Shown here piece after piece: positions 1 through 64,000 of a stretch of DNA of 64,000 bases; within the stretch, counting starts at the first letter, position 1, and each line of letters begins with the position of its first letter. The stretch lies in the NCBI GenBank assembly GCA_965227345.1, contig OZ245755.1:387896-451895 (forward strand), read 5' to 3'. The notes under the pieces are model-generated. The model was not told the DNA's origin. It worked only from the letters and a program-made list of their open reading frames with translations, and searched no databases. The DNA comes from Sphingomonadales bacterium. Lineage in GTDB: Bacteria > Pseudomonadota > Alphaproteobacteria > Sphingomonadales > G965227345. The translations under genes were made by a program, and so were the position numbers.

Positions 1-1
1 T

Positions 2-769
2 GACGCTTCTGACCTGAATGGCGGCACATTGCTGGTCACGCCTCTTTTGGGTGCGGATGGCGAAGCCTATGCCGTATCTCAGGGCCCGGTGCAAATTAAT
101 GGCTTTACGGCCGCAGGCGATGCCGCATCCGTTACAAAAGGTGTCCCTACGACAGGTCGCATTCCAAACGGTGCCATCGTCGAGCGGGAAATATTTTACG
201 ATCTCGCCAGCCAGCCGCGTGTTCGTTTGCAGCTCCACAGCCCGGATTTTACGACAGCGACAAGAATTGCCAACACGATTAACCAGTATGTCGGCGTGAC
301 GATTGCCAGTCCGCTGGACCCTGCAACCGTTGTTGTCAACAACCTGCCTGGCTCCGGGCAAAATATGGTGGGCCTGCTTACATCCATCGAGCAACTTACC
401 ATCTCGCCGGATCAGCGTGCCCGTGTTGTCATCAATGAACGGTCCGGGGTTATCGTGATCGGTAGTGAAGTTCGCGTCAGTGAAGCCGCAATTGCGCAGG
501 GCAACCTGACAATTTCCATCACGGAAACACCCCAGGTATCCCAGCCTGCTCCCTTCGCCGAACAGGGCGAAACAGTGGAAGTTCCACGGACAGAAATCGG
601 GATCGAACAGGATGAAGGCAAAAAACTTACTGTCCTTAAAAGTGGCGTGACCCTGCAAAGTCTTGTCGATGGTCTCAATGCTCTGGGCGTTGGTCCGCGC
701 GATATGATGGCAATCCTTCAATCTTTAAAAGCTGCAGGTGCCCTGCAAGCCGATATCGAGGTGATGTAA
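2..769 (+). CDS. flgI: Flagellar P-ring protein FlgI (5' end lies upstream of the window)
   Basis: Frame open from position 2 (DASDLNGGTLLVTPL); motifs VYAVSQG-like YAVSQG, PDFTTA, VVINERSGVIVIG and the C-terminal LVDGLNALGVGPRDMMAILQSLKAAGALQA. Confidence 0.97.
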   Translation, partial: DASDLNGGTLLVTPLLGADGEAYAVSQGPVQINGFTAAGDAASVTKGVPTTGRIPNGAIVEREIFYDLASQPRVRLQLHSPDFTTATRIANTINQYVGVTIASPLDPATVVVNNLPGSGQNMVGLLTSIEQLTISPDQRARVVINERSGVIVIGSEVRVSEAAIAQGNLTISITETPQVSQPAPFAEQGETVEVPRTEIGIEQDEGKKLTVLKSGVTLQSLVDGLNALGVGPRDMMAILQSLKAAGALQADIEVM

Positions 770-1074
770 TGGATTTGAATATTATTCAGGTACAATCAGG
801 CAATGTTCAGAAATCCCTGAACAATCTGAACAAGCCGGCTGAAGATCAGGCAATCCGCAAGTCAGCGGAATCGTTCGAAGCCATGTTCATTGCCCAGTTG
901 CTGAACAGCATGCCGACAGGTGCCGATCCTGACGGGCCCTTTGGCGGTGGTCAGACAGAAGAAATATTTCGCGGCATGATGAACGAAGAATATGGCAAGC
1001 ATATTACCCGAAACGGCGGTATCGGGGTGGCTGACACCCTGTACAAGGAAATATTGAAGATGCAGGAGGTTTGA
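769..1074 (+). CDS. flgJ: Single-domain FlgJ rod-binding protein
   Basis: AESFEAMFIAQLL...GPFGGG...FRGMMNEEYG...GGIGVAD rod-binding motif; start overlaps the flgI stop. Confidence 0.9.
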   Translation: MDLNIIQVQSGNVQKSLNNLNKPAEDQAIRKSAESFEAMFIAQLLNSMPTGADPDGPFGGGQTEEIFRGMMNEEYGKHITRNGGIGVADTLYKEILKMQEV

Positions 1075-1075
1075 A

Positions 1076-1522
1076 ATGACGTCACATGAAAACAGTTCGT
1101 CTCCACTCGCATCGCTGATCTCGGTGACGCAGCAGCTGACAAGCGTCATTCTGGAAGAAAACAGGTTTTTGGAGACACGACGCCCGGGTGAAGCCGCCGC
1201 ATTGGCAGAAGAAAAGGGCCGGTTGAACGCTGCCTATGAAAGTGAAATCATGGCTATCAAGAAGCGTGGTGGTCTGGAATCCTTACCCGACGCGCCATTG
1301 CTGCGCCAGCTCAAACAGGAGACCAGAACCTTTCACGTGGCGCTTGACAAGCACAAGCGCATTCTGGTGCGCCTGCGGACTGTTACCGAAAGCATGGTCA
1401 AGGCAATTGGCGATGAAGTGTCAAAACGCGCCAACCCTGTACAGAATTATGGCGGCAACGCAGCCCTTGCCCCAAGCCCGCACAAAGCACCGACATCACT
1501 GTCCTTAAACCAGATTATCTAG
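1076..1522 (+). CDS. FlgN/FlbY-like flagellar export chaperone
   Basis: Helical 148-aa protein after flgJ with a C-terminal YGxxA motif; position typical of this chaperone. Confidence 0.65.
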   Translation: MTSHENSSSPLASLISVTQQLTSVILEENRFLETRRPGEAAALAEEKGRLNAAYESEIMAIKKRGGLESLPDAPLLRQLKQETRTFHVALDKHKRILVRLRTVTESMVKAIGDEVSKRANPVQNYGGNAALAPSPHKAPTSLSLNQII

Positions 1523-1955
1523 GAATAGTTGTGGTATCCGGCCCCTCGCCGCCAAAGCGTGTGGCCAGATAGTCCATTACAAACCCGATAATGGCGCCTT
1601 CCAGCACGAACCAGAAAGGCGATGTCAGAACGCCGTCCTGCCCGAACAGGGACAGCATCATCAGATGCATCTGGTCATAGGCAAAGAAGACCAGCACAAA
1701 ATTAAGCCATGCCCCCAGCAAAGAGCCCCGGAACCACCAGGGCAGAGGTAAATTAATCACGGGGTTGGATGTAAACACACCCATCACGCCTATGATTGCA
1801 CCGAATGTTATATACCAGAGCAGAAGGCCCCAGCGTAACAGGCCGCCAGCATCAGGCAAAAAACAGGGCACGAATATAAACGCTGCAACACCGCAGGCAA
1901 GGCCGATCAGCTTGCCGATGGCAACACGGGTGATGAGAGAAGGATTACTGAACAT
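1515..1955 (-). CDS. Hypothetical 4-TM membrane protein
   Basis: Four hydrophobic segments; ATG at 1955; stop overlaps the convergent flgN-like stop. Confidence 0.65.
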   Translation of the reverse strand: MFSNPSLITRVAIGKLIGLACGVAAFIFVPCFLPDAGGLLRWGLLLWYITFGAIIGVMGVFTSNPVINLPLPWWFRGSLLGAWLNFVLVFFAYDQMHLMMLSLFGQDGVLTSPFWFVLEGAIIGFVMDYLATRFGGEGPDTTTIPR

Positions 1956-2008
1956 GTCAGGCTCCACCAAGCATATCTGTCTGCAGGGCGCAGACGGAAG
2001 AAGCGGTG

Positions 2009-2536
2009 TTAAACCCGCTCTTTCCTCAGTATACCATAAAACAGGCTGTCATGCCATTCGCCCTCGCTCCAGTGGGTTTCACGATGGCGGCCGTCCAGCG
2101 TAAAGCCAAGCGTGGCAAATAATTTCTGCTTGGGTTCATCGAAGCCGTATATTTCGGCCCATATCCGGTGCAATCCCAATTCTTCAAAACCATACTTCAG
2201 CAACGTACGGCCAGCATCCGGGGCAAGTTCTCCATCAATATAAAGGTCATCCTTGCCAATATAAATCGAGAAATCCGCATTGCGATCAACCCAGTTGATA
2301 TAACAAAGGCCCGCAGCCCCAATCAGGCTGCCCGTTGCCAGTTCCTGAATGGCAAACATGCGCACGGCCGGATCGCCCAGCACGACCTTGTCGTACCACA
2401 TCTGCTGCTGGTTCATGCCCAACTCGCGATTTTCACGAAAATATCGCCTGAAGCGGGGCTTGTTGCGCCATTCCAGCAATTGCGGCAGATCATCACTTTC
2501 AATAGCCCGCAGCCCGGTCAGTTCACCTTCCAGCAT
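2009..2536 (-). CDS. GNAT N-acetyltransferase (PseH/RimJ-like)
   Basis: LRAIESDDLPQLLEWRN...YGFEELGLHRIWAE...GFTLDG; directly downstream of the NeuB-family synthase. Confidence 0.85.
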   Translation of the reverse strand: MLEGELTGLRAIESDDLPQLLEWRNKPRFRRYFRENRELGMNQQQMWYDKVVLGDPAVRMFAIQELATGSLIGAAGLCYINWVDRNADFSIYIGKDDLYIDGELAPDAGRTLLKYGFEELGLHRIWAEIYGFDEPKQKLFATLGFTLDGRHRETHWSEGEWHDSLFYGILRKERV

Positions 2537-2539
2537 GGC

Positions 2540-3619
2540 TTACATCCTTATATCGGCAAGCGTCAGGGCATCGCCCCGGAGGCGGTCAACGGTCATCAGC
2601 TGCCCTGTAATTTTATCTGTCTCATAGGGCGCAAGCGCGCCTTCCGGTGCCGGACGCAGGGCTTTCAAGTCTTCTGCTGTCAGCACGTCACCGGCCTTCA
2701 CATCCCGCGTAAGCCGCAGGCACCGGCGCTGTACGATAGCTGTTTGTTTTTCATTCTCTTCGATACGCTTGATCCCGTCGCCCAGCGCGGCTTCCAGTTC
2801 TCGCGAACGATATACCATTTCCGCCCAGCTTTGGGGTGTCATGGAGAAAGGATGATCCGGCCCTTCCCGATTATTATCATCGGTAAAATGCTTTTCGATA
2901 ATTCGCGCCCCCAGTGCAACGGCACCAAGTACCGTGGCATGGCCGGGAGTATGATCGGAAAGCCCCAGTACCATATCAGGATACCGCAGGGCATACGCTT
3001 TCAGTACATTCAGGTTAACATATCGAAAATTCTCAAGGTCGCCGGTATAGTTGGTGTTGCACTGCATCAGCACAATCTGTCTGTTGTGCGCGAGAACAGC
3101 CTCTACCGCCCGCTCGACATCCGACATGGAAGACGCTCCTGTTGCAAGGAAGACCGGCTTGCCTTTTTTGGCAATATGCGCCACAGCATCTGTCCAGGTA
3201 ATGTCGCCGGAGCCCACCTTGAATGCCGGCACCACTTTGGCAAATATGTCGATGGCAGCAAAATCATACGGCGTGGTCATGAAATCGATATCGGCGGCCT
3301 TGCAGGTTTCGATCAGGTGCGGGGTCCAGTCGCGTGGCGCTTCATATTGTTCGTAAACCTGATAGACAGATTTTTTCCAGCCCGCCTGATGAGACACCTG
3401 CCCGCCCAACGCCCTGAAGCCTTCGTCACTGACTATATCCTTTGCCAGAAAATGCTGAAACTTTGCCGCATCAGCTCCGGCCTCTTTGGCTTGCCATACA
3501 AGCGCCTTTGCACGCTCCAGGTCACCGTCATGGCTCGCGCCGATATCGGCAATAAAATAAGCGGGGCGATCAAGCCCGATTTCCCGGGTACCAATCTTTA
3601 TTAAACTGTCATACAGCAT
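2540..3619 (-). CDS. NeuB/PseI/SpsE-family nonulosonic acid synthase with C-terminal SAF domain
   Basis: ADAAKFQ, FKVGSGD, GLSDHT and IEKHFT motifs; SAF tail RRCLRLTRDVKAGDVL. Confidence 0.93.
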   Translation of the reverse strand: MLYDSLIKIGTREIGLDRPAYFIADIGASHDGDLERAKALVWQAKEAGADAAKFQHFLAKDIVSDEGFRALGGQVSHQAGWKKSVYQVYEQYEAPRDWTPHLIETCKAADIDFMTTPYDFAAIDIFAKVVPAFKVGSGDITWTDAVAHIAKKGKPVFLATGASSMSDVERAVEAVLAHNRQIVLMQCNTNYTGDLENFRYVNLNVLKAYALRYPDMVLGLSDHTPGHATVLGAVALGARIIEKHFTDDNNREGPDHPFSMTPQSWAEMVYRSRELEAALGDGIKRIEENEKQTAIVQRRCLRLTRDVKAGDVLTAEDLKALRPAPEGALAPYETDKITGQLMTVDRLRGDALTLADIRM

Positions 3620-4484
3620 CTGCAGTCTCGTATTCCTTTAACAGATTATCAATCACCTGATCCGTGTCGGGCAAGGCCCGCCCCAGAAGTGCTTCAGCCT
3701 GACTGACATCAAGACCCAGGCTATTGGCTCTGGGCGGTTTCAGCCCGGCACCAGACCCGACAGATGCACCATCAAGTGATTTACCCAACTTTTGCGCCAG
3801 CCGGCACAGAAAGTCTTTCTTAGAGACTACATTACGCGATGCAATATTAAGGATTCGTTTAGCATGATCCAGTGACGTCAAATCAAGAATTGCGGCCGAC
3901 AGGGATGCCGCATCTATTGTCGACGAAAATACATCATCAAACAGGGTTACAGGTTCGTCCCTTTTTATGACATTCAGCCCCCATTCAATAAAGGTTGGAC
4001 GCCCGCGCCAACCGCGAAACCCTGTAACATTGGTCCGCACCACCAGCGCCTTCTCCCACACCAGCGCCATGGCCTCACCTGCATATTTTGTGCGGGCATA
4101 TTCATTCACCAGCGTAACCGGCGCATTCTCGGCATGGCTTATGGCACCATCACCAACATAATAATGGTCGGTCGATACATGAATGAACGGAATATCCCTT
4201 GCCCTGCATGCCGCCGCCATAACAGCCACAGCGCGGCAATTCACCATATAGGCCTGCCCGGGATCCGCTTCACATGCCTTGAGGTCGGTATTTGCGGCAC
4301 AGTTAATAACCAGACGGGGATTCGCGGCTTCTATAATCGCAAAGACCGCTTCGGCCTGATAAATATCAACAACAAGGTCTGACCCGTGGCGAGAGGCCCC
4401 GATAGCATCCATTCCACGAGCCGAGGCCTGGGCAATCAGTGCCTGCCCCAACATGCCGCTGCCCCCAAATACCAATATTGTCAT
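3609..4484 (-). CDS. RmlD-like NDP-4-keto-6-deoxyhexose reductase (extended SDR)
   Basis: GGSGMLG, VINCAANT, HVSTDHYY and YARTK catalytic motifs. Confidence 0.88.
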   Translation of the reverse strand: MTILVFGGSGMLGQALIAQASARGMDAIGASRHGSDLVVDIYQAEAVFAIIEAANPRLVINCAANTDLKACEADPGQAYMVNCRAVAVMAAACRARDIPFIHVSTDHYYVGDGAISHAENAPVTLVNEYARTKYAGEAMALVWEKALVVRTNVTGFRGWRGRPTFIEWGLNVIKRDEPVTLFDDVFSSTIDAASLSAAILDLTSLDHAKRILNIASRNVVSKKDFLCRLAQKLGKSLDGASVGSGAGLKPPRANSLGLDVSQAEALLGRALPDTDQVIDNLLKEYETADAV

Positions 4485-4591
4485 AAACGCCCGTCCCCGT
4501 AATAAGGCATAATATGATGCCCGGTTCGCCGATTGAGCCTCAACAGATTAAAAAAAACAAGGCTCTTGCGGCGCTTTTTTCCCGGTCAGGT

Positions 4592-4625
4592 CAGCAGATA
4601 TTGCCCGGTATGGCAATTTTTACCA
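4592..4625 (+). promoter_or_regulatory. Degenerate ftr-like (FlbD) enhancer pair upstream of flagellin 1
   Basis: CAGCAGATATTGCCC (4592-4606) and TGGCAATTTTTACCA (4611-4625) resemble GGCAA-N4-TGCC, about 90 bp upstream of the sigma54 promoter. Confidence 0.55.
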
Positions 4626-4704
4626 TACTTAATTTTATATGAGCGGCCGCAATAGATAAAATTTTATTCATGTTTTACAATAGTTTAGATAAATTTATAA
4701 AAAC

Positions 4705-4720
4705 TGGCACGGCTTTTGCT
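4705..4720 (+). promoter_or_regulatory. sigma54 (-24/-12) promoter of flagellin 1
   Basis: TGGCACGGCTTTTGCT matches TGGCAC-N5-TTGCW. Confidence 0.92.
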
Positions 4721-4784
4721 GATAGTTGGTCAGCCCGTTACGACGGATTTTATTTTTGCAGAACGCCGAAAAAGGAGAATTTCC

Positions 4785-5615
4785 ATGGCCTTCTCAGTTA
4801 ATACAAACGCTAGTGCTCTTAGTGCTTTGAGAAACCTGAATGTGACTACCAGCCAGTTGGAAGGCACCCAGACCAAAATTAATACCGGTCTGAAAATATC
4901 GTCCGCCAAAGACAACGCGGCTGTTTATTCGATTGCACAGAAACTGCGTGCCGACCTGAGCGGGTTCAGCGCTGTAAAGCAAAGTCTGGATCGGTCGATC
5001 AGTAACGCCGATATCGCGATGGCCGCAGCAGGCTCGATTTCAGATCTTCTGATCGACATGAAAGAGAAAGCCGTTGCTGCAGCAGATGCCGGACTTGACG
5101 CGACAAGCCGCGACGCTCTGGCACAGGATTTTAACGCCCTGCGCGACCAGATTACGATTATTGTTTCCAACGCAGAATTTAATGGCACCAACCTGATTGA
5201 TGCCGGCACCGATACTGTGGTCGCCATCACCAACCCGGATGCCACCCAAACAATCTCTATTGCCCACCAGAACCTGACACTGGGTGGCGGCAATGTTGAT
5301 ATTACAGCCTCACAAAGCATTACCACAAGTGCCCTGGCGGCACAGGCGGTGACTGATCTGGTGGCCTCGATTGATAATGTGAACGCGGTCCTGACCCGTC
5401 TGGGCTCCGGTGCCAAGTCGCTGGAAACACAGCGCGCGTTCGCCGACAAGCTGTCTGACGCCATTGAAGTCGGTATTGGTAATCTGGTTGATGCCGATCT
5501 GGCCAAGGAAAGCGCCAACCTTCAGGCCCTGCAGGTGAAGCAGCAGCTTGGTGTTCAGGCCCTGTCCATCGCCAACCAGTCACCACAGTCCGTATTGAGC
5601 CTGTTCAATAACTAG
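4785..5615 (+). CDS. Flagellin 1 (short Caulobacter-type, divergent paralog)
   Basis: MAFSVNTNASAL...INTGLKISSAKDNAA...GNLVDADLAKESA...QALSIANQ; AAGGAG RBS before the ATG at 4785. Confidence 0.97.
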   Translation: MAFSVNTNASALSALRNLNVTTSQLEGTQTKINTGLKISSAKDNAAVYSIAQKLRADLSGFSAVKQSLDRSISNADIAMAAAGSISDLLIDMKEKAVAAADAGLDATSRDALAQDFNALRDQITIIVSNAEFNGTNLIDAGTDTVVAITNPDATQTISIAHQNLTLGGGNVDITASQSITTSALAAQAVTDLVASIDNVNAVLTRLGSGAKSLETQRAFADKLSDAIEVGIGNLVDADLAKESANLQALQVKQQLGVQALSIANQSPQSVLSLFNN

Positions 5616-5644
5616 GATTGACCTGACAGACCTTTCCCGAAGAT

Positions 5645-5697
5645 AAAACGGGCCGGAACTCACATGAGATCCGGCCCGTAATCTTTTATGTTTTTTT
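5645..5697. terminator. Probable bidirectional intrinsic terminator between flagellin 1 and pseB
   Basis: ACGGGCCGGA (5648-5657) / TCCGGCCCGT (5670-5679) stem, flanked by an A-run and T-runs. Confidence 0.85.
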
Positions 5698-5708
5698 AAA
5701 AATAATAA

Positions 5709-6794
<1,086 letters not shown>

Positions 6795-6920
6795 TCAAAA
6801 TCAATATGATCCGTTAAGCTAAAAGTAAGTTTCTTCCATTACTGATTAAGAAATTAATAAAATTATCCCTAATAAATGATGAACACGGACGTAAATCGTT
6901 AAATTCAAGGAGAGAAAAGA

Positions 6921-7541
6921 GTGACACAGCAGTTGGCGGCATGGACCGGTGAATTCGGCTCCAAATACATAGAACGCAATGACACGGATGTGGCAAACCT
7001 GAAAAACCAGATTATCGGCTGGTCAAGGATTTTTGATTGCATGCCCCACGCACCGTTAAAATCTGTTTTGGAAGTTGGTGCAAATATCGGTCACAACCTG
7101 AACGCAATCAGCCATATTTCCAACGCGGAGCTTTATGCGGTCGAGCCGAATGACATCGCGCGTAAAAAACTGTCCGGCGAGAATTTCATCAAGCCGGAGA
7201 ATACTTTTGGCTCAACTGCCTTTGACATTCCTTTGGCCGACGGTGCCGTAGATATGGCCTTTACATCAGCCGTGCTTATCCACATTGCCCCGGAAGATCT
7301 GAAAAAAGCCTGTTCGGAAATACACCGTGTTTCCAGCAAATATATTGTGTGCCGTGAATATTTTGCGACAGAACCGGAATCGAAGAATTATCGCGGTCAC
7401 GACGGCCTGCTGTTCAAACGCGACTTCGGCGCTTTCTGGCTGGATAACTTCCCCGATATTGAACTGGTTGACTATGGCTTTCTATGGCACAAGGTCACCG
7501 GCATCGGTGATCTGACATGGTGGGTTTTCCGCAAAAAATAA
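6921..7541 (+). CDS. Pseudaminic-acid-biosynthesis-associated SAM methyltransferase
   Basis: WTGEFGSKYIERN, VLEVGANIGHNL, VLIHIAP, EYF...YRGHDGLLFKRDF, DYGFLW motifs. Confidence 0.88.
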   Translation: MTQQLAAWTGEFGSKYIERNDTDVANLKNQIIGWSRIFDCMPHAPLKSVLEVGANIGHNLNAISHISNAELYAVEPNDIARKKLSGENFIKPENTFGSTAFDIPLADGAVDMAFTSAVLIHIAPEDLKKACSEIHRVSSKYIVCREYFATEPESKNYRGHDGLLFKRDFGAFWLDNFPDIELVDYGFLWHKVTGIGDLTWWVFRKK

Positions 7542-7557
7542 ATTTCAACCCAGCTCT

Positions 7558-8349
7558 TCAATCCGTCTTGGCCCCACTGCGCAGAAGAAGATCGGCAGAC
7601 TGCTTCTGTTCGACTTTTGCGTTCAGTGCGCGCCAGGCCGGATTATCATCAAGTATTCTGACACAATCGCGCCAGCCAAAATTCGGGTTTTCGGGATAAA
7701 GTTCCTCGATAATCTTGCTGACCAGCGTCAGGTCCGCCGGCTCATCTACACACCAGCGATTGTCGTGATGATCTTCCTGCATGGTGTGGGAACCACATAT
7801 AAAACGTCCGGGCCGCCGATAAATGTAGGGCGTTACATGCTCCCGCTCTGCCGGATCAATCGCTTTGCTCATGGCCTCTTCCAGACAGGCACGACGAAAT
7901 ATTTCTGCGTCCAGCCCGTGCGGAAACCGGGTACCATCAATCGCAGCATAGTCCAGTGCAGGATTTGCGTTTATAAACATGGCGGCCAGATCGTCCACCA
8001 CTTCAGGGTCAATCAACGGGCAATCAGAGGTCACACGGATCACAACATCCGCCCCCTCACCCAGTTCCTTGACCGCGCCATCATATCGCGAGAGGACATC
8101 CGCCTCATCACCTCTAAAAACCGGCACGCCCAAAGACCTGCAATATCTGTCAATCGGATCATCGGTCGCGTTCACGGTGGTGGCGACCACAAGCTGGTCT
8201 ATCAGCTTTGATCTTTGAAGGCGTGAAAGATGATAATAAAGAAGAGGTTCACCCAGAACAGGCATCAATACCTTGCCCGGCAGTCGGGTCGAGGTCATGC
8301 GCGCCTGTGATACGCAAATAATCCGGCGCTTGTTTTTTGAATTAGTCAT
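7558..8349 (-). CDS. SpsF/FlmC-type cytidylyltransferase, copy 1
   Basis: QARMTSTRLPGKVL, RGDEADVLSRY, RVTSDCPLIDP, REHVTPYI, RWCVDEPADL. Confidence 0.9.
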   Translation of the reverse strand: MTNSKNKRRIICVSQARMTSTRLPGKVLMPVLGEPLLYYHLSRLQRSKLIDQLVVATTVNATDDPIDRYCRSLGVPVFRGDEADVLSRYDGAVKELGEGADVVIRVTSDCPLIDPEVVDDLAAMFINANPALDYAAIDGTRFPHGLDAEIFRRACLEEAMSKAIDPAEREHVTPYIYRRPGRFICGSHTMQEDHHDNRWCVDEPADLTLVSKIIEELYPENPNFGWRDCVRILDDNPAWRALNAKVEQKQSADLLLRSGAKTD

Positions 8350-8431
8350 ACCGGCTTTCCTGTCTGCCTGTTCATGGCAAAAGGCTATCCGATTCAGGAA
8401 AAATTATAAACGGAAATGTCGCGCACAGGGC

Positions 8432-8809
8432 TCAGATTGATTTATCTATGACGACGCCTTCTTTTTCCCTGTAAAAGGAAATAAAGCGGACAATTTCATC
8501 AGAGGGCCACTGCCCGACAACCTCGCCGGAGTGCTTGTCTATGGACTGATACAGAAACATGCCCGTGGTATTATCCTGATCAATTCTAAGACGTGTATTG
8601 GGAAGTGCTTCCGGCACAAATTTGTCAAGAATTGCCGCAATTTTCTCGAGAGGTTCTCCGGGCACAAAAACGTCGCCGTCGTCAGCTTGGGCAATTTGTT
8701 TTTCCTGAGGCTTGAGATTTTCCGCCGGTCCTTTCCGCGACGTCTTTTCCAACGCAGAAAAGCCGATAGAATCGGCCGGACTTGCAGGTTTTATATTTAT
8801 ATCATTCAT
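8432..8809 (-). CDS. flaG: FlaG-family flagellar protein
   Basis: C-terminal LRIDQDNTTGMFLYQSIDKHSGEVVGQWPSDEIV...GVVIDKSI pattern; lies downstream of flagellin 2. Confidence 0.75.
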   Translation of the reverse strand: MNDINIKPASPADSIGFSALEKTSRKGPAENLKPQEKQIAQADDGDVFVPGEPLEKIAAILDKFVPEALPNTRLRIDQDNTTGMFLYQSIDKHSGEVVGQWPSDEIVRFISFYREKEGVVIDKSI

Positions 8810-8929
8810 CTCGTCTGCCCCTTCCGGAACAATCAGCAACACTCATTATACAAGATATGCTGCCAATACTGGTTTAAATTTCTCGATCGCAATCCTTCTT
8901 TTCAGTTCAATACCCTGTTTGCCTGGCAG

Positions 8930-8961
8930 GAAAAGGTGAGGCTGCAAGTGACAGCCCCACC
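8930..8961 (-). terminator. Intrinsic terminator after flagellin 2
   Basis: Minus strand GGTGGGGCTG-loop-CAGCCTCACC followed by TTTT. Confidence 0.7.
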
Positions 8962-8970
8962 AAACCACGA

Positions 8971-9798
8971 TTACCTGAAGAGCGAAGTCACGGCTGCCGG
9001 TGCCTGATTGGCAATCGACAAGGCCTGAAGACCCAGCTGCTGCTTCACCTGCAAGGACTGCAACTTGGCGCTTTCCTTCGCCAGATCGGCGTCAACAAGC
9101 TTGCCAATACCTGTTTCGATGGTATCTGACAGTTTGGCGATAAAGTTCTGCTGCAGTTCCAGACGCTTGGCACCCGAACCCAACCGCGACAGTGCCGCGT
9201 TCACATTGGTGATCGATGTTTCAAGCGCATCAACAGCCGCAGAAGCCAGAGCCGACGTCGTGATTGCCGTAGCTGCAGTGATTGTGACGTTCGCACCTGT
9301 CAGAGACAGATCCTGTGCAGCGATCGTGATTGTCTGTGAACCCGTATCGTTGGTAATACCGACAATAGCGTCACCACCGTTTTTAACGGTGTTCAGACCG
9401 TTGAATTCAGCATTCGACACGATCGAACTGATCTGGTCACGCAGCTGGATAAAGTCGTTGTTCAAAGCTGTCTTTGTCGCAGCATCCGCACCCGGATCCT
9501 TTGCGGCAACAGCCTTTTCCTTCAACTGAACCAGCAGATCGGCAACCGCCTCACCTGCCGCCAGTGCCACATCAGCTGCACCGGTTGCACGGTCCAGACT
9601 CTGCTTCACGGCACCCAGACCGCCAAGATCAGCGCGCAAATTCTGTGCAATTGCGAAAACAGCAGCATTGTCCTTGGCGCTTGAAACGGCAAGACCTGTG
9701 TTGATACGGTTCTGAACCGTGTTCAACTGCTGGCTGGTGCTATTGAGGTTCTGAAGTGCGACGAGGGCGCCTGGATTGGTATTAACTGAAAAAGCCAT
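8971..9798 (-). CDS. Flagellin 2
   Basis: Conserved flagellin N- and C-terminal motifs; 275 aa. Confidence 0.97.
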   Translation of the reverse strand: MAFSVNTNPGALVALQNLNSTSQQLNTVQNRINTGLAVSSAKDNAAVFAIAQNLRADLGGLGAVKQSLDRATGAADVALAAGEAVADLLVQLKEKAVAAKDPGADAATKTALNNDFIQLRDQISSIVSNAEFNGLNTVKNGGDAIVGITNDTGSQTITIAAQDLSLTGANVTITAATAITTSALASAAVDALETSITNVNAALSRLGSGAKRLELQQNFIAKLSDTIETGIGKLVDADLAKESAKLQSLQVKQQLGLQALSIANQAPAAVTSLFR

Positions 9799-9869
9799 AG
9801 TATATAATTCCCTTTCTGGATTTACTCACGAGCATTTTGCTCTGCGGCGTTTTGCCGTGCTTCCCTATC

Positions 9870-9885
9870 AGCAAGCACCGTGCCA
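9870..9885 (-). promoter_or_regulatory. sigma54 promoter of flagellin 2
   Basis: Minus strand TGGCACGGTGCTTGCT. Confidence 0.92.
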
Positions 9886-9914
9886 ATTTTTCCTACCCAG
9901 GACAAAATATTCCA

Positions 9915-9927
9915 TAAGTCATTGAAA
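9915..9927 (-). promoter_or_regulatory. IHF-like site between the ftr array and the sigma54 promoter
   Basis: Minus strand TTTCAATGACTTA vs WATCAANNNNTTR (1 mismatch), in an AT-rich spacer. Confidence 0.6.
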
Positions 9928-9955
9928 TTATTGTTATTTACGATATATTTCTGAT

Positions 9956-10041
9956 CGGCAAGATGTGCCTACCGGTCGGCAAACCCTGCCAACCCGGCAA
10001 AAATAGCCCGGCAATATTTGCCCGGTCCGGCAATATTTGCC
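9956..10041. promoter_or_regulatory. Array of five ftr-like (FlbD) enhancer elements
   Basis: CGGCAA-N4-(T/A)GCC starting at 9956, 9977, 9995, 10009 and 10028. Confidence 0.8.
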
Positions 10042-10069
10042 CAGTCACGAACCGATTAAAGCGACTTTG

Positions 10070-10104
10070 AAAATGCGAAAAGCCCGGACCAGAGGTCCGG
10101 GCTT
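10070..10104 (-). terminator. Intrinsic terminator after flagellin 3
   Basis: AAGCCCGGACC/GGTCCGGGCTT 11-bp stem (10080-10104) with a T-rich tail on the minus strand. Confidence 0.8.
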
Positions 10105-10153
10105 CAGGCGTTGGATTTTTATAAAAGACGGGCTTTTATAAAATGTCCTTATA

Positions 10154-10981
10154 TTAACGGAACAGTGACAGCACTGTACCTGGTGCCTGATTGGCAATCG
10201 ACAAGGCCTGAAGACCCAGCTGCTGCTTCACCTGCAACGACTGCAACTGGGCACTTTCCTTGGCCAGATCCGCATCCACAAGATTACCAATACCTGTTTC
10301 GATGGCATCAGACAGCTTGCTGACGAAGTTCTGCTGAAGTTCGATACGCTTGGCACCCGAACCCAACCGCGACAGAGCCGCGTTGACGTTGGTGATTGAT
10401 GTTTCAAGAGAATCAACAGCGGCAGAAGCCAGAGCCGACGTCGTGATTGTCGTAGCTGCAGTGATTGTAATGTTCGTACCTGTCAAAGACAGATCCTGTG
10501 CAGCAACCGTAATCGTCTGTGAACCCGTATCGTTGGTGATACCCACAATAGCGTCACCGCCGTTTTTAACGACATTCAGGCCGTTGAATTCAGCATTCGA
10601 CACGATTGAGGTGATCTGGTCACGCAGCTGGATAAAGTCGTTGTTCAAAGCTGTCTTTGTCGCAGCATCCGCACCCGGATCCTTTGCGGCAACAGCCTTT
10701 TCCTTCAACTGAACCAGCAAGTCGGCAACTGCCTCACCTGCCGCCAGTGCCACATCAGCTGCACCGGTTGCACGGTCCAGACTCTGCTTCACGGCACCCA
10801 GACCGCCAAGATCGGCCCGCAGGTTCTGGGCAATAGCGAAAACAGCAGCATTGTCCTTGGCGCTTGAAACGGCAAGACCCGTGTTGATACGGTTCTGGAC
10901 CGTGTTCAACTGCTGGCTGGTGTTATTAAGGTTCTGAAGCGCAATCAGCGCACCGGAGTTGGTATTTACTGAAAAAGCCAT
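10154..10981 (-). CDS. Flagellin 3
   Basis: Conserved flagellin motifs; AAGGAG RBS; 275 aa. Confidence 0.97.
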   Translation of the reverse strand: MAFSVNTNSGALIALQNLNNTSQQLNTVQNRINTGLAVSSAKDNAAVFAIAQNLRADLGGLGAVKQSLDRATGAADVALAAGEAVADLLVQLKEKAVAAKDPGADAATKTALNNDFIQLRDQITSIVSNAEFNGLNVVKNGGDAIVGITNDTGSQTITVAAQDLSLTGTNITITAATTITTSALASAAVDSLETSITNVNAALSRLGSGAKRIELQQNFVSKLSDAIETGIGNLVDADLAKESAQLQSLQVKQQLGLQALSIANQAPGTVLSLFR

Positions 10982-11048
10982 GTTGTAGAGCTCCTTTCTG
11001 GTTGTTCAGAGCATTTTGCTCCTGGGCATTTTGCCCGACGACCAGATC

Positions 11049-11064
11049 AGCAACTCTTGTGCCA
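11049..11064 (-). promoter_or_regulatory. sigma54 promoter of flagellin 3
   Basis: Minus strand TGGCACAAGAGTTGCT. Confidence 0.92.
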
Positions 11065-11093
11065 TTTGCCCTTCCCTTGAAGCAAATGTCATC

Positions 11094-11106
11094 TAATCAT
11101 TTGATA
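11094..11106 (-). promoter_or_regulatory. IHF site
   Basis: Minus strand TATCAAATGATTA is an exact WATCAANNNNTTR match, between the ftr sites and the promoter. Confidence 0.75.
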
Positions 11107-11156
11107 CGTAATGAAATATAAGCGAATGACAACATGCCGAGTTGCGAAAAACGCAT

Positions 11157-11222
11157 AGGCAAATGTTGCCGCATCGGCAAAAATTGCCGACAGCACACAG
11201 TAAATTCCGGCAAAAATTGCCG
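11157..11222. promoter_or_regulatory. Three ftr-like (FlbD) enhancer elements
   Basis: AGGCAAATGTTGCCG (11157), CGGCAAAAATTGCCG (11175) and CGGCAAAAATTGCCG (11208). Confidence 0.85.
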
Positions 11223-11294
11223 ACTACCTCAAGTGAAGCCTGTCATGAAACGCTATGTGAAACGTCTGTAAAGCTGTTCTTCTATCTCAACTGT

Positions 11295-11669
11295 TCAGTT
11301 CTCATTTGCCTCTGCGATTTGCGGCTGCATAGCCAGCCCTTCCATAATTGCCCGGTTCACATCTATCAGTGCATCCATTGGCGCCTTGTTGCGCGCAACT
11401 TCCGAACTGTATTTGCTAACCCAGATCGATATCGAAATAATCTGTGCCCGTAACGTATCGGGCAACTGATTGCCTTTCGCGCCACAATCACTGGAAAATG
11501 TCGACCACATTTGCCGATTCCAGTCGAGCGCATCAAAAAATGCATGATCCCGTTTGCCGCTCTCACCGGCAGCCATCAAGGAACGTGTAACCTGGGCAAA
11601 CAGTCTGTATTCTGTTTCCCGCGGGGATTCGCTTGCCACCTGGGCCTGACGATAAGCATCAAGAGACAT
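11295..11669 (-). CDS. flaF: Flagellin synthesis/secretion regulator FlaF
   Basis: MSLDAY...SPRETEYRLF...ALDWNRQMWSTF...NQLPDTLRAQIISISIWV...LIDVNRAIMEGL. Confidence 0.95.
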   Translation of the reverse strand: MSLDAYRQAQVASESPRETEYRLFAQVTRSLMAAGESGKRDHAFFDALDWNRQMWSTFSSDCGAKGNQLPDTLRAQIISISIWVSKYSSEVARNKAPMDALIDVNRAIMEGLAMQPQIAEANEN

Positions 11670-12054
11670 TCATCAACCTCTCTTCTTCAAACGCAAACAG
11701 TTTCCTGCACGCCATCAAAGCCTGATAATAATTCTGCTTCATAACGGCAGCACTGACTTCAACACATCTGACTTTTGCTTCCGGATCACTGACCACGCCC
11801 ATCAGTTCCGTCATGCGAACAACAAACTCCTGATAATATTTATCGCTTCCTTCAGGATCCATATACATCAGCATGATCGGGAAATAGACTCGCTTGACCG
11901 GTGTTGTCACCTGATCCTCGGGTAAAATATCTTTTTCGCGCAAGATCGACACCTTGTTCTGAATAATCAGGCTGGTGCGCCGATCTCCATTCGCGATCAC
12001 CGCCCCATTCACAACGAATTTTTCGCCCGGTTTGAGTGACAGTTTTAAAGCCAT
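11659..12054 (-). CDS. flbT: Flagellin mRNA-binding repressor FlbT
   Basis: MALKLSLKPGEKFVVNGAVIANGDRR...ILREKDI...TPVKRVYFPIMLMY...YYQALMACRKL. Confidence 0.95.
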   Translation of the reverse strand: MALKLSLKPGEKFVVNGAVIANGDRRTSLIIQNKVSILREKDILPEDQVTTPVKRVYFPIMLMYMDPEGSDKYYQEFVVRMTELMGVVSDPEAKVRCVEVSAAVMKQNYYQALMACRKLFAFEEERLMNVS

Positions 12055-12268
12055 TTAGCCCTCCAGGGGTCTTGCCAGTGTTCAGGGCAGTAACAAATTT
12101 ACCCCATATTCAATCTGCATTCTGTCTGGACATCGTTAACAAGCTCTAAAAATTCGGCAAACTTTTATGATTATGTCGAATTATTTTTAATCAAATTCTC
12201 CAAAAGCCCCGGAAAGCAAGCGCCAGCAAGATGATATAAAAAGTTTGTCGATGCATTTCAGGCAGTTA

Positions 12269-12287
12269 TTAGCGATTTCTTAACCAT
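12269..12287 (+). promoter_or_regulatory. CtrA-like box upstream of the flmG operon
   Basis: TTAG-CGATTTC-TTAACCAT vs TTAA-N7-TTAAC. Confidence 0.6.
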
Positions 12288-12345
12288 GGAGGTGCTTTTA
12301 TCAGGCAGATCAAACCACTTATTCTTTGGGAACATCTATCCTGCC

Positions 12346-14070
12346 ATGGCCAGAACAGCATTAAATAAAAAGGCACCCGCGCCTTCCATTACTGGGAAGA
12401 GACGTACAGGAAGCCAAAGCAAAATCACGCCGGAAGCTCGCCGTCTTGTCTACAAAGGTCGCAAGTTTTACGACAGGAACGACATGCCCAACGCTGCGAA
12501 ATATTTCGTTGCTGCATGGAATCTGGTTCCCGAGAACGTCGAACTGCTGATTACTGTCAGCCATGTTCTGGCGAGGCTTGGTGTCCGGCACAAGGCAATT
12601 GAAGTTCTTGAGCATGCACTGGCGATCAACGGTGCCCAACCCGAAATTCTTGCCGTGCTGGGCGATATGGCGCTTGAAATGCACATGTTTGATATCGCCG
12701 AGAAGATTTTCAGCCATTATATAGAACAGTGCCCGCGCGAACCCGTCGGATATAACAATCTGGCAAGTGCGTTGGGAAAACAGGAACGCCACAACGAAGC
12801 TATCGCCCTGTTACAGGACATTCTGCCGGTCTTTCCCGAATCTGCCATGATGTGGAATACCCTTGGCAGTCTGGTTTCCAGCCGCGACGGTTACGAGACC
12901 TCCATGCCCTTTTATCAGGAGTCATACAAATTAAACTCCCGCAACTTTAGCCTGTTGAACAATCTGTCTCTGGCACATGCCAATATGGGCGAATATGAAA
13001 AGTCTGTAAAATATGCCGAGGAAGCAATAGCCGTAGAGCCGGATGGTTATTACGCACATATGGGCCTGGGCACATCGCTGCTGGCCCTGGGCCAATTGAA
13101 GCGCGGCTGGGAAGAATATGAATGGCGCCAGCACAGCAGACGTCACGGCTCCGTGCTTTACACGCACGGATTGCCAAAATGGGATGGCAGCGACATTTCA
13201 AACAAGCGCCTGCTTATCGGGCCGGAACAGGGACTGGGCGATGAAATTCTGTTCGCCTTGAATATTCCTGTCATGCAGGAGCGCGCAAAACAGCTTTATA
13301 TCGGGTGTGACCCGCGTCTGGTGTCGCTTTACAAACGCAGCTTCCCGGACGCATGCATCAGCCCCTATGTGGACAAGTTCCAGGATAATTACCGTTATCG
13401 CACGCTGCCGCATATTCAGGGACCTGCCAGAGACGACTTCACACCCGCTGATGTGGCAATAGAAATTGGCAGCCTGCCCAAATACCTGTGGCAGGACGCA
13501 GAAAATATCCCGCATTATGATGACGGGCATCTAAAACCTGACCCCAAGCGTGTCACTTTCTGGCAGAAAAAGCTGGCGGCCCTGGGTCCCAATCTCAAAG
13601 TCGGCATTTCGTGGCGCTCAGGTGTTCGGAATGCCGATCGTAACAAGCTCTACACCACGATTGAGCAATGGGCACCGCTGTTTAAATTGCCCGGTGTGGA
13701 TTTTGTCAACCTTCAGTATGACGAATGCAGTGAAGAACGTGCCATTGCGAAAGACAGGTTCGGAGTCACCATCCATGACTGGGATGACCTGGATTTGCGC
13801 AACAATATTGACGACACCGCAGCCCTGACCAAATGCCTTGATCTGGTGATCGGGCCAACATCAACACCGGGTACGATTGCCCTTGCTGTTGGTGTCGAGG
13901 TCTGGTGGCTGATCCGGTACAAACCCTGGTGGTCGCTGGGCACAGACGGGGCACCGTTTCATCCAAAAGCATCCTTCATGCAAGCGGATTTAAGTAAAAA
14001 GTGGGAAAGCCTGATGCCGTCAGTTGCTGACCGTCTGGCTGAACGGGCAAATAAAAAGGGAAAAAAATGA
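12346..14070 (+). CDS. flmG: FlmG/FlbA-type flagellin O-glycosyltransferase (TPR + GT-B)
   Basis: N-terminal TPRs, GWEEYEWR, EQGLGDEILFA, VGISWRSG, FVNLQY, LDLVI; divergent from flbT-flaF. Alternative ATG at 12286. Confidence 0.82.
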   Translation: MARTALNKKAPAPSITGKRRTGSQSKITPEARRLVYKGRKFYDRNDMPNAAKYFVAAWNLVPENVELLITVSHVLARLGVRHKAIEVLEHALAINGAQPEILAVLGDMALEMHMFDIAEKIFSHYIEQCPREPVGYNNLASALGKQERHNEAIALLQDILPVFPESAMMWNTLGSLVSSRDGYETSMPFYQESYKLNSRNFSLLNNLSLAHANMGEYEKSVKYAEEAIAVEPDGYYAHMGLGTSLLALGQLKRGWEEYEWRQHSRRHGSVLYTHGLPKWDGSDISNKRLLIGPEQGLGDEILFALNIPVMQERAKQLYIGCDPRLVSLYKRSFPDACISPYVDKFQDNYRYRTLPHIQGPARDDFTPADVAIEIGSLPKYLWQDAENIPHYDDGHLKPDPKRVTFWQKKLAALGPNLKVGISWRSGVRNADRNKLYTTIEQWAPLFKLPGVDFVNLQYDECSEERAIAKDRFGVTIHDWDDLDLRNNIDDTAALTKCLDLVIGPTSTPGTIALAVGVEVWWLIRYKPWWSLGTDGAPFHPKASFMQADLSKKWESLMPSVADRLAERANKKGKK

Positions 14071-14870
14071 CACGGATTGTTGGTGTAATTCAGGCAAGGC
14101 TCGGCTCCACACGATTGCCTAAAAAGGTTCTGGCACCGGTTGGCACGAAACCGATGCTTTGGCATCTGGTGCGGCGCCTGCGCGCCTCGGAACAACTGAA
14201 TGAAGTGATCGTTGCCACGGCTGATACGCCGGAGAACAGGCCGATTGTCGATATTTGCGAAGCTGAGGGCATCCCCTGTTATGCAGGCAGCGAGGCAGAC
14301 CTTGTGGACCGGTTTTATCAGTCAGGTCTTGCCTATGGTGCCGATGCACTTGTGCGCATTACCGGCGACTGTCCACTGGTTGACCCCGACGTTGTCGACA
14401 GGATGGTATCGCACTATCTGGCCCAGCCCGAAGAGATCGACTTTTTGGCGAATAATCGCCCGCCATCCTATCCACATGGTCTGGATGTCGAGCTTTTTTC
14501 AATGGCCGCACTCAAGCGCCAGCATGATGAAATATCCGACCCGTTCAAACGCGAATGGTTCACGCTGAATTTCACCGACAGCAGTATGAACTTTAAAGTG
14601 CAGAATCTGGCCTATGATCAGGACCTGTCCTCGCTTCGCTGGACCGTCGATTATCCTGAGGATCTTGAGTTTGTACGCCAGATTTATGCAGGTATTGATC
14701 GGCCGGACCGGGTATTTCGGATGATTGACACCTTGAACCTTCTCGCCCGTCGTCCCGACCTTGAAGGTCTGAACGCCCATCACATACAGGTCCATCACGA
14801 TGGAGACCGTGGCATTCAGCAAGCCCGGGCCGCCTGGGAGTCGGAACAGAGGTTGAGAGCCGCATCATGA
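14067..14870 (+). CDS. SpsF/FlmC-type cytidylyltransferase, copy 2
   Basis: IQARLGSTRLPKKVL, GSEADLVDRF, RITGDCPLVDP, RWTVDYPEDL. Confidence 0.9.
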   Translation: MTRIVGVIQARLGSTRLPKKVLAPVGTKPMLWHLVRRLRASEQLNEVIVATADTPENRPIVDICEAEGIPCYAGSEADLVDRFYQSGLAYGADALVRITGDCPLVDPDVVDRMVSHYLAQPEEIDFLANNRPPSYPHGLDVELFSMAALKRQHDEISDPFKREWFTLNFTDSSMNFKVQNLAYDQDLSSLRWTVDYPEDLEFVRQIYAGIDRPDRVFRMIDTLNLLARRPDLEGLNAHHIQVHHDGDRGIQQARAAWESEQRLRAAS

Positions 14871-15424
14871 CCATTCGTTTTCTGAAAGGAAAGCACGTCT
14901 ATCTGCAGCCTCTTGACCGCGACGCCTATTGCCATGCGATGATGCAATGGGTGAACGACGATGATGCAACGCATTTCATGTTGCTTGGCGCCCTGCCCGC
15001 TACACAGCAGACTATTGAAAAATCCTATGATTCCATTCAGGCCGCCACCGACGAAACCGTCATGGCGGTCATTGCACGCGAGAATGACACCTATATTGGA
15101 AATGTCGGCCTGTACCGCATTGATCGTATCGCGCTGAGCGCCGAGTATCGGATTTTTCTGGGCCACAATGCCTTCCGTGGCAAGGGGCTGGGAACGGAAG
15201 CAGCCAATCTGATGATCAGCTACGCCTTTGATCGCCTGAACTTCAACAAGGTCTGGCTTGGCGTCAACGAGATTAATGTCGCGGCCTTAAAAAGCTATGA
15301 AAAATCCGGATTTGTACGCGAAGGCATTTTACGGGATGAAATTTATCGCAACGGGCGTTATTACGATGCTATCCGCATGAGCATCCTGCGCAGGGAGTAT
15401 CTGGCAAATGTCGACCGAAGCTAG
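14867..15424 (+). CDS. GNAT N-acetyltransferase (PseH/RimJ-like), copy 2
   Basis: FRGKGLGTEA acetyl-CoA motif, YAFDRLNFNKVWL, YEKSGFVREG. Confidence 0.88.
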   Translation: MTIRFLKGKHVYLQPLDRDAYCHAMMQWVNDDDATHFMLLGALPATQQTIEKSYDSIQAATDETVMAVIARENDTYIGNVGLYRIDRIALSAEYRIFLGHNAFRGKGLGTEAANLMISYAFDRLNFNKVWLGVNEINVAALKSYEKSGFVREGILRDEIYRNGRYYDAIRMSILRREYLANVDRS

Positions 15425-16451
15425 TCCCTGCAAGGCAGCCGTTATCGGTTGTGGCTTTATTGGCAGCCGGTTTAACGAAACGGTGCGAAGCGGCAATATC
15501 TTCAGCCATGCTGCCGCATACAAGGAATGCCCCGACACGATGCTTGTTGCCTTGTGCGACAGCAACCCCGACCGCCTGAGCGAAGCGACAGCCCACTGGC
15601 GCATTGACGCGGGCTACACCGAAGTTGCCAGGATGCTGCACGAGGTCAGGCCGGAAATCCTGAGTATTTGTTCCCCTGATGAAGATCATGCGGCACATCT
15701 TGAGCTTGCCTTGAATTGTCCGTCTGTGAAGGCTGTCCTGTGCGAAAAGCCGATTGCGCTGGACACCCGGCCCGCCATTGATCTGGTGCGCAGGGCGCAG
15801 GACGCCAACATCCTGCTCGGTGTAAATTACAGCCGCCGCTATGATGCTGGTCATGCCCGCGTGAAAGCCATTCTTGACCGTGGTGAACTGGGTATCATTC
15901 AGCAGGTAACCGGCTATTATACAAAAGGCATAGTGCATAACGGCGGCCATATGGTCGATATGTTACGCTGGTTCTTTGGCGAAGTTGGTCGTGCTGATCA
16001 TCGTCGGCTCTCAGGTGACACGCTGGCCGGCATCACAGTCGATGCAGACCTCATTCTCGGCGACGGCATTCACGCCACCCTGCGCGGTTGTGACGCCCAT
16101 TCCTTCAATTTTTTCGAACTGGATATTATTGGTACCCAGGGCCGTATCCGGCTGGAACGCAACGGTAATCTGATCACGCGATGGCATGTTGTGCCCGATG
16201 CCCATTATCCCGGGTATCAGGAATTGGGAGACCCCGAAATTCTGTCCCAAAAAATGGCAAATACAACCCTGCATGCAGTCGAAGACATGGTGGCCTGTTT
16301 GCATGGCGAACGAAAAGCGCCGCGTTGCAGCGGGCATGACGCCGTTCGCGCCCTTGAAATCACCTATGCGCTGGCGCGCCCTCATCAGGCCCCGCTTCAG
16401 GACCTGACATCAGCCGCCCCCGCCTCGTCGGAGTTAAAATCGAATGTCTGA
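15408..16451 (+). CDS. Gfo/Idh/MocA-family NAD(P)-dependent oxidoreductase
   Basis: AVIGCGFIG, VLCEKPIA, VNYSRRY, HNGGHMVD. Confidence 0.9.
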   Translation: MSTEASPCKAAVIGCGFIGSRFNETVRSGNIFSHAAAYKECPDTMLVALCDSNPDRLSEATAHWRIDAGYTEVARMLHEVRPEILSICSPDEDHAAHLELALNCPSVKAVLCEKPIALDTRPAIDLVRRAQDANILLGVNYSRRYDAGHARVKAILDRGELGIIQQVTGYYTKGIVHNGGHMVDMLRWFFGEVGRADHRRLSGDTLAGITVDADLILGDGIHATLRGCDAHSFNFFELDIIGTQGRIRLERNGNLITRWHVVPDAHYPGYQELGDPEILSQKMANTTLHAVEDMVACLHGERKAPRCSGHDAVRALEITYALARPHQAPLQDLTSAAPASSELKSNV

Positions 16452-17733
16452 GTTGGCGATTTTAGGCGGTGAACCCGTCCGAACCAGTCCGTTTCCCGTT
16501 TATCAACCTATGGGAGATGAAGAAAAGAAACGTGTGATGCAAGTGATGGATGAGGGGGTACTTTCCGACTTTATTGCCGGTCCAGGACCTCATTTTCTGG
16601 GTGGCAAACAGGTGCGCGAGTTTGAAAGCAACTGGCAGGACTATTTCAGGGTGACGCATGCCGTTTCGATGAATTCGGCGTCTTCAGCCCTGTATGCGGC
16701 CCTTGGCGCTGCCGGCGTGGAGCCCGGTGATCAGGTTATTGTCACGCCTTACACCATGACCGCTTCTGCTACGGCGGCCCTAGTATGGGGTGCCATCCCG
16801 GTGTTTGCAGATATTGATCCGGATACCTTCTGCATTGACCCTGCAGCCGTTCGCGCACTGATCACCCCCAAAACCCGTGCCATTATTGCCGTTGATATAT
16901 TCGGCCATCCGGCGGCTTTTGAAGAACTCATGAAAATTGCGGGCGAACATAACCTTGTGGTGATTGAAGACGCGGCACAAGCGCCCGGCGCCCTGCTGAA
17001 CGGGCGCATGGCGGGCACGCTGGGCCATATTGGCGTCTACAGCCTGAATTATCATAAACATATTCACTGCGGTGAAGGTGGTGTTGCGGTCACAAATGAT
17101 GATCGCCTCGCCCGGCGCATGCAATTAATCAGGAACCACGCCGAAGTCATTGTAACAGATGATGAACCGGTGGGTCTGGATAATATGATTGGGCAGAACT
17201 ACCGCATGACAGAATTGCAGGCCGCCATCGGTATTGAACAGTTGAAAAAGCTGCCCTCCCTGTTGGCAACAAGACAAAAGCAGGCCATCGCCGTTACCCA
17301 AATGCTGGACGGAAATTCGCTGCTTCAGGCTCCAAAAGTAGCCCCCAACGCGACCCATGCCTATTATCTTTATCCCATGAAATTCTGCGGCGAAGCCGAA
17401 ACCGGCATATCCAGAATGACATTGGCAACAGCATTAAATGCGGAAGGCATACCGGTGCGCGCCAACTATGTCCGCCCGATTTATATGCACCCCATGTACA
17501 AAAAGAGAATCGCCTTTGGGCATCAGGGCTGGCCATTCAGTCTTGCCCCCGATGTCAAATATGTACAAGGGCTTTGCCCTGTCGTCGAACGCATCGAAAA
17601 TCATGAACTGGTGCTACTCATGGGCCTGCAGGGACAATTGTCCAGGCAAGACCTGCACGATATCGGCAATGCATTCGACAAAATTGCCAGCAATGCTCCA
17701 AAGCTTCGGGGCCTGAAGCAAAGGGCTGCCTGA
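16444..17733 (+). CDS. DegT/DnrJ/EryC1/StrS PLP-dependent sugar aminotransferase
   Basis: VIEDAAQAPGA, SLNYHKHIHCGEGG (PLP lysine), GQNYRMTELQAAIG. Confidence 0.93.
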   Translation: MSELAILGGEPVRTSPFPVYQPMGDEEKKRVMQVMDEGVLSDFIAGPGPHFLGGKQVREFESNWQDYFRVTHAVSMNSASSALYAALGAAGVEPGDQVIVTPYTMTASATAALVWGAIPVFADIDPDTFCIDPAAVRALITPKTRAIIAVDIFGHPAAFEELMKIAGEHNLVVIEDAAQAPGALLNGRMAGTLGHIGVYSLNYHKHIHCGEGGVAVTNDDRLARRMQLIRNHAEVIVTDDEPVGLDNMIGQNYRMTELQAAIGIEQLKKLPSLLATRQKQAIAVTQMLDGNSLLQAPKVAPNATHAYYLYPMKFCGEAETGISRMTLATALNAEGIPVRANYVRPIYMHPMYKKRIAFGHQGWPFSLAPDVKYVQGLCPVVERIENHELVLLMGLQGQLSRQDLHDIGNAFDKIASNAPKLRGLKQRAA

Positions 17734-18773
17734 TGTCAAAGATACTCTTCGTCAGTCATGATCCCGGCGGGATCAGCTCATTGGGGCCCGTGATCCCTGC
17801 AGTGCAAGCCTTTGCCGAAACCGAGTTGTGGCTTCATCCCTTTAGCGCAACGGTATATAAAGGGTCATGTCGGGCAATTACCTCCTTTGCCGACGAAGAT
17901 GTGCTTGCGGCCCTGCGTGTTTCCAATCCTGATCTTATTGTCACAGGCACGAGCATGGAGCCTGACAGTATCGACAAAAAAGTTATAGCCGCCGCCTGGA
18001 AGCTGGGCATTCCCTCAATCACCTTTGTTGATTTCTGGGCCAATTATGCCGAGCGCTTTACCCATATGGATGGCAGTCAGATTTTGCCTGACATGGTGGT
18101 CACCATTGACGACACGGCCCGCCTTGAGATGATTGAAGCTGGCGTACCAGACAGCCTGATTGAAATTGTGGGCTTTACCCGCCTGCCCCCAAAGCCTGCG
18201 CCCGCCGCAACCGACGGCACGCACTTCACACTATTGTTTATTTCACAGGCCCTCAGCCAGATTTACGGCGGCGAAGACGCCTCGCGGAAACGCATTGGCT
18301 ATACCCAGAAAGATGCCTTTGACCTGCTGGCCAGAGAAATTGAGACGTTTGGGGCCTCTATCGGCAAAAAGGTCGAACTTTGGCTGCGGCATCATCCCAA
18401 GGAAGATTGCTGGATACCGGACATTCCCCACACTGTTGTAAACAGTCTGCCCCTTGAAGCCTGTCTGGCCCAGGCCAATCTGGTTACAGGCATGACCGGG
18501 TCAATGCTGATTGATGCCCTGTTCATGGGGCGGCCAGTTGTCAGTTTCCAGCCAAATATGATCGGGCATGATCGTCTGATGCCCAGCCGTCAGGGTCATG
18601 TTATCCGCGTCAATAGCCCTGACGAAACATTGCCGGCGCTGATAAAAGCCGCAGGCCAGTCCCCGTCTTTGCCTGAAACCCTGGGGAAAGCAGCTGATGG
18701 CAAGGGGGTTGAAAGGTTCTGCAAGCACATCAAATCCATGCTCAAACAAACGTTTCATCAGAAAACTGCATGA
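17733..18773 (+). CDS. GT-B fold protein (candidate PseG-like UDP-sugar hydrolase or glycosyltransferase)
   Basis: ILFVSHDPGG, FVDFWANYAERF, LRHHPKE, LVTGMTGSMLIDALFMGRPVVS; last gene of the glycosylation operon. Confidence 0.6.
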   Translation: MSKILFVSHDPGGISSLGPVIPAVQAFAETELWLHPFSATVYKGSCRAITSFADEDVLAALRVSNPDLIVTGTSMEPDSIDKKVIAAAWKLGIPSITFVDFWANYAERFTHMDGSQILPDMVVTIDDTARLEMIEAGVPDSLIEIVGFTRLPPKPAPAATDGTHFTLLFISQALSQIYGGEDASRKRIGYTQKDAFDLLAREIETFGASIGKKVELWLRHHPKEDCWIPDIPHTVVNSLPLEACLAQANLVTGMTGSMLIDALFMGRPVVSFQPNMIGHDRLMPSRQGHVIRVNSPDETLPALIKAAGQSPSLPETLGKAADGKGVERFCKHIKSMLKQTFHQKTA

Positions 18774-18848
18774 TAACCCTTGATGCCCGACCACAGGGCG
18801 CTTAAGTTTCGGACAATTATTTTTGTCGGAAAGTTGAGTTCAGGTTAC

Positions 18849-19694
18849 ATGAAATTTCAAGGTACAGATAAATACGTCGCGACCGAAGACCTTATGGTCG
18901 CGGTCAACGCGGCGCTCACGCTCCAGCGTCCACTTCTCATCAAGGGTGAACCCGGCACAGGCAAAACCGTGCTGGCCGAAGAAGTCGCCCGGGCCCTTAA
19001 CAAGCCGCTGATTGAATGGCATATCAAATCTACAACCAAGGCCCATCAGGGTCTGTACGAATATGATGCCGTCTCGCGGTTGCGTGATTCCCAACTGGGT
19101 GACGAAAAGGTCAAGGACATTCGGAATTATATCCGGCGCGGCAAATTGTGGGAAGCTTTCAGCGCCGACAGCTCGCCTATCCTGCTTATTGACGAGATCG
19201 ACAAGGCGGATATCGAATTTCCAAACGATCTGTTGCAGGAACTCGACCGGATGGAGTTCTTTGTGTATGAAACCGGTGAAATGATCAAGGCCGAGCACCG
19301 GCCCCTGGTGATCATTACATCAAATAATGAAAAGGAATTGCCCGACGCCTTCCTGCGGCGATGTTTTTTTCATTATATCAAGTTCCCTGACCACGATACA
19401 ATGAATCAGATTATTGACGTCCATTACCCGGATATCCAAAAATCTCTGGTGCGTGAAGCCCTCACGCTTTTTTATGACATCAGGGATGTCCCCGGACTGA
19501 AGAAAAAGCCGTCAACATCGGAATTGCTGGACTGGCTGAAGCTCCTTATGGTGGAAGAACTCCCGCTGGAGGTGCTTAAATCCCGCGATCCGAAAAAGCT
19601 TATACCACCGTTGCACGGTGCACTGTTGAAGAACGAGCAGGATGTTCACCTGTTTGAGCGGCTCGCCTTCATGTCCCGGCGCGAAGGTCGCTAG
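18849..19694 (+). CDS. MoxR-family AAA+ ATPase (CoxD-like)
   Basis: Walker A GEPGTGKT, Walker B LLIDEIDKAD, ITSNNEKELPDAFLRRC. Confidence 0.93.
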   Translation: MKFQGTDKYVATEDLMVAVNAALTLQRPLLIKGEPGTGKTVLAEEVARALNKPLIEWHIKSTTKAHQGLYEYDAVSRLRDSQLGDEKVKDIRNYIRRGKLWEAFSADSSPILLIDEIDKADIEFPNDLLQELDRMEFFVYETGEMIKAEHRPLVIITSNNEKELPDAFLRRCFFHYIKFPDHDTMNQIIDVHYPDIQKSLVREALTLFYDIRDVPGLKKKPSTSELLDWLKLLMVEELPLEVLKSRDPKKLIPPLHGALLKNEQDVHLFERLAFMSRREGR

Positions 19695-19712
19695 GATCAG
19701 GGCCAGAATTAT

Positions 19713-20891
19713 ATGTTTACCAATTTCTTCCATGCCTTGCGCGATGCTCATGTTCCCGTCACCATACGGGAATATCTGACCTTGCTTGAAGCCATGAAAG
19801 CCGGGGTTGCCAATTACAGCATTGACGACTTTTATTATCTTTCCCGCACGTGTCTGGTGAAAGACGAACGCAATCTGGACAAGTTTGATCGCGTCTTCGG
19901 GCATTGTTTCCAGGGCCTTGAATCTGTCGCAGGCGATGAAGAAACCATTGAGTTGCCAGAAGAATGGCTGCGCAAAATGGCTGAACTTTACCTGAGCGAC
20001 GAAGAGAAGGAAAAGATCAAGAGCCTGGGGGACTGGGAAAAAATCATGGAAACCCTCGCCGAACGCCTGAAAGAGCAGAACGAGCGGCATCAGGGTGGCA
20101 GTAAATGGATCGGCACGGCTGGCACGTCTCCCTTTGGGGCCTATGGCTATAACCCTGAAGGCATTCGCATTGGCCAGAAAGAAGGCCGTCACGGGCGCGC
20201 CATCAAGGTTTGGGACAAGCGCGAGTTTCAGAATCTGGACGACAATGTTGAACTGGGCACCCGGAATATAAAGGTCGCCCTGCGACGGCTGCGCAAGTTC
20301 GCCCGTGAAGGTGCGGCAGAAGAACTGGATCTGGATGATACAATCCATTCCACGGCCCACAAAGGCTATCTGGACATCAAAATGGTGCCCGAACGGCGGA
20401 ATACCATAAAGGTCTTGCTGTTCTTTGATGTTGGCGGCTCCATGGACCCTCACATTAAGGTGTGTGAAGAACTGTTTTCAGCCGCGCGGACTGAATTCAA
20501 GCATATGGAATATTTCTACTTCCATAATTGCCTTTATGAAGGCGTCTGGAAAGATAATGCCCGGCGGCGGACTGATGTCATGTCGACCTTCGATCTGATC
20601 CATACCTATCCGGCAGACTATAAAGTAATTTTCGTGGGGGATGCGACCATGAGCCCCTATGAAATCGTCTATCCCGGTGGCAGTGTCGAGCACTGGAATG
20701 AAGAATCGGGCGAAGTCTGGATGCGCCGCGTATTGAATGTCTATTCACGCGCCATATGGTTTAACCCTACGGAAGAAAAATACTGGGGCTATACACAGTC
20801 CATTCAATACATGAAACAACTGATGGAAGATCGCATGTTCCCTCTCACGCTTGAAGGACTGGATGCCGCCATGCGCGAGCTCAATCACTAG
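19713..20891 (+). CDS. VWA (CoxE-like) domain protein, MoxR partner
   Basis: MIDAS-like FFDVGGSMD, ELDLDDTI, IFVGDATMSPYE. Confidence 0.9.
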   Translation: MFTNFFHALRDAHVPVTIREYLTLLEAMKAGVANYSIDDFYYLSRTCLVKDERNLDKFDRVFGHCFQGLESVAGDEETIELPEEWLRKMAELYLSDEEKEKIKSLGDWEKIMETLAERLKEQNERHQGGSKWIGTAGTSPFGAYGYNPEGIRIGQKEGRHGRAIKVWDKREFQNLDDNVELGTRNIKVALRRLRKFAREGAAEELDLDDTIHSTAHKGYLDIKMVPERRNTIKVLLFFDVGGSMDPHIKVCEELFSAARTEFKHMEYFYFHNCLYEGVWKDNARRRTDVMSTFDLIHTYPADYKVIFVGDATMSPYEIVYPGGSVEHWNEESGEVWMRRVLNVYSRAIWFNPTEEKYWGYTQSIQYMKQLMEDRMFPLTLEGLDAAMRELNH

Positions 20892-20921
20892 AAGCCCCGC
20901 CTGACGTCGGATGGCGATCAT

Positions 20922-21317
20922 TCATTTGAAATATTGCAGACCAGCATAAGCAGCCAGCGCCCCGACAAGCCCCATCAGCATCAGAAGCTTTTTTGCCATC
21001 GGGCTTAAGGGCGCGCGGAAAGCAACGGAGGCCTCAGGCTCCCCGTCCACAACCTTTGAAGATGTGGTCTTTCTGGTTTGCTTGACCTGAATCTTTGTTG
21101 CATTTTCAAAAAACTGGCTGCGAAAGACAATTTCTTCCCTTACCAGATTTTCATCCTCGTCGAAGGTTTCTTCAACGACGGAAATGGGTTGGCCTGCATT
21201 GCGCGTCTGCAAGCGCTTGGCTGCATCAATGGCCAATGCCTTTTCGTCAAAGATAGCTTCAATACGCCAGCTATCCCTGACATGAACCCTTAATTCATAT
21301 GCAACATAAATCGACAT
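20922..21317 (-). CDS. Hypothetical protein with C-terminal TM anchor
   Basis: YEL...WRIEAIFDEKALAIDAAKRL N-domain; hydrophobic C-terminus. Confidence 0.65.
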   Translation of the reverse strand: MSIYVAYELRVHVRDSWRIEAIFDEKALAIDAAKRLQTRNAGQPISVVEETFDEDENLVREEIVFRSQFFENATKIQVKQTRKTTSSKVVDGEPEASVAFRAPLSPMAKKLLMLMGLVGALAAYAGLQYFK

Positions 21318-21346
21318 CTTAATATATTCTCTGAACCGTCATCATT

Positions 21347-21829
21347 CTACACGTCTTCGGCCTGACTAATTGACTTCCAGTTTATTGCCGCCAGAAAGCC
21401 ATCAATATTTTTATCATCAGATGACAGGGGCGCAACAATCAGCCGCCCAAGATAAATATGTCCGTCAATTTTCATTTCGCGGCCCATACTGACAGGAACC
21501 TTCTTCTGAAGGACTTTCGGGAATACCTCCAGAAACATCGTCGGCGTGCTGCCGGCAGGAAACTTTTCCGCATCCACGGGCATATTCAAACCATCAATAA
21601 TTCCTGGCGGCACGATAGCGTGCCCCATTCGGGTAAACTGGTAACGATTATTGTCAAGTCTGCGCTCGATCAGGGCACAGTGCGACCAATCCTGCCCCAT
21701 ATAGGCGGAATCAATGTTTCCAACAGACGGGAACTGGCGTTCCCCTCTTAAATCCTGCCAATAGGCAAGGACCCTCAAAACAAGCCTCCGTTCTTCCGAC
21801 GGAGTCAAATACGGCAGTACAGATGTCAT
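21347..21829 (-). CDS. PAS_5 (DUF1457-like) domain protein
   Basis: LAYWQDLRGERQFPS...ID and APLSSDDKNIDGFLAAINW motifs. Confidence 0.75.
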   Translation of the reverse strand: MTSVLPYLTPSEERRLVLRVLAYWQDLRGERQFPSVGNIDSAYMGQDWSHCALIERRLDNNRYQFTRMGHAIVPPGIIDGLNMPVDAEKFPAGSTPTMFLEVFPKVLQKKVPVSMGREMKIDGHIYLGRLIVAPLSSDDKNIDGFLAAINWKSISQAEDV

Positions 21830-21985
21830 ATACCTTCACCCCTTATTATTGTCGCCAAAGGTAAAAGCATAAAGTTAAAATTAGCTGAAAATCAAAAGCA
21901 TTAACGGTCTTCGTCAAACGAAGTTATTTTGATGAAACAGGAATGTTATTCCCCAAAGGCCTTTTTCCTTTGACGTGCCGCCTGT

Positions 21986-23194
21986 TCAGGTTTCAATCAA
22001 TGTGTCATCAAGTTTCGTCAGAGTGCGGCAACCATCGGAGGTAATAACAAAGGTATCTTCCCGGTGCATCATGCCAGCACCCACCTCCAGAAACGGCATA
22101 TCGACGTTCAACACCATGCCTTGTTCCAGCACAAGGTCAGGTTGCAATCCCGGATGCCAATCGTCAGGCCGCGGGTCGTCTGTATGCTGCAAGCCCAGGC
22201 AATGGGGCGTCGGCGGATTGGCTGGCAATTCTTGCCTTTCAAGGGCTTGAAGATAAAAGCCAATAATTTGGTTATAGCTGCGTCCGGGTTTTAGAAAATC
22301 GCGTACCGCTTCTGCTACCGATGTCAACGCCCTTGCCCGGCGGCGCGTCTCGGCATCTCCACCCCCCACCACAACTGTACGACCAAAATCACCATGATAT
22401 TGAGATACCATGCTAAGAGCGTCTAGCATTGTGGCTTCACCAGCCGCAATGCCACGGCACGGAAGCTCCCCGATTGATGGCATAAGGTACACAGCTTCTG
22501 CCCCGCGCCCGGCGCATTCCATGGCAAAGGCATTTTGGATCTGGTCAACTGTCCAGCCCGGTTGCAGTGATTGGGCTACCGCTCGACAGGCGGCCTCATT
22601 TGCCCCGGCCGCCTGTTCCAGCAGGGCAATTTCGGCAGGTGTTTTAACAAGACGGATTTCCTTGATAACTTCCGGTCGATAATCAACCTTTGCGCTACTG
22701 CCTTCACGGGACAGGAGCAGCGTTGCACGTGGATCATCGCACGCCAGCCGTTTTCCCTCCAGCCCCGCCAACCTGACTGCTTTTGCAAGAGCTGCCCCCC
22801 CATGTGCCTGTATCAATGATACATAGTTGCCAACACAGGCAAGTTTGGCCCGATCCACTTCTCCCGGATCCGTATTGGATCGTACGGGCGGCGGACCGAA
22901 TGGTGCCGCCTTGTCATGGTTTGAATCCGATGCAGGAAACAGATACGGGACAATTTCATCGGCGTCAGCAGGATCCGTCGCCAGAAACATCAATCCCATT
23001 GCCGGGCAAACCAGAACCACCGGAGCAGATTGATCACGTGGCATGACAGCCGCAAACATCACGTCCCACCGCGCATTCATCGACCGGTTCCAGTGGCCGG
23101 TAGCATAATAAACATTAAAGGGGCGCATCAGAACCAGCCCATCAACGGCTTTATCAGCCAGAACAGATTCAGCCCGCACAGTGTTCCGCAGCAT
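21986..23194 (-). CDS. M24-family (Xaa-Pro peptidase/creatinase fold) hydrolase
   Basis: IRLVKTPAEI, YHGDFGRT, PHCLGLQH, LEQGMVLNVD, HREDT. Confidence 0.85.
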   Translation of the reverse strand: MLRNTVRAESVLADKAVDGLVLMRPFNVYYATGHWNRSMNARWDVMFAAVMPRDQSAPVVLVCPAMGLMFLATDPADADEIVPYLFPASDSNHDKAAPFGPPPVRSNTDPGEVDRAKLACVGNYVSLIQAHGGAALAKAVRLAGLEGKRLACDDPRATLLLSREGSSAKVDYRPEVIKEIRLVKTPAEIALLEQAAGANEAACRAVAQSLQPGWTVDQIQNAFAMECAGRGAEAVYLMPSIGELPCRGIAAGEATMLDALSMVSQYHGDFGRTVVVGGGDAETRRRARALTSVAEAVRDFLKPGRSYNQIIGFYLQALERQELPANPPTPHCLGLQHTDDPRPDDWHPGLQPDLVLEQGMVLNVDMPFLEVGAGMMHREDTFVITSDGCRTLTKLDDTLIET

Positions 23195-23296
23195 AATACT
23201 CCCCTGTTCAGAATTTTTCTGATCACAGGTTCTTCGTAATACACTATTGTCTTACAATCAATGCTTATTCAGCAGACTGCCAGCAAAGTCCGCCGA

Positions 23297-23812
23297 TTAT
23301 CCCATGTGTTTCCTGATGGCCTGCGCCAGGCCATCTTTCAGCAGCGTACCGTTTTCTCCGCCTTCGCCGCTGATGCGATCATTGATGACAACCCGCATCG
23401 AATCAATGTGTGCCTTGACGACTTCAACATGATTGTCATCAATAGCGGAACGATTGTTGGTGAAGCCAAAGAGCGAATCGGAAAAATGGGTAATCAGCGG
23501 ATAACCAAAGGTACCACCCTGCCCCTTCATATCATGTGCTATTCTGGCGATTGCATCGAATCTCGGTTTGCGATCTTCCGGCGTATCGACCGCCCTGCGA
23601 TGCTGCTCGTACAACTGATCAATAAGCTTGGAAACCCAGTCCGGATAATCTTCGGCCATACTCTCAAGAGCTTCTTCAGCCTTTGCCAGAGCGTCCGGAT
23701 CAATTTCGATTTCAGATCGTTCGTTCTTGCCCAATCCGGCTGTTTTCTCGACCAGCTTGTTCTTGAAGCGATAAAAACGGACACGTACCGGCTTCTTTTT
23801 TGCGCTATCCAC
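23297..23812 (-). CDS. Hpt-domain phosphotransfer protein
   Basis: IAHDMKGQGGTFGYPLIT Hpt histidine motif; GTG at 23812 overlaps the upstream stop. Confidence 0.8.
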   Translation of the reverse strand: MDSAKKKPVRVRFYRFKNKLVEKTAGLGKNERSEIEIDPDALAKAEEALESMAEDYPDWVSKLIDQLYEQHRRAVDTPEDRKPRFDAIARIAHDMKGQGGTFGYPLITHFSDSLFGFTNNRSAIDDNHVEVVKAHIDSMRVVINDRISGEGGENGTLLKDGLAQAIRKHMG

Positions 23813-24356
23813 GAATGATTTCCACTTCCTCACTGTTGTCCGTCAACGACCGACGCTCGCCACCCTCAAAATCAAGTTGCTGCCGACGACGGTCGGGGCC
23901 GAAATAGTTCTTGGTATGAACAAATTGTCGATTCCGCTGGATCAGGGACGTCAGCCGGTCGCCGATTGTTTTAATCGCAAAGGGTTTTGACAGAAATTCC
24001 GTTGTTCCCATGTCACGAGCTTCCTGTACACGCTGGGGCTCGGAATAGGCCGTGATCATGATGAACGGAATAAACCGGTCTGGTGAATCCTTGTGACGCC
24101 TGACCCAGCGCAACAGCATCATGCCATCAACCGGAGACATGTCCCAGTTCGACATAATGAGATCAATCCCCATAACGCCCGCCTTTACGGGATTTTCCCT
24201 GACCTCTTTCAGAAAGTTAATCGCTTCGCCACCGTCATCCCTGGTCACGACTTTACCAACACCAAGGATTTTCAAAGAATTCACAAGAAGGGAGCGAATA
24301 AAGCCGCTATCTTCCACAACCAGGACACTTAACCGGTCCAGATCAATATTTGCCAT
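23805..24356 (-). CDS. CheY-like response regulator with C-terminal Arg-rich region (Cle-like)
   Basis: VLVVED, MITAYS, FLSKPF receiver motifs; tail YFGPDRRRQQLDFEGGERR. Confidence 0.85.
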   Translation of the reverse strand: MANIDLDRLSVLVVEDSGFIRSLLVNSLKILGVGKVVTRDDGGEAINFLKEVRENPVKAGVMGIDLIMSNWDMSPVDGMMLLRWVRRHKDSPDRFIPFIMITAYSEPQRVQEARDMGTTEFLSKPFAIKTIGDRLTSLIQRNRQFVHTKNYFGPDRRRQQLDFEGGERRSLTDNSEEVEIIRG

Positions 24357-24426
24357 ATACAGCCCCCGCCCGTGTTTAGATATTTACCAGTCCCCATACT
24401 GCCCAGACCGGATTGCAAAATCAACA

Positions 24427-24504
24427 TTTAGTACTATTTAACATGCGAGCATCCATATTTGTTGAAAAATTGATAGCGCTGGCATCCATTAAAATATTAA
24501 CCAT
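24427..24504. promoter_or_regulatory. CtrA-like sites in the divergent cle-like / tipN-like promoter region
   Basis: TTTA-GTACTAT-TTAAC (24427-24442) and TTAACCAT half-site (24497-24504). Confidence 0.5.
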
Positions 24505-24625
24505 ACTATCAGAGCCGGTTGCTCTCCATCACACTGACTGATAAACTCCCCAACGTCTCGGGGTCAGCACTTCAGGACCCGCAGGTAACGAGCACCACCC
24601 CGGATTTTAACTGGACCAGACAAGC

Positions 24626-27600
24626 ATGCCTATTGCGAAGACCTCCGCCGAAATTGATCAGGAAAACAACACAACTGACAACGTTGTTTCAGAGCATCCC
24701 GCTGCGCCCGCCCGAAAGAGCATCCAAATTTCAATTGAAGACGAAGGTAAAGGCAATAACGGTCAGGATTGGCTAAAAAACTACTGGCCTCTGCTGGGCG
24801 CCGGCCTCATTACATTTCTGTGGATCGGGCTTTGCGGCTTTCTGGGTTTCCAGAATGCGGGCGATTGGTTCGGCGAAGACCTGAAACATACCGATCTTGC
24901 CATCCTGATTGCCGGACTGTTCACCCCCCTCGCCTTTATCTGGCTGATCGCTCTGGTTATCATGAAGGCTGACCCCTTACGTGAGCAGCGCATGTCCCTG
25001 GCTGACGGCATGGACCGTCTTTTGCACCCCATCAGCAAGGCCGAACACCGGGTCGAGCTGCTGGTCGAACGGCTACACAAGGAAATTCACAACGTTAGTG
25101 CTGCAGGTGATATCGCCTCGGATCGATTATCCCATTTGGAAAACAGGTTCCGGGACCATATTGCAGAGCTTTTTGAGGCCACCACAAATGCAGAAAGCCG
25201 GGCTGCAAATATCCAGAAGCTGCTGCAGGGCGAGCGTGATTCCCTCGAAGCTTTAAATATCGAGATGGATCATCGCTCCAGTGAAATTAGCGTAATGGTC
25301 CAGAATCTTTCCGAAACATTACGTGATGCGGCCAATGATGCCCGCGCTGAAGCACGCGTTGCAGGTGAAACCATGAGTGGCCATGCAGGATTCATGAACG
25401 ATTCCGCCCGAAAGACACTGGAGAAGCTGGAAGAAATTGGCAGCAGTCTGAACGCCTGTACTCAGAATATGCATGAGTCGGCGTTACAATCCGAACAAAC
25501 ATTGACACGCGTTGGCAGCACACTTGATCTACAGCGTGAATATATGACCGTAAACATAGATGAAATAGCGAAAAAAGCTGATCGGGTAACGTCTCTTCTG
25601 GGCGAACAGTCCCGGTCAATTGCCTCGCTCTCTCATCAGGCGGCGGAAGACGGCAAGAGTCTGACTGAAACCGTCCAGCAGCAAATTGGCTCCATGACGA
25701 CTGCGGCAAAAGATGCGATCAAGCAGGCGAAAGACGCGGGCCAGACATTCGAGGATCAGGCGCGCGCCATGGCTGAAGCAATTTCTCATGCCATGGATAT
25801 ATCGCATTCACGACTGAGTGAAGCCAGTTCGGCCTTTAAAGATCACGCTCATGACATGGCGGACGCCTCGCAGGCAGCTGCAGACAGGGCGTTGCAACAG
25901 ATTACCCTTTCAACAGAAGCCTTCCAGCAGCAGGCCAGCAATCTGGGCAGCACAGGTGAAGAGGTCGCCGCAAGTCTGGTTGAACATATCAATGTGGCGC
26001 GCCAAACCATCGCAAATCAAACAGAAGAAATGAAAGCCTCAATGGAAGCTCAGGCCGCCGCAGCCGGAGACGTCGCTGAAGCGCATAAAGAAGCCCTGAA
26101 CGAGAGCATCACTGACCAGCGCGAAGCCATCACCGCCAGCCTGCGGGAACAGGCCGGAGAGGTTACAGCCCAACTGGAAGAACAGGCCGCCGCAATTCGA
26201 AACGCGATCGAGCGCCAGAATATCAGTGTGCATTCGTCTGTTCAGGACCAGTTGGCATCGCTTGACAAAGCCCTTCAGGAATATAGTGAAACCCTTGGTC
26301 AGGCCATGTTGTCACACGACGACAAGGCCCGCGAGGCCCTGTCATCTCACGAGGCGGCCGTTGCGGAAAGCCTTCGGTCACAGGCACAGGCGATGCGCGA
26401 CGCTATAGAAAGCCATACTCAGGCAAGCCAAAGCTCGCTCGACAGCCAGGCACAGGCAATCCATGATCGCCTGACAGAACAGGCGCACCTGATCCGGACA
26501 GCGGTCGACGAATATGCGCGGACGTCGGAAGAAGCCCTGACATCTCAGTCAGCAGCCGTAACGCAAACCCTGCGAAACCAGATTGAGGAAGCGCGCGCCA
26601 GCCTGGCCAGCCAGACCCGTATGATTGAACAGGCGGCAGAAGAAACGACGGTAAAACTGGGCCGCACGGCGGAAACCATTGCCGACCAGACCGACCGTCT
26701 GACCGCGTCAGCTGAAAGCGCCAGTTCAAGACTTGAATCTGTTGAAGAAAAGATGGGTGATCGTGATGCTTCTCTGCGCCAGCTGTTGCAGTCTTTGGAA
26801 GAAGATCTGAAAGACACAGAGCAAGCAATTGAAAAGCAATCCCAAAGTCTGGGAGATATTTCCCGCAACATTGCCGATGCCATGGAGCGGACCATAACCG
26901 GTGTGCAGGGCAGATCCGATGAATTGAGCGATTCCACCAAAAGCGCACTGGAAGTTCTGAATTCTTCTGCCCAAACGCTTGAGGAGCGTATCCGGAGCCT
27001 GAAGGAAACATCTTCCTCCAGCATTGCTGAAGTTCAGAATGCTGCAGAAAGCCTGAAATCAGATCTTTCCCTGGCCGCATCGGAAACAGGCGAAGTTTCA
27101 GCACAGTTAAAAGATACGACGTCCATGCTGAAGCGGGAACAGGGTGAATTGCTGGTGGGGTACGACACCACACTGATGCGCCTGAAGACAATTGGCGACA
27201 CCATTCGCGAGCATGCTGATAATGTCAAGGCGGCAGCGGCTGATGCCCAGTCTCAGGTCGGCACAATAGGCACCCTGCTTTCACGCAGTGCCACGGACGT
27301 CAGGTCTGCGTCAGCCGAAGCAAATGATGCTGCCCAATCGGCAAGCCACACGCTGGCGGACCAGACAGCGTCGCTAAAATCTACAGCAATGGAAATCACC
27401 AAATCCGCACAGGAACTTATTGAACGCACAGAACAGTTTGATGCCAGGCTTTCCAACAAGGGACAGGATGAGTTCGCCAAGACTTCCGGATATCTGCTCG
27501 AGTCTCTGGCTTCACTCGCTATAGACGTTCACCGGGTTCTTGATATTGATGTGCCCGATGACGTTTGGCAGAAGTATCTGAAAGGCGACCGCAGCATCTT

Positions 27601-27835
27601 TGCCCGGCGCACGGTTCGACTGGGCAACAAGGAAACCAAGGGACTTATTTCAAGAAAATTCAAGGATGACAGTGAATTCCGGCACCATGTTCAACGCTTC
27701 ATGAAAGACTTTGAACAACTAATGTCACAGGCGATTACAGCAGACCCGCGGGGAGCCCTGAGTGTTACTCTGGTATCCTCGGAAATGGGCAAGCTTTATG
27801 TATTGCTGGCTCAATCCCTGAACCGCCTGTCCTGA
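24626..27835 (+). CDS. TipN/GPR/RgsE-like polar scaffold (2 TM + long coiled-coil/apolipoprotein-like repeats)
   Basis: Two N-terminal TMs, about 800 aa Ala/Gln/Glu/Ser helical region, C-terminal WQKYLKGDRSIFARR...EFRHHVQRFMKDFE...SSEMGKLYVLLAQSLNRL. Confidence 0.75.
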   Translation: MPIAKTSAEIDQENNTTDNVVSEHPAAPARKSIQISIEDEGKGNNGQDWLKNYWPLLGAGLITFLWIGLCGFLGFQNAGDWFGEDLKHTDLAILIAGLFTPLAFIWLIALVIMKADPLREQRMSLADGMDRLLHPISKAEHRVELLVERLHKEIHNVSAAGDIASDRLSHLENRFRDHIAELFEATTNAESRAANIQKLLQGERDSLEALNIEMDHRSSEISVMVQNLSETLRDAANDARAEARVAGETMSGHAGFMNDSARKTLEKLEEIGSSLNACTQNMHESALQSEQTLTRVGSTLDLQREYMTVNIDEIAKKADRVTSLLGEQSRSIASLSHQAAEDGKSLTETVQQQIGSMTTAAKDAIKQAKDAGQTFEDQARAMAEAISHAMDISHSRLSEASSAFKDHAHDMADASQAAADRALQQITLSTEAFQQQASNLGSTGEEVAASLVEHINVARQTIANQTEEMKASMEAQAAAAGDVAEAHKEALNESITDQREAITASLREQAGEVTAQLEEQAAAIRNAIERQNISVHSSVQDQLASLDKALQEYSETLGQAMLSHDDKAREALSSHEAAVAESLRSQAQAMRDAIESHTQASQSSLDSQAQAIHDRLTEQAHLIRTAVDEYARTSEEALTSQSAAVTQTLRNQIEEARASLASQTRMIEQAAEETTVKLGRTAETIADQTDRLTASAESASSRLESVEEKMGDRDASLRQLLQSLEEDLKDTEQAIEKQSQSLGDISRNIADAMERTITGVQGRSDELSDSTKSALEVLNSSAQTLEERIRSLKETSSSSIAEVQNAAESLKSDLSLAASETGEVSAQLKDTTSMLKREQGELLVGYDTTLMRLKTIGDTIREHADNVKAAAADAQSQVGTIGTLLSRSATDVRSASAEANDAAQSASHTLADQTASLKSTAMEITKSAQELIERTEQFDARLSNKGQDEFAKTSGYLLESLASLAIDVHRVLDIDVPDDVWQKYLKGDRSIFARRTVRLGNKETKGLISRKFKDDSEFRHHVQRFMKDFEQLMSQAITADPRGALSVTLVSSEMGKLYVLLAQSLNRLS

Positions 27836-27842
27836 CAAGGTG

Positions 27843-28967
27843 TTACGCCGCCTGGTGGGTCGGGTTTTCGGCGCCAAGCTTTGTAATAAAATAGTCCAGA
27901 TTGTCAGTATCAAAATCCTCTTCGAACTGGGTCAGCACCCGTTCGATCATCAACTGCTGAAAATGCGCCCGGTCTTCACCGTTATTAAGCTGTAATCCTT
28001 CGGCAATCCGAAGCGCTGTTCTCGCGACTTCAAGCATCGTCGGGGAAAGCTTGCATTTTTCGAACAGTGCCTTCAGACCAAGATCGCCCTGATCATGAAC
28101 CAGACGATAGACATTCTTCACAGAAACATCGCCAAGCTTCGCCAGTGCTGCTTCAAAGAAAGTCACATCACCCATGCACAAAGCACGCATAACGATCGTT
28201 GGCGTCAGTCTTTTGTGGCGATGGAGCTCATCAACAAGCTCTATGACATCCTTGGCAGATTTTTCGGGATGCAACATGCTTATAATAGCTTTTTCCCGAG
28301 CTTGCAGCACCAGATCCGTCGCCATGTCCGCCGACAGGGCATGATGGGTCACCAGATGCTCGCGCATCTTGTCCGACACCAAAGACACCAGTCTCTCGCT
28401 CACCTTCAGCGGAAGCTCTTTCCGCATGGCCATAGGCGTATTCACTTTTTCGCTTGTACCAAATTCATTCAGTACTTGCGTAAAGGTCTCTTCATCAATT
28501 TCAGCGCCGTCATTTGAGACAAGCGCTGCTACAACATCTTCATTATGTGTATTTGCCAAGGCATCAGAGACCGTCGCCGAAACGCTCTCTCGCCGGGCAA
28601 CGGCAATTTGATGATCAGCTGTATTCCTTGCAACGATCTCGACAAGATCTTCGTCACTTAGCGCCTGCGAATATTCGATCATGGGCAAAGCCACGCTCGC
28701 AACATCGCTTGCCAGCGCCCGGGCAACATCATGGGGCACTGACGGATCATCCTTCAAGCTCTCCGACAAGCTCAGACGCACCATTTCTTCGGTGTCTCGC
28801 ACCATGATCTTGAAAATATCTTCAATCAGCGCACGTTCGGTGCTGCCGATATCCCCGCCAGAAAAGGTTTCACAGACTTTTTTTGCCGCTATCGCCCTGT
28901 TCTCCGGTGAAGGGTCCTTCATCAAAAGGCCAACATCATCTGATGAGAGTATAACTTTATTGGTCAC
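27843..28967 (-). CDS. DUF2336 protein (SpbR-like)
   Basis: VRLSLSESL, LASDVASVALPMIEYSQALSDEDL, HQIAVARR, LVSNDGAEI motifs; GTG at 28967 with GAGG RBS; C-terminal AA. Confidence 0.85.
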   Translation of the reverse strand: MTNKVILSSDDVGLLMKDPSPENRAIAAKKVCETFSGGDIGSTERALIEDIFKIMVRDTEEMVRLSLSESLKDDPSVPHDVARALASDVASVALPMIEYSQALSDEDLVEIVARNTADHQIAVARRESVSATVSDALANTHNEDVVAALVSNDGAEIDEETFTQVLNEFGTSEKVNTPMAMRKELPLKVSERLVSLVSDKMREHLVTHHALSADMATDLVLQAREKAIISMLHPEKSAKDVIELVDELHRHKRLTPTIVMRALCMGDVTFFEAALAKLGDVSVKNVYRLVHDQGDLGLKALFEKCKLSPTMLEVARTALRIAEGLQLNNGEDRAHFQQLMIERVLTQFEEDFDTDNLDYFITKLGAENPTHQAA

Positions 28968-29084
28968 GGTCTGCCTCGCCTTACAATAATGCTGTGATCC
29001 CTGAAAATATCCCCAGCAGTTTAAACGCCACTTCAAAAGACTGTATTTCTTGCGTACGCGGCCTCTATTCGATTACCTATTCTG

Positions 29085-29110
29085 TTAGAAACAAGTTAAG
29101 CTGCGGTTAA
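29085..29110. promoter_or_regulatory. CtrA box (perfect, with an overlapping second box)
   Basis: TTAG-AAACAAG-TTAA-GCTGCGG-TTAA; 29096-29110 is an exact TTAA-N7-TTAA. Confidence 0.85.
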
Positions 29111-29198
29111 AATTGGGGGTGGTAATTCCGCACTGGACCGGTATAACGGATAGCCTCGGTTGAACAGTCTCGGTGTGGTAAAAATAAAGGGGATATTT

Positions 29199-30755
29199 AT
29201 GGTTCAGAGGGTGAGAGACCTCCTGTTATTACTTTTTTTAGCGGTCGGCATGTACACGCCTTCTCTACTTTCCCCTTCGGCATCTCTTGCCCAGACAAAT
29301 ACTCCCCCAACTATTGACGAACGAATAAATACAGCCATTGCCCCCGTCTCGGACGCGATTACCGGTTTCGTTTTCTATTCCATTGACATTGATGGCACGG
29401 CATTACCGCTGATTGTCGTCTGGCTGGTCATCGCGGCCACAATATTCACCGTTTATATGGGCTTCATCAGTATACGTGGCTTTCGCCAATCTATCCGTAT
29501 TGTACGCGGGGATTACACCGACCCTGATGCCGCAGGCGAAGTCAGCCATTTTCAGGCGCTGACAGCCGCCTTGTCCGGCACTGTTGGTCTGGGCAATATC
29601 GCGGGCGTCGCCGTTGCCGTCTCCCTTGGTGGTCCCGGTGCGACCTTCTGGATGATTGTGGCAGGCATACTCGGCATGACAACCAAATTTGTCGAATGTA
29701 CGCTGGGTGTCAAATATCGGAAGATCAACGCCGACGGCAGCGTTTCCGGTGGGCCCATGTATTACCTGAAACGCGGCCTGGCAGAGCTTGGCCTTCAAAA
29801 AACCGGCAAGGTGCTGGCGATCATGTTTGCTGTGTGCTGCATTGGCGGCTCATTTGGTGGCGGCAACATGTTTCAGGCAAATCAGGCATTTCAACAAATT
29901 GAGGCGGCAACTGGCGGAGCCTCCGGCATATTCTATGAACGGGGCTGGATATTTGGCCTGATCATGGCTGCTCTGGTCGCTTTGGTCATCCTTGGCGGGA
30001 TCAAGTCCATTGCGAATGTAACATCAAAGCTGGTGCCCTTCATGTGTGGCGTTTATGTTTTAACGGCTGTCGTCATCATTTTGGGCAATATCGGCCATGT
30101 TCCTGAAGCATTCCTTATCATCATCGAGGGCGCCTTCTCGCCCACAGCAGTTGAAGGCGGCATCATCGGCGTCCTTATCCAGGGCTTCCGTCGAGCGGCG
30201 TTCTCAAACGAGGCGGGCGTTGGTTCAGCTGCCATTGCCCACTCTGCTGTCCACACGAAAGAGCCGGTGACAGAAGGCTTTGTTGCCTTGCTTGAACCAT
30301 TCATTGATACTGTCGTGGTCTGCACCATGACCGCCCTGGTGATTGTTATCACAGATTCTTACCTGATCAGGGATCTGGACGGTGTCAGCCTCACCTCTCA
30401 TGCTTTTGCCACATCGTTTTCATGGTTTCCAACCATCCTGTCGATTGCAGTTGTCCTGTTTGCTTTCTCAACAATGATTACATGGTCATATTATGGCCTT
30501 AAAGCATGGACATATTTGTTCGGAGATACAAGGCGTTCAGAGGTTACCTATAAAACCATGTTCTGTACCTTTACGGTTATCGGTTCTTCCATGACGCTCG
30601 GCAAGGTTATCGACTTTTCCGACGCCATGATTTTTGCCATGTCACTGCCCAATGTTATTGGTCTTTATATTTTGGCTCCAACCGTAAAACGTGAACTGAA
30701 GTCGTATCTTGCACGTATAAATTCAGGTGAGATAAAAAGCAGCAAGGCTGTTTGA
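29199..30755 (+). CDS. Alanine/glycine:cation symporter (AGCS family)
   Basis: [52 protein letters not shown]. Confidence 0.95.
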
Positions 30756-30777
30756 ATTAAAAATCAGGAAGTGAGTA

Positions 30778-31173
30778 ATGTACCTTAATATATCCCGCAT
30801 ATTCGCAATTGGTATTCTGGCACTAGGCAGCGTGACGTTCGCATCCGTCTCTCACGCCGAAGGCGACGCGGCAAAAGGCAAAAAACTGTTCAATCGTTGC
30901 AAGGCCTGCCATACCCTGGAAAATGGCGGTGCCAATCGCACAGGCCCAAACCTGCATGGCCTTTTCGGGTCCACAGCCGGTACACATGAGGGATATAAAT
31001 CCTATTCTGACGCCCTGAAATCATCTGGCGTGGTCTGGACCGAAGAAACCATCGACAAATGGATTGAAAACCCCAGAACCTTTATCCCCGGTTCAAAAAT
31101 GATTTTTGTTGGCCTGAGAAAACCTGAGCAACGTGCTGATATTATTGCTTATCTCAAAGAAGCAACGAAATAA
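30778..31173 (+). CDS. Cytochrome c2 (class I)
   Basis: Signal peptide, [30 protein letters not shown]. Confidence 0.93.
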
Positions 31174-31186
31174 CCCGGAGGCCCCC

Positions 31187-31897
31187 ATGCGCCCGCAATT
31201 ACCTGTACGATTATTCCATACACTTTCAGCTGCGCTGATTTTCATGTCCCTCAGCGCAGGCGGCAGTCTGGCCGCAACAGAGGCCCCCTCACCTGAAGCG
31301 GCCGAGGCATACATTGACACAATGGCGAATGAGGCACTGGCCATACTGAAAGATGAGTCCCTGACGACAGCGGAACGGAAAAGCAAGCTGTCCGGCCTGA
31401 TGAAGCAGGAAGTCCAGCTGGATTATATTGGCAAACTGGCACTGGGACGGTACAATCGGGCACCGGCAAACCTGTCTCCTGTACAACAGGAGGAATTCAA
31501 AGCCAAAATTCAGGAATACCGCGCCCTGTTCCCCGATTTTGCTTTCGAGAAAATGTATAATCTGGTGCTTGATGACCTGAATAACTCCACGCTGGAGGTG
31601 ATTTCAGCAACGCAGATCCGCAAGACCGACACGATGGTCAACACGAAAATTACGCGGCCAGGCAAGGAATCCATTGTCGCGGATTGGCGTGTCAGGGCAA
31701 ATTCAGATGGCGATTTAAAAATTGTTGATGTTGTCGCAGAGGGCATCAGCCTGACTGTTACACAGCGCGATGATTTTTCGACCACGGCGGCAGAAGGTGG
31801 CATTGACAAGGTGATTACCTCCATGCGCCAGATTCTGCCCGCAGAAGCCGCTGAAACTGTTGGCGAACCGGATTCAATTCCGGGAAGCACGAACTAG
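31187..31897 (+). CDS. MlaC/Ttg2D-family periplasmic phospholipid-binding protein
   Basis: Signal peptide, IGKLALGRY, DWRV...KIVDVVAEGISLTVTQRDDF. Confidence 0.85.
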   Translation: MRPQLPVRLFHTLSAALIFMSLSAGGSLAATEAPSPEAAEAYIDTMANEALAILKDESLTTAERKSKLSGLMKQEVQLDYIGKLALGRYNRAPANLSPVQQEEFKAKIQEYRALFPDFAFEKMYNLVLDDLNNSTLEVISATQIRKTDTMVNTKITRPGKESIVADWRVRANSDGDLKIVDVVAEGISLTVTQRDDFSTTAAEGGIDKVITSMRQILPAEAAETVGEPDSIPGSTN

Positions 31898-31984
31898 CGT
31901 CACGGATAGACCCGATACATCAAGCCCCTCTTGCATCCATAATTGCAAAGCGCTAAAAGCCTCCTCATGTTCCATATAAGCAGT

Positions 31985-32061
31985 CGGGGAGTGGCGCAGT
32001 CTGGTAGCGCACCTCGTTCGGGACGAGGGGGTCGGAGGTTCGAATCCTCTCTCCCCGACCA
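31985..32061 (+). tRNA. tRNA-Pro (anticodon CGG)
   Basis: CGGGGAG/CTCCCCG acceptor stem, D-loop CAGTCTGGTAG, anticodon arm CCTCG-TTCGGGA-CGAGG, GGTTCGAATCC T-arm, encoded CCA. Confidence 0.97.
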
Positions 32062-32092
32062 TTAGAGTTTTTTGTCCCCGGATTATTATCTT

Positions 32093-32374
32093 ATGCAACA
32101 GCTCCTCGTTATTTTCATTACCGTCTTCCTGGCCGAGCTTGGTGACAAGACCCAGCTCGCAACACTGCTTTTCGCTACAGATAAACAGCACAGCCCGTAT
32201 ATGATTTTTGCAGCAGCGGCACTGGCGCTGGTCGCTTCGACCGCCATTGCCGTCGCCCTCGGTACAATGGCAGAACGTTACCTGACCATGATCCCCCTTA
32301 AGCTGATTGCGGGGATTGGCTTCATTCTGATCGGAAGCTGGACAGTCTGGGGACATTTTACCTCTGCAAGCTAG
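32093..32374 (+). CDS. Half-size TMEM165/GDT1 (UPF0016) cation transporter
   Basis: Single [13 protein letters not shown] motif and three TMs. Confidence 0.85.
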
Positions 32375-32478
32375 CAGAAATGTGAATTCCTAAGACACCG
32401 AAGAATGTGTATAATGCCTGCCTAGGGAGTGGAGAAAGTTTCGGGGATATTCTTCGGAACATTCAACCGCGAGGTATT

Positions 32479-32889
32479 ATGATGATTACATTATTTAAGT
32501 CCGCCTTTACCACCACAGCGTTACTGACCGTCATGGCCGTATCGGCCCATGCCGCTGAAGACAAGGCAGCAGGTGAAGCCCGGGCCACAGAAAATTGCAT
32601 CAGTCTGGCTCACATAGACCGCAGTGAAGTGATTGATGATCGCACGATCCTGTTTCACATGAAGGGCGACAAGATATGGCAGAACAAGCTGCCCCATCGT
32701 TGTTTTGGCCTAAAGTTCGAGGATGGCTTTGGCTATGCAACCTCTCTTTCGCAGCTGTGCAGTACTGATATTATTACCGTTCTGAACAGGGGCACAAAGT
32801 GCGGGCTGGGACAGTTTACTGAATATACCAAAGAAGATCAGGAAAAGGCAGAAAAAGCCAAGGCTGAGAAATCGAAATCTAATAAATAA
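32479..32889 (+). CDS. Secreted Cys-containing protein (DUF6491-like)
   Basis: Signal peptide, CISLAHI...VIDDRTILF...CFGL...LCSTDII...CGLGQF. Confidence 0.7.
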   Translation: MMITLFKSAFTTTALLTVMAVSAHAAEDKAAGEARATENCISLAHIDRSEVIDDRTILFHMKGDKIWQNKLPHRCFGLKFEDGFGYATSLSQLCSTDIITVLNRGTKCGLGQFTEYTKEDQEKAEKAKAEKSKSNK

Positions 32890-32910
32890 GGTTTTGAATC
32901 ACGGCATCAG

Positions 32911-32947
32911 AAAAGCCCGGCAGGAACTCTTGCCGGGTTTTTATTTT
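32911..32947 (+). terminator. Intrinsic terminator
   Basis: AAGCCCGGCAGG-loop-CTTGCCGGGTTT followed by TTATTTT. Confidence 0.85.
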
Positions 32948-33050
32948 GACCTATGCCCTTGGTGATAAAAAAAAGCTCATTATTGGCGTCCATTTAATAT
33001 TTTTTTCACCATTCCCGAAGATACTGAACAGGTATTAAACGGGGGGCATC

Positions 33051-33239
33051 ATGTTCAGGAAATGGTTTGTCAAAAGCAGGGAATCATCACATACCGAAGG
33101 GCCCTCGCCAATCGATACAGTCCCGGCACCTTCGGGTTTCAGACCACCGCGAACATTGGCACACTTAAACGAGGATGACGCCAGATTTCACCCGAAATCA
33201 GAAGAGGACATCATTTCCGCCGCCCGCTCCATCAGCTAA
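33051..33239 (+). CDS. Small hypothetical protein (62 aa)
   Basis: G-rich RBS; fills the intergenic gap; CtrA-like site at 32994-33012. Confidence 0.45.
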   Translation: MFRKWFVKSRESSHTEGPSPIDTVPAPSGFRPPRTLAHLNEDDARFHPKSEEDIISAARSIS

Positions 33240-33317
33240 TGACCAACTCTTGACAGATCTGGCGGAAACGGGCTTCATGAGGCCAGATCACGTCAAACAA
33301 ATCGAAATAGCACCGCG

Positions 33318-33539
33318 ATGAAAAAAACATATGAAGCAGCAATCTTTAATCAACACGTTCGCGATCTGGTTGCCGTCGGAGACCAGCACGAAGATTTTAT
33401 CGATAGCTGGGCCGATGCGCATTATATTGAGGTAAAGGCAGAATCGGAAGAAGAAGCCCGCAGCATATTAGAGCGGCGCTACCCAAAGGCCCAAGGCTTT
33501 GTTTTAACAGACATATTCGCACATAAAGAGTTCGACTGA
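33318..33539 (+). CDS. Small hypothetical protein (73 aa)
   Basis: Globular-looking YEAAIFNQHVR...WAD...IEVKAESEEEAR...RYPKAQGFV. Confidence 0.7.
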   Translation: MKKTYEAAIFNQHVRDLVAVGDQHEDFIDSWADAHYIEVKAESEEEARSILERRYPKAQGFVLTDIFAHKEFD

Positions 33540-33569
33540 CAGCGGGCGGACCAGGCGCCCCCTCCTCAT

Positions 33570-35789
33570 TTAACTGAATTTGTTCCCTCGGGGGAAACCT
33601 GCAGGCGGCATGCGCCCGGCAGCGCCGCGCTTGCCCATCCATGTCGTCAGATCGGTTTCAGTTCTGGTTTTCTCGCCAATTTTCCATGTCAGCCCTTCAG
33701 CCATCGTGAAGGTTTTAATGTCGCTAATGCCTCCATCGCGATATTTCTGCAAAGTGACACCACCGCCCCGGTTCATGACCGGCAATTGATCCAGAGGGAA
33801 GACCAGAAGCTTGCGGTTCTGCCCCACAACAGCAACTGCATCCCCATTCACGGGCACGCACAGGGCAGCTCGGCCCTTATCGGGCACATTCATCACCTGG
33901 CGCCCATTGCGGGTTGATGCCACAACCTTGTCAGCCTCGACAATGAAACCTTTCCCGGCCTCTGTAGCCAGCAACAAGCGGGATTCCGGTCGATACACAA
34001 ACAGGTCAACGATATGATCATCATTGCCAAAGTCAATCATCAGGCGCACAGGCTCGCCATGCCCTCGCCCGCCCGGCAGCTTGTCGCAGGCCAGGGTAAA
34101 TATCTTGCCATTACTTGCAAACAGCAGCACCTTGTCCGTCGTATAGGCATGAAAAACAAACCTGCCCTCATCACCTTCCTTGTATTTGAACTCCTCGGAG
34201 GTGTTTACATGGCCTTTCACGGCCCGTATCCAGCCCTTCTGGGAACAAACAACCGTGACAGGCTCTTTCTCTATCATGGCCTCCAGCGGCACAATTTCGA
34301 TATCCGGCGTATCGGCAAAGCTTGACCGCCGACGTCCAAGTTCAGTTTTGGCCCCAAACTTTTCCTTGATTTCGCGGATACCGTTGGAAACGGCCTCCCA
34401 CTGCTTTTCTTCGCTGGCAATCAACCGCAGGAGTTCCAGCCGTTCTGCATCAAGTGAATCATGCTCCTTGCGAATTTCGAACTCTTCCAGCTTGCGCAAT
34501 GACCGCAAACGCATATTCAGAATGGACTCGGCCTGCAGGTCGGTCAGGTCAAACTTTTTCATCATAACCTGTTTGGGTTCATCCTCTTCCCGGATAATCC
34601 TGATCACTTCATCCAGATTAAGGTAGGCAATCAGATATCCGCCCAATACCTCCAGCCGGTGTTCAACCTTGCCCAGCCTGTGCTGCGCCCGACGAACGGT
34701 CACAACCTGCCGATGGTTCAGAAATGCCTGCAGAACTTCCCGCAATGGCATAACCTTGGGCGTGTGATCCGCGTCCAGAACATTCATATTCAACGATATA
34801 CGAACTTCAAGTTCGGTGTGCTTGAACAATGCCTCCATCAGGACGGCAGCATCCACAGACCGCGCCCGGGGTTCAAGCACCAGCCGGACGACATCGGTTG
34901 ATTCGTCCCGCACGTCCTGAAGGATAGGAATTTTCTTGTTCCCGATCAGGTCGGCAATTTTTTCAATCAGCTTTGACTTCTGGACCTGATAGGGAATTTC
35001 CGTCACGACAATCTGATATTGTCCGCGGCCGGTTTCTTCTATTTCCCAGCGCGCGCGCAACCGAAAACTGCCCCGGCCTGTCGCATAGGAATTAACGATT
35101 GATTCCTTTGACTCAACGATAATCCCGCCGGTAGGGAAATCCGGCCCGGGAATGCGATTCGCCAGCTGTGTCGGCGATGCCTCGGGGTGGCGTAGCAGAT
35201 ATAAAAGACCGTCGCAAACTTCCGACACGTTGTGAGGAGGAATACTGGTGGCCATACCCACCGCAATCCCTGTTGCCCCATTGGCCAGCAGGTTGGGAAA
35301 GGCTGACGGAAGCAGGACCGGTTCTTCTTCTTCGCCATCATATGTGGTCCGAAAATCAACCGCATCCTCATCCAGACCATCCAGAAGGGATTTGGCAACT
35401 TCGGTCAGGCGGGCTTCCGTATACCGCATGGCCGCGGCGTTATCGCCATCAATATTGCCAAAGTTCCCCTGCCCGTCGACAAGCGGATAGCGCACTGCAA
35501 ATTCCTGCGCCAGACGCACTAGCGCATCATAGACCGATTGATCGCCGTGAGGGTGATACTTACCAATGACATCACCAACCACACGCGCACATTTTTTAAA
35601 GCCGGTATTCGGATCAAGCTTCAACAAATGCATGGCGTATAAAAGCCGTCGGTGAACCGGCTTCAGGCCATCCCGCACATCCGGCAGGGACCGCGACATG
35701 ATGGTTGACAGGGCATAGGACAAATAACGGTCACTCAGGGCACTCTTGAGTGGCGCTTCAATGATATTTTCTGCGAATTCTGTACTCAT
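33570..35789 (-). CDS. parC: DNA topoisomerase IV subunit A
   Basis: [43 protein letters not shown]; short CTD without a GyrA box. Confidence 0.95.
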
Positions 35790-35820
35790 GCGCGTAATAT
35801 AGCAGCTTTCGTCAGCAGGG

Positions 35821-35836
35821 CTACAACATCTGGTGG
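35821..35836. promoter_or_regulatory. NrdR-box-like palindrome upstream of parC
   Basis: CTACAACATCTGGTGG (reverse CCACCAGATGTTGTAG) fits the acaCwAtATaTwGtgt pattern. Confidence 0.55.
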
Positions 35837-35843
35837 GTAAAAT

Positions 35844-36575
35844 TCAGATTTTTTTTGCCAGATAGTTAATCATCCGCTGTCGCGCATCCGGCAAGCTCTT
35901 CCCGTTTGGCTCCAGCATATGTTTATCAATGAAATAGCCCGTCAGCTTCAGGCCGGCCAACACGTCTTCAATCTCTGGCATGGACGATTCACGTCGCGTC
36001 AGAAAAGCCGGCAATGGCAGTAGCATATTTTTATAAGGCTCGCCGGCAACATCGCTGACTGCCGCGCCGGACCTGGGTGAAACGTAAACCAGATTATCGG
36101 TACCGCCCGTCCCGGCACATTTGGACAGATCAAGCCCAAAGCCCAACTCGTCGAGCAGACCCAGCTCCCATCTGACCAGTACAGCGCCCCAGTAAGCCTG
36201 ATCTTGCTCCAATGCATCCAGAACGGCCAACAGTCCCTCATACAACGGTTTATGGCTTTGCCGTTCAGCCAGTGTAACAGAGGCCAGCGTACAAATGGAC
36301 AACAAGGCTGAAAGTTTGTCCGGTTCTGCCAGAAAGGTTGCTGACCGGCTGCGCAACGGCTCCAGCGAATATGTCCCAAGGTGCGCATCAAGCCTGGCGC
36401 GCCACAACAAGTCTACCTCGTTTCCAGCCTGTAAAATCCCGCGATGACGGCGGCCTGCACCTCCCTTGACCACCCCGCTATGGCGGCCATGTTCAGCCGT
36501 CAGTGCTTCCACGATGGCATCATTCTCACCCAGACGGCGAACATTTAGAATAATGCCGGCATCGCGCCATTCCAT
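35844..36575 (-). CDS. recO: DNA repair protein RecO
   Basis: MEWRDAGIIL, WRARL, ELGLLDELGFGLDLSKCA, YVSPRSG; follows era. Confidence 0.95.
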   Translation of the reverse strand: MEWRDAGIILNVRRLGENDAIVEALTAEHGRHSGVVKGGAGRRHRGILQAGNEVDLLWRARLDAHLGTYSLEPLRSRSATFLAEPDKLSALLSICTLASVTLAERQSHKPLYEGLLAVLDALEQDQAYWGAVLVRWELGLLDELGFGLDLSKCAGTGGTDNLVYVSPRSGAAVSDVAGEPYKNMLLPLPAFLTRRESSMPEIEDVLAGLKLTGYFIDKHMLEPNGKSLPDARQRMINYLAKKI

Positions 36576-36598
36576 GAATTCCTGCCCTTTCAGCGCAG

Positions 36599-37516
36599 TC
36601 AGTCAACGTAATCAAGGCCGATCTCGCGATAGCGTTCGCGATCTTCCGCCCAGCCATCCCTGACCTTGACGAACAGAAACAAATGAACCCGGCGCCCAAA
36701 TGCCTGCTCCATCTCGGTGCGGGCCTGTGCACCCATCAGCTTCAGCATGCGTCCGCCCTTGCCGATGAATATCTTTTTCTGGCTTTCCCGCTGGATAAAA
36801 ATGACCTGCTGGATCCGAACACTGCCATCCTTTTTCTCTTCCCACTGTTCGGTCTCAACGGTGGAAGCGTATGGCAGTTCTTCATGCAAATTGAGATAAA
36901 TTTTCTCTCGCGTGATTTCTGCGGCCATATGGCGCATCGGCGCATCCGTCAACTGGTCTTCCGGGTAATGCCAGGGGCCGGTTGGTACAGTCTTTGCCAA
37001 ATGCTGGCGCAAATCATCAACACCGTATCCTTTAAGTGCCGAGATCATAAATGTGTCTGAAATCTGCGCCATGGCATTTATTTCCGACGAAAGTTCCAGC
37101 AATGTCTCCTTGCTGACAGAATCGATCTTGTTCAGCGCCAGAATGGCTGTCACCCCGGCCTCTTTCAAACCCGCCAGTATAGTCCTTGTATCACCGTCAA
37201 TGCCGCGCGAGGCATCCACCAGCACCACAACAATATCCGCGTCCGAAGCCCCGGCCCATGCCGCCGATACCATGGCCCTGTCAAGACGTCGGCGCGGCTG
37301 GAAAATGCCCGGGGTGTCCACAAAGATGATCTGTGCATCGTCTTCGACACAAATACCCAGAAGCCGGGTGCGCGTCGTCTGCACCTTATGCGTGACAATC
37401 GCTATTTTGGTGCCCACTAGCTGGTTCATCAGCGTCGACTTGCCTGCATTTGGCGCCCCGACAAGGGCAACAAAACCGCATCTCGTCGCCTGATCAGAAT
37501 TCTCTTCCTGCGTCAT
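36599..37516 (-). CDS. era: GTPase Era
   Basis: GAPNAGKSTL, QTTR, DTPG, NKID, KH domain. Confidence 0.97.
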   Translation of the reverse strand: MTQEENSDQATRCGFVALVGAPNAGKSTLMNQLVGTKIAIVTHKVQTTRTRLLGICVEDDAQIIFVDTPGIFQPRRRLDRAMVSAAWAGASDADIVVVLVDASRGIDGDTRTILAGLKEAGVTAILALNKIDSVSKETLLELSSEINAMAQISDTFMISALKGYGVDDLRQHLAKTVPTGPWHYPEDQLTDAPMRHMAAEITREKIYLNLHEELPYASTVETEQWEEKKDGSVRIQQVIFIQRESQKKIFIGKGGRMLKLMGAQARTEMEQAFGRRVHLFLFVKVRDGWAEDRERYREIGLDYVD

Positions 37517-38220
37517 TTCTGCTGTACCATTTCCAACATTGCTTCTGCGGCAGCCTGTTCGGCAGCGCGTTTTGATGATCCTTTGGCTTCAACCGGAGAA
37601 TGATTTTCAACAATCACCTCGACGGTAAAAATTGGCTGATGATCGGGACCGGTCCGATCTTTCTTCCGATATACAGGCGCTGGCAAACCCATACCCTGAA
37701 CCCATTCCTGAAGCATCGATTTGGCATCTTTTCGGGCCGTTGTTTTGTCTGCCAGCATATCCTGCCAGTTTTTCACAACAAATTTTGCCGCAACATCAAG
37801 ACCGCCATCCAGAAACATCGCGCCGATCAGGGCTTCACAGACATCAGCCAAAATAGCTTCCCGGCCCCTGCCGCTTTTATCCTCTGCACTCGACGACATG
37901 CGAATAAACGGATAAAGCCCGATACTCTCTGCGACATCTGCCAATGCTTCCTTGCGGACAAGGGCGGCCAGTCTGACAGCCAGTCCCCCTTCTTTTACAT
38001 TGGGATATGTTTTGAACAAAAGTTCCGCAATTGCCAGCCCCAGAACGCGATCACCAACAAATTCCAGCCGCTGGTAATGGTTGCCACCGTCCAGGCTTGG
38101 ATGGGTAAGCGCCTGCATAGCCAGTGCCGGCTCGATAAACCGGTATCCAAGAATTTTATACAGGGGATCGAGATGCTTATCCTGTCTGTTCACGTCTTGC
38201 TGACCAGGTCTTTGAACCAT
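37513..38220 (-). CDS. rnc: Ribonuclease III
   Basis: ALTHPS, YQRLEFVGDRVLGL, DVCEALIGA, dsRBD; start at 38220 (or GTG at 38193). Confidence 0.95.
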   Translation of the reverse strand: MVQRPGQQDVNRQDKHLDPLYKILGYRFIEPALAMQALTHPSLDGGNHYQRLEFVGDRVLGLAIAELLFKTYPNVKEGGLAVRLAALVRKEALADVAESIGLYPFIRMSSSAEDKSGRGREAILADVCEALIGAMFLDGGLDVAAKFVVKNWQDMLADKTTARKDAKSMLQEWVQGMGLPAPVYRKKDRTGPDHQPIFTVEVIVENHSPVEAKGSSKRAAEQAAAEAMLEMVQQK

Positions 38221-39020
38221 TACTCGGAAATTGTCTGGAATATGCGACTGCCCCGGGTTGCCTGAAACCATTTCCAGAATTCCCATAAACGGGCTTCGCC
38301 ATTGGTTGAAAAGGCAATAATTTCGGCCCGTCCCACCAGATTTTCCGCAGGCACATAGCCCACACCGGTTCCACTTGGAAAGCGGCTGTCCTGCGAATTA
38401 TCGCGATTGTCTCCCAGCGCGAAATAGCTGTTGGCCGGAACCCGGAAAACCTGCGTATTGTCTTTGTCCGCGCCATCATAAAGATCAAGCGTCAGATAGG
38501 AAACACCATTGGGCAGCGTCTCGCGATATTGTCTGGCCCGACGTTCGCCGACATTGGGATCATTATTGACAAAATCATCCACTTTTTCCCGCGTGACCGG
38601 CTGCTCGTTGATATACAGCACACCGTCACGCATCTGCAGACGATCCCCCGGAAGCCCGAGAATCCGCTTGATATAATCTGTCTTGCCATCCCGTGGCAAT
38701 TTGAACACAACAACGTCACCGCGCTTGACGTCGCTTTCCATGATGCGTCCGTCGAAAAGCGGCAACCCGAACGGGAAGGAATATCGGCTGTAACCATAAG
38801 AATATTTCGACACAAACAGATAATCGCCCACCAGCAAGGTCGGCAACATGGATTCGGACGGGATATTGAAGGGTTGATAGGCAAAACTTCTGAAAACCAG
38901 CGCAATAACCAGCGCAAAGAATATTGTCCGGATGGTTTCGAACAAATCATCACCGTCTTCTTTTTTGGTGCCAGTCTCTGCACTCGGCTCTGCTTCAGTC
39001 TTGCTCATGCCTTCACTCAT
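38220..39020 (-). CDS. lepB: Signal peptidase I
   Basis: IPSESMLPTL, DYIKR, GDNRDNSQDSR. Confidence 0.96.
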   Translation of the reverse strand: MSEGMSKTEAEPSAETGTKKEDGDDLFETIRTIFFALVIALVFRSFAYQPFNIPSESMLPTLLVGDYLFVSKYSYGYSRYSFPFGLPLFDGRIMESDVKRGDVVVFKLPRDGKTDYIKRILGLPGDRLQMRDGVLYINEQPVTREKVDDFVNNDPNVGERRARQYRETLPNGVSYLTLDLYDGADKDNTQVFRVPANSYFALGDNRDNSQDSRFPSGTGVGYVPAENLVGRAEIIAFSTNGEARLWEFWKWFQATRGSRIFQTISE

Positions 39021-39089
39021 AAATTTTTCCTTTGGAAACCGCAACCGGAATAGGCTCAGGACCTGGCCAAAAAGTCAAGATAAATGCCT

Positions 39090-39494
39090 TCAGCCGGCCG
39101 GCACAGCGGTGATTAGTACAATTGCCTGCGCCCAGGGATGATCATCCGTAATCGTCAGATCAATCTGCGCTGCCATGTTCTCGGGCGTAATTTCCTTCAA
39201 TCGGGCCAGTGCGCCACCCGTTAGCGCAAGGGTTGGACGTCCGGAAGCCAGATTGATCACCCCCATATCCCGCCAGAATACCCCCCGCCTGAACCCTGTT
39301 CCCAATGCCTTGGCACAAGCTTCTTTCGCTGCAAAGCGTTTTGCATAACTGGCAATACGCCCGGCCCGCCGATCAGATTTCTCGCGTTCGATTTCGGTAT
39401 AAATACGCGCGATAAAGCGATCCCCGAAACGATTAATCGACTGTTCTATCCGGCGAATGTCGATAATGTCATTGCCCAACCCCAGAACCGTCAT
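39090..39494 (-). CDS. acpS: Holo-ACP synthase
   Basis: [29 protein letters not shown]. Confidence 0.96.
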
Positions 39495-39512
39495 CTCATC
39501 GTCTCCAGCCCA

Positions 39513-40301
39513 TTACCCATGACGTCGTTCCCCGCCTTCGGTCCGCGCCTTCATCATCAGGTGGAGCATCCGCTGCACGCTCGTCTCCAACCCTTCCATA
39601 ATCGCTTCACCAATCAGGAAGTGGCCGATATTTAACTCACGGATTTGGGGAATAGCTGCAATCGGCCCCACGGTATCATAAGCCAGACCATGTCCGGCGT
39701 GAACTTCCAGGCCCAAAGACGTTGCGTAAGCTGCCGCATCAACAATGCGTGCCAGTTCCGTCTCACGGGCAGCCCCCTGCACGTTGCAATAGGCCCCGGT
39801 ATGCAATTCAACCTGTTGTGCGCCAAGTGACTTGCAAGCGTCTATTTGAGCCCGGTCCGGGTCTATAAAAAATGTCACCAGAATACCAGCCGCCTTCAAT
39901 TCCAAAACATAAGGCTTCAGAACAGCCTGAGCACCGACAACATCCAGCCCGCCTTCTGTTGTCAGTTCCTCACGCTTTTCCGGCACCATGCAACAGGCGT
40001 TTGGCTTGTGGCGCAGGGCAATTTCCAGCATTTCAGCTGTCGCAGCCATCTCAAGGTTCAGCGGCAGCTCTATTTCCCGGCTTAGACGCGCGATATCATG
40101 GTCAGAAATATGACGCCGGTCTTCGCGCAGGTGCGCCGTAATGCCATCTGCCCCTGCCTTGGCTGCCAGCACTGCCGCGCGAACCGGATCAGGGTGATGG
40201 CCACCCCTTGCATTTCTGATGGTTGCCACATGATCAATGTTAACGCCCAGACGCAAGGGAGGGCACATGGCAGACTTGCCGGAATGATTAATTGTCGACA
40301 T
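39513..40301 (-). CDS. pdxJ: Pyridoxine 5'-phosphate synthase
   Basis: [37 protein letters not shown]; exact start uncertain. Confidence 0.96.
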
Positions 40302-40875
40302 CTTTTAGGGTCCCTCTCTGTTCCAGAAGTTCCAGCGCGCGTTTGTGCTGGATTTCCATACGTCGGCGTCTGTATTTGCCAATAACCTTGCGAACCGGCC
40401 AGTAGCTGGCCCACCATACCATAATTGCCGCCGGAACACTGCCAACAAGCATGGGGACCAGAAGCGGCCCCAAAGACTGGAGCGGATTTTGAAAGATCTG
40501 CATCAGATGCATGTGAGCCAGCGGATCACTAACCGCATTCATACCCAGTATCCAGCAGCCAAGACGGTAGGTCATGACCCAGATAACGGGAAATGTCCAT
40601 GGATTGCCCACCGCTGTCCCCAAGGCAGAGGCGAACAGGTTGCCGCCAATGACCCATGCCAAAAACGCAGCCAGTACAAAGTGGAACCCCATAAACGGTG
40701 TCAGGGATACAGCCACTCCGCAGGCAAACCCTGCTGCGATACTATGCGAAGACCCGGGCAATCGCGCCACACGATGACGCAAATAGGACAGCGAGCGGCG
40801 AAAGCCCGAACTGGGCCAAAGAAAGGCCAGAACTTTTTTGTGAACCGGTTGCTTGACTCGTCTTTTAAACAGCAT
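40288..40875 (-). CDS. DUF2062 membrane protein
   Basis: MLFKRR...WP..GFRRS...[11 protein letters not shown]...GNPWT. Confidence 0.85.
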
Positions 40876-40892
40876 GGTTTATGTCCGGGCGG

Positions 40893-41501
40893 TCAACGCA
40901 GGCCTCTGCTTCCCGGTTTAATCGCCGGTGTGTTTTCAAGTTCGGGTGGCAGCTCGTCAGGCGCATAAGTCGGCACATCCATCCGCACCAGCGGAAACAG
41001 CGGTACACCAACATCAGCCTTGCCATTGCTGCGATCGACCAGACAAGCCGCAGCAACAACCTGACCGCCATAATAGCCAATACATTCAATACACTCGCGC
41101 GATGACAGGCCCGTCGTAACCACATCCTCAACCATCAATACCCGCGCCCCTTCCGGGATTTCAAATCCGCGACGCAAGGTAAAAGCCCCGTCTACGCGCT
41201 CGGCAAAAATGGCAGGCACACCAAGTTGCCGACCCATTTCGTACCCCACAACAACACCGCCCATTGCCGGCGACACCACCATATCTATTGCCGATGGCGT
41301 GTCGGCCTTTACTTTGGCCGCAAGGGCAGCGCACAGCTTTTCAGCCCGTGCAGCTTCCATCAGCACCCGGGCACATTGCAGGTAGACAGGACTATGCAAA
41401 CCGGAGGACAGCAGAAAATGCCCCTCCAGCAAGGCACCTGCCTCACGAAAATGTTGTAACACGTCTTCCTGATTCATTTCCGTCTGCCTTGTCTCAATCA
41501 T
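40893..41501 (-). CDS. pyrE: Orotate phosphoribosyltransferase
   Basis: GHFLLSSGLHSPVYLQCA, VEDVVTTGLS PRPP motif. Confidence 0.95.
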   Translation of the reverse strand: MIETRQTEMNQEDVLQHFREAGALLEGHFLLSSGLHSPVYLQCARVLMEAARAEKLCAALAAKVKADTPSAIDMVVSPAMGGVVVGYEMGRQLGVPAIFAERVDGAFTLRRGFEIPEGARVLMVEDVVTTGLSSRECIECIGYYGGQVVAAACLVDRSNGKADVGVPLFPLVRMDVPTYAPDELPPELENTPAIKPGSRGLR

Positions 41502-41543
41502 ACCGCCTCTTCCGTTCTAGTTTCGAATTGCGGCAAAACCGCG

Positions 41544-43694
41544 TCAGCCCCTTACCCGCTCGACTGAACTGACAACACTGGTTGCCCGCAGGGCCGCAAG
41601 AATGTTTGTCAGGTGTTTAGCATCCTTAACCTCGATATCAACGATCAATCGAAAAAAATCGGGATCACGATCGACAATTCGAAAATTACTGATATTGCCG
41701 TGATCGCGGGCAATCACATTGGCCAATGTCGCCAGAGCCCCGGCCTCATGCATCAATGCCACGACCAGCCGACCTGCAAACAGATCCGGCGCATCCGTTT
41801 CAGGCTGCCATGACAGATCCAGCCAGCGCTCGGGGACTTCAGAATATGCTTCCAGGGCCTCGCAATCGATGGTGTGAACCTGAACGCCTTTACCCTGTAA
41901 CACAATGCCGACAATCCGGTCCCCGGGCAAGGGATGACAACATTCGGCAAGATGCACAGCCACACCAGGCGTTAAGCCCTTGATGGGGATTGCATGATCT
42001 CCGGCCTTGCGTTCACGGTTACGGTCTCGCGGCAACGGGAAATTTTTGGCATATTCGCCCTTGAGCTTCTCTCCAGGAAAAACAGCTTCCAGTACTTGTG
42101 CTTCAGCCAAAGTCCCCTGACCAACCGCCAAAAACATCTCATCCGGTGTTTGAAAGCGCAGATTGGCCATGGCGCTCTGAACCGCTTTATCAGAAAGTTC
42201 GCGGTCTTCCTGTTTAAAGGCGCGTTCCAGTATATGTTTGCCAAGGCCCGTATATTCTGTCTTTTGCTGATTGCGCACATAACGCCGGATAGCAGACTTC
42301 GCCTTGCCCGACACAACAAAGGTTTCCCAGCGCGGCGAAGGCGTTTGGGCCTTTGATCTCAATATCTCGACCTGATCTCCATTGTGAAGAACAAACCTGA
42401 GCGGCACAGCACGGCCGTTTACCTTCGCTCCCACACAGGTATCACCGATTTTAGTGTGTACGGCATAAGCAAAATCAACAGGCGTTGACCCCTGAGGCAA
42501 GGCAATAAGCTCTCCCTTGGGTGTAAAGCAGAAGACCTGATCCTGATACATTGCAAGCTTGGTATTCTCCAGAAATTCTTCCGGAGACGACGCATGATCA
42601 AGGATTTCGAGCAATTCGCGCAGCCAGCGGTATTGGGCCGTATCTATGCGCTTGGCATGCTGTTTGTACTGCCAATGCGCGGCAACCCCGATTTCAGCAA
42701 TCTCATGCATGGCCTTTGTACGAATCTGCACTTCAATACGTTGTCGTTCAGGCCCCAGCACCGTTGTGTGCAAGGACTGGTAATTATTATTTTTCGGCGT
42801 CGAGATATAATCATCAAACTGCCCGGGCACCGCCCGCCATTTTTCATGGACAATCCCCAGCGCCTGATAGCAAGTCGGCACCTCGTCCACAATCACCCGA
42901 AACGCCATCACATCCGATAATTGCTCAAAGGTGATATTGTTCCGCTGCATCTTTTTCCAGATTGAAACCGGTCTTTTCTCCCTGCCGGTTATTTCTGCTT
43001 CTATGCCTTCGGCGGCAAGGGTTTCCCGCAATTGTACAATGATCCGTTGCCGCAGATCGTCCCCGCCCTGCTCATGCAGAAAATCCAGCCGGGCAATGAT
43101 TGATGCCCGCGCTTCAGGATTGATATGTTCAAAAGACAGCTCTTCAAGCTCATCCTTGATTTCATGCATCCCGATACGCGCCGCAAGCGGTGCATAAATT
43201 TCCATGGTCTCTAGCGCAATCCGCAGACGTTTTTCAGGCTTTGGAATATGATGAAGGGTGCGCATATTGTGCAGTCGGTCAGCCAGCTTGACCAGCAAAA
43301 CCCGGATGTCGTTTGACATTGCCAGCAGAAATTTTCGAAAATTTTCTGCCTGCCGCAAACTTTCGGAACTCATTTCTATTCGGGAAAGTTTGGTCACGCC
43401 ATCTACCAGCGTTGCAATATTCTCACCAAACAGCTCGCGAATTTCATCGTAGGTCGCAATTGTATCTTCGATAGTATCGTGCAAAAGCGCCGTGACAATT
43501 GTATCGCTGTCAAGCTGCATGCCGGTCAGAATGCCGGCGACCTCAAGGGGATGGGAAAAGTAACTGTCGCCTGAAGCGCGCTTCTGCGTACCGTGTGCCT
43601 TCATGGAAAAGACATACGCCCGGTTTAGCAGATTTTCATCGGCATCCTTATCGTAGGAACAAACTTTCTCGACCAGTTCGTACTGCCGTATCAC
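41544..43694 (-). CDS. spoT: Bifunctional (p)ppGpp synthetase/hydrolase
   Basis: HD domain (LLHDTIED), KLADRLHNMRT, YQSLHT, EVQIRT, TGS and ACT domains. Confidence 0.96.
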   Translation of the reverse strand: MIRQYELVEKVCSYDKDADENLLNRAYVFSMKAHGTQKRASGDSYFSHPLEVAGILTGMQLDSDTIVTALLHDTIEDTIATYDEIRELFGENIATLVDGVTKLSRIEMSSESLRQAENFRKFLLAMSNDIRVLLVKLADRLHNMRTLHHIPKPEKRLRIALETMEIYAPLAARIGMHEIKDELEELSFEHINPEARASIIARLDFLHEQGGDDLRQRIIVQLRETLAAEGIEAEITGREKRPVSIWKKMQRNNITFEQLSDVMAFRVIVDEVPTCYQALGIVHEKWRAVPGQFDDYISTPKNNNYQSLHTTVLGPERQRIEVQIRTKAMHEIAEIGVAAHWQYKQHAKRIDTAQYRWLRELLEILDHASSPEEFLENTKLAMYQDQVFCFTPKGELIALPQGSTPVDFAYAVHTKIGDTCVGAKVNGRAVPLRFVLHNGDQVEILRSKAQTPSPRWETFVVSGKAKSAIRRYVRNQQKTEYTGLGKHILERAFKQEDRELSDKAVQSAMANLRFQTPDEMFLAVGQGTLAEAQVLEAVFPGEKLKGEYAKNFPLPRDRNRERKAGDHAIPIKGLTPGVAVHLAECCHPLPGDRIVGIVLQGKGVQVHTIDCEALEAYSEVPERWLDLSWQPETDAPDLFAGRLVVALMHEAGALATLANVIARDHGNISNFRIVDRDPDFFRLIVDIEVKDAKHLTNILAALRATSVVSSVERVRG

Positions 43695-43771
43695 GGCGAC
43701 AATGCCTTGATAAATACTACCCGTTCAGCCAAAACAACTTCAGCAACGAGTTTATTGGGGGATAAACAGGA

Positions 43772-44149
43772 TCAGTCATCACCATCGTCAGATGAATCAT
43801 TATCCAGTTCAGCTTCAATTTCAGCGCCAGCTTTTGTAGCGGCGCTCATTTCTTCATGCGCTTCACTGGACTTGCTTCCTGCCAGAAGCATGGCGATATC
43901 GTCTTCTTCAGGCTCATCAACCTCGACATGTTTCTGCATACCGTGAATGACGGCTTCGCGCAACTCCGGAACAGAGATCGACACTTCAGCGATTTCACGC
44001 AAAGACACGACCGGATTTTTGTCATTGTCCCGATCAACGGTCACCTGTCCGCCAGACGCTATCTGCCGCGACCTTTGGGCTGCCAGCAATACCAATTCAA
44101 ACCGGTTTGGGACCTTGTCCACGCAATCTTCAACAGTAACCCGCGCCAT
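43772..44149 (-). CDS. rpoZ: RNA polymerase omega subunit
   Basis: [26 protein letters not shown]...[12 protein letters not shown]. Confidence 0.97.
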
Positions 44150-44257
44150 TCGTTCTTACTCCAGTCGGCAAGTTCAGGAAAGAGGTGCTTATACAAACAT
44201 CAATACCGCATGTAAAGCACAGCAAGCACCAGTGTTAAATTATATAGGGTTATTCAC

Positions 44258-44794
44258 CTATAATACAAGCGGGCGAACTATTTCATCCGGATTGGCCTGT
44301 GTTTCCAGATCGTCCAGCATCTCTTTCGCGGAGCGCCCGATGACCGGATGACACCATGTCGGGTCTATATCCACCAGTGGCATCAGCACAAAGCGACGCA
44401 GATGCAGCCGGGGATGTGGCAACGTCAAACCGACCAGCCCGTCGGTCGCACCCCACCCGTCCCGGTCAGGCAACACCAGGTCATTGTATGACAACAGGTC
44501 CATATCAATGGTTCTGGCTTCCCAACGTTCCCGCCGCTGGCGACCCATGTCAGATTCTATATTATGCAGGCAATCCATCAGCTGTTTTGGCTGCATGGCA
44601 GTGTTTACGGAAACAACGGCATTGACAAACCATGGCTGGTCCGAGATCGGCACAGGTGCGGTTTCGTACCAGCGGGAGGCCATCTGAACATGAATATCAT
44701 GACTCTCAAGGCGGACAAGCGCCTGTCGAAGCGTATTCAGTGGCTGGCCATAGGCAGGAGATGGCAAATTGGCACCAAGGGCGATCAGGATCAT
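44258..44794 (-). CDS. folK: HPPK (2-amino-4-hydroxy-6-hydroxymethyldihydropteridine diphosphokinase)
   Basis: IALGANL, QPWFVNAV, RTIDMDLL, LPHPRLHLRRFVL. Confidence 0.95.
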   Translation of the reverse strand: MILIALGANLPSPAYGQPLNTLRQALVRLESHDIHVQMASRWYETAPVPISDQPWFVNAVVSVNTAMQPKQLMDCLHNIESDMGRQRRERWEARTIDMDLLSYNDLVLPDRDGWGATDGLVGLTLPHPRLHLRRFVLMPLVDIDPTWCHPVIGRSAKEMLDDLETQANPDEIVRPLVL

Positions 44795-44916
44795 GCGTCA
44801 GGTCCGGGCATTTAATATTTTACCGTTCAGGGTCGCTTCTCTATAAGAGATAACGATATCGTACAACAACCCACATTCGCCATTCAGACATCCATTTTAT
44901 CGAGAAAACCGCAGCA

Positions 44917-45579
44917 ATGAACCACAATACCCCGCCGGCCAACCCTGACTGGGATGCTCCATTGAATTGCCCGTTGTGCCCGCGCCTGGCAGCATTCAGG
45001 CACGACAACGCCCGGGCAAATCCGGCATGGTTCAATGCCCCCGTCCCGTCATTTGGCGATATGGCACCGCGCCTTCTGGTGGTTGGTCTTGCGCCGGGTC
45101 TGAAGGGAGCCAACCGCACCGGTCGGCCATTTACAGGCGATTACGCCGGGGACCTTCTATACCCGACCCTGATCAAGTTCGGGTTTGCAAAAGGCCAGTA
45201 TGATGCCAGACCAGATGACGGGTTAACCCTGACCGGCGCCATGATTACCAATGCGGTCAGGTGTGTCCCCCCGCAGAACAAGCCAACACCGGCAGAAATC
45301 AAGACGTGCCGACCCTTTCTGGAGCGCCAGATCGATGCCCTGGCCAGCATTCAGGTTATTCTGGCACTGGGGCGGATCGCCCATGATTCAGTTCTGACCA
45401 CACTACAGCTTCGAAAGGCCAGCCATCCATTCGGACATAACGCGCAGCATGATCTGGGGAATGGTCGCACCCTGTTCGACAGCTATCATTGCTCGCGGTA
45501 CAACACCAACACCGGTCGTCTGACGACCGAAATGTTCGAACAGGTCTTTCACGATATTACCGCGCATATTGGGCGCTGA
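44917..45579 (+). CDS. Uracil-DNA glycosylase, family 5 (UdgB-like, Fe-S)
   Basis: CPLCPRL, GLAPGLKGANRTGRPFTGD, NAVRCVPPQNKP, YHCSRYN. Confidence 0.9.
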   Translation: MNHNTPPANPDWDAPLNCPLCPRLAAFRHDNARANPAWFNAPVPSFGDMAPRLLVVGLAPGLKGANRTGRPFTGDYAGDLLYPTLIKFGFAKGQYDARPDDGLTLTGAMITNAVRCVPPQNKPTPAEIKTCRPFLERQIDALASIQVILALGRIAHDSVLTTLQLRKASHPFGHNAQHDLGNGRTLFDSYHCSRYNTNTGRLTTEMFEQVFHDITAHIGR

Positions 45580-46284
45580 TCAGCTGTATCTTTCTTCTTC
45601 CCATGGGTCACCCACATTATGATATCCGCGCGTTTCCCAGAAACCGGGCTGATCTGCATCGACAAATTCAATCCGGCGCACCCATTTGGCGCTTTTCCAG
45701 AAATAATACTGCGGCACAATAACACGCACCGGCGCACCGTGCTCACGACTTAAAGGTTTACCTTCCCACGAATGAGCCAACAGAACATCATTTCCGGCAA
45801 ATACCTCCAGCGAGACATTGGTCGTATATCCGTCATAGCTATGAAAAATCACGTGATTCGCGGATTTTTTCGGTTTGACCAGCGAGATAATATGCTGCGC
45901 ACTGACGCCATCCCAACTGTTGTCAAAGCGGCTCCATGCCGTCACACAATGAATATCTGACGTGTCCTTAACTTGCGGCTGGTCCATGAATTGCTGCCAG
46001 TCCCAGATAACTTCATGCTCAACCTCGCCATAAATCCGCAGCTTCCAGTCTTGCCTGTCTAGCTGAGGCTGTACGCCAAGATCCAGAACCGGCCAGTCCG
46101 TGACCTGACGCTGGCCAGGTGGCAGACGATTTTCGCGTTGCCTGTCCGGCGCACCCGTCAACAGGCGGCCATTCTCAGCCCATTTCTTCTTGGACTTGAT
46201 GAGCTTTTCCTTTATACGCCCAACAAGGACCGGGTCCTGCTCATCGTCTTTCCCGTCGACATTCCCGTCGTCTGGCATCATCAC
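45580..46284 (-). CDS. Sulfite-oxidase-family molybdopterin-dependent oxidoreductase (YedY/YuiH-like, no signal peptide)
   Basis: [41 protein letters not shown]. Confidence 0.9.
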
Positions 46285-46760
46285 CCCTTGTCTCTTAACA
46301 GCCGGCCCTTTTCCCGCTGCCAGTCCCTGTCCTTTACAGTCTGGCGCTTGTCATGAACCTGCTTGCCACGGGCAAGCGCCAGTGACATTTTGGCACGGCC
46401 CCGTTCGTTAAAATAAATCGACAGCGGCACCAGCGTGAACCCCTGACGCTGTACTGCGCCCATCAGCCTGTTTACCTGCTTTTTGTGTAACAACAGCTTT
46501 CTGGGGCGCCGTTCATTATGATTGAACCGGTTGCCAAAGGTATATTCAGGGATATGGGCGTTCACGAGGAAAATTTCGCCATTCTTTGCCTCGGCATATG
46601 ATTCGGCAATATTGGCCCGCCCGGCCCGCAAGGACTTGACCTCGGTTCCCACCAGCACAATGCCGGTTTCAAAAACCTCGTCAACGAAGTAATTGTGTCG
46701 GGCTTTCCTGTTTTCCGCCACCTTCTTGTAGCGATTCTCGTCAACTTTATTCTGGGACAT
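46281..46760 (-). CDS. smpB: SsrA-binding protein
   Basis: [30 protein letters not shown]. Confidence 0.97.
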
Positions 46761-47641
46761 TATTTCTGTTCCAGAAAGCCCGCATCGATCAGAACTTTTC
46801 TGACCTTCTGCCTTGTGGTCTCGGCCACCGGTGCCATCGGCAAGCGCATCTCGTCACTGGCAATACCCATCAGATGGGCAGCATACTTCACCGGGCCGGG
46901 GCTGGCCTCCATAAACATGGCCTCATGCACCGGCGTCAACCGGTCCTGAATTTCCAGGGCACTTGCATAATTGCCCTTCAGGCAATGGTCCTGAAATTCA
47001 GCCAGAATTCGCGGCAGAATATTTGAAGTTACAGAAATGCACCCCTGTCCACCATGGGCCATAAATGCCAGCGCCGTCTGGTCTTCGCCGGAAAGCTGGA
47101 TAAATTCCTTGCCAACGCCAATACGCTGCAAAGGCACGCGCGCCAGATCAGCCGTTGCATCTTTCACACCGATAATATTTGGTAATTTCGCCAGCCTCGC
47201 CATGGTCTCTATGGACATGTTGACCACACTGCGACCGGGAATATTATAAATAATAATCGGAATATCGGCCGCATCATGTACTGCCTTAAAGTGCTGATAC
47301 ATACCTTCCTGAGTCGGTTTGTTATAATAAGGTGTCACCACCAGTGCACCATCAGCACCAGCCTGCTTTGCATGGCGGGTCAGACTGATTGCCTCGCTGG
47401 TGGAATTCGATCCACAGCCCGCAATAACGGGCACCCGGCCACTGGCAACACTAATACATATTTCAGTCACCCGGCGATGTTCATTATGAGACAGGGTTGG
47501 TGATTCCCCTGTCGTACCACAGGGTACAACTCCTTTGGTGCCTTCCGCTATTTGCCAGTCGACAAATTCAGCAAATTTCTTCTCGTCCACAGCTCCATTC
47601 TGAAACGGTGTAAGAAGCGCGGTTATGGACCCTGTAAACAT
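46760..47641 (-). CDS. dapA: 4-hydroxy-tetrahydrodipicolinate synthase
   Basis: [28 protein letters not shown]. Confidence 0.96.
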
Positions 47642-47750
47642 TTTCAACTCCGGAATCTTTATACTGTTGGCAAAATAGAGCCGATCATCAGCCGCCGCAA
47701 CAAACAGATCACAATATTTGGATTATTTTCCCAAAAAACCGGATTCAGAC

Positions 47751-47782
47751 GAAAAAGGCCAGCCCGGCATTGTGGGCTGACC
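47751..47782 (-). terminator. Intrinsic terminator after the EF-hand gene
   Basis: Minus strand GGTCAGCCC-loop-GGGCTGGCC followed by TTTTT. Confidence 0.75.
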
Positions 47783-47811
47783 TGATTCACACAAGGTATG
47801 AATGATGCCGA

Positions 47812-48261
47812 TTACTCAGCCTTGTCACCCTTGTTCTTATGCCACTTTTTGCGATCATCGCGGTTCAGCTGGCCATCCTTGTTCCGGTCCATCATATTGA
47901 ACATCTTGTCACCGGCCATATTGAATTCCGCTTCGGATACCTTGCCGTCGTTATTCGTATCCATCATTTTGAAACGCTTGGCCGCCATATCCTTGCGGCG
48001 CTGTTCAGCCTTCCATTCCATATATTCTTCGAATTGTTCCAAATCAAACGCGTTACCGTTTTCTGCTGCTTTTTTAAAGTCAGCATTCACTTTGGTATCA
48101 AATTCAGATTTTGATATGGCCTTGTCACCATCCATATCGACATCCATCATGCCCTGACCGCCCATGCCATGATGTCCCATACCTTTGGGAGATCCGGCAA
48201 AAGCAGCAGATGAAACCATGACAGCACTGGCAAGAATTAAAGCAGTCGTTTTACTGGTCAT
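47812..48261 (-). CDS. Secreted EF-hand protein, Met/His-rich
   Basis: Signal peptide; DMDGDKAISKSE, DTNNDGKVSEAE and DRNKDGQLNRDD loops. Confidence 0.85.
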   Translation of the reverse strand: MTSKTTALILASAVMVSSAAFAGSPKGMGHHGMGGQGMMDVDMDGDKAISKSEFDTKVNADFKKAAENGNAFDLEQFEEYMEWKAEQRRKDMAAKRFKMMDTNNDGKVSEAEFNMAGDKMFNMMDRNKDGQLNRDDRKKWHKNKGDKAE

Positions 48262-48430
48262 TTTAGTGTTCCTTCAGTTAAGAGTTTAAATTTCCCCACG
48301 GAAACACCCAACATCACTCCGGGCTTTCACATACTGATACGCTGAACAGTTGCTTACCCTGCGCAGTATCATGAAAAAAGTGGTCATATTATGATTAAGC
48401 CGGTTCAGACTGGAACTTTCCTACTGGCCA

Positions 48431-48943
48431 TCAGTGCCGGTTTCCCACAAGTCTGTCCAAAGACAGCAGGCCCGGTCCCCGGCACAGAATAAACAACAAG
48501 GCCGCTGCCCATAAAGCGTGATCCAGCCAAAGATTAGGATATACCAGAAACTGAATGGTCGCGACCATGACAAGTAATGTCGCTGCCGCAAACCGCGATG
48601 CCAACCCGAGGATTAACAGCACAGGTGCTATTAACTCTGTAGCTGTCCCCAGAATTGTGGCCAGCTTGTATGGCAACAGTGGCAAATCATATTCATACTG
48701 GAACAGAAAAAACGTGCTGTCGGCAATCTGCCAGTTAAAGGACAGAACATTCGTGAATTGCTCCCATATGCCATTACCCACTTCAGTATCGAAGGCAATT
48801 TTAGTCATCGCCGACTTCCAGAATACCCCGGCTGCGCCAATGCGCGCAAAGATGGCAATAAACCCGTTTGGTACGCCATCCAGTTTATCGAAAGTCCGGT
48901 TCACCAGATTAATCAGCGAATTTGGCAATATTTTTGTTATCAT
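48431..48943 (-). CDS. DoxX-family membrane protein (BufD-like)
   Basis: ARIGAAGVFWKSAMTK, LFQYEY, ELIAPVLLILGLASRFAA, IQFLVYP, GPGLLSLD. Confidence 0.88.
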   Translation of the reverse strand: MITKILPNSLINLVNRTFDKLDGVPNGFIAIFARIGAAGVFWKSAMTKIAFDTEVGNGIWEQFTNVLSFNWQIADSTFFLFQYEYDLPLLPYKLATILGTATELIAPVLLILGLASRFAAATLLVMVATIQFLVYPNLWLDHALWAAALLFILCRGPGLLSLDRLVGNRH

Positions 48944-49008
48944 CTTCAAGCACCCTATGCTGTTGACACATATTTCTAAAGACAAATTTATGCGATTGAG
49001 AGCTCACT

Positions 49009-49785
49009 TTACGGCTTTGAAAAAATTTCCGTCACCAGCTCTTTTCCTATGACAAAACTTAATGACGTCTGCGGGCTGAATTCTGTGTCCAGAGCCAACG
49101 CCGCTTCTGCCGCCATTTGAATATTTGCCCCTCCAACCAGCGCTGATATAAAGGCGTGATCTGCATCCGAGACCGGCACCATCACGACGCCACCTTCACT
49201 TTGATAGATCAAAAGATATTCAGGACCATCATTCAGATTGACCATTTCGTCGGACTCTTCCGCCTGCATATTGCTTTGCCAGATGCGCCCCACCGGATAT
49301 GACGATGCAAACAATCTCAGGGCCGGATGCAAGTGGAAAGCAATGGACAAGAGGTCTGTAGCCGCCAAATTCAGGAATGCCTGTCCGTCGAGACAGCCTG
49401 CGTCTGCCGCAATCAGGCACTCATGCACCATCCATTCCAGCCCGGCAACATCCCCCAGATAAACCAGAGATTGCGCCGGCGGAAATTCTGACAGGAACCC
49501 GGGGAAGCGATGTCCATAATCCAGCATCACAGCTGTTTCAGGCGGATGAGCCTTCATAAAAGCCCGCGCGCAGGTACTAAAAAACGCCTCCCCCACCAAT
49601 TGAAACACAACCGGAAAGGTCGTGGCCAATGCTTCGGTTAACAGAATGGTATAATTGTTCTGATGAATGGCCAGCCGCGCGCGCACGGGCAGACCGCCGC
49701 CCTCCACCAGCTCTTCAAGCCCGTCAAAGTCGCCATGAACCACGGCCCGGTGCATCCTTTTCTGCACCTCAAGCAAAGACGGCAT
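49009..49785 (-). CDS. DUF2063 MNIO partner protein (BufC/HvfC-like)
   Basis: RLAIHQNN, L..TFPVV.QLVGEAFF, YGHRFPGFL, YLGDVAGLEW, LHPALRL. Confidence 0.88.
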   Translation of the reverse strand: MPSLLEVQKRMHRAVVHGDFDGLEELVEGGGLPVRARLAIHQNNYTILLTEALATTFPVVFQLVGEAFFSTCARAFMKAHPPETAVMLDYGHRFPGFLSEFPPAQSLVYLGDVAGLEWMVHECLIAADAGCLDGQAFLNLAATDLLSIAFHLHPALRLFASSYPVGRIWQSNMQAEESDEMVNLNDGPEYLLIYQSEGGVVMVPVSDADHAFISALVGGANIQMAAEAALALDTEFSPQTSLSFVIGKELVTEIFSKP

Positions 49786-50692
49786 TTGCCTGATCCTCCG
49801 CCATTAAAGCCGCCGACTTCAACAAGGCCGCAGCCTTGTCTGCTTCAGCCAGCAAAATATCAAGCTGCGGGACATCCGTATCCCATTCAATCAGCGTTGG
49901 CACCGGTCCAATTGATGCCAGCACCGTCTGGAACAGATCCCAGACCTCGGTACTTACCGCAGAACCATGGTCATCAATCCGGATTTCTCTGACTGCACCC
50001 TCATGTTCGATCTGCTTAAGATGGTGGCCCGCCAGGTGAATTTCGGCAACCAGCTTGCCCGGAATAGCTTTCAAATACTCAAGCGGATCACCACCAACAT
50101 TGCAACAGCTTACGTATATGTTATTGACATCAAGCAAAAGGCCGCACCCTGTTCGACACGCCATTGCCGTCAGGAAGTCTGCCTCATGAATGGTGGAATG
50201 TTTAAAGCGCATATAGGATGATGGATTTTCCACGAGAATTGTCCGTTGTAACGCCTCCTGAACCATATCAATATGTTCACAGACAATATCGAGTGCCTCT
50301 TCCGTATAGGGAAGCGGCAACAGATCGTTCAGATAGCTCCCTTCTACAATGCTCCAGGACAGATGCTCTGAAACCAGTTCTGGCTGATATTGCTCCACCA
50401 GATGTTTCAAACGTGCAAGGTGCCACGCGTCCGGCATCTCGGCACTTCCCAAAGACAGCCCGACGCCATGAAAGGAAAGTGGGTAATGTTCGCGTATTTT
50501 GCCAAGCTGGCTGTGCACTTCTCCCCCCGCCCCCATGTAATTCTCGCTGTGAACTTCAAACCAGCCAATATCCGGCCGCTCCGTTAATATGCGATCTATA
50601 TGAATTGATTTGAATGAGATTCCGGCAGACGGCTGTATCAGGTGAAACGGGTGAGCAGAATTATCCGATAAGGCGGTTTGCTTTGATCGCAT
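49769..50692 (-). CDS. DUF692 multinuclear non-heme iron oxidase (BufB-like)
   Basis: WFEVHSENYM, HGVGLSLG, VSEHLSW, DLLPLPY, LVENPSSY, LLDVNN, EIHLAGH, IDDHG, LIEWD. Confidence 0.95.
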   Translation of the reverse strand: MRSKQTALSDNSAHPFHLIQPSAGISFKSIHIDRILTERPDIGWFEVHSENYMGAGGEVHSQLGKIREHYPLSFHGVGLSLGSAEMPDAWHLARLKHLVEQYQPELVSEHLSWSIVEGSYLNDLLPLPYTEEALDIVCEHIDMVQEALQRTILVENPSSYMRFKHSTIHEADFLTAMACRTGCGLLLDVNNIYVSCCNVGGDPLEYLKAIPGKLVAEIHLAGHHLKQIEHEGAVREIRIDDHGSAVSTEVWDLFQTVLASIGPVPTLIEWDTDVPQLDILLAEADKAAALLKSAALMAEDQANAVFA

Positions 50693-50729
50693 TACTCTGC
50701 TCCCCTATTTCTACCCGGAATTCGATAAA

Positions 50730-50996
50730 TTAGCCTTTCGTCAGGCTACCGCCGGCAATTTTTGCACATGTCCCTTTTGGAACGGCAATCCAGGCGTCTT
50801 TCTGATCATCAACCTTGGAGGTCCCTGCGCAGGATGTTGTTGCCGTGGCGCAATCATTCTTTCCGGCTTTGGCCACGCCATAGCATTTTTCTATTTCAGC
50901 GGCAGTAGCAGATTGTGGAGCAGCAGCCATGGCAAATGCCATTGCAACGGCTGAAGAAAGAAGAACTGTCGATTTAACTGCTTTTGATTTCATCAT
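50730..50996 (-). CDS. DUF2282 bufferin precursor (BufA1-like)
   Basis: Signal peptide and four Cys: [14 protein letters not shown]...SCAG...W..VPKGTC.KI.GG. Confidence 0.92.
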
Positions 50997-51206
50997 GTGA
51001 TTTTCTCCGATTGTTTTTTATTCACGTTTATGTTCAGCCCGTCGGAACAATTCCGCCAGCCCGTGAACAATGTCACGTGCCAAACAACATGTAGAATCAC
51101 AGATCATCACAATTTATGAGAAGAATATCTCGGAAAGTTGATCAGAACTCACAGATTTTGTGAGTCTCTGACTTCAATACCAGACCAAAAGAAGCTGATA
51201 AAATAT

Positions 51207-51701
51207 TTAGCGTTTGCCGATAAAATCGGCGATACCGTCTCGCTCGTCCTCGTCTATCAGGCCCATCAGGACTTTCCAGAAACCGGCAACAGCATCCGCT
51301 CCCGCTTCGCGGTAAGCACGTGCCATACGCTCACGCTGCGGTGCCGAAAGCTCACGTTCAAGCTCCACACCGGCATCGGTCAAATATAAAAGTCGTTGCC
51401 TTTTATCTGAGGCCCCTACGTCCTGCCTGACAAAGCCTTTGTCAATTAACGCTCCCAGCACACGGGAGAGGCTCTGTTTGGTAATTTGCAGAAGGCTCAG
51501 TAATTCGGAAACCATCATGCCCGGCTTGCGACCGACAAAATGGATCACACGATGGTGCGCCCGACCGAATTGATACCGGGCCAGTATATCGTCCGGATCC
51601 CCGGTAAAATCGCGATACGCGAAGTATAACAGCTCTCGCCCGCGCCGAAGTTCTTCTTCACGCAGATACAAGGAGGGAATAGTTGTTTTTACGTCAGCCA
51701 T
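51207..51701 (-). CDS. MarR-family regulator (PetP-like)
   Basis: LYFAYRDFTGDPD, FGRAHHRVIHFV, ITKQSLSRVL, DKRQRLLYLT; divergent from ilvE. Confidence 0.9.
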   Translation of the reverse strand: MADVKTTIPSLYLREEELRRGRELLYFAYRDFTGDPDDILARYQFGRAHHRVIHFVGRKPGMMVSELLSLLQITKQSLSRVLGALIDKGFVRQDVGASDKRQRLLYLTDAGVELERELSAPQRERMARAYREAGADAVAGFWKVLMGLIDEDERDGIADFIGKR

Positions 51702-51710
51702 GTTGACATA
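51690..51710. promoter_or_regulatory. Palindrome centred on the marR start codon (probable autoregulatory operator)
   Basis: TACGTCAGC-CAT-GTTGACATA. Confidence 0.55.
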
Positions 51711-51846
51711 TATGCCGCAGAATGTTACCCATATCAAGAATATTGAGACATAATCGAACAATACAATACTTTTGTAATTTAGTGATATTACAAAAACTCT
51801 TCTAAATGAAACATATACATAAACTTTATTGCTTACAGGTGCATTT

Positions 51847-52725
51847 ATGAGCGTCCTTCCATTTGATGATCGCGACGGTACAATCTGGTACAATGGCAAA
51901 CTGATTCCCTGGCGCGATGCCAAATTTCACGTTCTTACACATGCGCTTCATTATGCCAGCTGTGTGTTCGAAGGACAACGTGCATACAATGGCAAAATTT
52001 TCAAGCTGACAGAACACAGCGAACGTCTGCACACTTCTGCCAAATATCTGGGCTTTGACATCCCTTATTCTGTCGCTGAAATTGACAAGGCGGCCTATGA
52101 CGTGCTGGCCGCCAATAACCTGACCAACGCATATTTTCGCCCGGTTGCCTGGCGCGGCGCGGAACAGATGGGCGTGGCCGCACAGCAGACAAAGGTCCAT
52201 GTCGCAGTGGCGGCCTGGGAATGGCCGTCCTATTTCACGCCAGAAGCCCGCATGAAGGGTCTGCGACTGGACATTTCTGACTGGAAGCGTCCATCGCCGG
52301 AATGCGCACCGACAAAAAGCAAGGCGGCGGGCCTTTATATGATCTGCACATTGTCAAAACATGCTGCTGACAAGAAGGGTTATGATGACGCACTGATGCT
52401 GGATTATCGTGGTCAGGTTGCCGAGGCAACGGGTGCGAACATCTTCTTCCTGAAGGATGGCAAGTTGCATACCCCCACGCCGGATTGTTTTCTGGATGGT
52501 ATCACGCGCCGTACAGCCATTGAACTGGCGCGCAAACGTGGCGTTGAGGTTGTTGAGCGAGCCATATTCCCAAATGAACTGGAAGGGTTTGAACAGGCCT
52601 TCGTGACCGGCACCGCCGCCGAAGTTACCCCGCTTTCTGAAATCGGACCCTATCGTTTTGAAGTGGGCGATCTGATGAAAACGCTGATGCTCGACTATGA
52701 CAAACTGGTGAAAGGCGAAGCCTGA
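51847..52725 (+). CDS. ilvE: Branched-chain amino acid aminotransferase
   Basis: HALHYASCVFEG, KAAGLY, EATGANIF, LDGITR, TGTAAEVTP. Confidence 0.95.
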   Translation: MSVLPFDDRDGTIWYNGKLIPWRDAKFHVLTHALHYASCVFEGQRAYNGKIFKLTEHSERLHTSAKYLGFDIPYSVAEIDKAAYDVLAANNLTNAYFRPVAWRGAEQMGVAAQQTKVHVAVAAWEWPSYFTPEARMKGLRLDISDWKRPSPECAPTKSKAAGLYMICTLSKHAADKKGYDDALMLDYRGQVAEATGANIFFLKDGKLHTPTPDCFLDGITRRTAIELARKRGVEVVERAIFPNELEGFEQAFVTGTAAEVTPLSEIGPYRFEVGDLMKTLMLDYDKLVKGEA

Positions 52726-52758
52726 TATCGCCAACAGCACAGTAAACTACAAAGGGGC

Positions 52759-53220
52759 TCAACCATTGGGCCCCTTTTCCCATTTCCGGGCTGCCTCTTC
52801 GTCACATTCCTTCGCTTCGACCCATTGATCGCCCCCTGACGCCTGTTCCTTTTTCCAGAACGGTGCCCTGGTCTTCAGCCAATCCATCAGAAAGCTGGCC
52901 GCATCAAACGCGGCCTGACGATGGGCCGATGCGGTGACCACAAGAACAATATTATCTCCCGGCTTCAAAGCCCCAAACCGGTGTATAATCAGGCTGGCCT
53001 GAAGCGGCCATCGTCTTCCCGCTTCATGTTCAATATCTGTCAGCATTTGTTCTGTCATGCCGGGATAATGTTCCAGTGTCATCGTGGATATCTGCCCCCC
53101 GGACGACATGTCACGAACCTTGCCTGTAAAAGTGACCACAGCCCCCACATCCGTCGAACCGGATGTCAGCCGCTCGATCTCATCCCCAATATCAAAGTCT
53201 TCATGCTGAACACGTATCAC
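52759..53220 (-). CDS. moaE: Molybdopterin synthase catalytic subunit
   Basis: GAVVTFTGKVR, LEHYPGM, HRQAAF, MDWLKTRAPFWKKE. Confidence 0.96.
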   Translation of the reverse strand: MIRVQHEDFDIGDEIERLTSGSTDVGAVVTFTGKVRDMSSGGQISTMTLEHYPGMTEQMLTDIEHEAGRRWPLQASLIIHRFGALKPGDNIVLVVTASAHRQAAFDAASFLMDWLKTRAPFWKKEQASGGDQWVEAKECDEEAARKWEKGPNG

Positions 53221-53504
53221 GGCAAGGCCCTTTCCGGCAGATCGGAACCTCCCGTCATAGGTGGAAAGATCGCAATTTCGGTGCTGTCCCCGATCAGGTC
53301 ATCGCCCTTTGCATGCACCTGATCTACTGCCACACGGATCAGGCTCCGGTCAGCCAGTGCAGCCTCGTGTTCCGGGCTGCGGCCTTGCAGCCAGTCCAGC
53401 AAATGGGAAACCGTCTTTATCTCAAGCGGTATCTCGACGGTTTCTTCTTCCCGGCCGACCTTTTCCCGCACCCAGGCAAAATATAACAAGGTAATAGGTC
53501 TCAT
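53217..53504 (-). CDS. moaD: Molybdopterin synthase sulfur carrier with C-terminal extension
   Basis: LYFAWVREKVG, RVAVDQ, EIAIFPPMTGG followed by SDLPERALP. Confidence 0.93.
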   Translation of the reverse strand: MRPITLLYFAWVREKVGREEETVEIPLEIKTVSHLLDWLQGRSPEHEAALADRSLIRVAVDQVHAKGDDLIGDSTEIAIFPPMTGGSDLPERALP

Positions 53505-54052
53505 GTCATATGCTTCAAGCCGGTGCGCAAATAATCATAACCGGTAGTCAAGGTAAGAACCGCCGCCAGCCACAGGCTGACGATGCCGATATCCTCTGCC
53601 GGAATCCAGCCTGGCGAGGCACTGCCAACCAGCAGAAAACTCAACGCAACAACCTGCAAGGTCGTCTTCCACTTTGCCAGCCGGGTCACAGGTACACCGA
53701 CCTTGATCTCGGCCAGAAATTCTCTCAGGCCGGAAACCATGATTTCGCGACACAAAATAACCAGCGCGGCCAGAACCGAGAAGCCACTGATTCGCTCGAA
53801 AGCTACCATCATGATGATGGCGGCGGCAATCAGCAGCTTGTCCGCAACGGGGTCAAGAAACTGCCCCAGTTTGGATTGAAGATTCTGGCTTCGCGCCAGA
53901 TAGCCATCCAGAAAATCTGTAATCCCGGCATAAACGAAAAACGCCAGGGCAAGCCAGTTGCCCAACGGTCCATGAATATAAAATGTGGCCACCAGCGCGG
54001 GAATAATAAGAATTCTGGAAAGAGTTAAAAGGTTGGGTATCTGGATTAGCAT
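53501..54052 (-). CDS. pgsA: CDP-diacylglycerol--glycerol-3-phosphate 3-phosphatidyltransferase
   Basis: PNLLTLSR, TDFLDGYLAR...GQFLDPVADK, REIMVSGLRE, AKWKT. Confidence 0.96.
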   Translation of the reverse strand: MLIQIPNLLTLSRILIIPALVATFYIHGPLGNWLALAFFVYAGITDFLDGYLARSQNLQSKLGQFLDPVADKLLIAAAIIMMVAFERISGFSVLAALVILCREIMVSGLREFLAEIKVGVPVTRLAKWKTTLQVVALSFLLVGSASPGWIPAEDIGIVSLWLAAVLTLTTGYDYLRTGLKHMT

Positions 54053-54163
54053 GGCACAGGTCATCCCGATGGGGTCAAAGGGTCAGGAATCAATCGCTGA
54101 TCCCCTGCCCGCAAGCATTTCGTACTATCACTTCACCGTCAAGTGGAGGTTAATTTATTCTCG

Positions 54164-56071
54164 TCATGAATGGAAATAATCATAAATTTTCCGGGCAAGA
54201 GCAATGCTGATATTCGGCACGGATGCCAGATCTTCGACCCCTGCTGCAGTAACTGCCTGCGCAGAACCAAAATGATTCAGCAGGGCGCGCTTACGTTTTG
54301 CCCCCACACCTGGCAGACCGTCAAGCTTTGATTTTCGAATATCCTGTGAACGCCTGGCCCGGTGGCCGCCGATAACAAATCGATGGGCTTCATCGCGTAG
54401 GCGTTGCAGGAAATAAAGCACCGGGCTGTTTGGCGGCAGTTTGAAGGGCTCCCGTCCCGGCAGATAAAAATCCTCGCGACCGGCATTCCGGTCCGGCCCC
54501 TTGGCAACGCCGACAAGGGCCACGTCTTCAATACCCAGATCAGCAAGAACCCCTTCGACGGCGGATAATTGTCCGGTCCCGCCATCAATCAGCACCAGGT
54601 CAGGCCATTGCCCGGCCGACCTTTCCGGGTCTTCCTTGACCAACCGGGCAAACCGTCGTGTAAATACTTCACGCATCATCCCAAAATCATCGCCGGGCGA
54701 CAGATCCTTGTCCTTGATATTGAACTTGCGATAAGCATTTTTATCAAAGCCTTCCGGCCCGGCAACAATCATTGCACCCAGCGCATTCGTCCCGGAAATA
54801 TGGCTGTTGTCATAAACTTCAATGCGCCCGGGCGGCGCTTCCAGATCAAAGGCGTCAGCAACAGCACTCAGCAATCTGCCCTGAGATGATGCTTCCGCCA
54901 TACGCCGATCCAGCGCGTCTTTTGCATTTCGCACAGCAAGATCGACAATTTTCCGCTTTTCGCCGCGTAGCGGCACCTGCACCCGCACCTTGTGGCCAGC
55001 GGAAATCGTCAGGGCCTCGCCTAAAAGATCCATTTGATCAAAAGCAGCATTTACAAGAACGAGCCTGGGCGGGGGCTTGTTATCATAAAACTGTGAAATA
55101 AAGGGCCCGAGAACAGCATCAGGGCCGTGATCGCGATCATGACGCGGGAAATAGGCCCTGTTGCCCCAGTTCTGTCCGTTGCGAAAGAAAAACACCTGAA
55201 TACATGTCTGGCCACCATTTTGATGTGCTGAAAATACATCAGCGTTCGGCAACATTGCGCTATTTATATCCTGTTTCGACTGTACATGCGCCAATGCCCT
55301 GAGCCGGTCCCGGTAGACCGCCGCCGTTTCAAAATCCAGACCGGCACTGGCTTCTTCCATGAACCGGGACAATTCCTGTTGTATTTTACGGCTCTTCCCA
55401 ATGAGGAATTCTTTTGCCTCCTTGACCAGCGTGTTATAATCAGCGGCTGATATCCGCCCGACACAAGGGGCTGAACAACGCTTGATCTGGTATAACAGGC
55501 AAGGTCGCGAGCGTGATTCAAAGACTGAATCAGAACATGTTCGCAACAGAAAGGCCTTTTGTAGGGCATTCAATGTTTTATTGACCGCACCGGCTGAAGC
55601 AAAAGGGCCAAAATATTCCGTCTTTTTTTCCGAACGGGCCCCGCGATGCTTGCTGAGATGTGCCCATTCATGACGGCGATCAATCTTGATATATGCGAAT
55701 GACTTGTCATCCCGCATCAGCACATTATAAACGGTTTTGTACCGTTTGATCAGATTGGCTTCAAGCAGCAGCGCTTCAACCTCGGTATTTGTGGTCACGA
55801 ATACCATTGATCTGGTTGCAGCCACCATGCGGGCGATCCGTTGAGACAATTGCCGGATCTGGGTGTAACTGCTAACCCGGTTCTTCAGATTCTTGGCCTT
55901 GCCCACATACAGAACAGTCCCGTCCCCGTCCAGCATCCGATAGACACCCGGTGTTGGCGGCAGGGTTTTAAGATACTCACGAATAACGTCAACACCCTGG
56001 AATGCCGACGCCTCCTTGTCAGGATCGTCATCAGGCACGGTCGAATCAGATAGGGTCCTGTCATCACTCAT
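54164..56071 (-). CDS. uvrC: Excinuclease ABC subunit C
   Basis: PGVYRM...[38 protein letters not shown], HhH. Confidence 0.97.
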
Positions 56072-56175
56072 CGTTAAAGATCCATCGGGATTATTCCCTG
56101 TGTTCCAAGGCTTCCGGGATATTTCCCGGGAGGCCCGAATCCGGCTTCATATCAGACTCAAACCTGCACGAAATT

Positions 56176-56209
56176 TTATCAAAAATCTATCCACTATTCC
56201 TGTGGATAA
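56176..56209. promoter_or_regulatory. DnaA-box cluster (DARS-like head-to-head arrangement)
   Basis: TTATCAAAA (56176), CTATCCACT (56187), ATTCC spacer, perfect reverse box TGTGGATAA (56201). Confidence 0.7.
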
Positions 56210-56471
56210 CTTGGTGCAAATCTATGATTTAATATGATCTAAGTCGCAGATACCCTAGAGTCACACCTCTTTGATTAAAAATTAGGCATTTTTAATAACT
56301 AATTGAAATATATACATTTTATCAAAGTCAAGTCTTAACATTTCCTTGATTTTAGTCAAAAACGCAAGAATGTCGGTTTTGTGACGTGTTTCATTTTTGC
56401 ATGTGCACAACTCAAGTGTCACATATTCCTCTGATTGCCTGCAACATCAATGCCTTATCATGCATATTTGA

Positions 56472-56885
56472 TTATTCAGAGAAACGTTCTATTTCAACCC
56501 CAACGCTTTCCGCTTCGGCCATGATTTCCAGTTTTTCAACCCGAACTCTGGCGCCTTTGACACGGTGGTCCTGCAGGCACATATCGGCTATTCGCTCGGC
56601 CATGGTTTCCACCAGCTGAATATGCCCTGCCCCCAATATCATTTTGACGCGACGCACAATCTGGTCATAACAAACAATCGACCCGACATCGTTGTCAACA
56701 ACCTCCAGATTTTCCTCAACGGACAGATCAATGTTGATACGGATCGGCTGGGTTTTGCCTTTTTCATGGGCATAGGCCCCAATATTCGCATCCAGCACAA
56801 GGTTGCGAACAAAGACATGTCGGATACTTCTGCTCGCATCCGCAATTTTCAGCGGATGAACATTATTCTGTGGCGGCTTCGTCAT
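56472..56885 (-). CDS. folB: Dihydroneopterin aldolase
   Basis: IGAYAHEK..TQPIRINIDL, YD, HIQLVETMAE, VRVEK, VGVEIER. Confidence 0.92.
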   Translation of the reverse strand: MTKPPQNNVHPLKIADASRSIRHVFVRNLVLDANIGAYAHEKGKTQPIRINIDLSVEENLEVVDNDVGSIVCYDQIVRRVKMILGAGHIQLVETMAERIADMCLQDHRVKGARVRVEKLEIMAEAESVGVEIERFSE

Positions 56886-56915
56886 ATATTGCTATCCCGT
56901 TCCGTTCGTTAGACT

Positions 56916-57692
56916 CTATTCAGGTTGCCCGGCAATATCCGGGGTACGCCAGCTCAGGTGTTGGCCACCATCCAAGGCTATCATTTGCCCCGTCATTGAC
57001 CCTGTTTCAAGAATAAATCTGACAGCGCGACATATTTCGGACGGATCAGCATGTGTTTGCAACGGCAAGGCTTCTACCTGTGCTGAAAAATTCTCCGCTG
57101 TCTGGCGCTTGCTTGGCAAGACCGGTCCCGGTCCTATCGCATTTACCCTGATCTCTGGTGCAAGCGCCTGCGCCATTGTCTGCGTCAAGGTCCACAAGGC
57201 CGCTTTGGAAATGGTGTAAGTCATAAACTCCGGTGTCAGCCGCCATACACGCTGATCGACTATATTGATAATATTTCCTGATTCACCCGGGGGCAACTGA
57301 TCAGCAAAGTGTTGGGAAAGGACAAAGGGCGCCCGCAAATTCACTTCCATATGCAAATCCCAACTCTCGCGGCTCGCTGATTCAATCCTGTCATACTCAA
57401 ATGTCGATGCATTATTGATCAAACACCTCAAGGGCCCCAGCCCGGCGGTTACAGCTCCCACCAATCTCTGCATGTCAGATTCAGCATGCAGATCAGCCTG
57501 AAATGCGGCCGCTTCAACACCCTTGCCCCGGGCTGCCTCGACAACTTCGTTCGCCTCGTCTGCAGAATGATTATAATGTACCGCAATGTTCCAGCCAGCT
57601 TCTGCCAGCCCAAGGGCCAGCTCCCGGCCAATCCGTCGTGCAGCACCTGTTACAAGGACTGTCCCTGCTGATATGACAGAATCGTCAGGCAT
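56916..57692 (-). CDS. SDR oxidoreductase (pteridine reductase/FolM-like)
   Basis: TGAARRIG, VHYNHS, LINNAS, YTISK; upstream of folB. Confidence 0.88.
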   Translation of the reverse strand: MPDDSVISAGTVLVTGAARRIGRELALGLAEAGWNIAVHYNHSADEANEVVEAARGKGVEAAAFQADLHAESDMQRLVGAVTAGLGPLRCLINNASTFEYDRIESASRESWDLHMEVNLRAPFVLSQHFADQLPPGESGNIINIVDQRVWRLTPEFMTYTISKAALWTLTQTMAQALAPEIRVNAIGPGPVLPSKRQTAENFSAQVEALPLQTHADPSEICRAVRFILETGSMTGQMIALDGGQHLSWRTPDIAGQPE

Positions 57693-57697
57693 ACTGA

Positions 57698-58651
57698 TCA
57701 AACCTCCAGCCAGGTCAATATGACCAGATAAACACCATAGCAGGCCAGCAACGCCACCCCTGAAACCATACCAATCGTTGCCCGCTTCATCACGAAGGGC
57801 AGCAGCAGCAATGAACTTCCCGCCATAACCCACAAGTCAATATTCAGAAAGCTGTCCGGCACCGGCACCGGTGCCACCATGGCCGTAACGCCCATGATCC
57901 CCAGAAGATTAAATATGTTGCTACCCACAACATTTCCGACAGCGATACCACCGTGACGATGCACAGCCGCCATAACCGTTGTCACCAGTTCGGGTAAAGA
58001 TGTCCCGATCGCGACAAGTGTCAACCCGATCACGGCTTCAGACACACCAAAGGTTCGGGCAATTGTGACGGATCCGGCAACCAGCGTATCAGCACCAAGA
58101 ACAAGGGCGGCTAGTCCTCCGATCACCAGCAAACACGACAGACCGATACCATAAGGTTTCTCGGGCACGCCTTCCACATCTGATATATCAGCAGGTGCCA
58201 TCCCCGGCTCATTCTTTGCACGCCACAGGGAATATCCAAGAAAAGCGAGCAATCCGGCGAACAATAGCGCGCCCTGCCACCTGTTCAGATCACCCGTGAA
58301 GCACAGCAAAATGAAAAATGCCGTGGCTGCAAGCATGATCAAAACGTTACGCCGCAAGCCGGGCTCCTTGCACACGATCGGGAAAATCAAGGCCGGCACC
58401 CCTATAACGAGAAGAACATTCGCTATATTGCTGCCAACGACATTTCCCAAAGCCAGTGTTGGTGCCCCCACAAGAGCAGCCTGCACCCCGACAAGCAATT
58501 CAGGCGCTGATGTGCCAAAAGCAACAACAGTCAGGCCAATAACCAATGGCGTGACCCCCAGCCTGTAAGCCAGCGAAACAGCGCCCCGCACCAGCACATC
58601 CCCGCCACCAACCAGCAACACGAGACCAACGATCACATAAAGATAAGCCAT
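57698..58651 (-). CDS. Calcium/sodium antiporter (YrbG family)
   Basis: Two alpha repeats GTSAPE / GTSLPE and GNVVGSNI. Confidence 0.93.
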   Translation of the reverse strand: MAYLYVIVGLVLLVGGGDVLVRGAVSLAYRLGVTPLVIGLTVVAFGTSAPELLVGVQAALVGAPTLALGNVVGSNIANVLLVIGVPALIFPIVCKEPGLRRNVLIMLAATAFFILLCFTGDLNRWQGALLFAGLLAFLGYSLWRAKNEPGMAPADISDVEGVPEKPYGIGLSCLLVIGGLAALVLGADTLVAGSVTIARTFGVSEAVIGLTLVAIGTSLPELVTTVMAAVHRHGGIAVGNVVGSNIFNLLGIMGVTAMVAPVPVPDSFLNIDLWVMAGSSLLLLPFVMKRATIGMVSGVALLACYGVYLVILTWLEV

Positions 58652-58810
58652 ATATTAAAAACTCGACAAAACAAGGCCATAAATATTGAGAGAAGGAGTA
58701 CTTCTCGTTGTCACGTGTTATAAAGAGGATCAATGCCTGATGCAAACGAACTGCGTCGGATAAAAGTCCGGTTTGCAGCCCGTCCCACTTCAACTGACCA
58801 GAGAACGCCT

Positions 58811-60577
58811 ATGCATGATTCGGAAATACTCTTGCTGCGGGAAGTCATGATTTTTCTCGCATCCGCCATTTTTATTGTTCTCGTCCTGCATCGGCTCAAG
58901 TGGAACCCGGTCGTCGGTTATCTTGCCGCTGGCGCCCTGATTGGCCCTTATGGCCTGAAGCTGATTTATGACAGTGACAATATCCATCATCTTGCCAATC
59001 TGGGCGTCATCTTCCTGATGTTCACCATAGGACTTGAGCTTTCTTTCAAACGGTTACGCAGCATGCGGGTTGATGTATTTGGCCTCGGCTTGTCACAAGT
59101 CCTTGTCTCCGGCCTGGTCATTGGACTGGCGGTTTATATTTTTACCGGACAGGCATCTCTGGCAGTTGTGCTGGGTTGCGCGCTCGCTCTTTCATCAACG
59201 GCCGTCGTCTTGCAGATGCTGACCGAAAGTGGCGATATTTCAGGGCGCATGGGGCGCAAGGCTTTCGCAGTCCTGCTGTTTCAGGATATAGCCGTCGTAC
59301 CGATACTTTTACTCGTCAGCCTGATGGCAAATAACCAGCCCACAGAAGGCGGTGTTGCCCTGCTTGCGGTACTGAAAGCCGTTGGTGCTATCGTTGTCAT
59401 TATTATTGCCGGGCGGTGGCTTTTAAGGCCGCTTTTTCGTCTGGTCGCCAGCACCCGCAGCCCTGAACTCTTTGCCGCCGCCACACTCCTGACCGTTCTG
59501 GGAATCTCCGTTCTTATAGGTGCTGTTGGCCTTTCCATGGCGCTGGGGGCCTTTCTCGCAGGCCTGTTGCTGGCGGAAACCGAATACCGCCAACAGGTCG
59601 AAGCCGATATCCAACCATTCAAGGGGTTATTACTCGGTCTTTTCTTCATGACAGTGGGTATGGGGCTGGACTGGCATGTGCTGCTTGACCAGTGGGCAAC
59701 TGCATTAGGTATTCTGCTCTGCCTCCTTGTCGGAAAAGCCCTTGTTATTGTGGCCCTGGGGACTGCATTCAAACTGCCACCTGGCATGTCAGCCCGACTG
59801 GGGCTGTCACTTGCCCAAAGCGGTGAATTTGCTTTCGTCATTTTTGGGCTGAGCATGTCCCTGGGCATTTTACCGGGGAATATTAACCAGCTTTTTGTTG
59901 TCATCACAGGGCTAAGCATCGCCCTTACCCCCGGCCTTATATCCCTTGGCCGTCATGCGGAACGCTATCTTGATGGCAAAATGATCGGCGACACTCCCGG
60001 TACGATAAAGGACACTGCTGCCGATCTGGAAGGTCATGTGGTTATCGCTGGGTTTGGCCGGGTTGGACAAGCTATTGCAAGGCTTTTAACCGCGCGGAAA
60101 ATTCCCTACATAGCGCTTGATCTGCAAGCCCAACGTGTCGAAACTGCCCATAAAAAAGGACTTCCTGTCTTTTACGGGAACGCCAGCCGGATTGAAATTC
60201 TGAAGGCCGCCGGTCTGGAACGCGCAACTGCGGCCGTCATTACGCTGGACAATGCACAGGCCGCCGGACGTACTGTAAAGGCCCTGCGTGACTTCTGCCC
60301 CAATCTGGATATTCTGGTCCGTGCCAAGGATATAGAACACAGCAAGGAACTGGAAGCCATGGGGGCAACAAACTCGATTTGCGAAACTCTGGAGGCCAGT
60401 CTTCAACTGGGGGGACAGGTCTTGCGTACTGTCGGAACACCCCCTGAAATTGCCAACCAGATTATTGACGATTTTCGTCAGGATGATTATTTCGCCCTTC
60501 AGAAAAACATTGTTGCCGGCACGGCAGAGGAACCTGCCACATCACGGCATAAAGGCCTCGATAATCCGACAGTCTAA
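58811..60577 (+). CDS. KefB/KefC-type CPA2 K+/H+ antiporter with KTN domain
   Basis: GLELS, LSSTAVV, LLFQD, ALGAFLAG, PFKGLLLGLFF, AGFGRVGQ. Confidence 0.92.
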   Translation: MHDSEILLLREVMIFLASAIFIVLVLHRLKWNPVVGYLAAGALIGPYGLKLIYDSDNIHHLANLGVIFLMFTIGLELSFKRLRSMRVDVFGLGLSQVLVSGLVIGLAVYIFTGQASLAVVLGCALALSSTAVVLQMLTESGDISGRMGRKAFAVLLFQDIAVVPILLLVSLMANNQPTEGGVALLAVLKAVGAIVVIIIAGRWLLRPLFRLVASTRSPELFAAATLLTVLGISVLIGAVGLSMALGAFLAGLLLAETEYRQQVEADIQPFKGLLLGLFFMTVGMGLDWHVLLDQWATALGILLCLLVGKALVIVALGTAFKLPPGMSARLGLSLAQSGEFAFVIFGLSMSLGILPGNINQLFVVITGLSIALTPGLISLGRHAERYLDGKMIGDTPGTIKDTAADLEGHVVIAGFGRVGQAIARLLTARKIPYIALDLQAQRVETAHKKGLPVFYGNASRIEILKAAGLERATAAVITLDNAQAAGRTVKALRDFCPNLDILVRAKDIEHSKELEAMGATNSICETLEASLQLGGQVLRTVGTPPEIANQIIDDFRQDDYFALQKNIVAGTAEEPATSRHKGLDNPTV

Positions 60578-60931
60578 AATACGACCGCCTTTGCAGCAAT
60601 TGTTGATTTTCCTTAATTCCCTGGCAAGGCCCTGCAAATCAGAAATTTTCTGTTCAATCGCGGCAAGATGGCCGTCGGCGATCCGGTCCACAGCCGCACA
60701 ATCCTCCTGGCTCTGAACAGAAAGATCCAGCAATTCGCCAACCTGCTGAAGACTGAAACCAAGATCGCGACAGCGTCGAATGAACCGCAGCCGGTCCTGA
60801 TGCCAGTTATTATAGGCCCGGTAGTTTCCCGCCGTCCGTTCCGGGGCAGCCAAAAGTCCGATTTTTTCATAATAGCGAATTGTCACAACCTTGGTCCCGG
60901 TTGTTTTTGCCATCTCACCAATACTCAACAT
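60542..60931 (-). CDS. MerR-family metal-responsive regulator (CadR/PbrR/ZntR-like)
   Basis: TIRYYEKIGLL, NYRAY, RDLGFSL; Cys in EDCAAV and NCCKGGRILDCRII. Confidence 0.92.
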   Translation of the reverse strand: MLSIGEMAKTTGTKVVTIRYYEKIGLLAAPERTAGNYRAYNNWHQDRLRFIRRCRDLGFSLQQVGELLDLSVQSQEDCAAVDRIADGHLAAIEQKISDLQGLARELRKINNCCKGGRILDCRIIEAFMP

Positions 60932-60939
60932 TTTTACGC

Positions 60940-60970
60940 TTGACCCTATAGTTACTATAGGGATTACGAT
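60940..60970 (+). promoter_or_regulatory. MerR-type promoter/operator of the CDF gene
   Basis: -35 TTGACC, 19-bp spacer, -10 TACGAT; palindrome CCCTATAG-TTA-CTATAGGG (60944-60962). Confidence 0.92.
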
Positions 60971-61000
60971 AGCATAATCATAACGATTACGCGAGGAATC

Positions 61001-61657
61001 ATGAGCACCAGTTGTTGCGGCCCGAACCTTCAGGAAACAAAAAACCTGATACAGGACAAGCGATACCGATATGTCCTGTGTGCTGCGCTGATAATTAATG
61101 CGACAATGTTTCTGGTTGAAATAGTGGCGGGCTGGGCTGCGGGATCAACATCGCTTCAGGCCGACGCGCTCGACTTTCTGGGTGATTCAGCAAACTATGG
61201 TATCAGTCTGTGGGTCGCAGGCATGGCGCTGGCCTATCGTGCCCGGGCCGCCATGGTCAAGGGCATGACCATGGGCTTGTTTGGCGTCTGGGTTATTGGA
61301 TCAGCGGTCTGGCATGCCGTGAATGGCACCATACCTGATGCCACAACCATGGGCGTGACCGGATTGATAGCACTCATCGCCAATACGACAGTCCTGTTTC
61401 TCCTGTGGTCCTGGCGATCAGGTGACAGCAATATGCGATCCGTCTGGTTATGTTCGCGCAATGACGTCATTGCCAATTTTGCGGTTATTCTGGCAGCGTT
61501 TGGTGTGTTCGGCACCCAAACCGGCTGGCCCGATATTATTGTCGCGCTCATCATCTCGGGCCTGGCGCTTGTCGCTTCTTTCGCCATTATTCGTCAGGCG
61601 GCAGAGGAAATGCGCCATACTGCCGGGGCCAGTAACGCCCGCCAGTCACAGGCTTAA
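61001..61657 (+). CDS. Short CDF (CzcD-like) cation efflux protein lacking the C-terminal domain
   Basis: N-terminal [38 protein letters not shown]. Confidence 0.88.
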
Positions 61658-63816
61658 TAAGGAACGCTTTTGCCCTTGCGCGCGCGGGTCCCGGCCCGGC
61701 CTGCGGTTGATCGCCCGCGTTGCCCGTCATTCGCCTTCCGCAGAGTGCCGCCGATCCCAAGATCATTGGCCTCCAGCTTGCGGATTTCATCACGAATGCG
61801 GGCAGCTTCCTCAAACTCCAGATTACTGGCAGCGTCCAGCATTTTCTTTTCAAGACCGGCAATATAGCTTTTCAGATTGTGACCGACGAGATGCTCATCA
61901 TCCACGCCGGTATCCACCGTGTAATGGTCTTTTTCTGCCACATCCCCCAGAATATCGCCGATCGATTTCCGGATCGATTCGGGCGTAATGCCATGCTTTT
62001 CATTATATGCCGTCTGAATTGACCGGCGCCTGTCCGTTTCATCAATGGCCGCTTTAAGACTTCTGGTCATCTTGTCGGCATAAAGAATAACCCGACCGTC
62101 GACATTTCGCGCAGCCCGCCCGATGGTCTGGATCAGGGATGTTTCCGAGCGCAAAAAGCCTTCCTTGTCGGCGTCCAGAATAGCCACCAGTCCACACTCG
62201 GGAATATCCAGGCCTTCACGCAGCAGATTGATCCCCACAAGAACGTCAAAGACCCCCAGACGCAGATCACGGATAATTTCAATCCGTTCCAGCGTATCGA
62301 TATCCGAATGCATGTACCTCACTTTCAGACCGCTTTCGTGCATATATTCGGTCAGGTCCTCGGCCATCCGCTTGGTCAGGGTGGTCACCAGTACCCGCTG
62401 CCCCCTGTCAGCACATATGCGCGCCTCTGCCAGCAGATCATCCACCTGACTTTCAACAGGCCTGACGATACAAGGCGGGTCAATCAGACCGGTTGGCCGG
62501 ATGACCTGCTCAACGAAGACACCGCCTGATTGCTCCAGCTCCCACGGGCCGGGTGTTGCTGAAACAAATACGGTCTGTGGGCGGGTGACATCCCATTCAC
62601 CAAATTTCAATGGGCGATTGTCAATACACGATGGCAGGCGAAAGCCAAAATCTGCCAGCGTTGATTTGCGCGCAAAATCGCCCCGCTCCATACCACCAAC
62701 CTGAGGCACCGTGACATGGCTTTCATCGGCAAATAACAAGGCATTGTCGGGCAGATATTCAAACAGCGTCGGCGGCGGTGCCCCCGGTGGTCGCCCCGTC
62801 AGGTAACGGGAATAATTCTCGATACCTGCGCAAGAGCCTGTCGCCGCCATCATCTCCAGATCCAGTTGAACCCGCTGTTCCAGACGGGCCGCTTCAACAA
62901 TCTTGCCCTCGGCGTTCAGCTCTTCAAGACGGTGCTTCAGTTCCAGCCTGATGCTTTTTGCCGCCTGATCCAAAGTCGGACGTGGTGTGACATAGTGGCT
63001 GTTGGCATATAGCCGGACATCATTAAGTGACGCGGTTTTCTCACCTGTGAGCGGGTCAAATTCAACAATCGATTCAAGTTCATCCCCAAAGAAGGACAGG
63101 CGCCATGCCCGGTCCTCGTAATGGCTTGGGAAAACCTCGACCACGTCACCACGCACCCGGAATGTACCCCGTTGAAAACCGGCGTCATTGCGCTTGTATT
63201 GCAGCCCGACAAACTGGCGCAGCAATTCCCGCTGCTCATATATTTGTTCGACTTCAAGCTTGATCGTCATGGACGAATAGGCTTCCACCGATCCGATGCC
63301 ATAGATACAGGACACACTGGCCACAATAATCACATCATCGCGCTCAAGCAGGGACCGGGTAGCCGAATGGCGCATACGATCTATCTGCGCGTTAATTGAC
63401 GCCTCTTTCTCGATATAGGTGTCGGACCGGGGGACATAGGCTTCGGGCTGATAATAGTCGTAATAGGAAACAAAATATTCGACCGAATTTTCCGGAAAAA
63501 AGCTTTTCATTTCGCTATATAGCTGTGCGGCCAGCGTTTTATTATGCGCCAGTACCAGCGCGGGGCGCTGCACAGCCTCAATCACCTTGGCCATCGTATA
63601 GGTTTTGCCAGAGCCGGTGACCCCCAGCAGGACCTGATTCTTCTCACCGGTTTCCAGACCGGTCACAAGTTCCCTTATCGCATTCGGCTGGTCCCCTGCC
63701 GGTTCATATTCCGAAACAAGTTTAAACGTCCGTCCGCCTTCCAGTTTTTCAGGAAGCACCGGCCGATGCGGCACAAACATGGGATCAATAACGGCGTCTC
63801 GGATTGATTTTGACAT
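61654..63816 (-). CDS. uvrB: Excinuclease ABC subunit B
   Basis: [56 protein letters not shown]. Confidence 0.97.
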
Positions 63817-63888
63817 TCACGTAATATGGTACAGTTCAGAGCAAATGAAAACGGGGCAAATGGAATTATTCGCGATCATTTTCAGGAT

Positions 63889-63999
63889 TTACTGTTTGTT
63901 GCGGGACAAACCCTCGTAGCCCAGATCACGAGCCACCTGCCCGACGGCACGGCGCAGCAAAAACCGGTCCGGCGCTGATATATAACGTGCCTTTGGTGT
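63889..63999 (-). CDS. 3' end of a gene running off the window (possibly sulfotransferase-like)
   Basis: Open frame TPKARYISAPDRFLLRRAVGQVARDLGYEGLSRNKQ*; an LGY tail is common in sulfotransferases. Confidence 0.35.
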   Translation of the reverse strand, partial: TPKARYISAPDRFLLRRAVGQVARDLGYEGLSRNKQ

Positions 64000-64000
64000 A

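Follow-up and report, generated by a model that had tools for sequence, protein, structure and literature searches.

The 400-bp gap that separates uvrC from folB in this Sphingomonadales genome raises the question of whether an alphaproteobacterium carries, upstream of a DNA repair gene, a site of the DARS type at which the initiator DnaA is recharged. The principal model of cell-cycle control in bacteria belongs to the Alphaproteobacteria, and we know of no sequence element in this class that regenerates ATP-DnaA. From sequence comparison, we put the probability that the gap holds a self-contained DARS-type module for DnaA at roughly 55%. Some 70% of the sampled alphaproteobacterial families, among them ones with genomes below 1.1 Mb, retain a module that has the exact core of a DARS. 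Its ~125 bp of non-coding DNA offer a precise, mutable target for asking whether the recharging of DnaA on DNA is general in Proteobacteria. Our literature search found no DARS of Alphaproteobacteria or Caulobacter and no DnaA boxes at uvrC; the candidate list of Fujimitsu 2009, which reportedly predicts DARS candidates in other species and is the source cited for statements on their conservation, lay outside this search.

The folB-uvrC gap and its DnaA boxes

On the minus strand the genes run in the order SDR reductase gene, folB, 400-bp gap, uvrC and pgsA (Table 1). The sequence-only reading that preceded this analysis had called the gap long and AT-rich. Indeed, its 400 bp (56072-56471) have a GC content of 37%, compared to 51.7% for the window, by which we mean the whole 64,000-nucleotide stretch of DNA analysed. 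Two opposed DnaA boxes 5 bp apart (56187-56209) had also been described, and both are present as stated, with box I located 116 bp from the uvrC start codon. A third box, absent from the earlier list, follows box II, and its addition completes the layout of a DARS core. In contrast, the weaker box TTATCAAAA (56176-56184) proposed upstream of the pair was dropped as a fourth box because relatives carry an A-tract at that position and no box.

Table 1. Features of the uvrC upstream region, in window coordinates.
Feature	Position	Strand	Remarks
uvrC	54164-56071	-	TIGR00194, E 6.4e-156; reads away from the box I side
DnaA box I	56187-56195	+	CTATCCACT; 2 mismatches to TTATCCACA; head-to-head with box II; box nearest uvrC
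Box I-II spacer	56196-56200		ATTCC; 5 bp; length and letters as in E. coli DARS1
DnaA box II	56201-56209	-	TGTGGATAA on the + strand; perfect TTATCCACA; identical in E. coli DARS1
DnaA box III	56213-56221	-	GGTGCAAAT on the + strand; direction as box II, 3 bp beyond it; 2 mismatches to TTWTNCACA
Palindrome	56271-56288		TTGATTAAAAATTAGGCA; 16/18 to the class consensus TTGCCYA-W5-TRGGCA; begins 49 bp beyond box III
IHF-like site	56296-56308	-	TAACTAATTGAAA on the + strand; 12/13 to WATCAANNNNTTR read on the - strand; 7 bp beyond the palindrome
AAAGTCAAG block	56324-56332		Fixed distance, own order only
folB	56472-56885	-	Dihydroneopterin aldolase domain; upstream neighbour, box III side

Single boxes occur at chance level, with 38 perfect copies in the genome compared to ~31 expected and 8 copies with at most one mismatch in the window compared to 12.9 expected. 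The geometry of the trio is rarer. When up to 2, 1 and 2 mismatches to TTWTNCACA are allowed, the 4.05-Mb genome has 1 copy of it, where 12 block shuffles gave an expectation of 0.08 per genome.

The inverted repeat formed by boxes I and II might instead act as a minus-strand RNA hairpin, serving as a weak terminator, a uvrC-leader attenuator or the end of a small RNA. A terminator scan does call a stem of 8 pairs at 56209-56187(-), with ATTTTTGATA after it, and the 56-nt fold reaches -10.3 kcal/mol (z = -2.2). However, the G-C pairs number only 3, and a search of Rfam over 55900-56700 returned 0 covariance-model matches at E up to 1. Box III and the more distant sites at fixed offsets belong to no stem, and in E. 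coli the trio is oriented oppositely to its flanking gene. Nor are changes at positions 1, 3 and 9 of box I compensated in box II, although this covariation test is weak as box II is largely fixed by the search pattern. On the strength of the three G-C pairs, the Rfam result and the fixed-offset sites outside the stem, the RNA hairpin was rejected as very improbable.

Sequence identity to the E. coli DARS1 core

The resemblance to the DARS1 core had been suggested in the sequence-only reading, with a call for alignment. Of 5,426 complete E. coli genomes compared by blastn with window positions 56160-56240, 5,425 have a matching chromosomal site, with at least 99% identity in 5,424 records. Positions 56188-56210 are identical to the E. 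coli site at 23/23 nt in every chromosomal match among the matches listed. In the one record inspected, this site lies between bioD and uvrB, which is where DARS1 has been placed (PMC6015884, excerpt). The suggested resemblance therefore holds, given the identity, the position of DARS1 and the shared layout. DARS1 in the same record consists of box I, 5 bp (ATTCC), box II, 3 bp and box III, and positions 2-8 of its box I are those found here.

The core of MG1655 DARS2, which was located through its one-mismatch box II (PMC6868365) and mid-placed IHF site (PMC11724364, excerpt), likewise has 5-bp and 3-bp spacers. Boxes I and II of DARS sites are described as head-to-head and 5 bp apart, with boxes II and III in the same direction, and conservation of these spacings is described as high across DARS1, DARS2 and the candidates predicted for other species (PMC6868365). 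The site upstream of uvrC shows the same box directions and the 5-bp and 3-bp spacers, and it is located outside oriC.

A high-affinity box accompanied by an IHF-like site outside the origin would also be seen in a sink or inactivating site of the datA type, which restrains initiation by titrating DnaA or, with IHF, by promoting hydrolysis of DnaA-bound ATP. datA is likewise IHF-dependent (PMC10380432 and PMC8682772, excerpts). We give this reading a small chance. The head-to-head pair with its 5-bp spacer is a mark of DARS, unlike the head-to-tail boxes of oriC (PMC10380432, excerpt), three boxes are few for titration, and the 23-nt identity is to DARS1.

Position relative to the replication origin

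A gap of 37% GC that combines an AT-rich stretch with DnaA boxes and an IHF-like site might also be the chromosomal origin, or a second or relic one. Cumulative GC skew has its minimum near 2.2 Mb (ori) and its maximum near 0.2 Mb (ter). The module, at 0.444 Mb, is placed at ~88% of the length of the left replichore. Throughout the window the skew stays negative. The skew check that the sequence-only reading had proposed thus gives sign changes near 2.2 and 0.2 Mb and none at 0.444 Mb, and this distance from the skew-defined origin indicates that the module is not oriC. No 500-bp window of the genome contains 4 or more consensus boxes, and the coordinates of the module vary among the single-contig genomes of relatives. 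With neither a skew minimum nor a dense box cluster at the site, identity with oriC was rejected, and the chance of any kind of origin is practically nil.

Conservation across the Alphaproteobacteria

In a DNA search of 40 same-order genomes, seven yielded short matches that coincide exactly with the boxes, and the SDR-folB-module-uvrC synteny was present in 10/11 loci of relatives. The pattern TCCACNNNNCCTGTGGATAA, with at most one mismatch, matched 93/201 genomes of the order and 169/401 genomes of the whole class, in both cases nearly always once. Controls with the reversed pattern gave 4 matches in the order and, class-wide, 9 among the matches listed. At a threshold of E up to 0.001, a 132-nt profile of the module matched 107/151 genomes of the class, with each family represented by one genome. 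Best E-values were below 1e-8 in 93 genomes, with mostly full-length matches and mostly one copy; the profile models sequence only, and its E-values are rough owing to a shortened calibration. Several of the profile-positive genomes measure only 0.8-1.1 Mb. The class-wide pattern and profile tallies include one unpublished genome, G232, on which no claim rests.

The patterns used for the order and the class fix the 5-bp spacer, leave positions 2 and 3 of box I free and do not extend to box III. Of 71 distinct alphaproteobacterial sequences, 65 have T at position 2 of box I and 59 have A at position 3. Box III at its 3-bp register has at most one mismatch in 41 of these sequences and at most two in 62, compared to mostly three or more at shifted registers, making the 3-bp register the best-fitting one. 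As box III, the palindrome and the IHF-like site all lie outside the search patterns, their recurrence at fixed offsets is an independent confirmation of the module.

uvrC was found on the box I side, reading away from it, in 51/60 loci among the matches listed: 30/30 within the order (own genome included) and 21/30 in other orders. Among the remaining other-order loci, three are one-mismatch matches without the trio and six have the trio with no uvrC within 1.5 kb. The distance to the aligned start of uvrC ranges from 28 to 477 nt. The box orientation and 5-bp spacing, whose conservation upstream of uvrC the sequence-only reading had put forward for checking, are thus kept across Alphaproteobacteria, nearly always upstream of uvrC where they occur, with the spacing fixed by the pattern.

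The link to uvrC is mostly, but not necessarily, kept. In four genomes (G510, G351, G373 and G349) the trio is either separated from uvrC by more than 100 kb or found on a different contig, and no box pair occurs in the upstream region of their uvrC. The palindrome is retained at three of these loci (G510, G373 and G349). That of G349 is a full-length profile match with an E-value of 4.3e-18, and in G510 the module still adjoins folB, with a murein endopeptidase gene as its other neighbour. Two genomes of another family of the order carry degenerate boxes of the TGTGGAAAA type and have retained the palindrome and the IHF-like site. In the largest family of the order only 2/75 genomes match the pattern. 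The module was absent upstream of uvrC in 3/3 of its genomes inspected, one of which keeps a single perfect box. This absence indicates that the module is dispensable.

Accessory sites

The inner 15 nt of the palindrome (56273-56287) fit the Fis consensus GnnYAnnnnnTRnnC as printed in PMC8682772 (excerpt). A Fis/NtrC-like site had been predicted at these positions, and it is not only present but kept at a fixed offset in relatives. Counted from the TCCAC of box I, a palindrome matching at least 15/18 positions starts at +80 to +82 in 36/36 sequences of the order and 28/35 of other orders. Left flanks gave 0 matches, and shuffles gave 0/720 (own order) and 5/700 (other orders). A stricter form of the Fis consensus was matched in full at +80 to +87 in 35/36 own-order and 21/35 other-order sequences, with 0 matches in mirror controls.

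The IHF consensus in Table 1 is that printed in PMC10380432 (excerpt). Its reverse, YAANNNNTTGAW, is found at +25 from the palindrome start in 31/36 own-order sequences, and at +23 to +26 in 16/28 other-order sequences. The sequence-only reading had singled out an IHF-like site at 56445-56457, the offset of which is not conserved; the conserved IHF-like site is the one at 56296-56308.

Three GANTC sites had been noted as well (56137, 56155 and 56258). All are present, and their number is not unusual (shuffle mean 1.37 per 400 bp, P(>=3) = 0.15). Among relatives, GANTC falls inside the box I-II spacer in 27/71 sequences and, within the order, recurs at fixed offsets between trio and uvrC. The idea of gating by CcrM may therefore apply to relatives rather than to this genome. 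The CtrA consensus is TTAA-N7-TTAA(C), and the two proposed CtrA-like sites TTAA-N7-TTGA (56292 and 56335) are half-matches that are not conserved. The site at 56292 overlaps the IHF-like site, and its TTAA half varies among relatives. With no full TTAA-N7-TTAA in the folB-uvrC gap and no conservation of the half-match at 56292, CtrA gating is unsupported and a CtrA-controlled site was rejected.

DnaA, Fis and IHF in this genome

The DnaA of this genome is 43% identical to E. coli DnaA over aligned residues. It retains Walker A and B, the Arg finger R285, L290 and the residues of domain IV that we take to contact DNA. E. coli Gln208, a head-to-head interface residue reported as necessary, in E. 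coli only, for DARS-dependent release of ADP (PMC6868365), aligns with Tyr225.

Three HU/IHF-family genes are present. A search with HTH_8 (Fis-type) gave 5 matches in the genome, all in open frames of 458-505 aa, and none corresponding to a small Fis or a Fis orthologue. As a candidate for the DARS2 subtype, the locus thus combines IHF-like and Fis-consensus sites at fixed offsets, in the other order, with HU/IHF-family genes and no small Fis gene. This raises the question of which protein replaces Fis. In a genome without a small Fis the palindrome binder would be another protein, and NtrC/NtrX-type regulators, which have a Fis-type helix-turn-helix, are obvious candidates. The ChIP-seq motif of Caulobacter NtrC resembles the E. 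coli Fis motif (preprint 10.1101/2023.06.06.543975, excerpt), and the main text of that preprint makes no mention of uvrC. We take the likeness of the two motifs as a lead towards the palindrome binder and not as evidence.

Module-like loci beyond the class

Public species genomes were scanned with a pattern that includes box III. This gave at least 120 stretches, mostly in Gamma- and Betaproteobacteria with few in Alphaproteobacteria. Among the matches listed, 108 sequences were counted as non-alphaproteobacterial. The Fis consensus occurs at +82 to +84 in 30 of these and across +80 to +87 in 31, and a strict IHF site at +115 to +118 in 24. The layout of trio, Fis and IHF sites in beta- and gammaproteobacterial loci means that it is not peculiar to Alphaproteobacteria. 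DARS-like sequences are reported as conserved in many proteobacterial species (PMC10380432), DARS sites at similar genomic positions in several E. coli-related species (PMC4585315), and the DARS2 core, along with the IHF and Fis sites, in beta- and gammaproteobacteria close to E. coli (PMC4245941 and PMC5742627; all four as excerpts).

Among the matches listed, the nearest beta- and gammaproteobacterial ORF is priA on the box I side in 19/102 cases and xseA on the box III side in 12/98. Further neighbours among them are hemN-like genes (8-9), rmuC (5), hemE (4), uvrB (3) and dnaE (2). Since these counts cover the matches listed, close kin included, they are descriptive only. That such sites repeatedly adjoin repair genes (mutH and uvrB in E. 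coli, uvrC in this genome, and at other loci priA and xseA) is a hint that initiator state and repair capacity may be coupled. In the literature searched, such coupling was not found discussed beyond uvrB in E. coli.

Promoter operator or self-contained module

The boxes may constitute nothing but a DnaA operator of the uvrC promoter. Together with IHF and the palindrome regulator, such an operator would repress or activate uvrC, adjusting excision repair to the state of replication and leaving the nucleotide state of DnaA unaffected. We regard this as a real, though minority, possibility. The side and orientation of the module relative to uvrC are fixed in 30/30 own-order and 21/30 other-order loci among the matches listed, and GANTC recurs in the order at fixed offsets between trio and uvrC. 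DARS1 itself sets a precedent, as its boxes overlap uvrBp3, a promoter that DnaA represses (PMC6015884, excerpt). The priA (19/102), xseA (12/98), rmuC (5), uvrB (3) and dnaE (2) neighbours among the beta- and gammaproteobacterial matches listed are also in keeping with an operator.

Against an operator, the internal spacings of 5 bp, 3 bp, +80 to +82 and +25 are far tighter than the 28-477 nt to uvrC, and the module is retained apart from uvrC in no fewer than four genomes. Box I faces uvrC here, whereas box III faces uvrB in E. coli. One box would suffice for an operator, leaving the exact DARS geometry unexplained. A promoter scan gave two weak minus-strand candidates (56422-56393 and 56376-56349), both upstream of the module, and no candidate between box I and uvrC, an interval in which there is no convincing sigma-70 promoter. 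The scan counts were at shuffle level, and the uvrC promoter is therefore left unplaced.

A self-contained nucleoprotein module fits these facts better than a promoter operator, in view of its exact DARS core, its single copy, its tight internal spacings compared to the variable distance to uvrC, and its survival away from that gene. What had been proposed from the sequence as a DARS-like element upstream of uvrC is thus borne out in its layout, its identity with DARS1, its place outside oriC and its conservation in the class, but not in its gating by CtrA. The main doubts about the DARS reading are the change of Gln208 to Tyr, the lack of Fis and an order of accessory sites unlike that of DARS2. 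Boxes I and III, each with 2 mismatches, are weak, which also counts against it. So do the strict link to uvrC (51/60 loci), which is equally expected of a promoter operator, and the repair and replication neighbours in beta- and gammaproteobacteria (among the matches listed), which also fit a transcriptional role.

Proposed mechanism

For the DARS-type module we infer the following binding and catalytic steps by transfer from E. coli. DnaA would bind first to the perfect box II. Further ADP-DnaA would then join at box I, in head-to-head orientation across 5 bp, and at box III, head-to-tail across 3 bp. Head-to-head contact of two AAA+ domains would loosen ADP, and the nucleotide-free DnaA would depart and rebind ATP, enlarging the pool of DnaA competent for initiation. 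Bending of the DNA by IHF at 56296-56308 could allow the protein bound to the palindrome (56271-56288) to meet the DnaA complex, in a manner comparable to the action of IHF and Fis at DARS2. Given its constant orientation and its distance of 116 bp to the start codon of uvrC, the module when occupied by DnaA probably has an additional effect on uvrC transcription, comparable to that of DARS1 at uvrBp3.

A broader hypothesis, which we consider quite unlikely, joins these elements. The module would represent the ancestral and common state of a machine by which Proteobacteria recharge DnaA, made up of the trio, an IHF site and a binding site for a protein with a Fis-type helix-turn-helix, and DARS2 would have descended from it by rearrangement. 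In the Fis-less Alphaproteobacteria it would be driven by NtrC/NtrX and, in many lineages, gated by CcrM via the GANTC in the spacer, which would connect the cell cycle and nitrogen status with initiation. Its placement by uvrC, uvrB, priA and xseA would couple expression of these genes to the nucleotide state of DnaA.

Comparison with known systems

Of the known systems, datA shares with the module its DnaA boxes and an IHF site outside the origin. It promotes ATP hydrolysis, and is set apart from the module by its description, the head-to-head 5-bp pair being a mark of DARS (PMC10380432, excerpt). In the DARS-like modules of other Proteobacteria, the trio, the Fis consensus and the IHF site likewise recur. 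There, however, the IHF site is forward-oriented and ~10 bp further off, and the neighbours are priA, xseA, hemN-like genes and uvrB (among the matches listed).

DARS2, located in the rppH-mutH spacer and activated by IHF and Fis, resembles the module in having IHF and Fis-type sites on the box III side of the trio, and its accessory-site spacings are conserved among relatives (PMC5742627 and PMC11724364, excerpts). The two differ in several respects. The order here is core, Fis-like site (49 bp after box III) and IHF-like site (7 bp further), whereas in DARS2 it is core, IHF and Fis, with IHF about midway between core and Fis (PMC11724364, excerpt). The module spans ~125 bp compared to the 256 bp of DARS2, no box V-type cluster was seen over its Fis-like site, and its genome is without a small Fis. 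Box II is perfect here and has one mismatch in DARS2 (PMC6868365).

DARS1 differs in having its uvr gene, uvrB, on the box III side, whereas uvrC is on the box I side here. Box I here begins with C, and box III is not the same. DARS1 is reported to be free of any need for accessory proteins (PMC11724364, excerpt), whereas the candidate module has conserved Fis-consensus and IHF-like sites. In both, three boxes occur in identical directions with 5-bp and 3-bp spacers, and 23 consecutive nt are identical, the letters of the spacer included. Both are non-coding and present in single copy outside oriC, and both lie upstream of a gene for nucleotide-excision repair.

Results and Discussion

The copy number of the module, comprising the DnaA box trio (boxes I–III) in DARS geometry, a Fis-consensus palindrome and an IHF-like site, was examined across Alphaproteobacteria. 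Searching with a sequence profile of the module gave three to six matches, not one, in the alphaproteobacterial genomes G248, G220, G218, G326, G331 and G247. In G248, two boxes forming an almost perfect palindrome were also present at C1:1839162. Within the own order, the largest family carried the DnaA box-pair pattern (up to one mismatch) in only 2 of 75 genomes. The three members inspected (G007, G015 and G022) had neither the module nor folB before uvrC, and an apparent loss of the module in this lineage is therefore suggested. Two sequence blocks, one inside the module and one beyond its IHF-like site, were kept in the own order only (Table).

GANTC, the target of CcrM, recurs at fixed positions around the trio. 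Counted from TCCAC of box I (negative towards uvrC), it lies in the box I–II spacer at offset +5/+6 in 27 of 71 alphaproteobacterial loci, and at two further offsets between the trio and uvrC, −17 (22/71) and −44/−45 (27/71). Of the 71 loci, 47 had at least one GANTC between −80 and −1, as against ~15 in shuffles. The spacer between boxes I and II in the window itself contains no GANTC.

The uvrB gene shares the window with uvrC, ~6.6 kb from the uvrC start. A three-box geometry search of the whole own genome found no DARS-like trio upstream of uvrB, because the trio before uvrC is unique in that genome. The GC-skew origin, near 2.2 Mb, and dnaA are about 1.4 Mb apart.

Features in the own genome (G000) and in E. 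coli MG1655 (L202)
Feature	Location	Strand	Description
GGCAG...TTGGGGTT stretch	window about 56240–56262		between box III and palindrome; own order only
AAAGTCAAG block	window 56324–56332		after IHF-like site; own order only
uvrB	window about 62635–63732; G000:C1:450530–451627	(−)	same window as uvrC
dnaA	G000:C1:3646428–3647933
DARS2 core	about L202 3134–3170
Second rppH–mutH trio	L202 3449–3485		two-mismatch box I and perfect box II, 5 bp apart; GGTG-type box III 3 bp after box II

The E. coli rppH–mutH spacer was also seen to hold a second trio with DARS geometry, distinct from the DARS2 core and followed ~180 bp downstream by mutH.

Among the beta- and gammaproteobacterial loci (L075–L194), the trio often adjoins DNA repair or replication genes. 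Neighbors included priA (19/102), xseA (12/98), rmuC (5), uvrB (3) and dnaE (2), counted among the matches listed in a sample rich in close kin. With uvrC in this genome and both uvrB and mutH in E. coli added to these neighbors, placement of the trio beside DNA repair or replication genes is a recurrent pattern.
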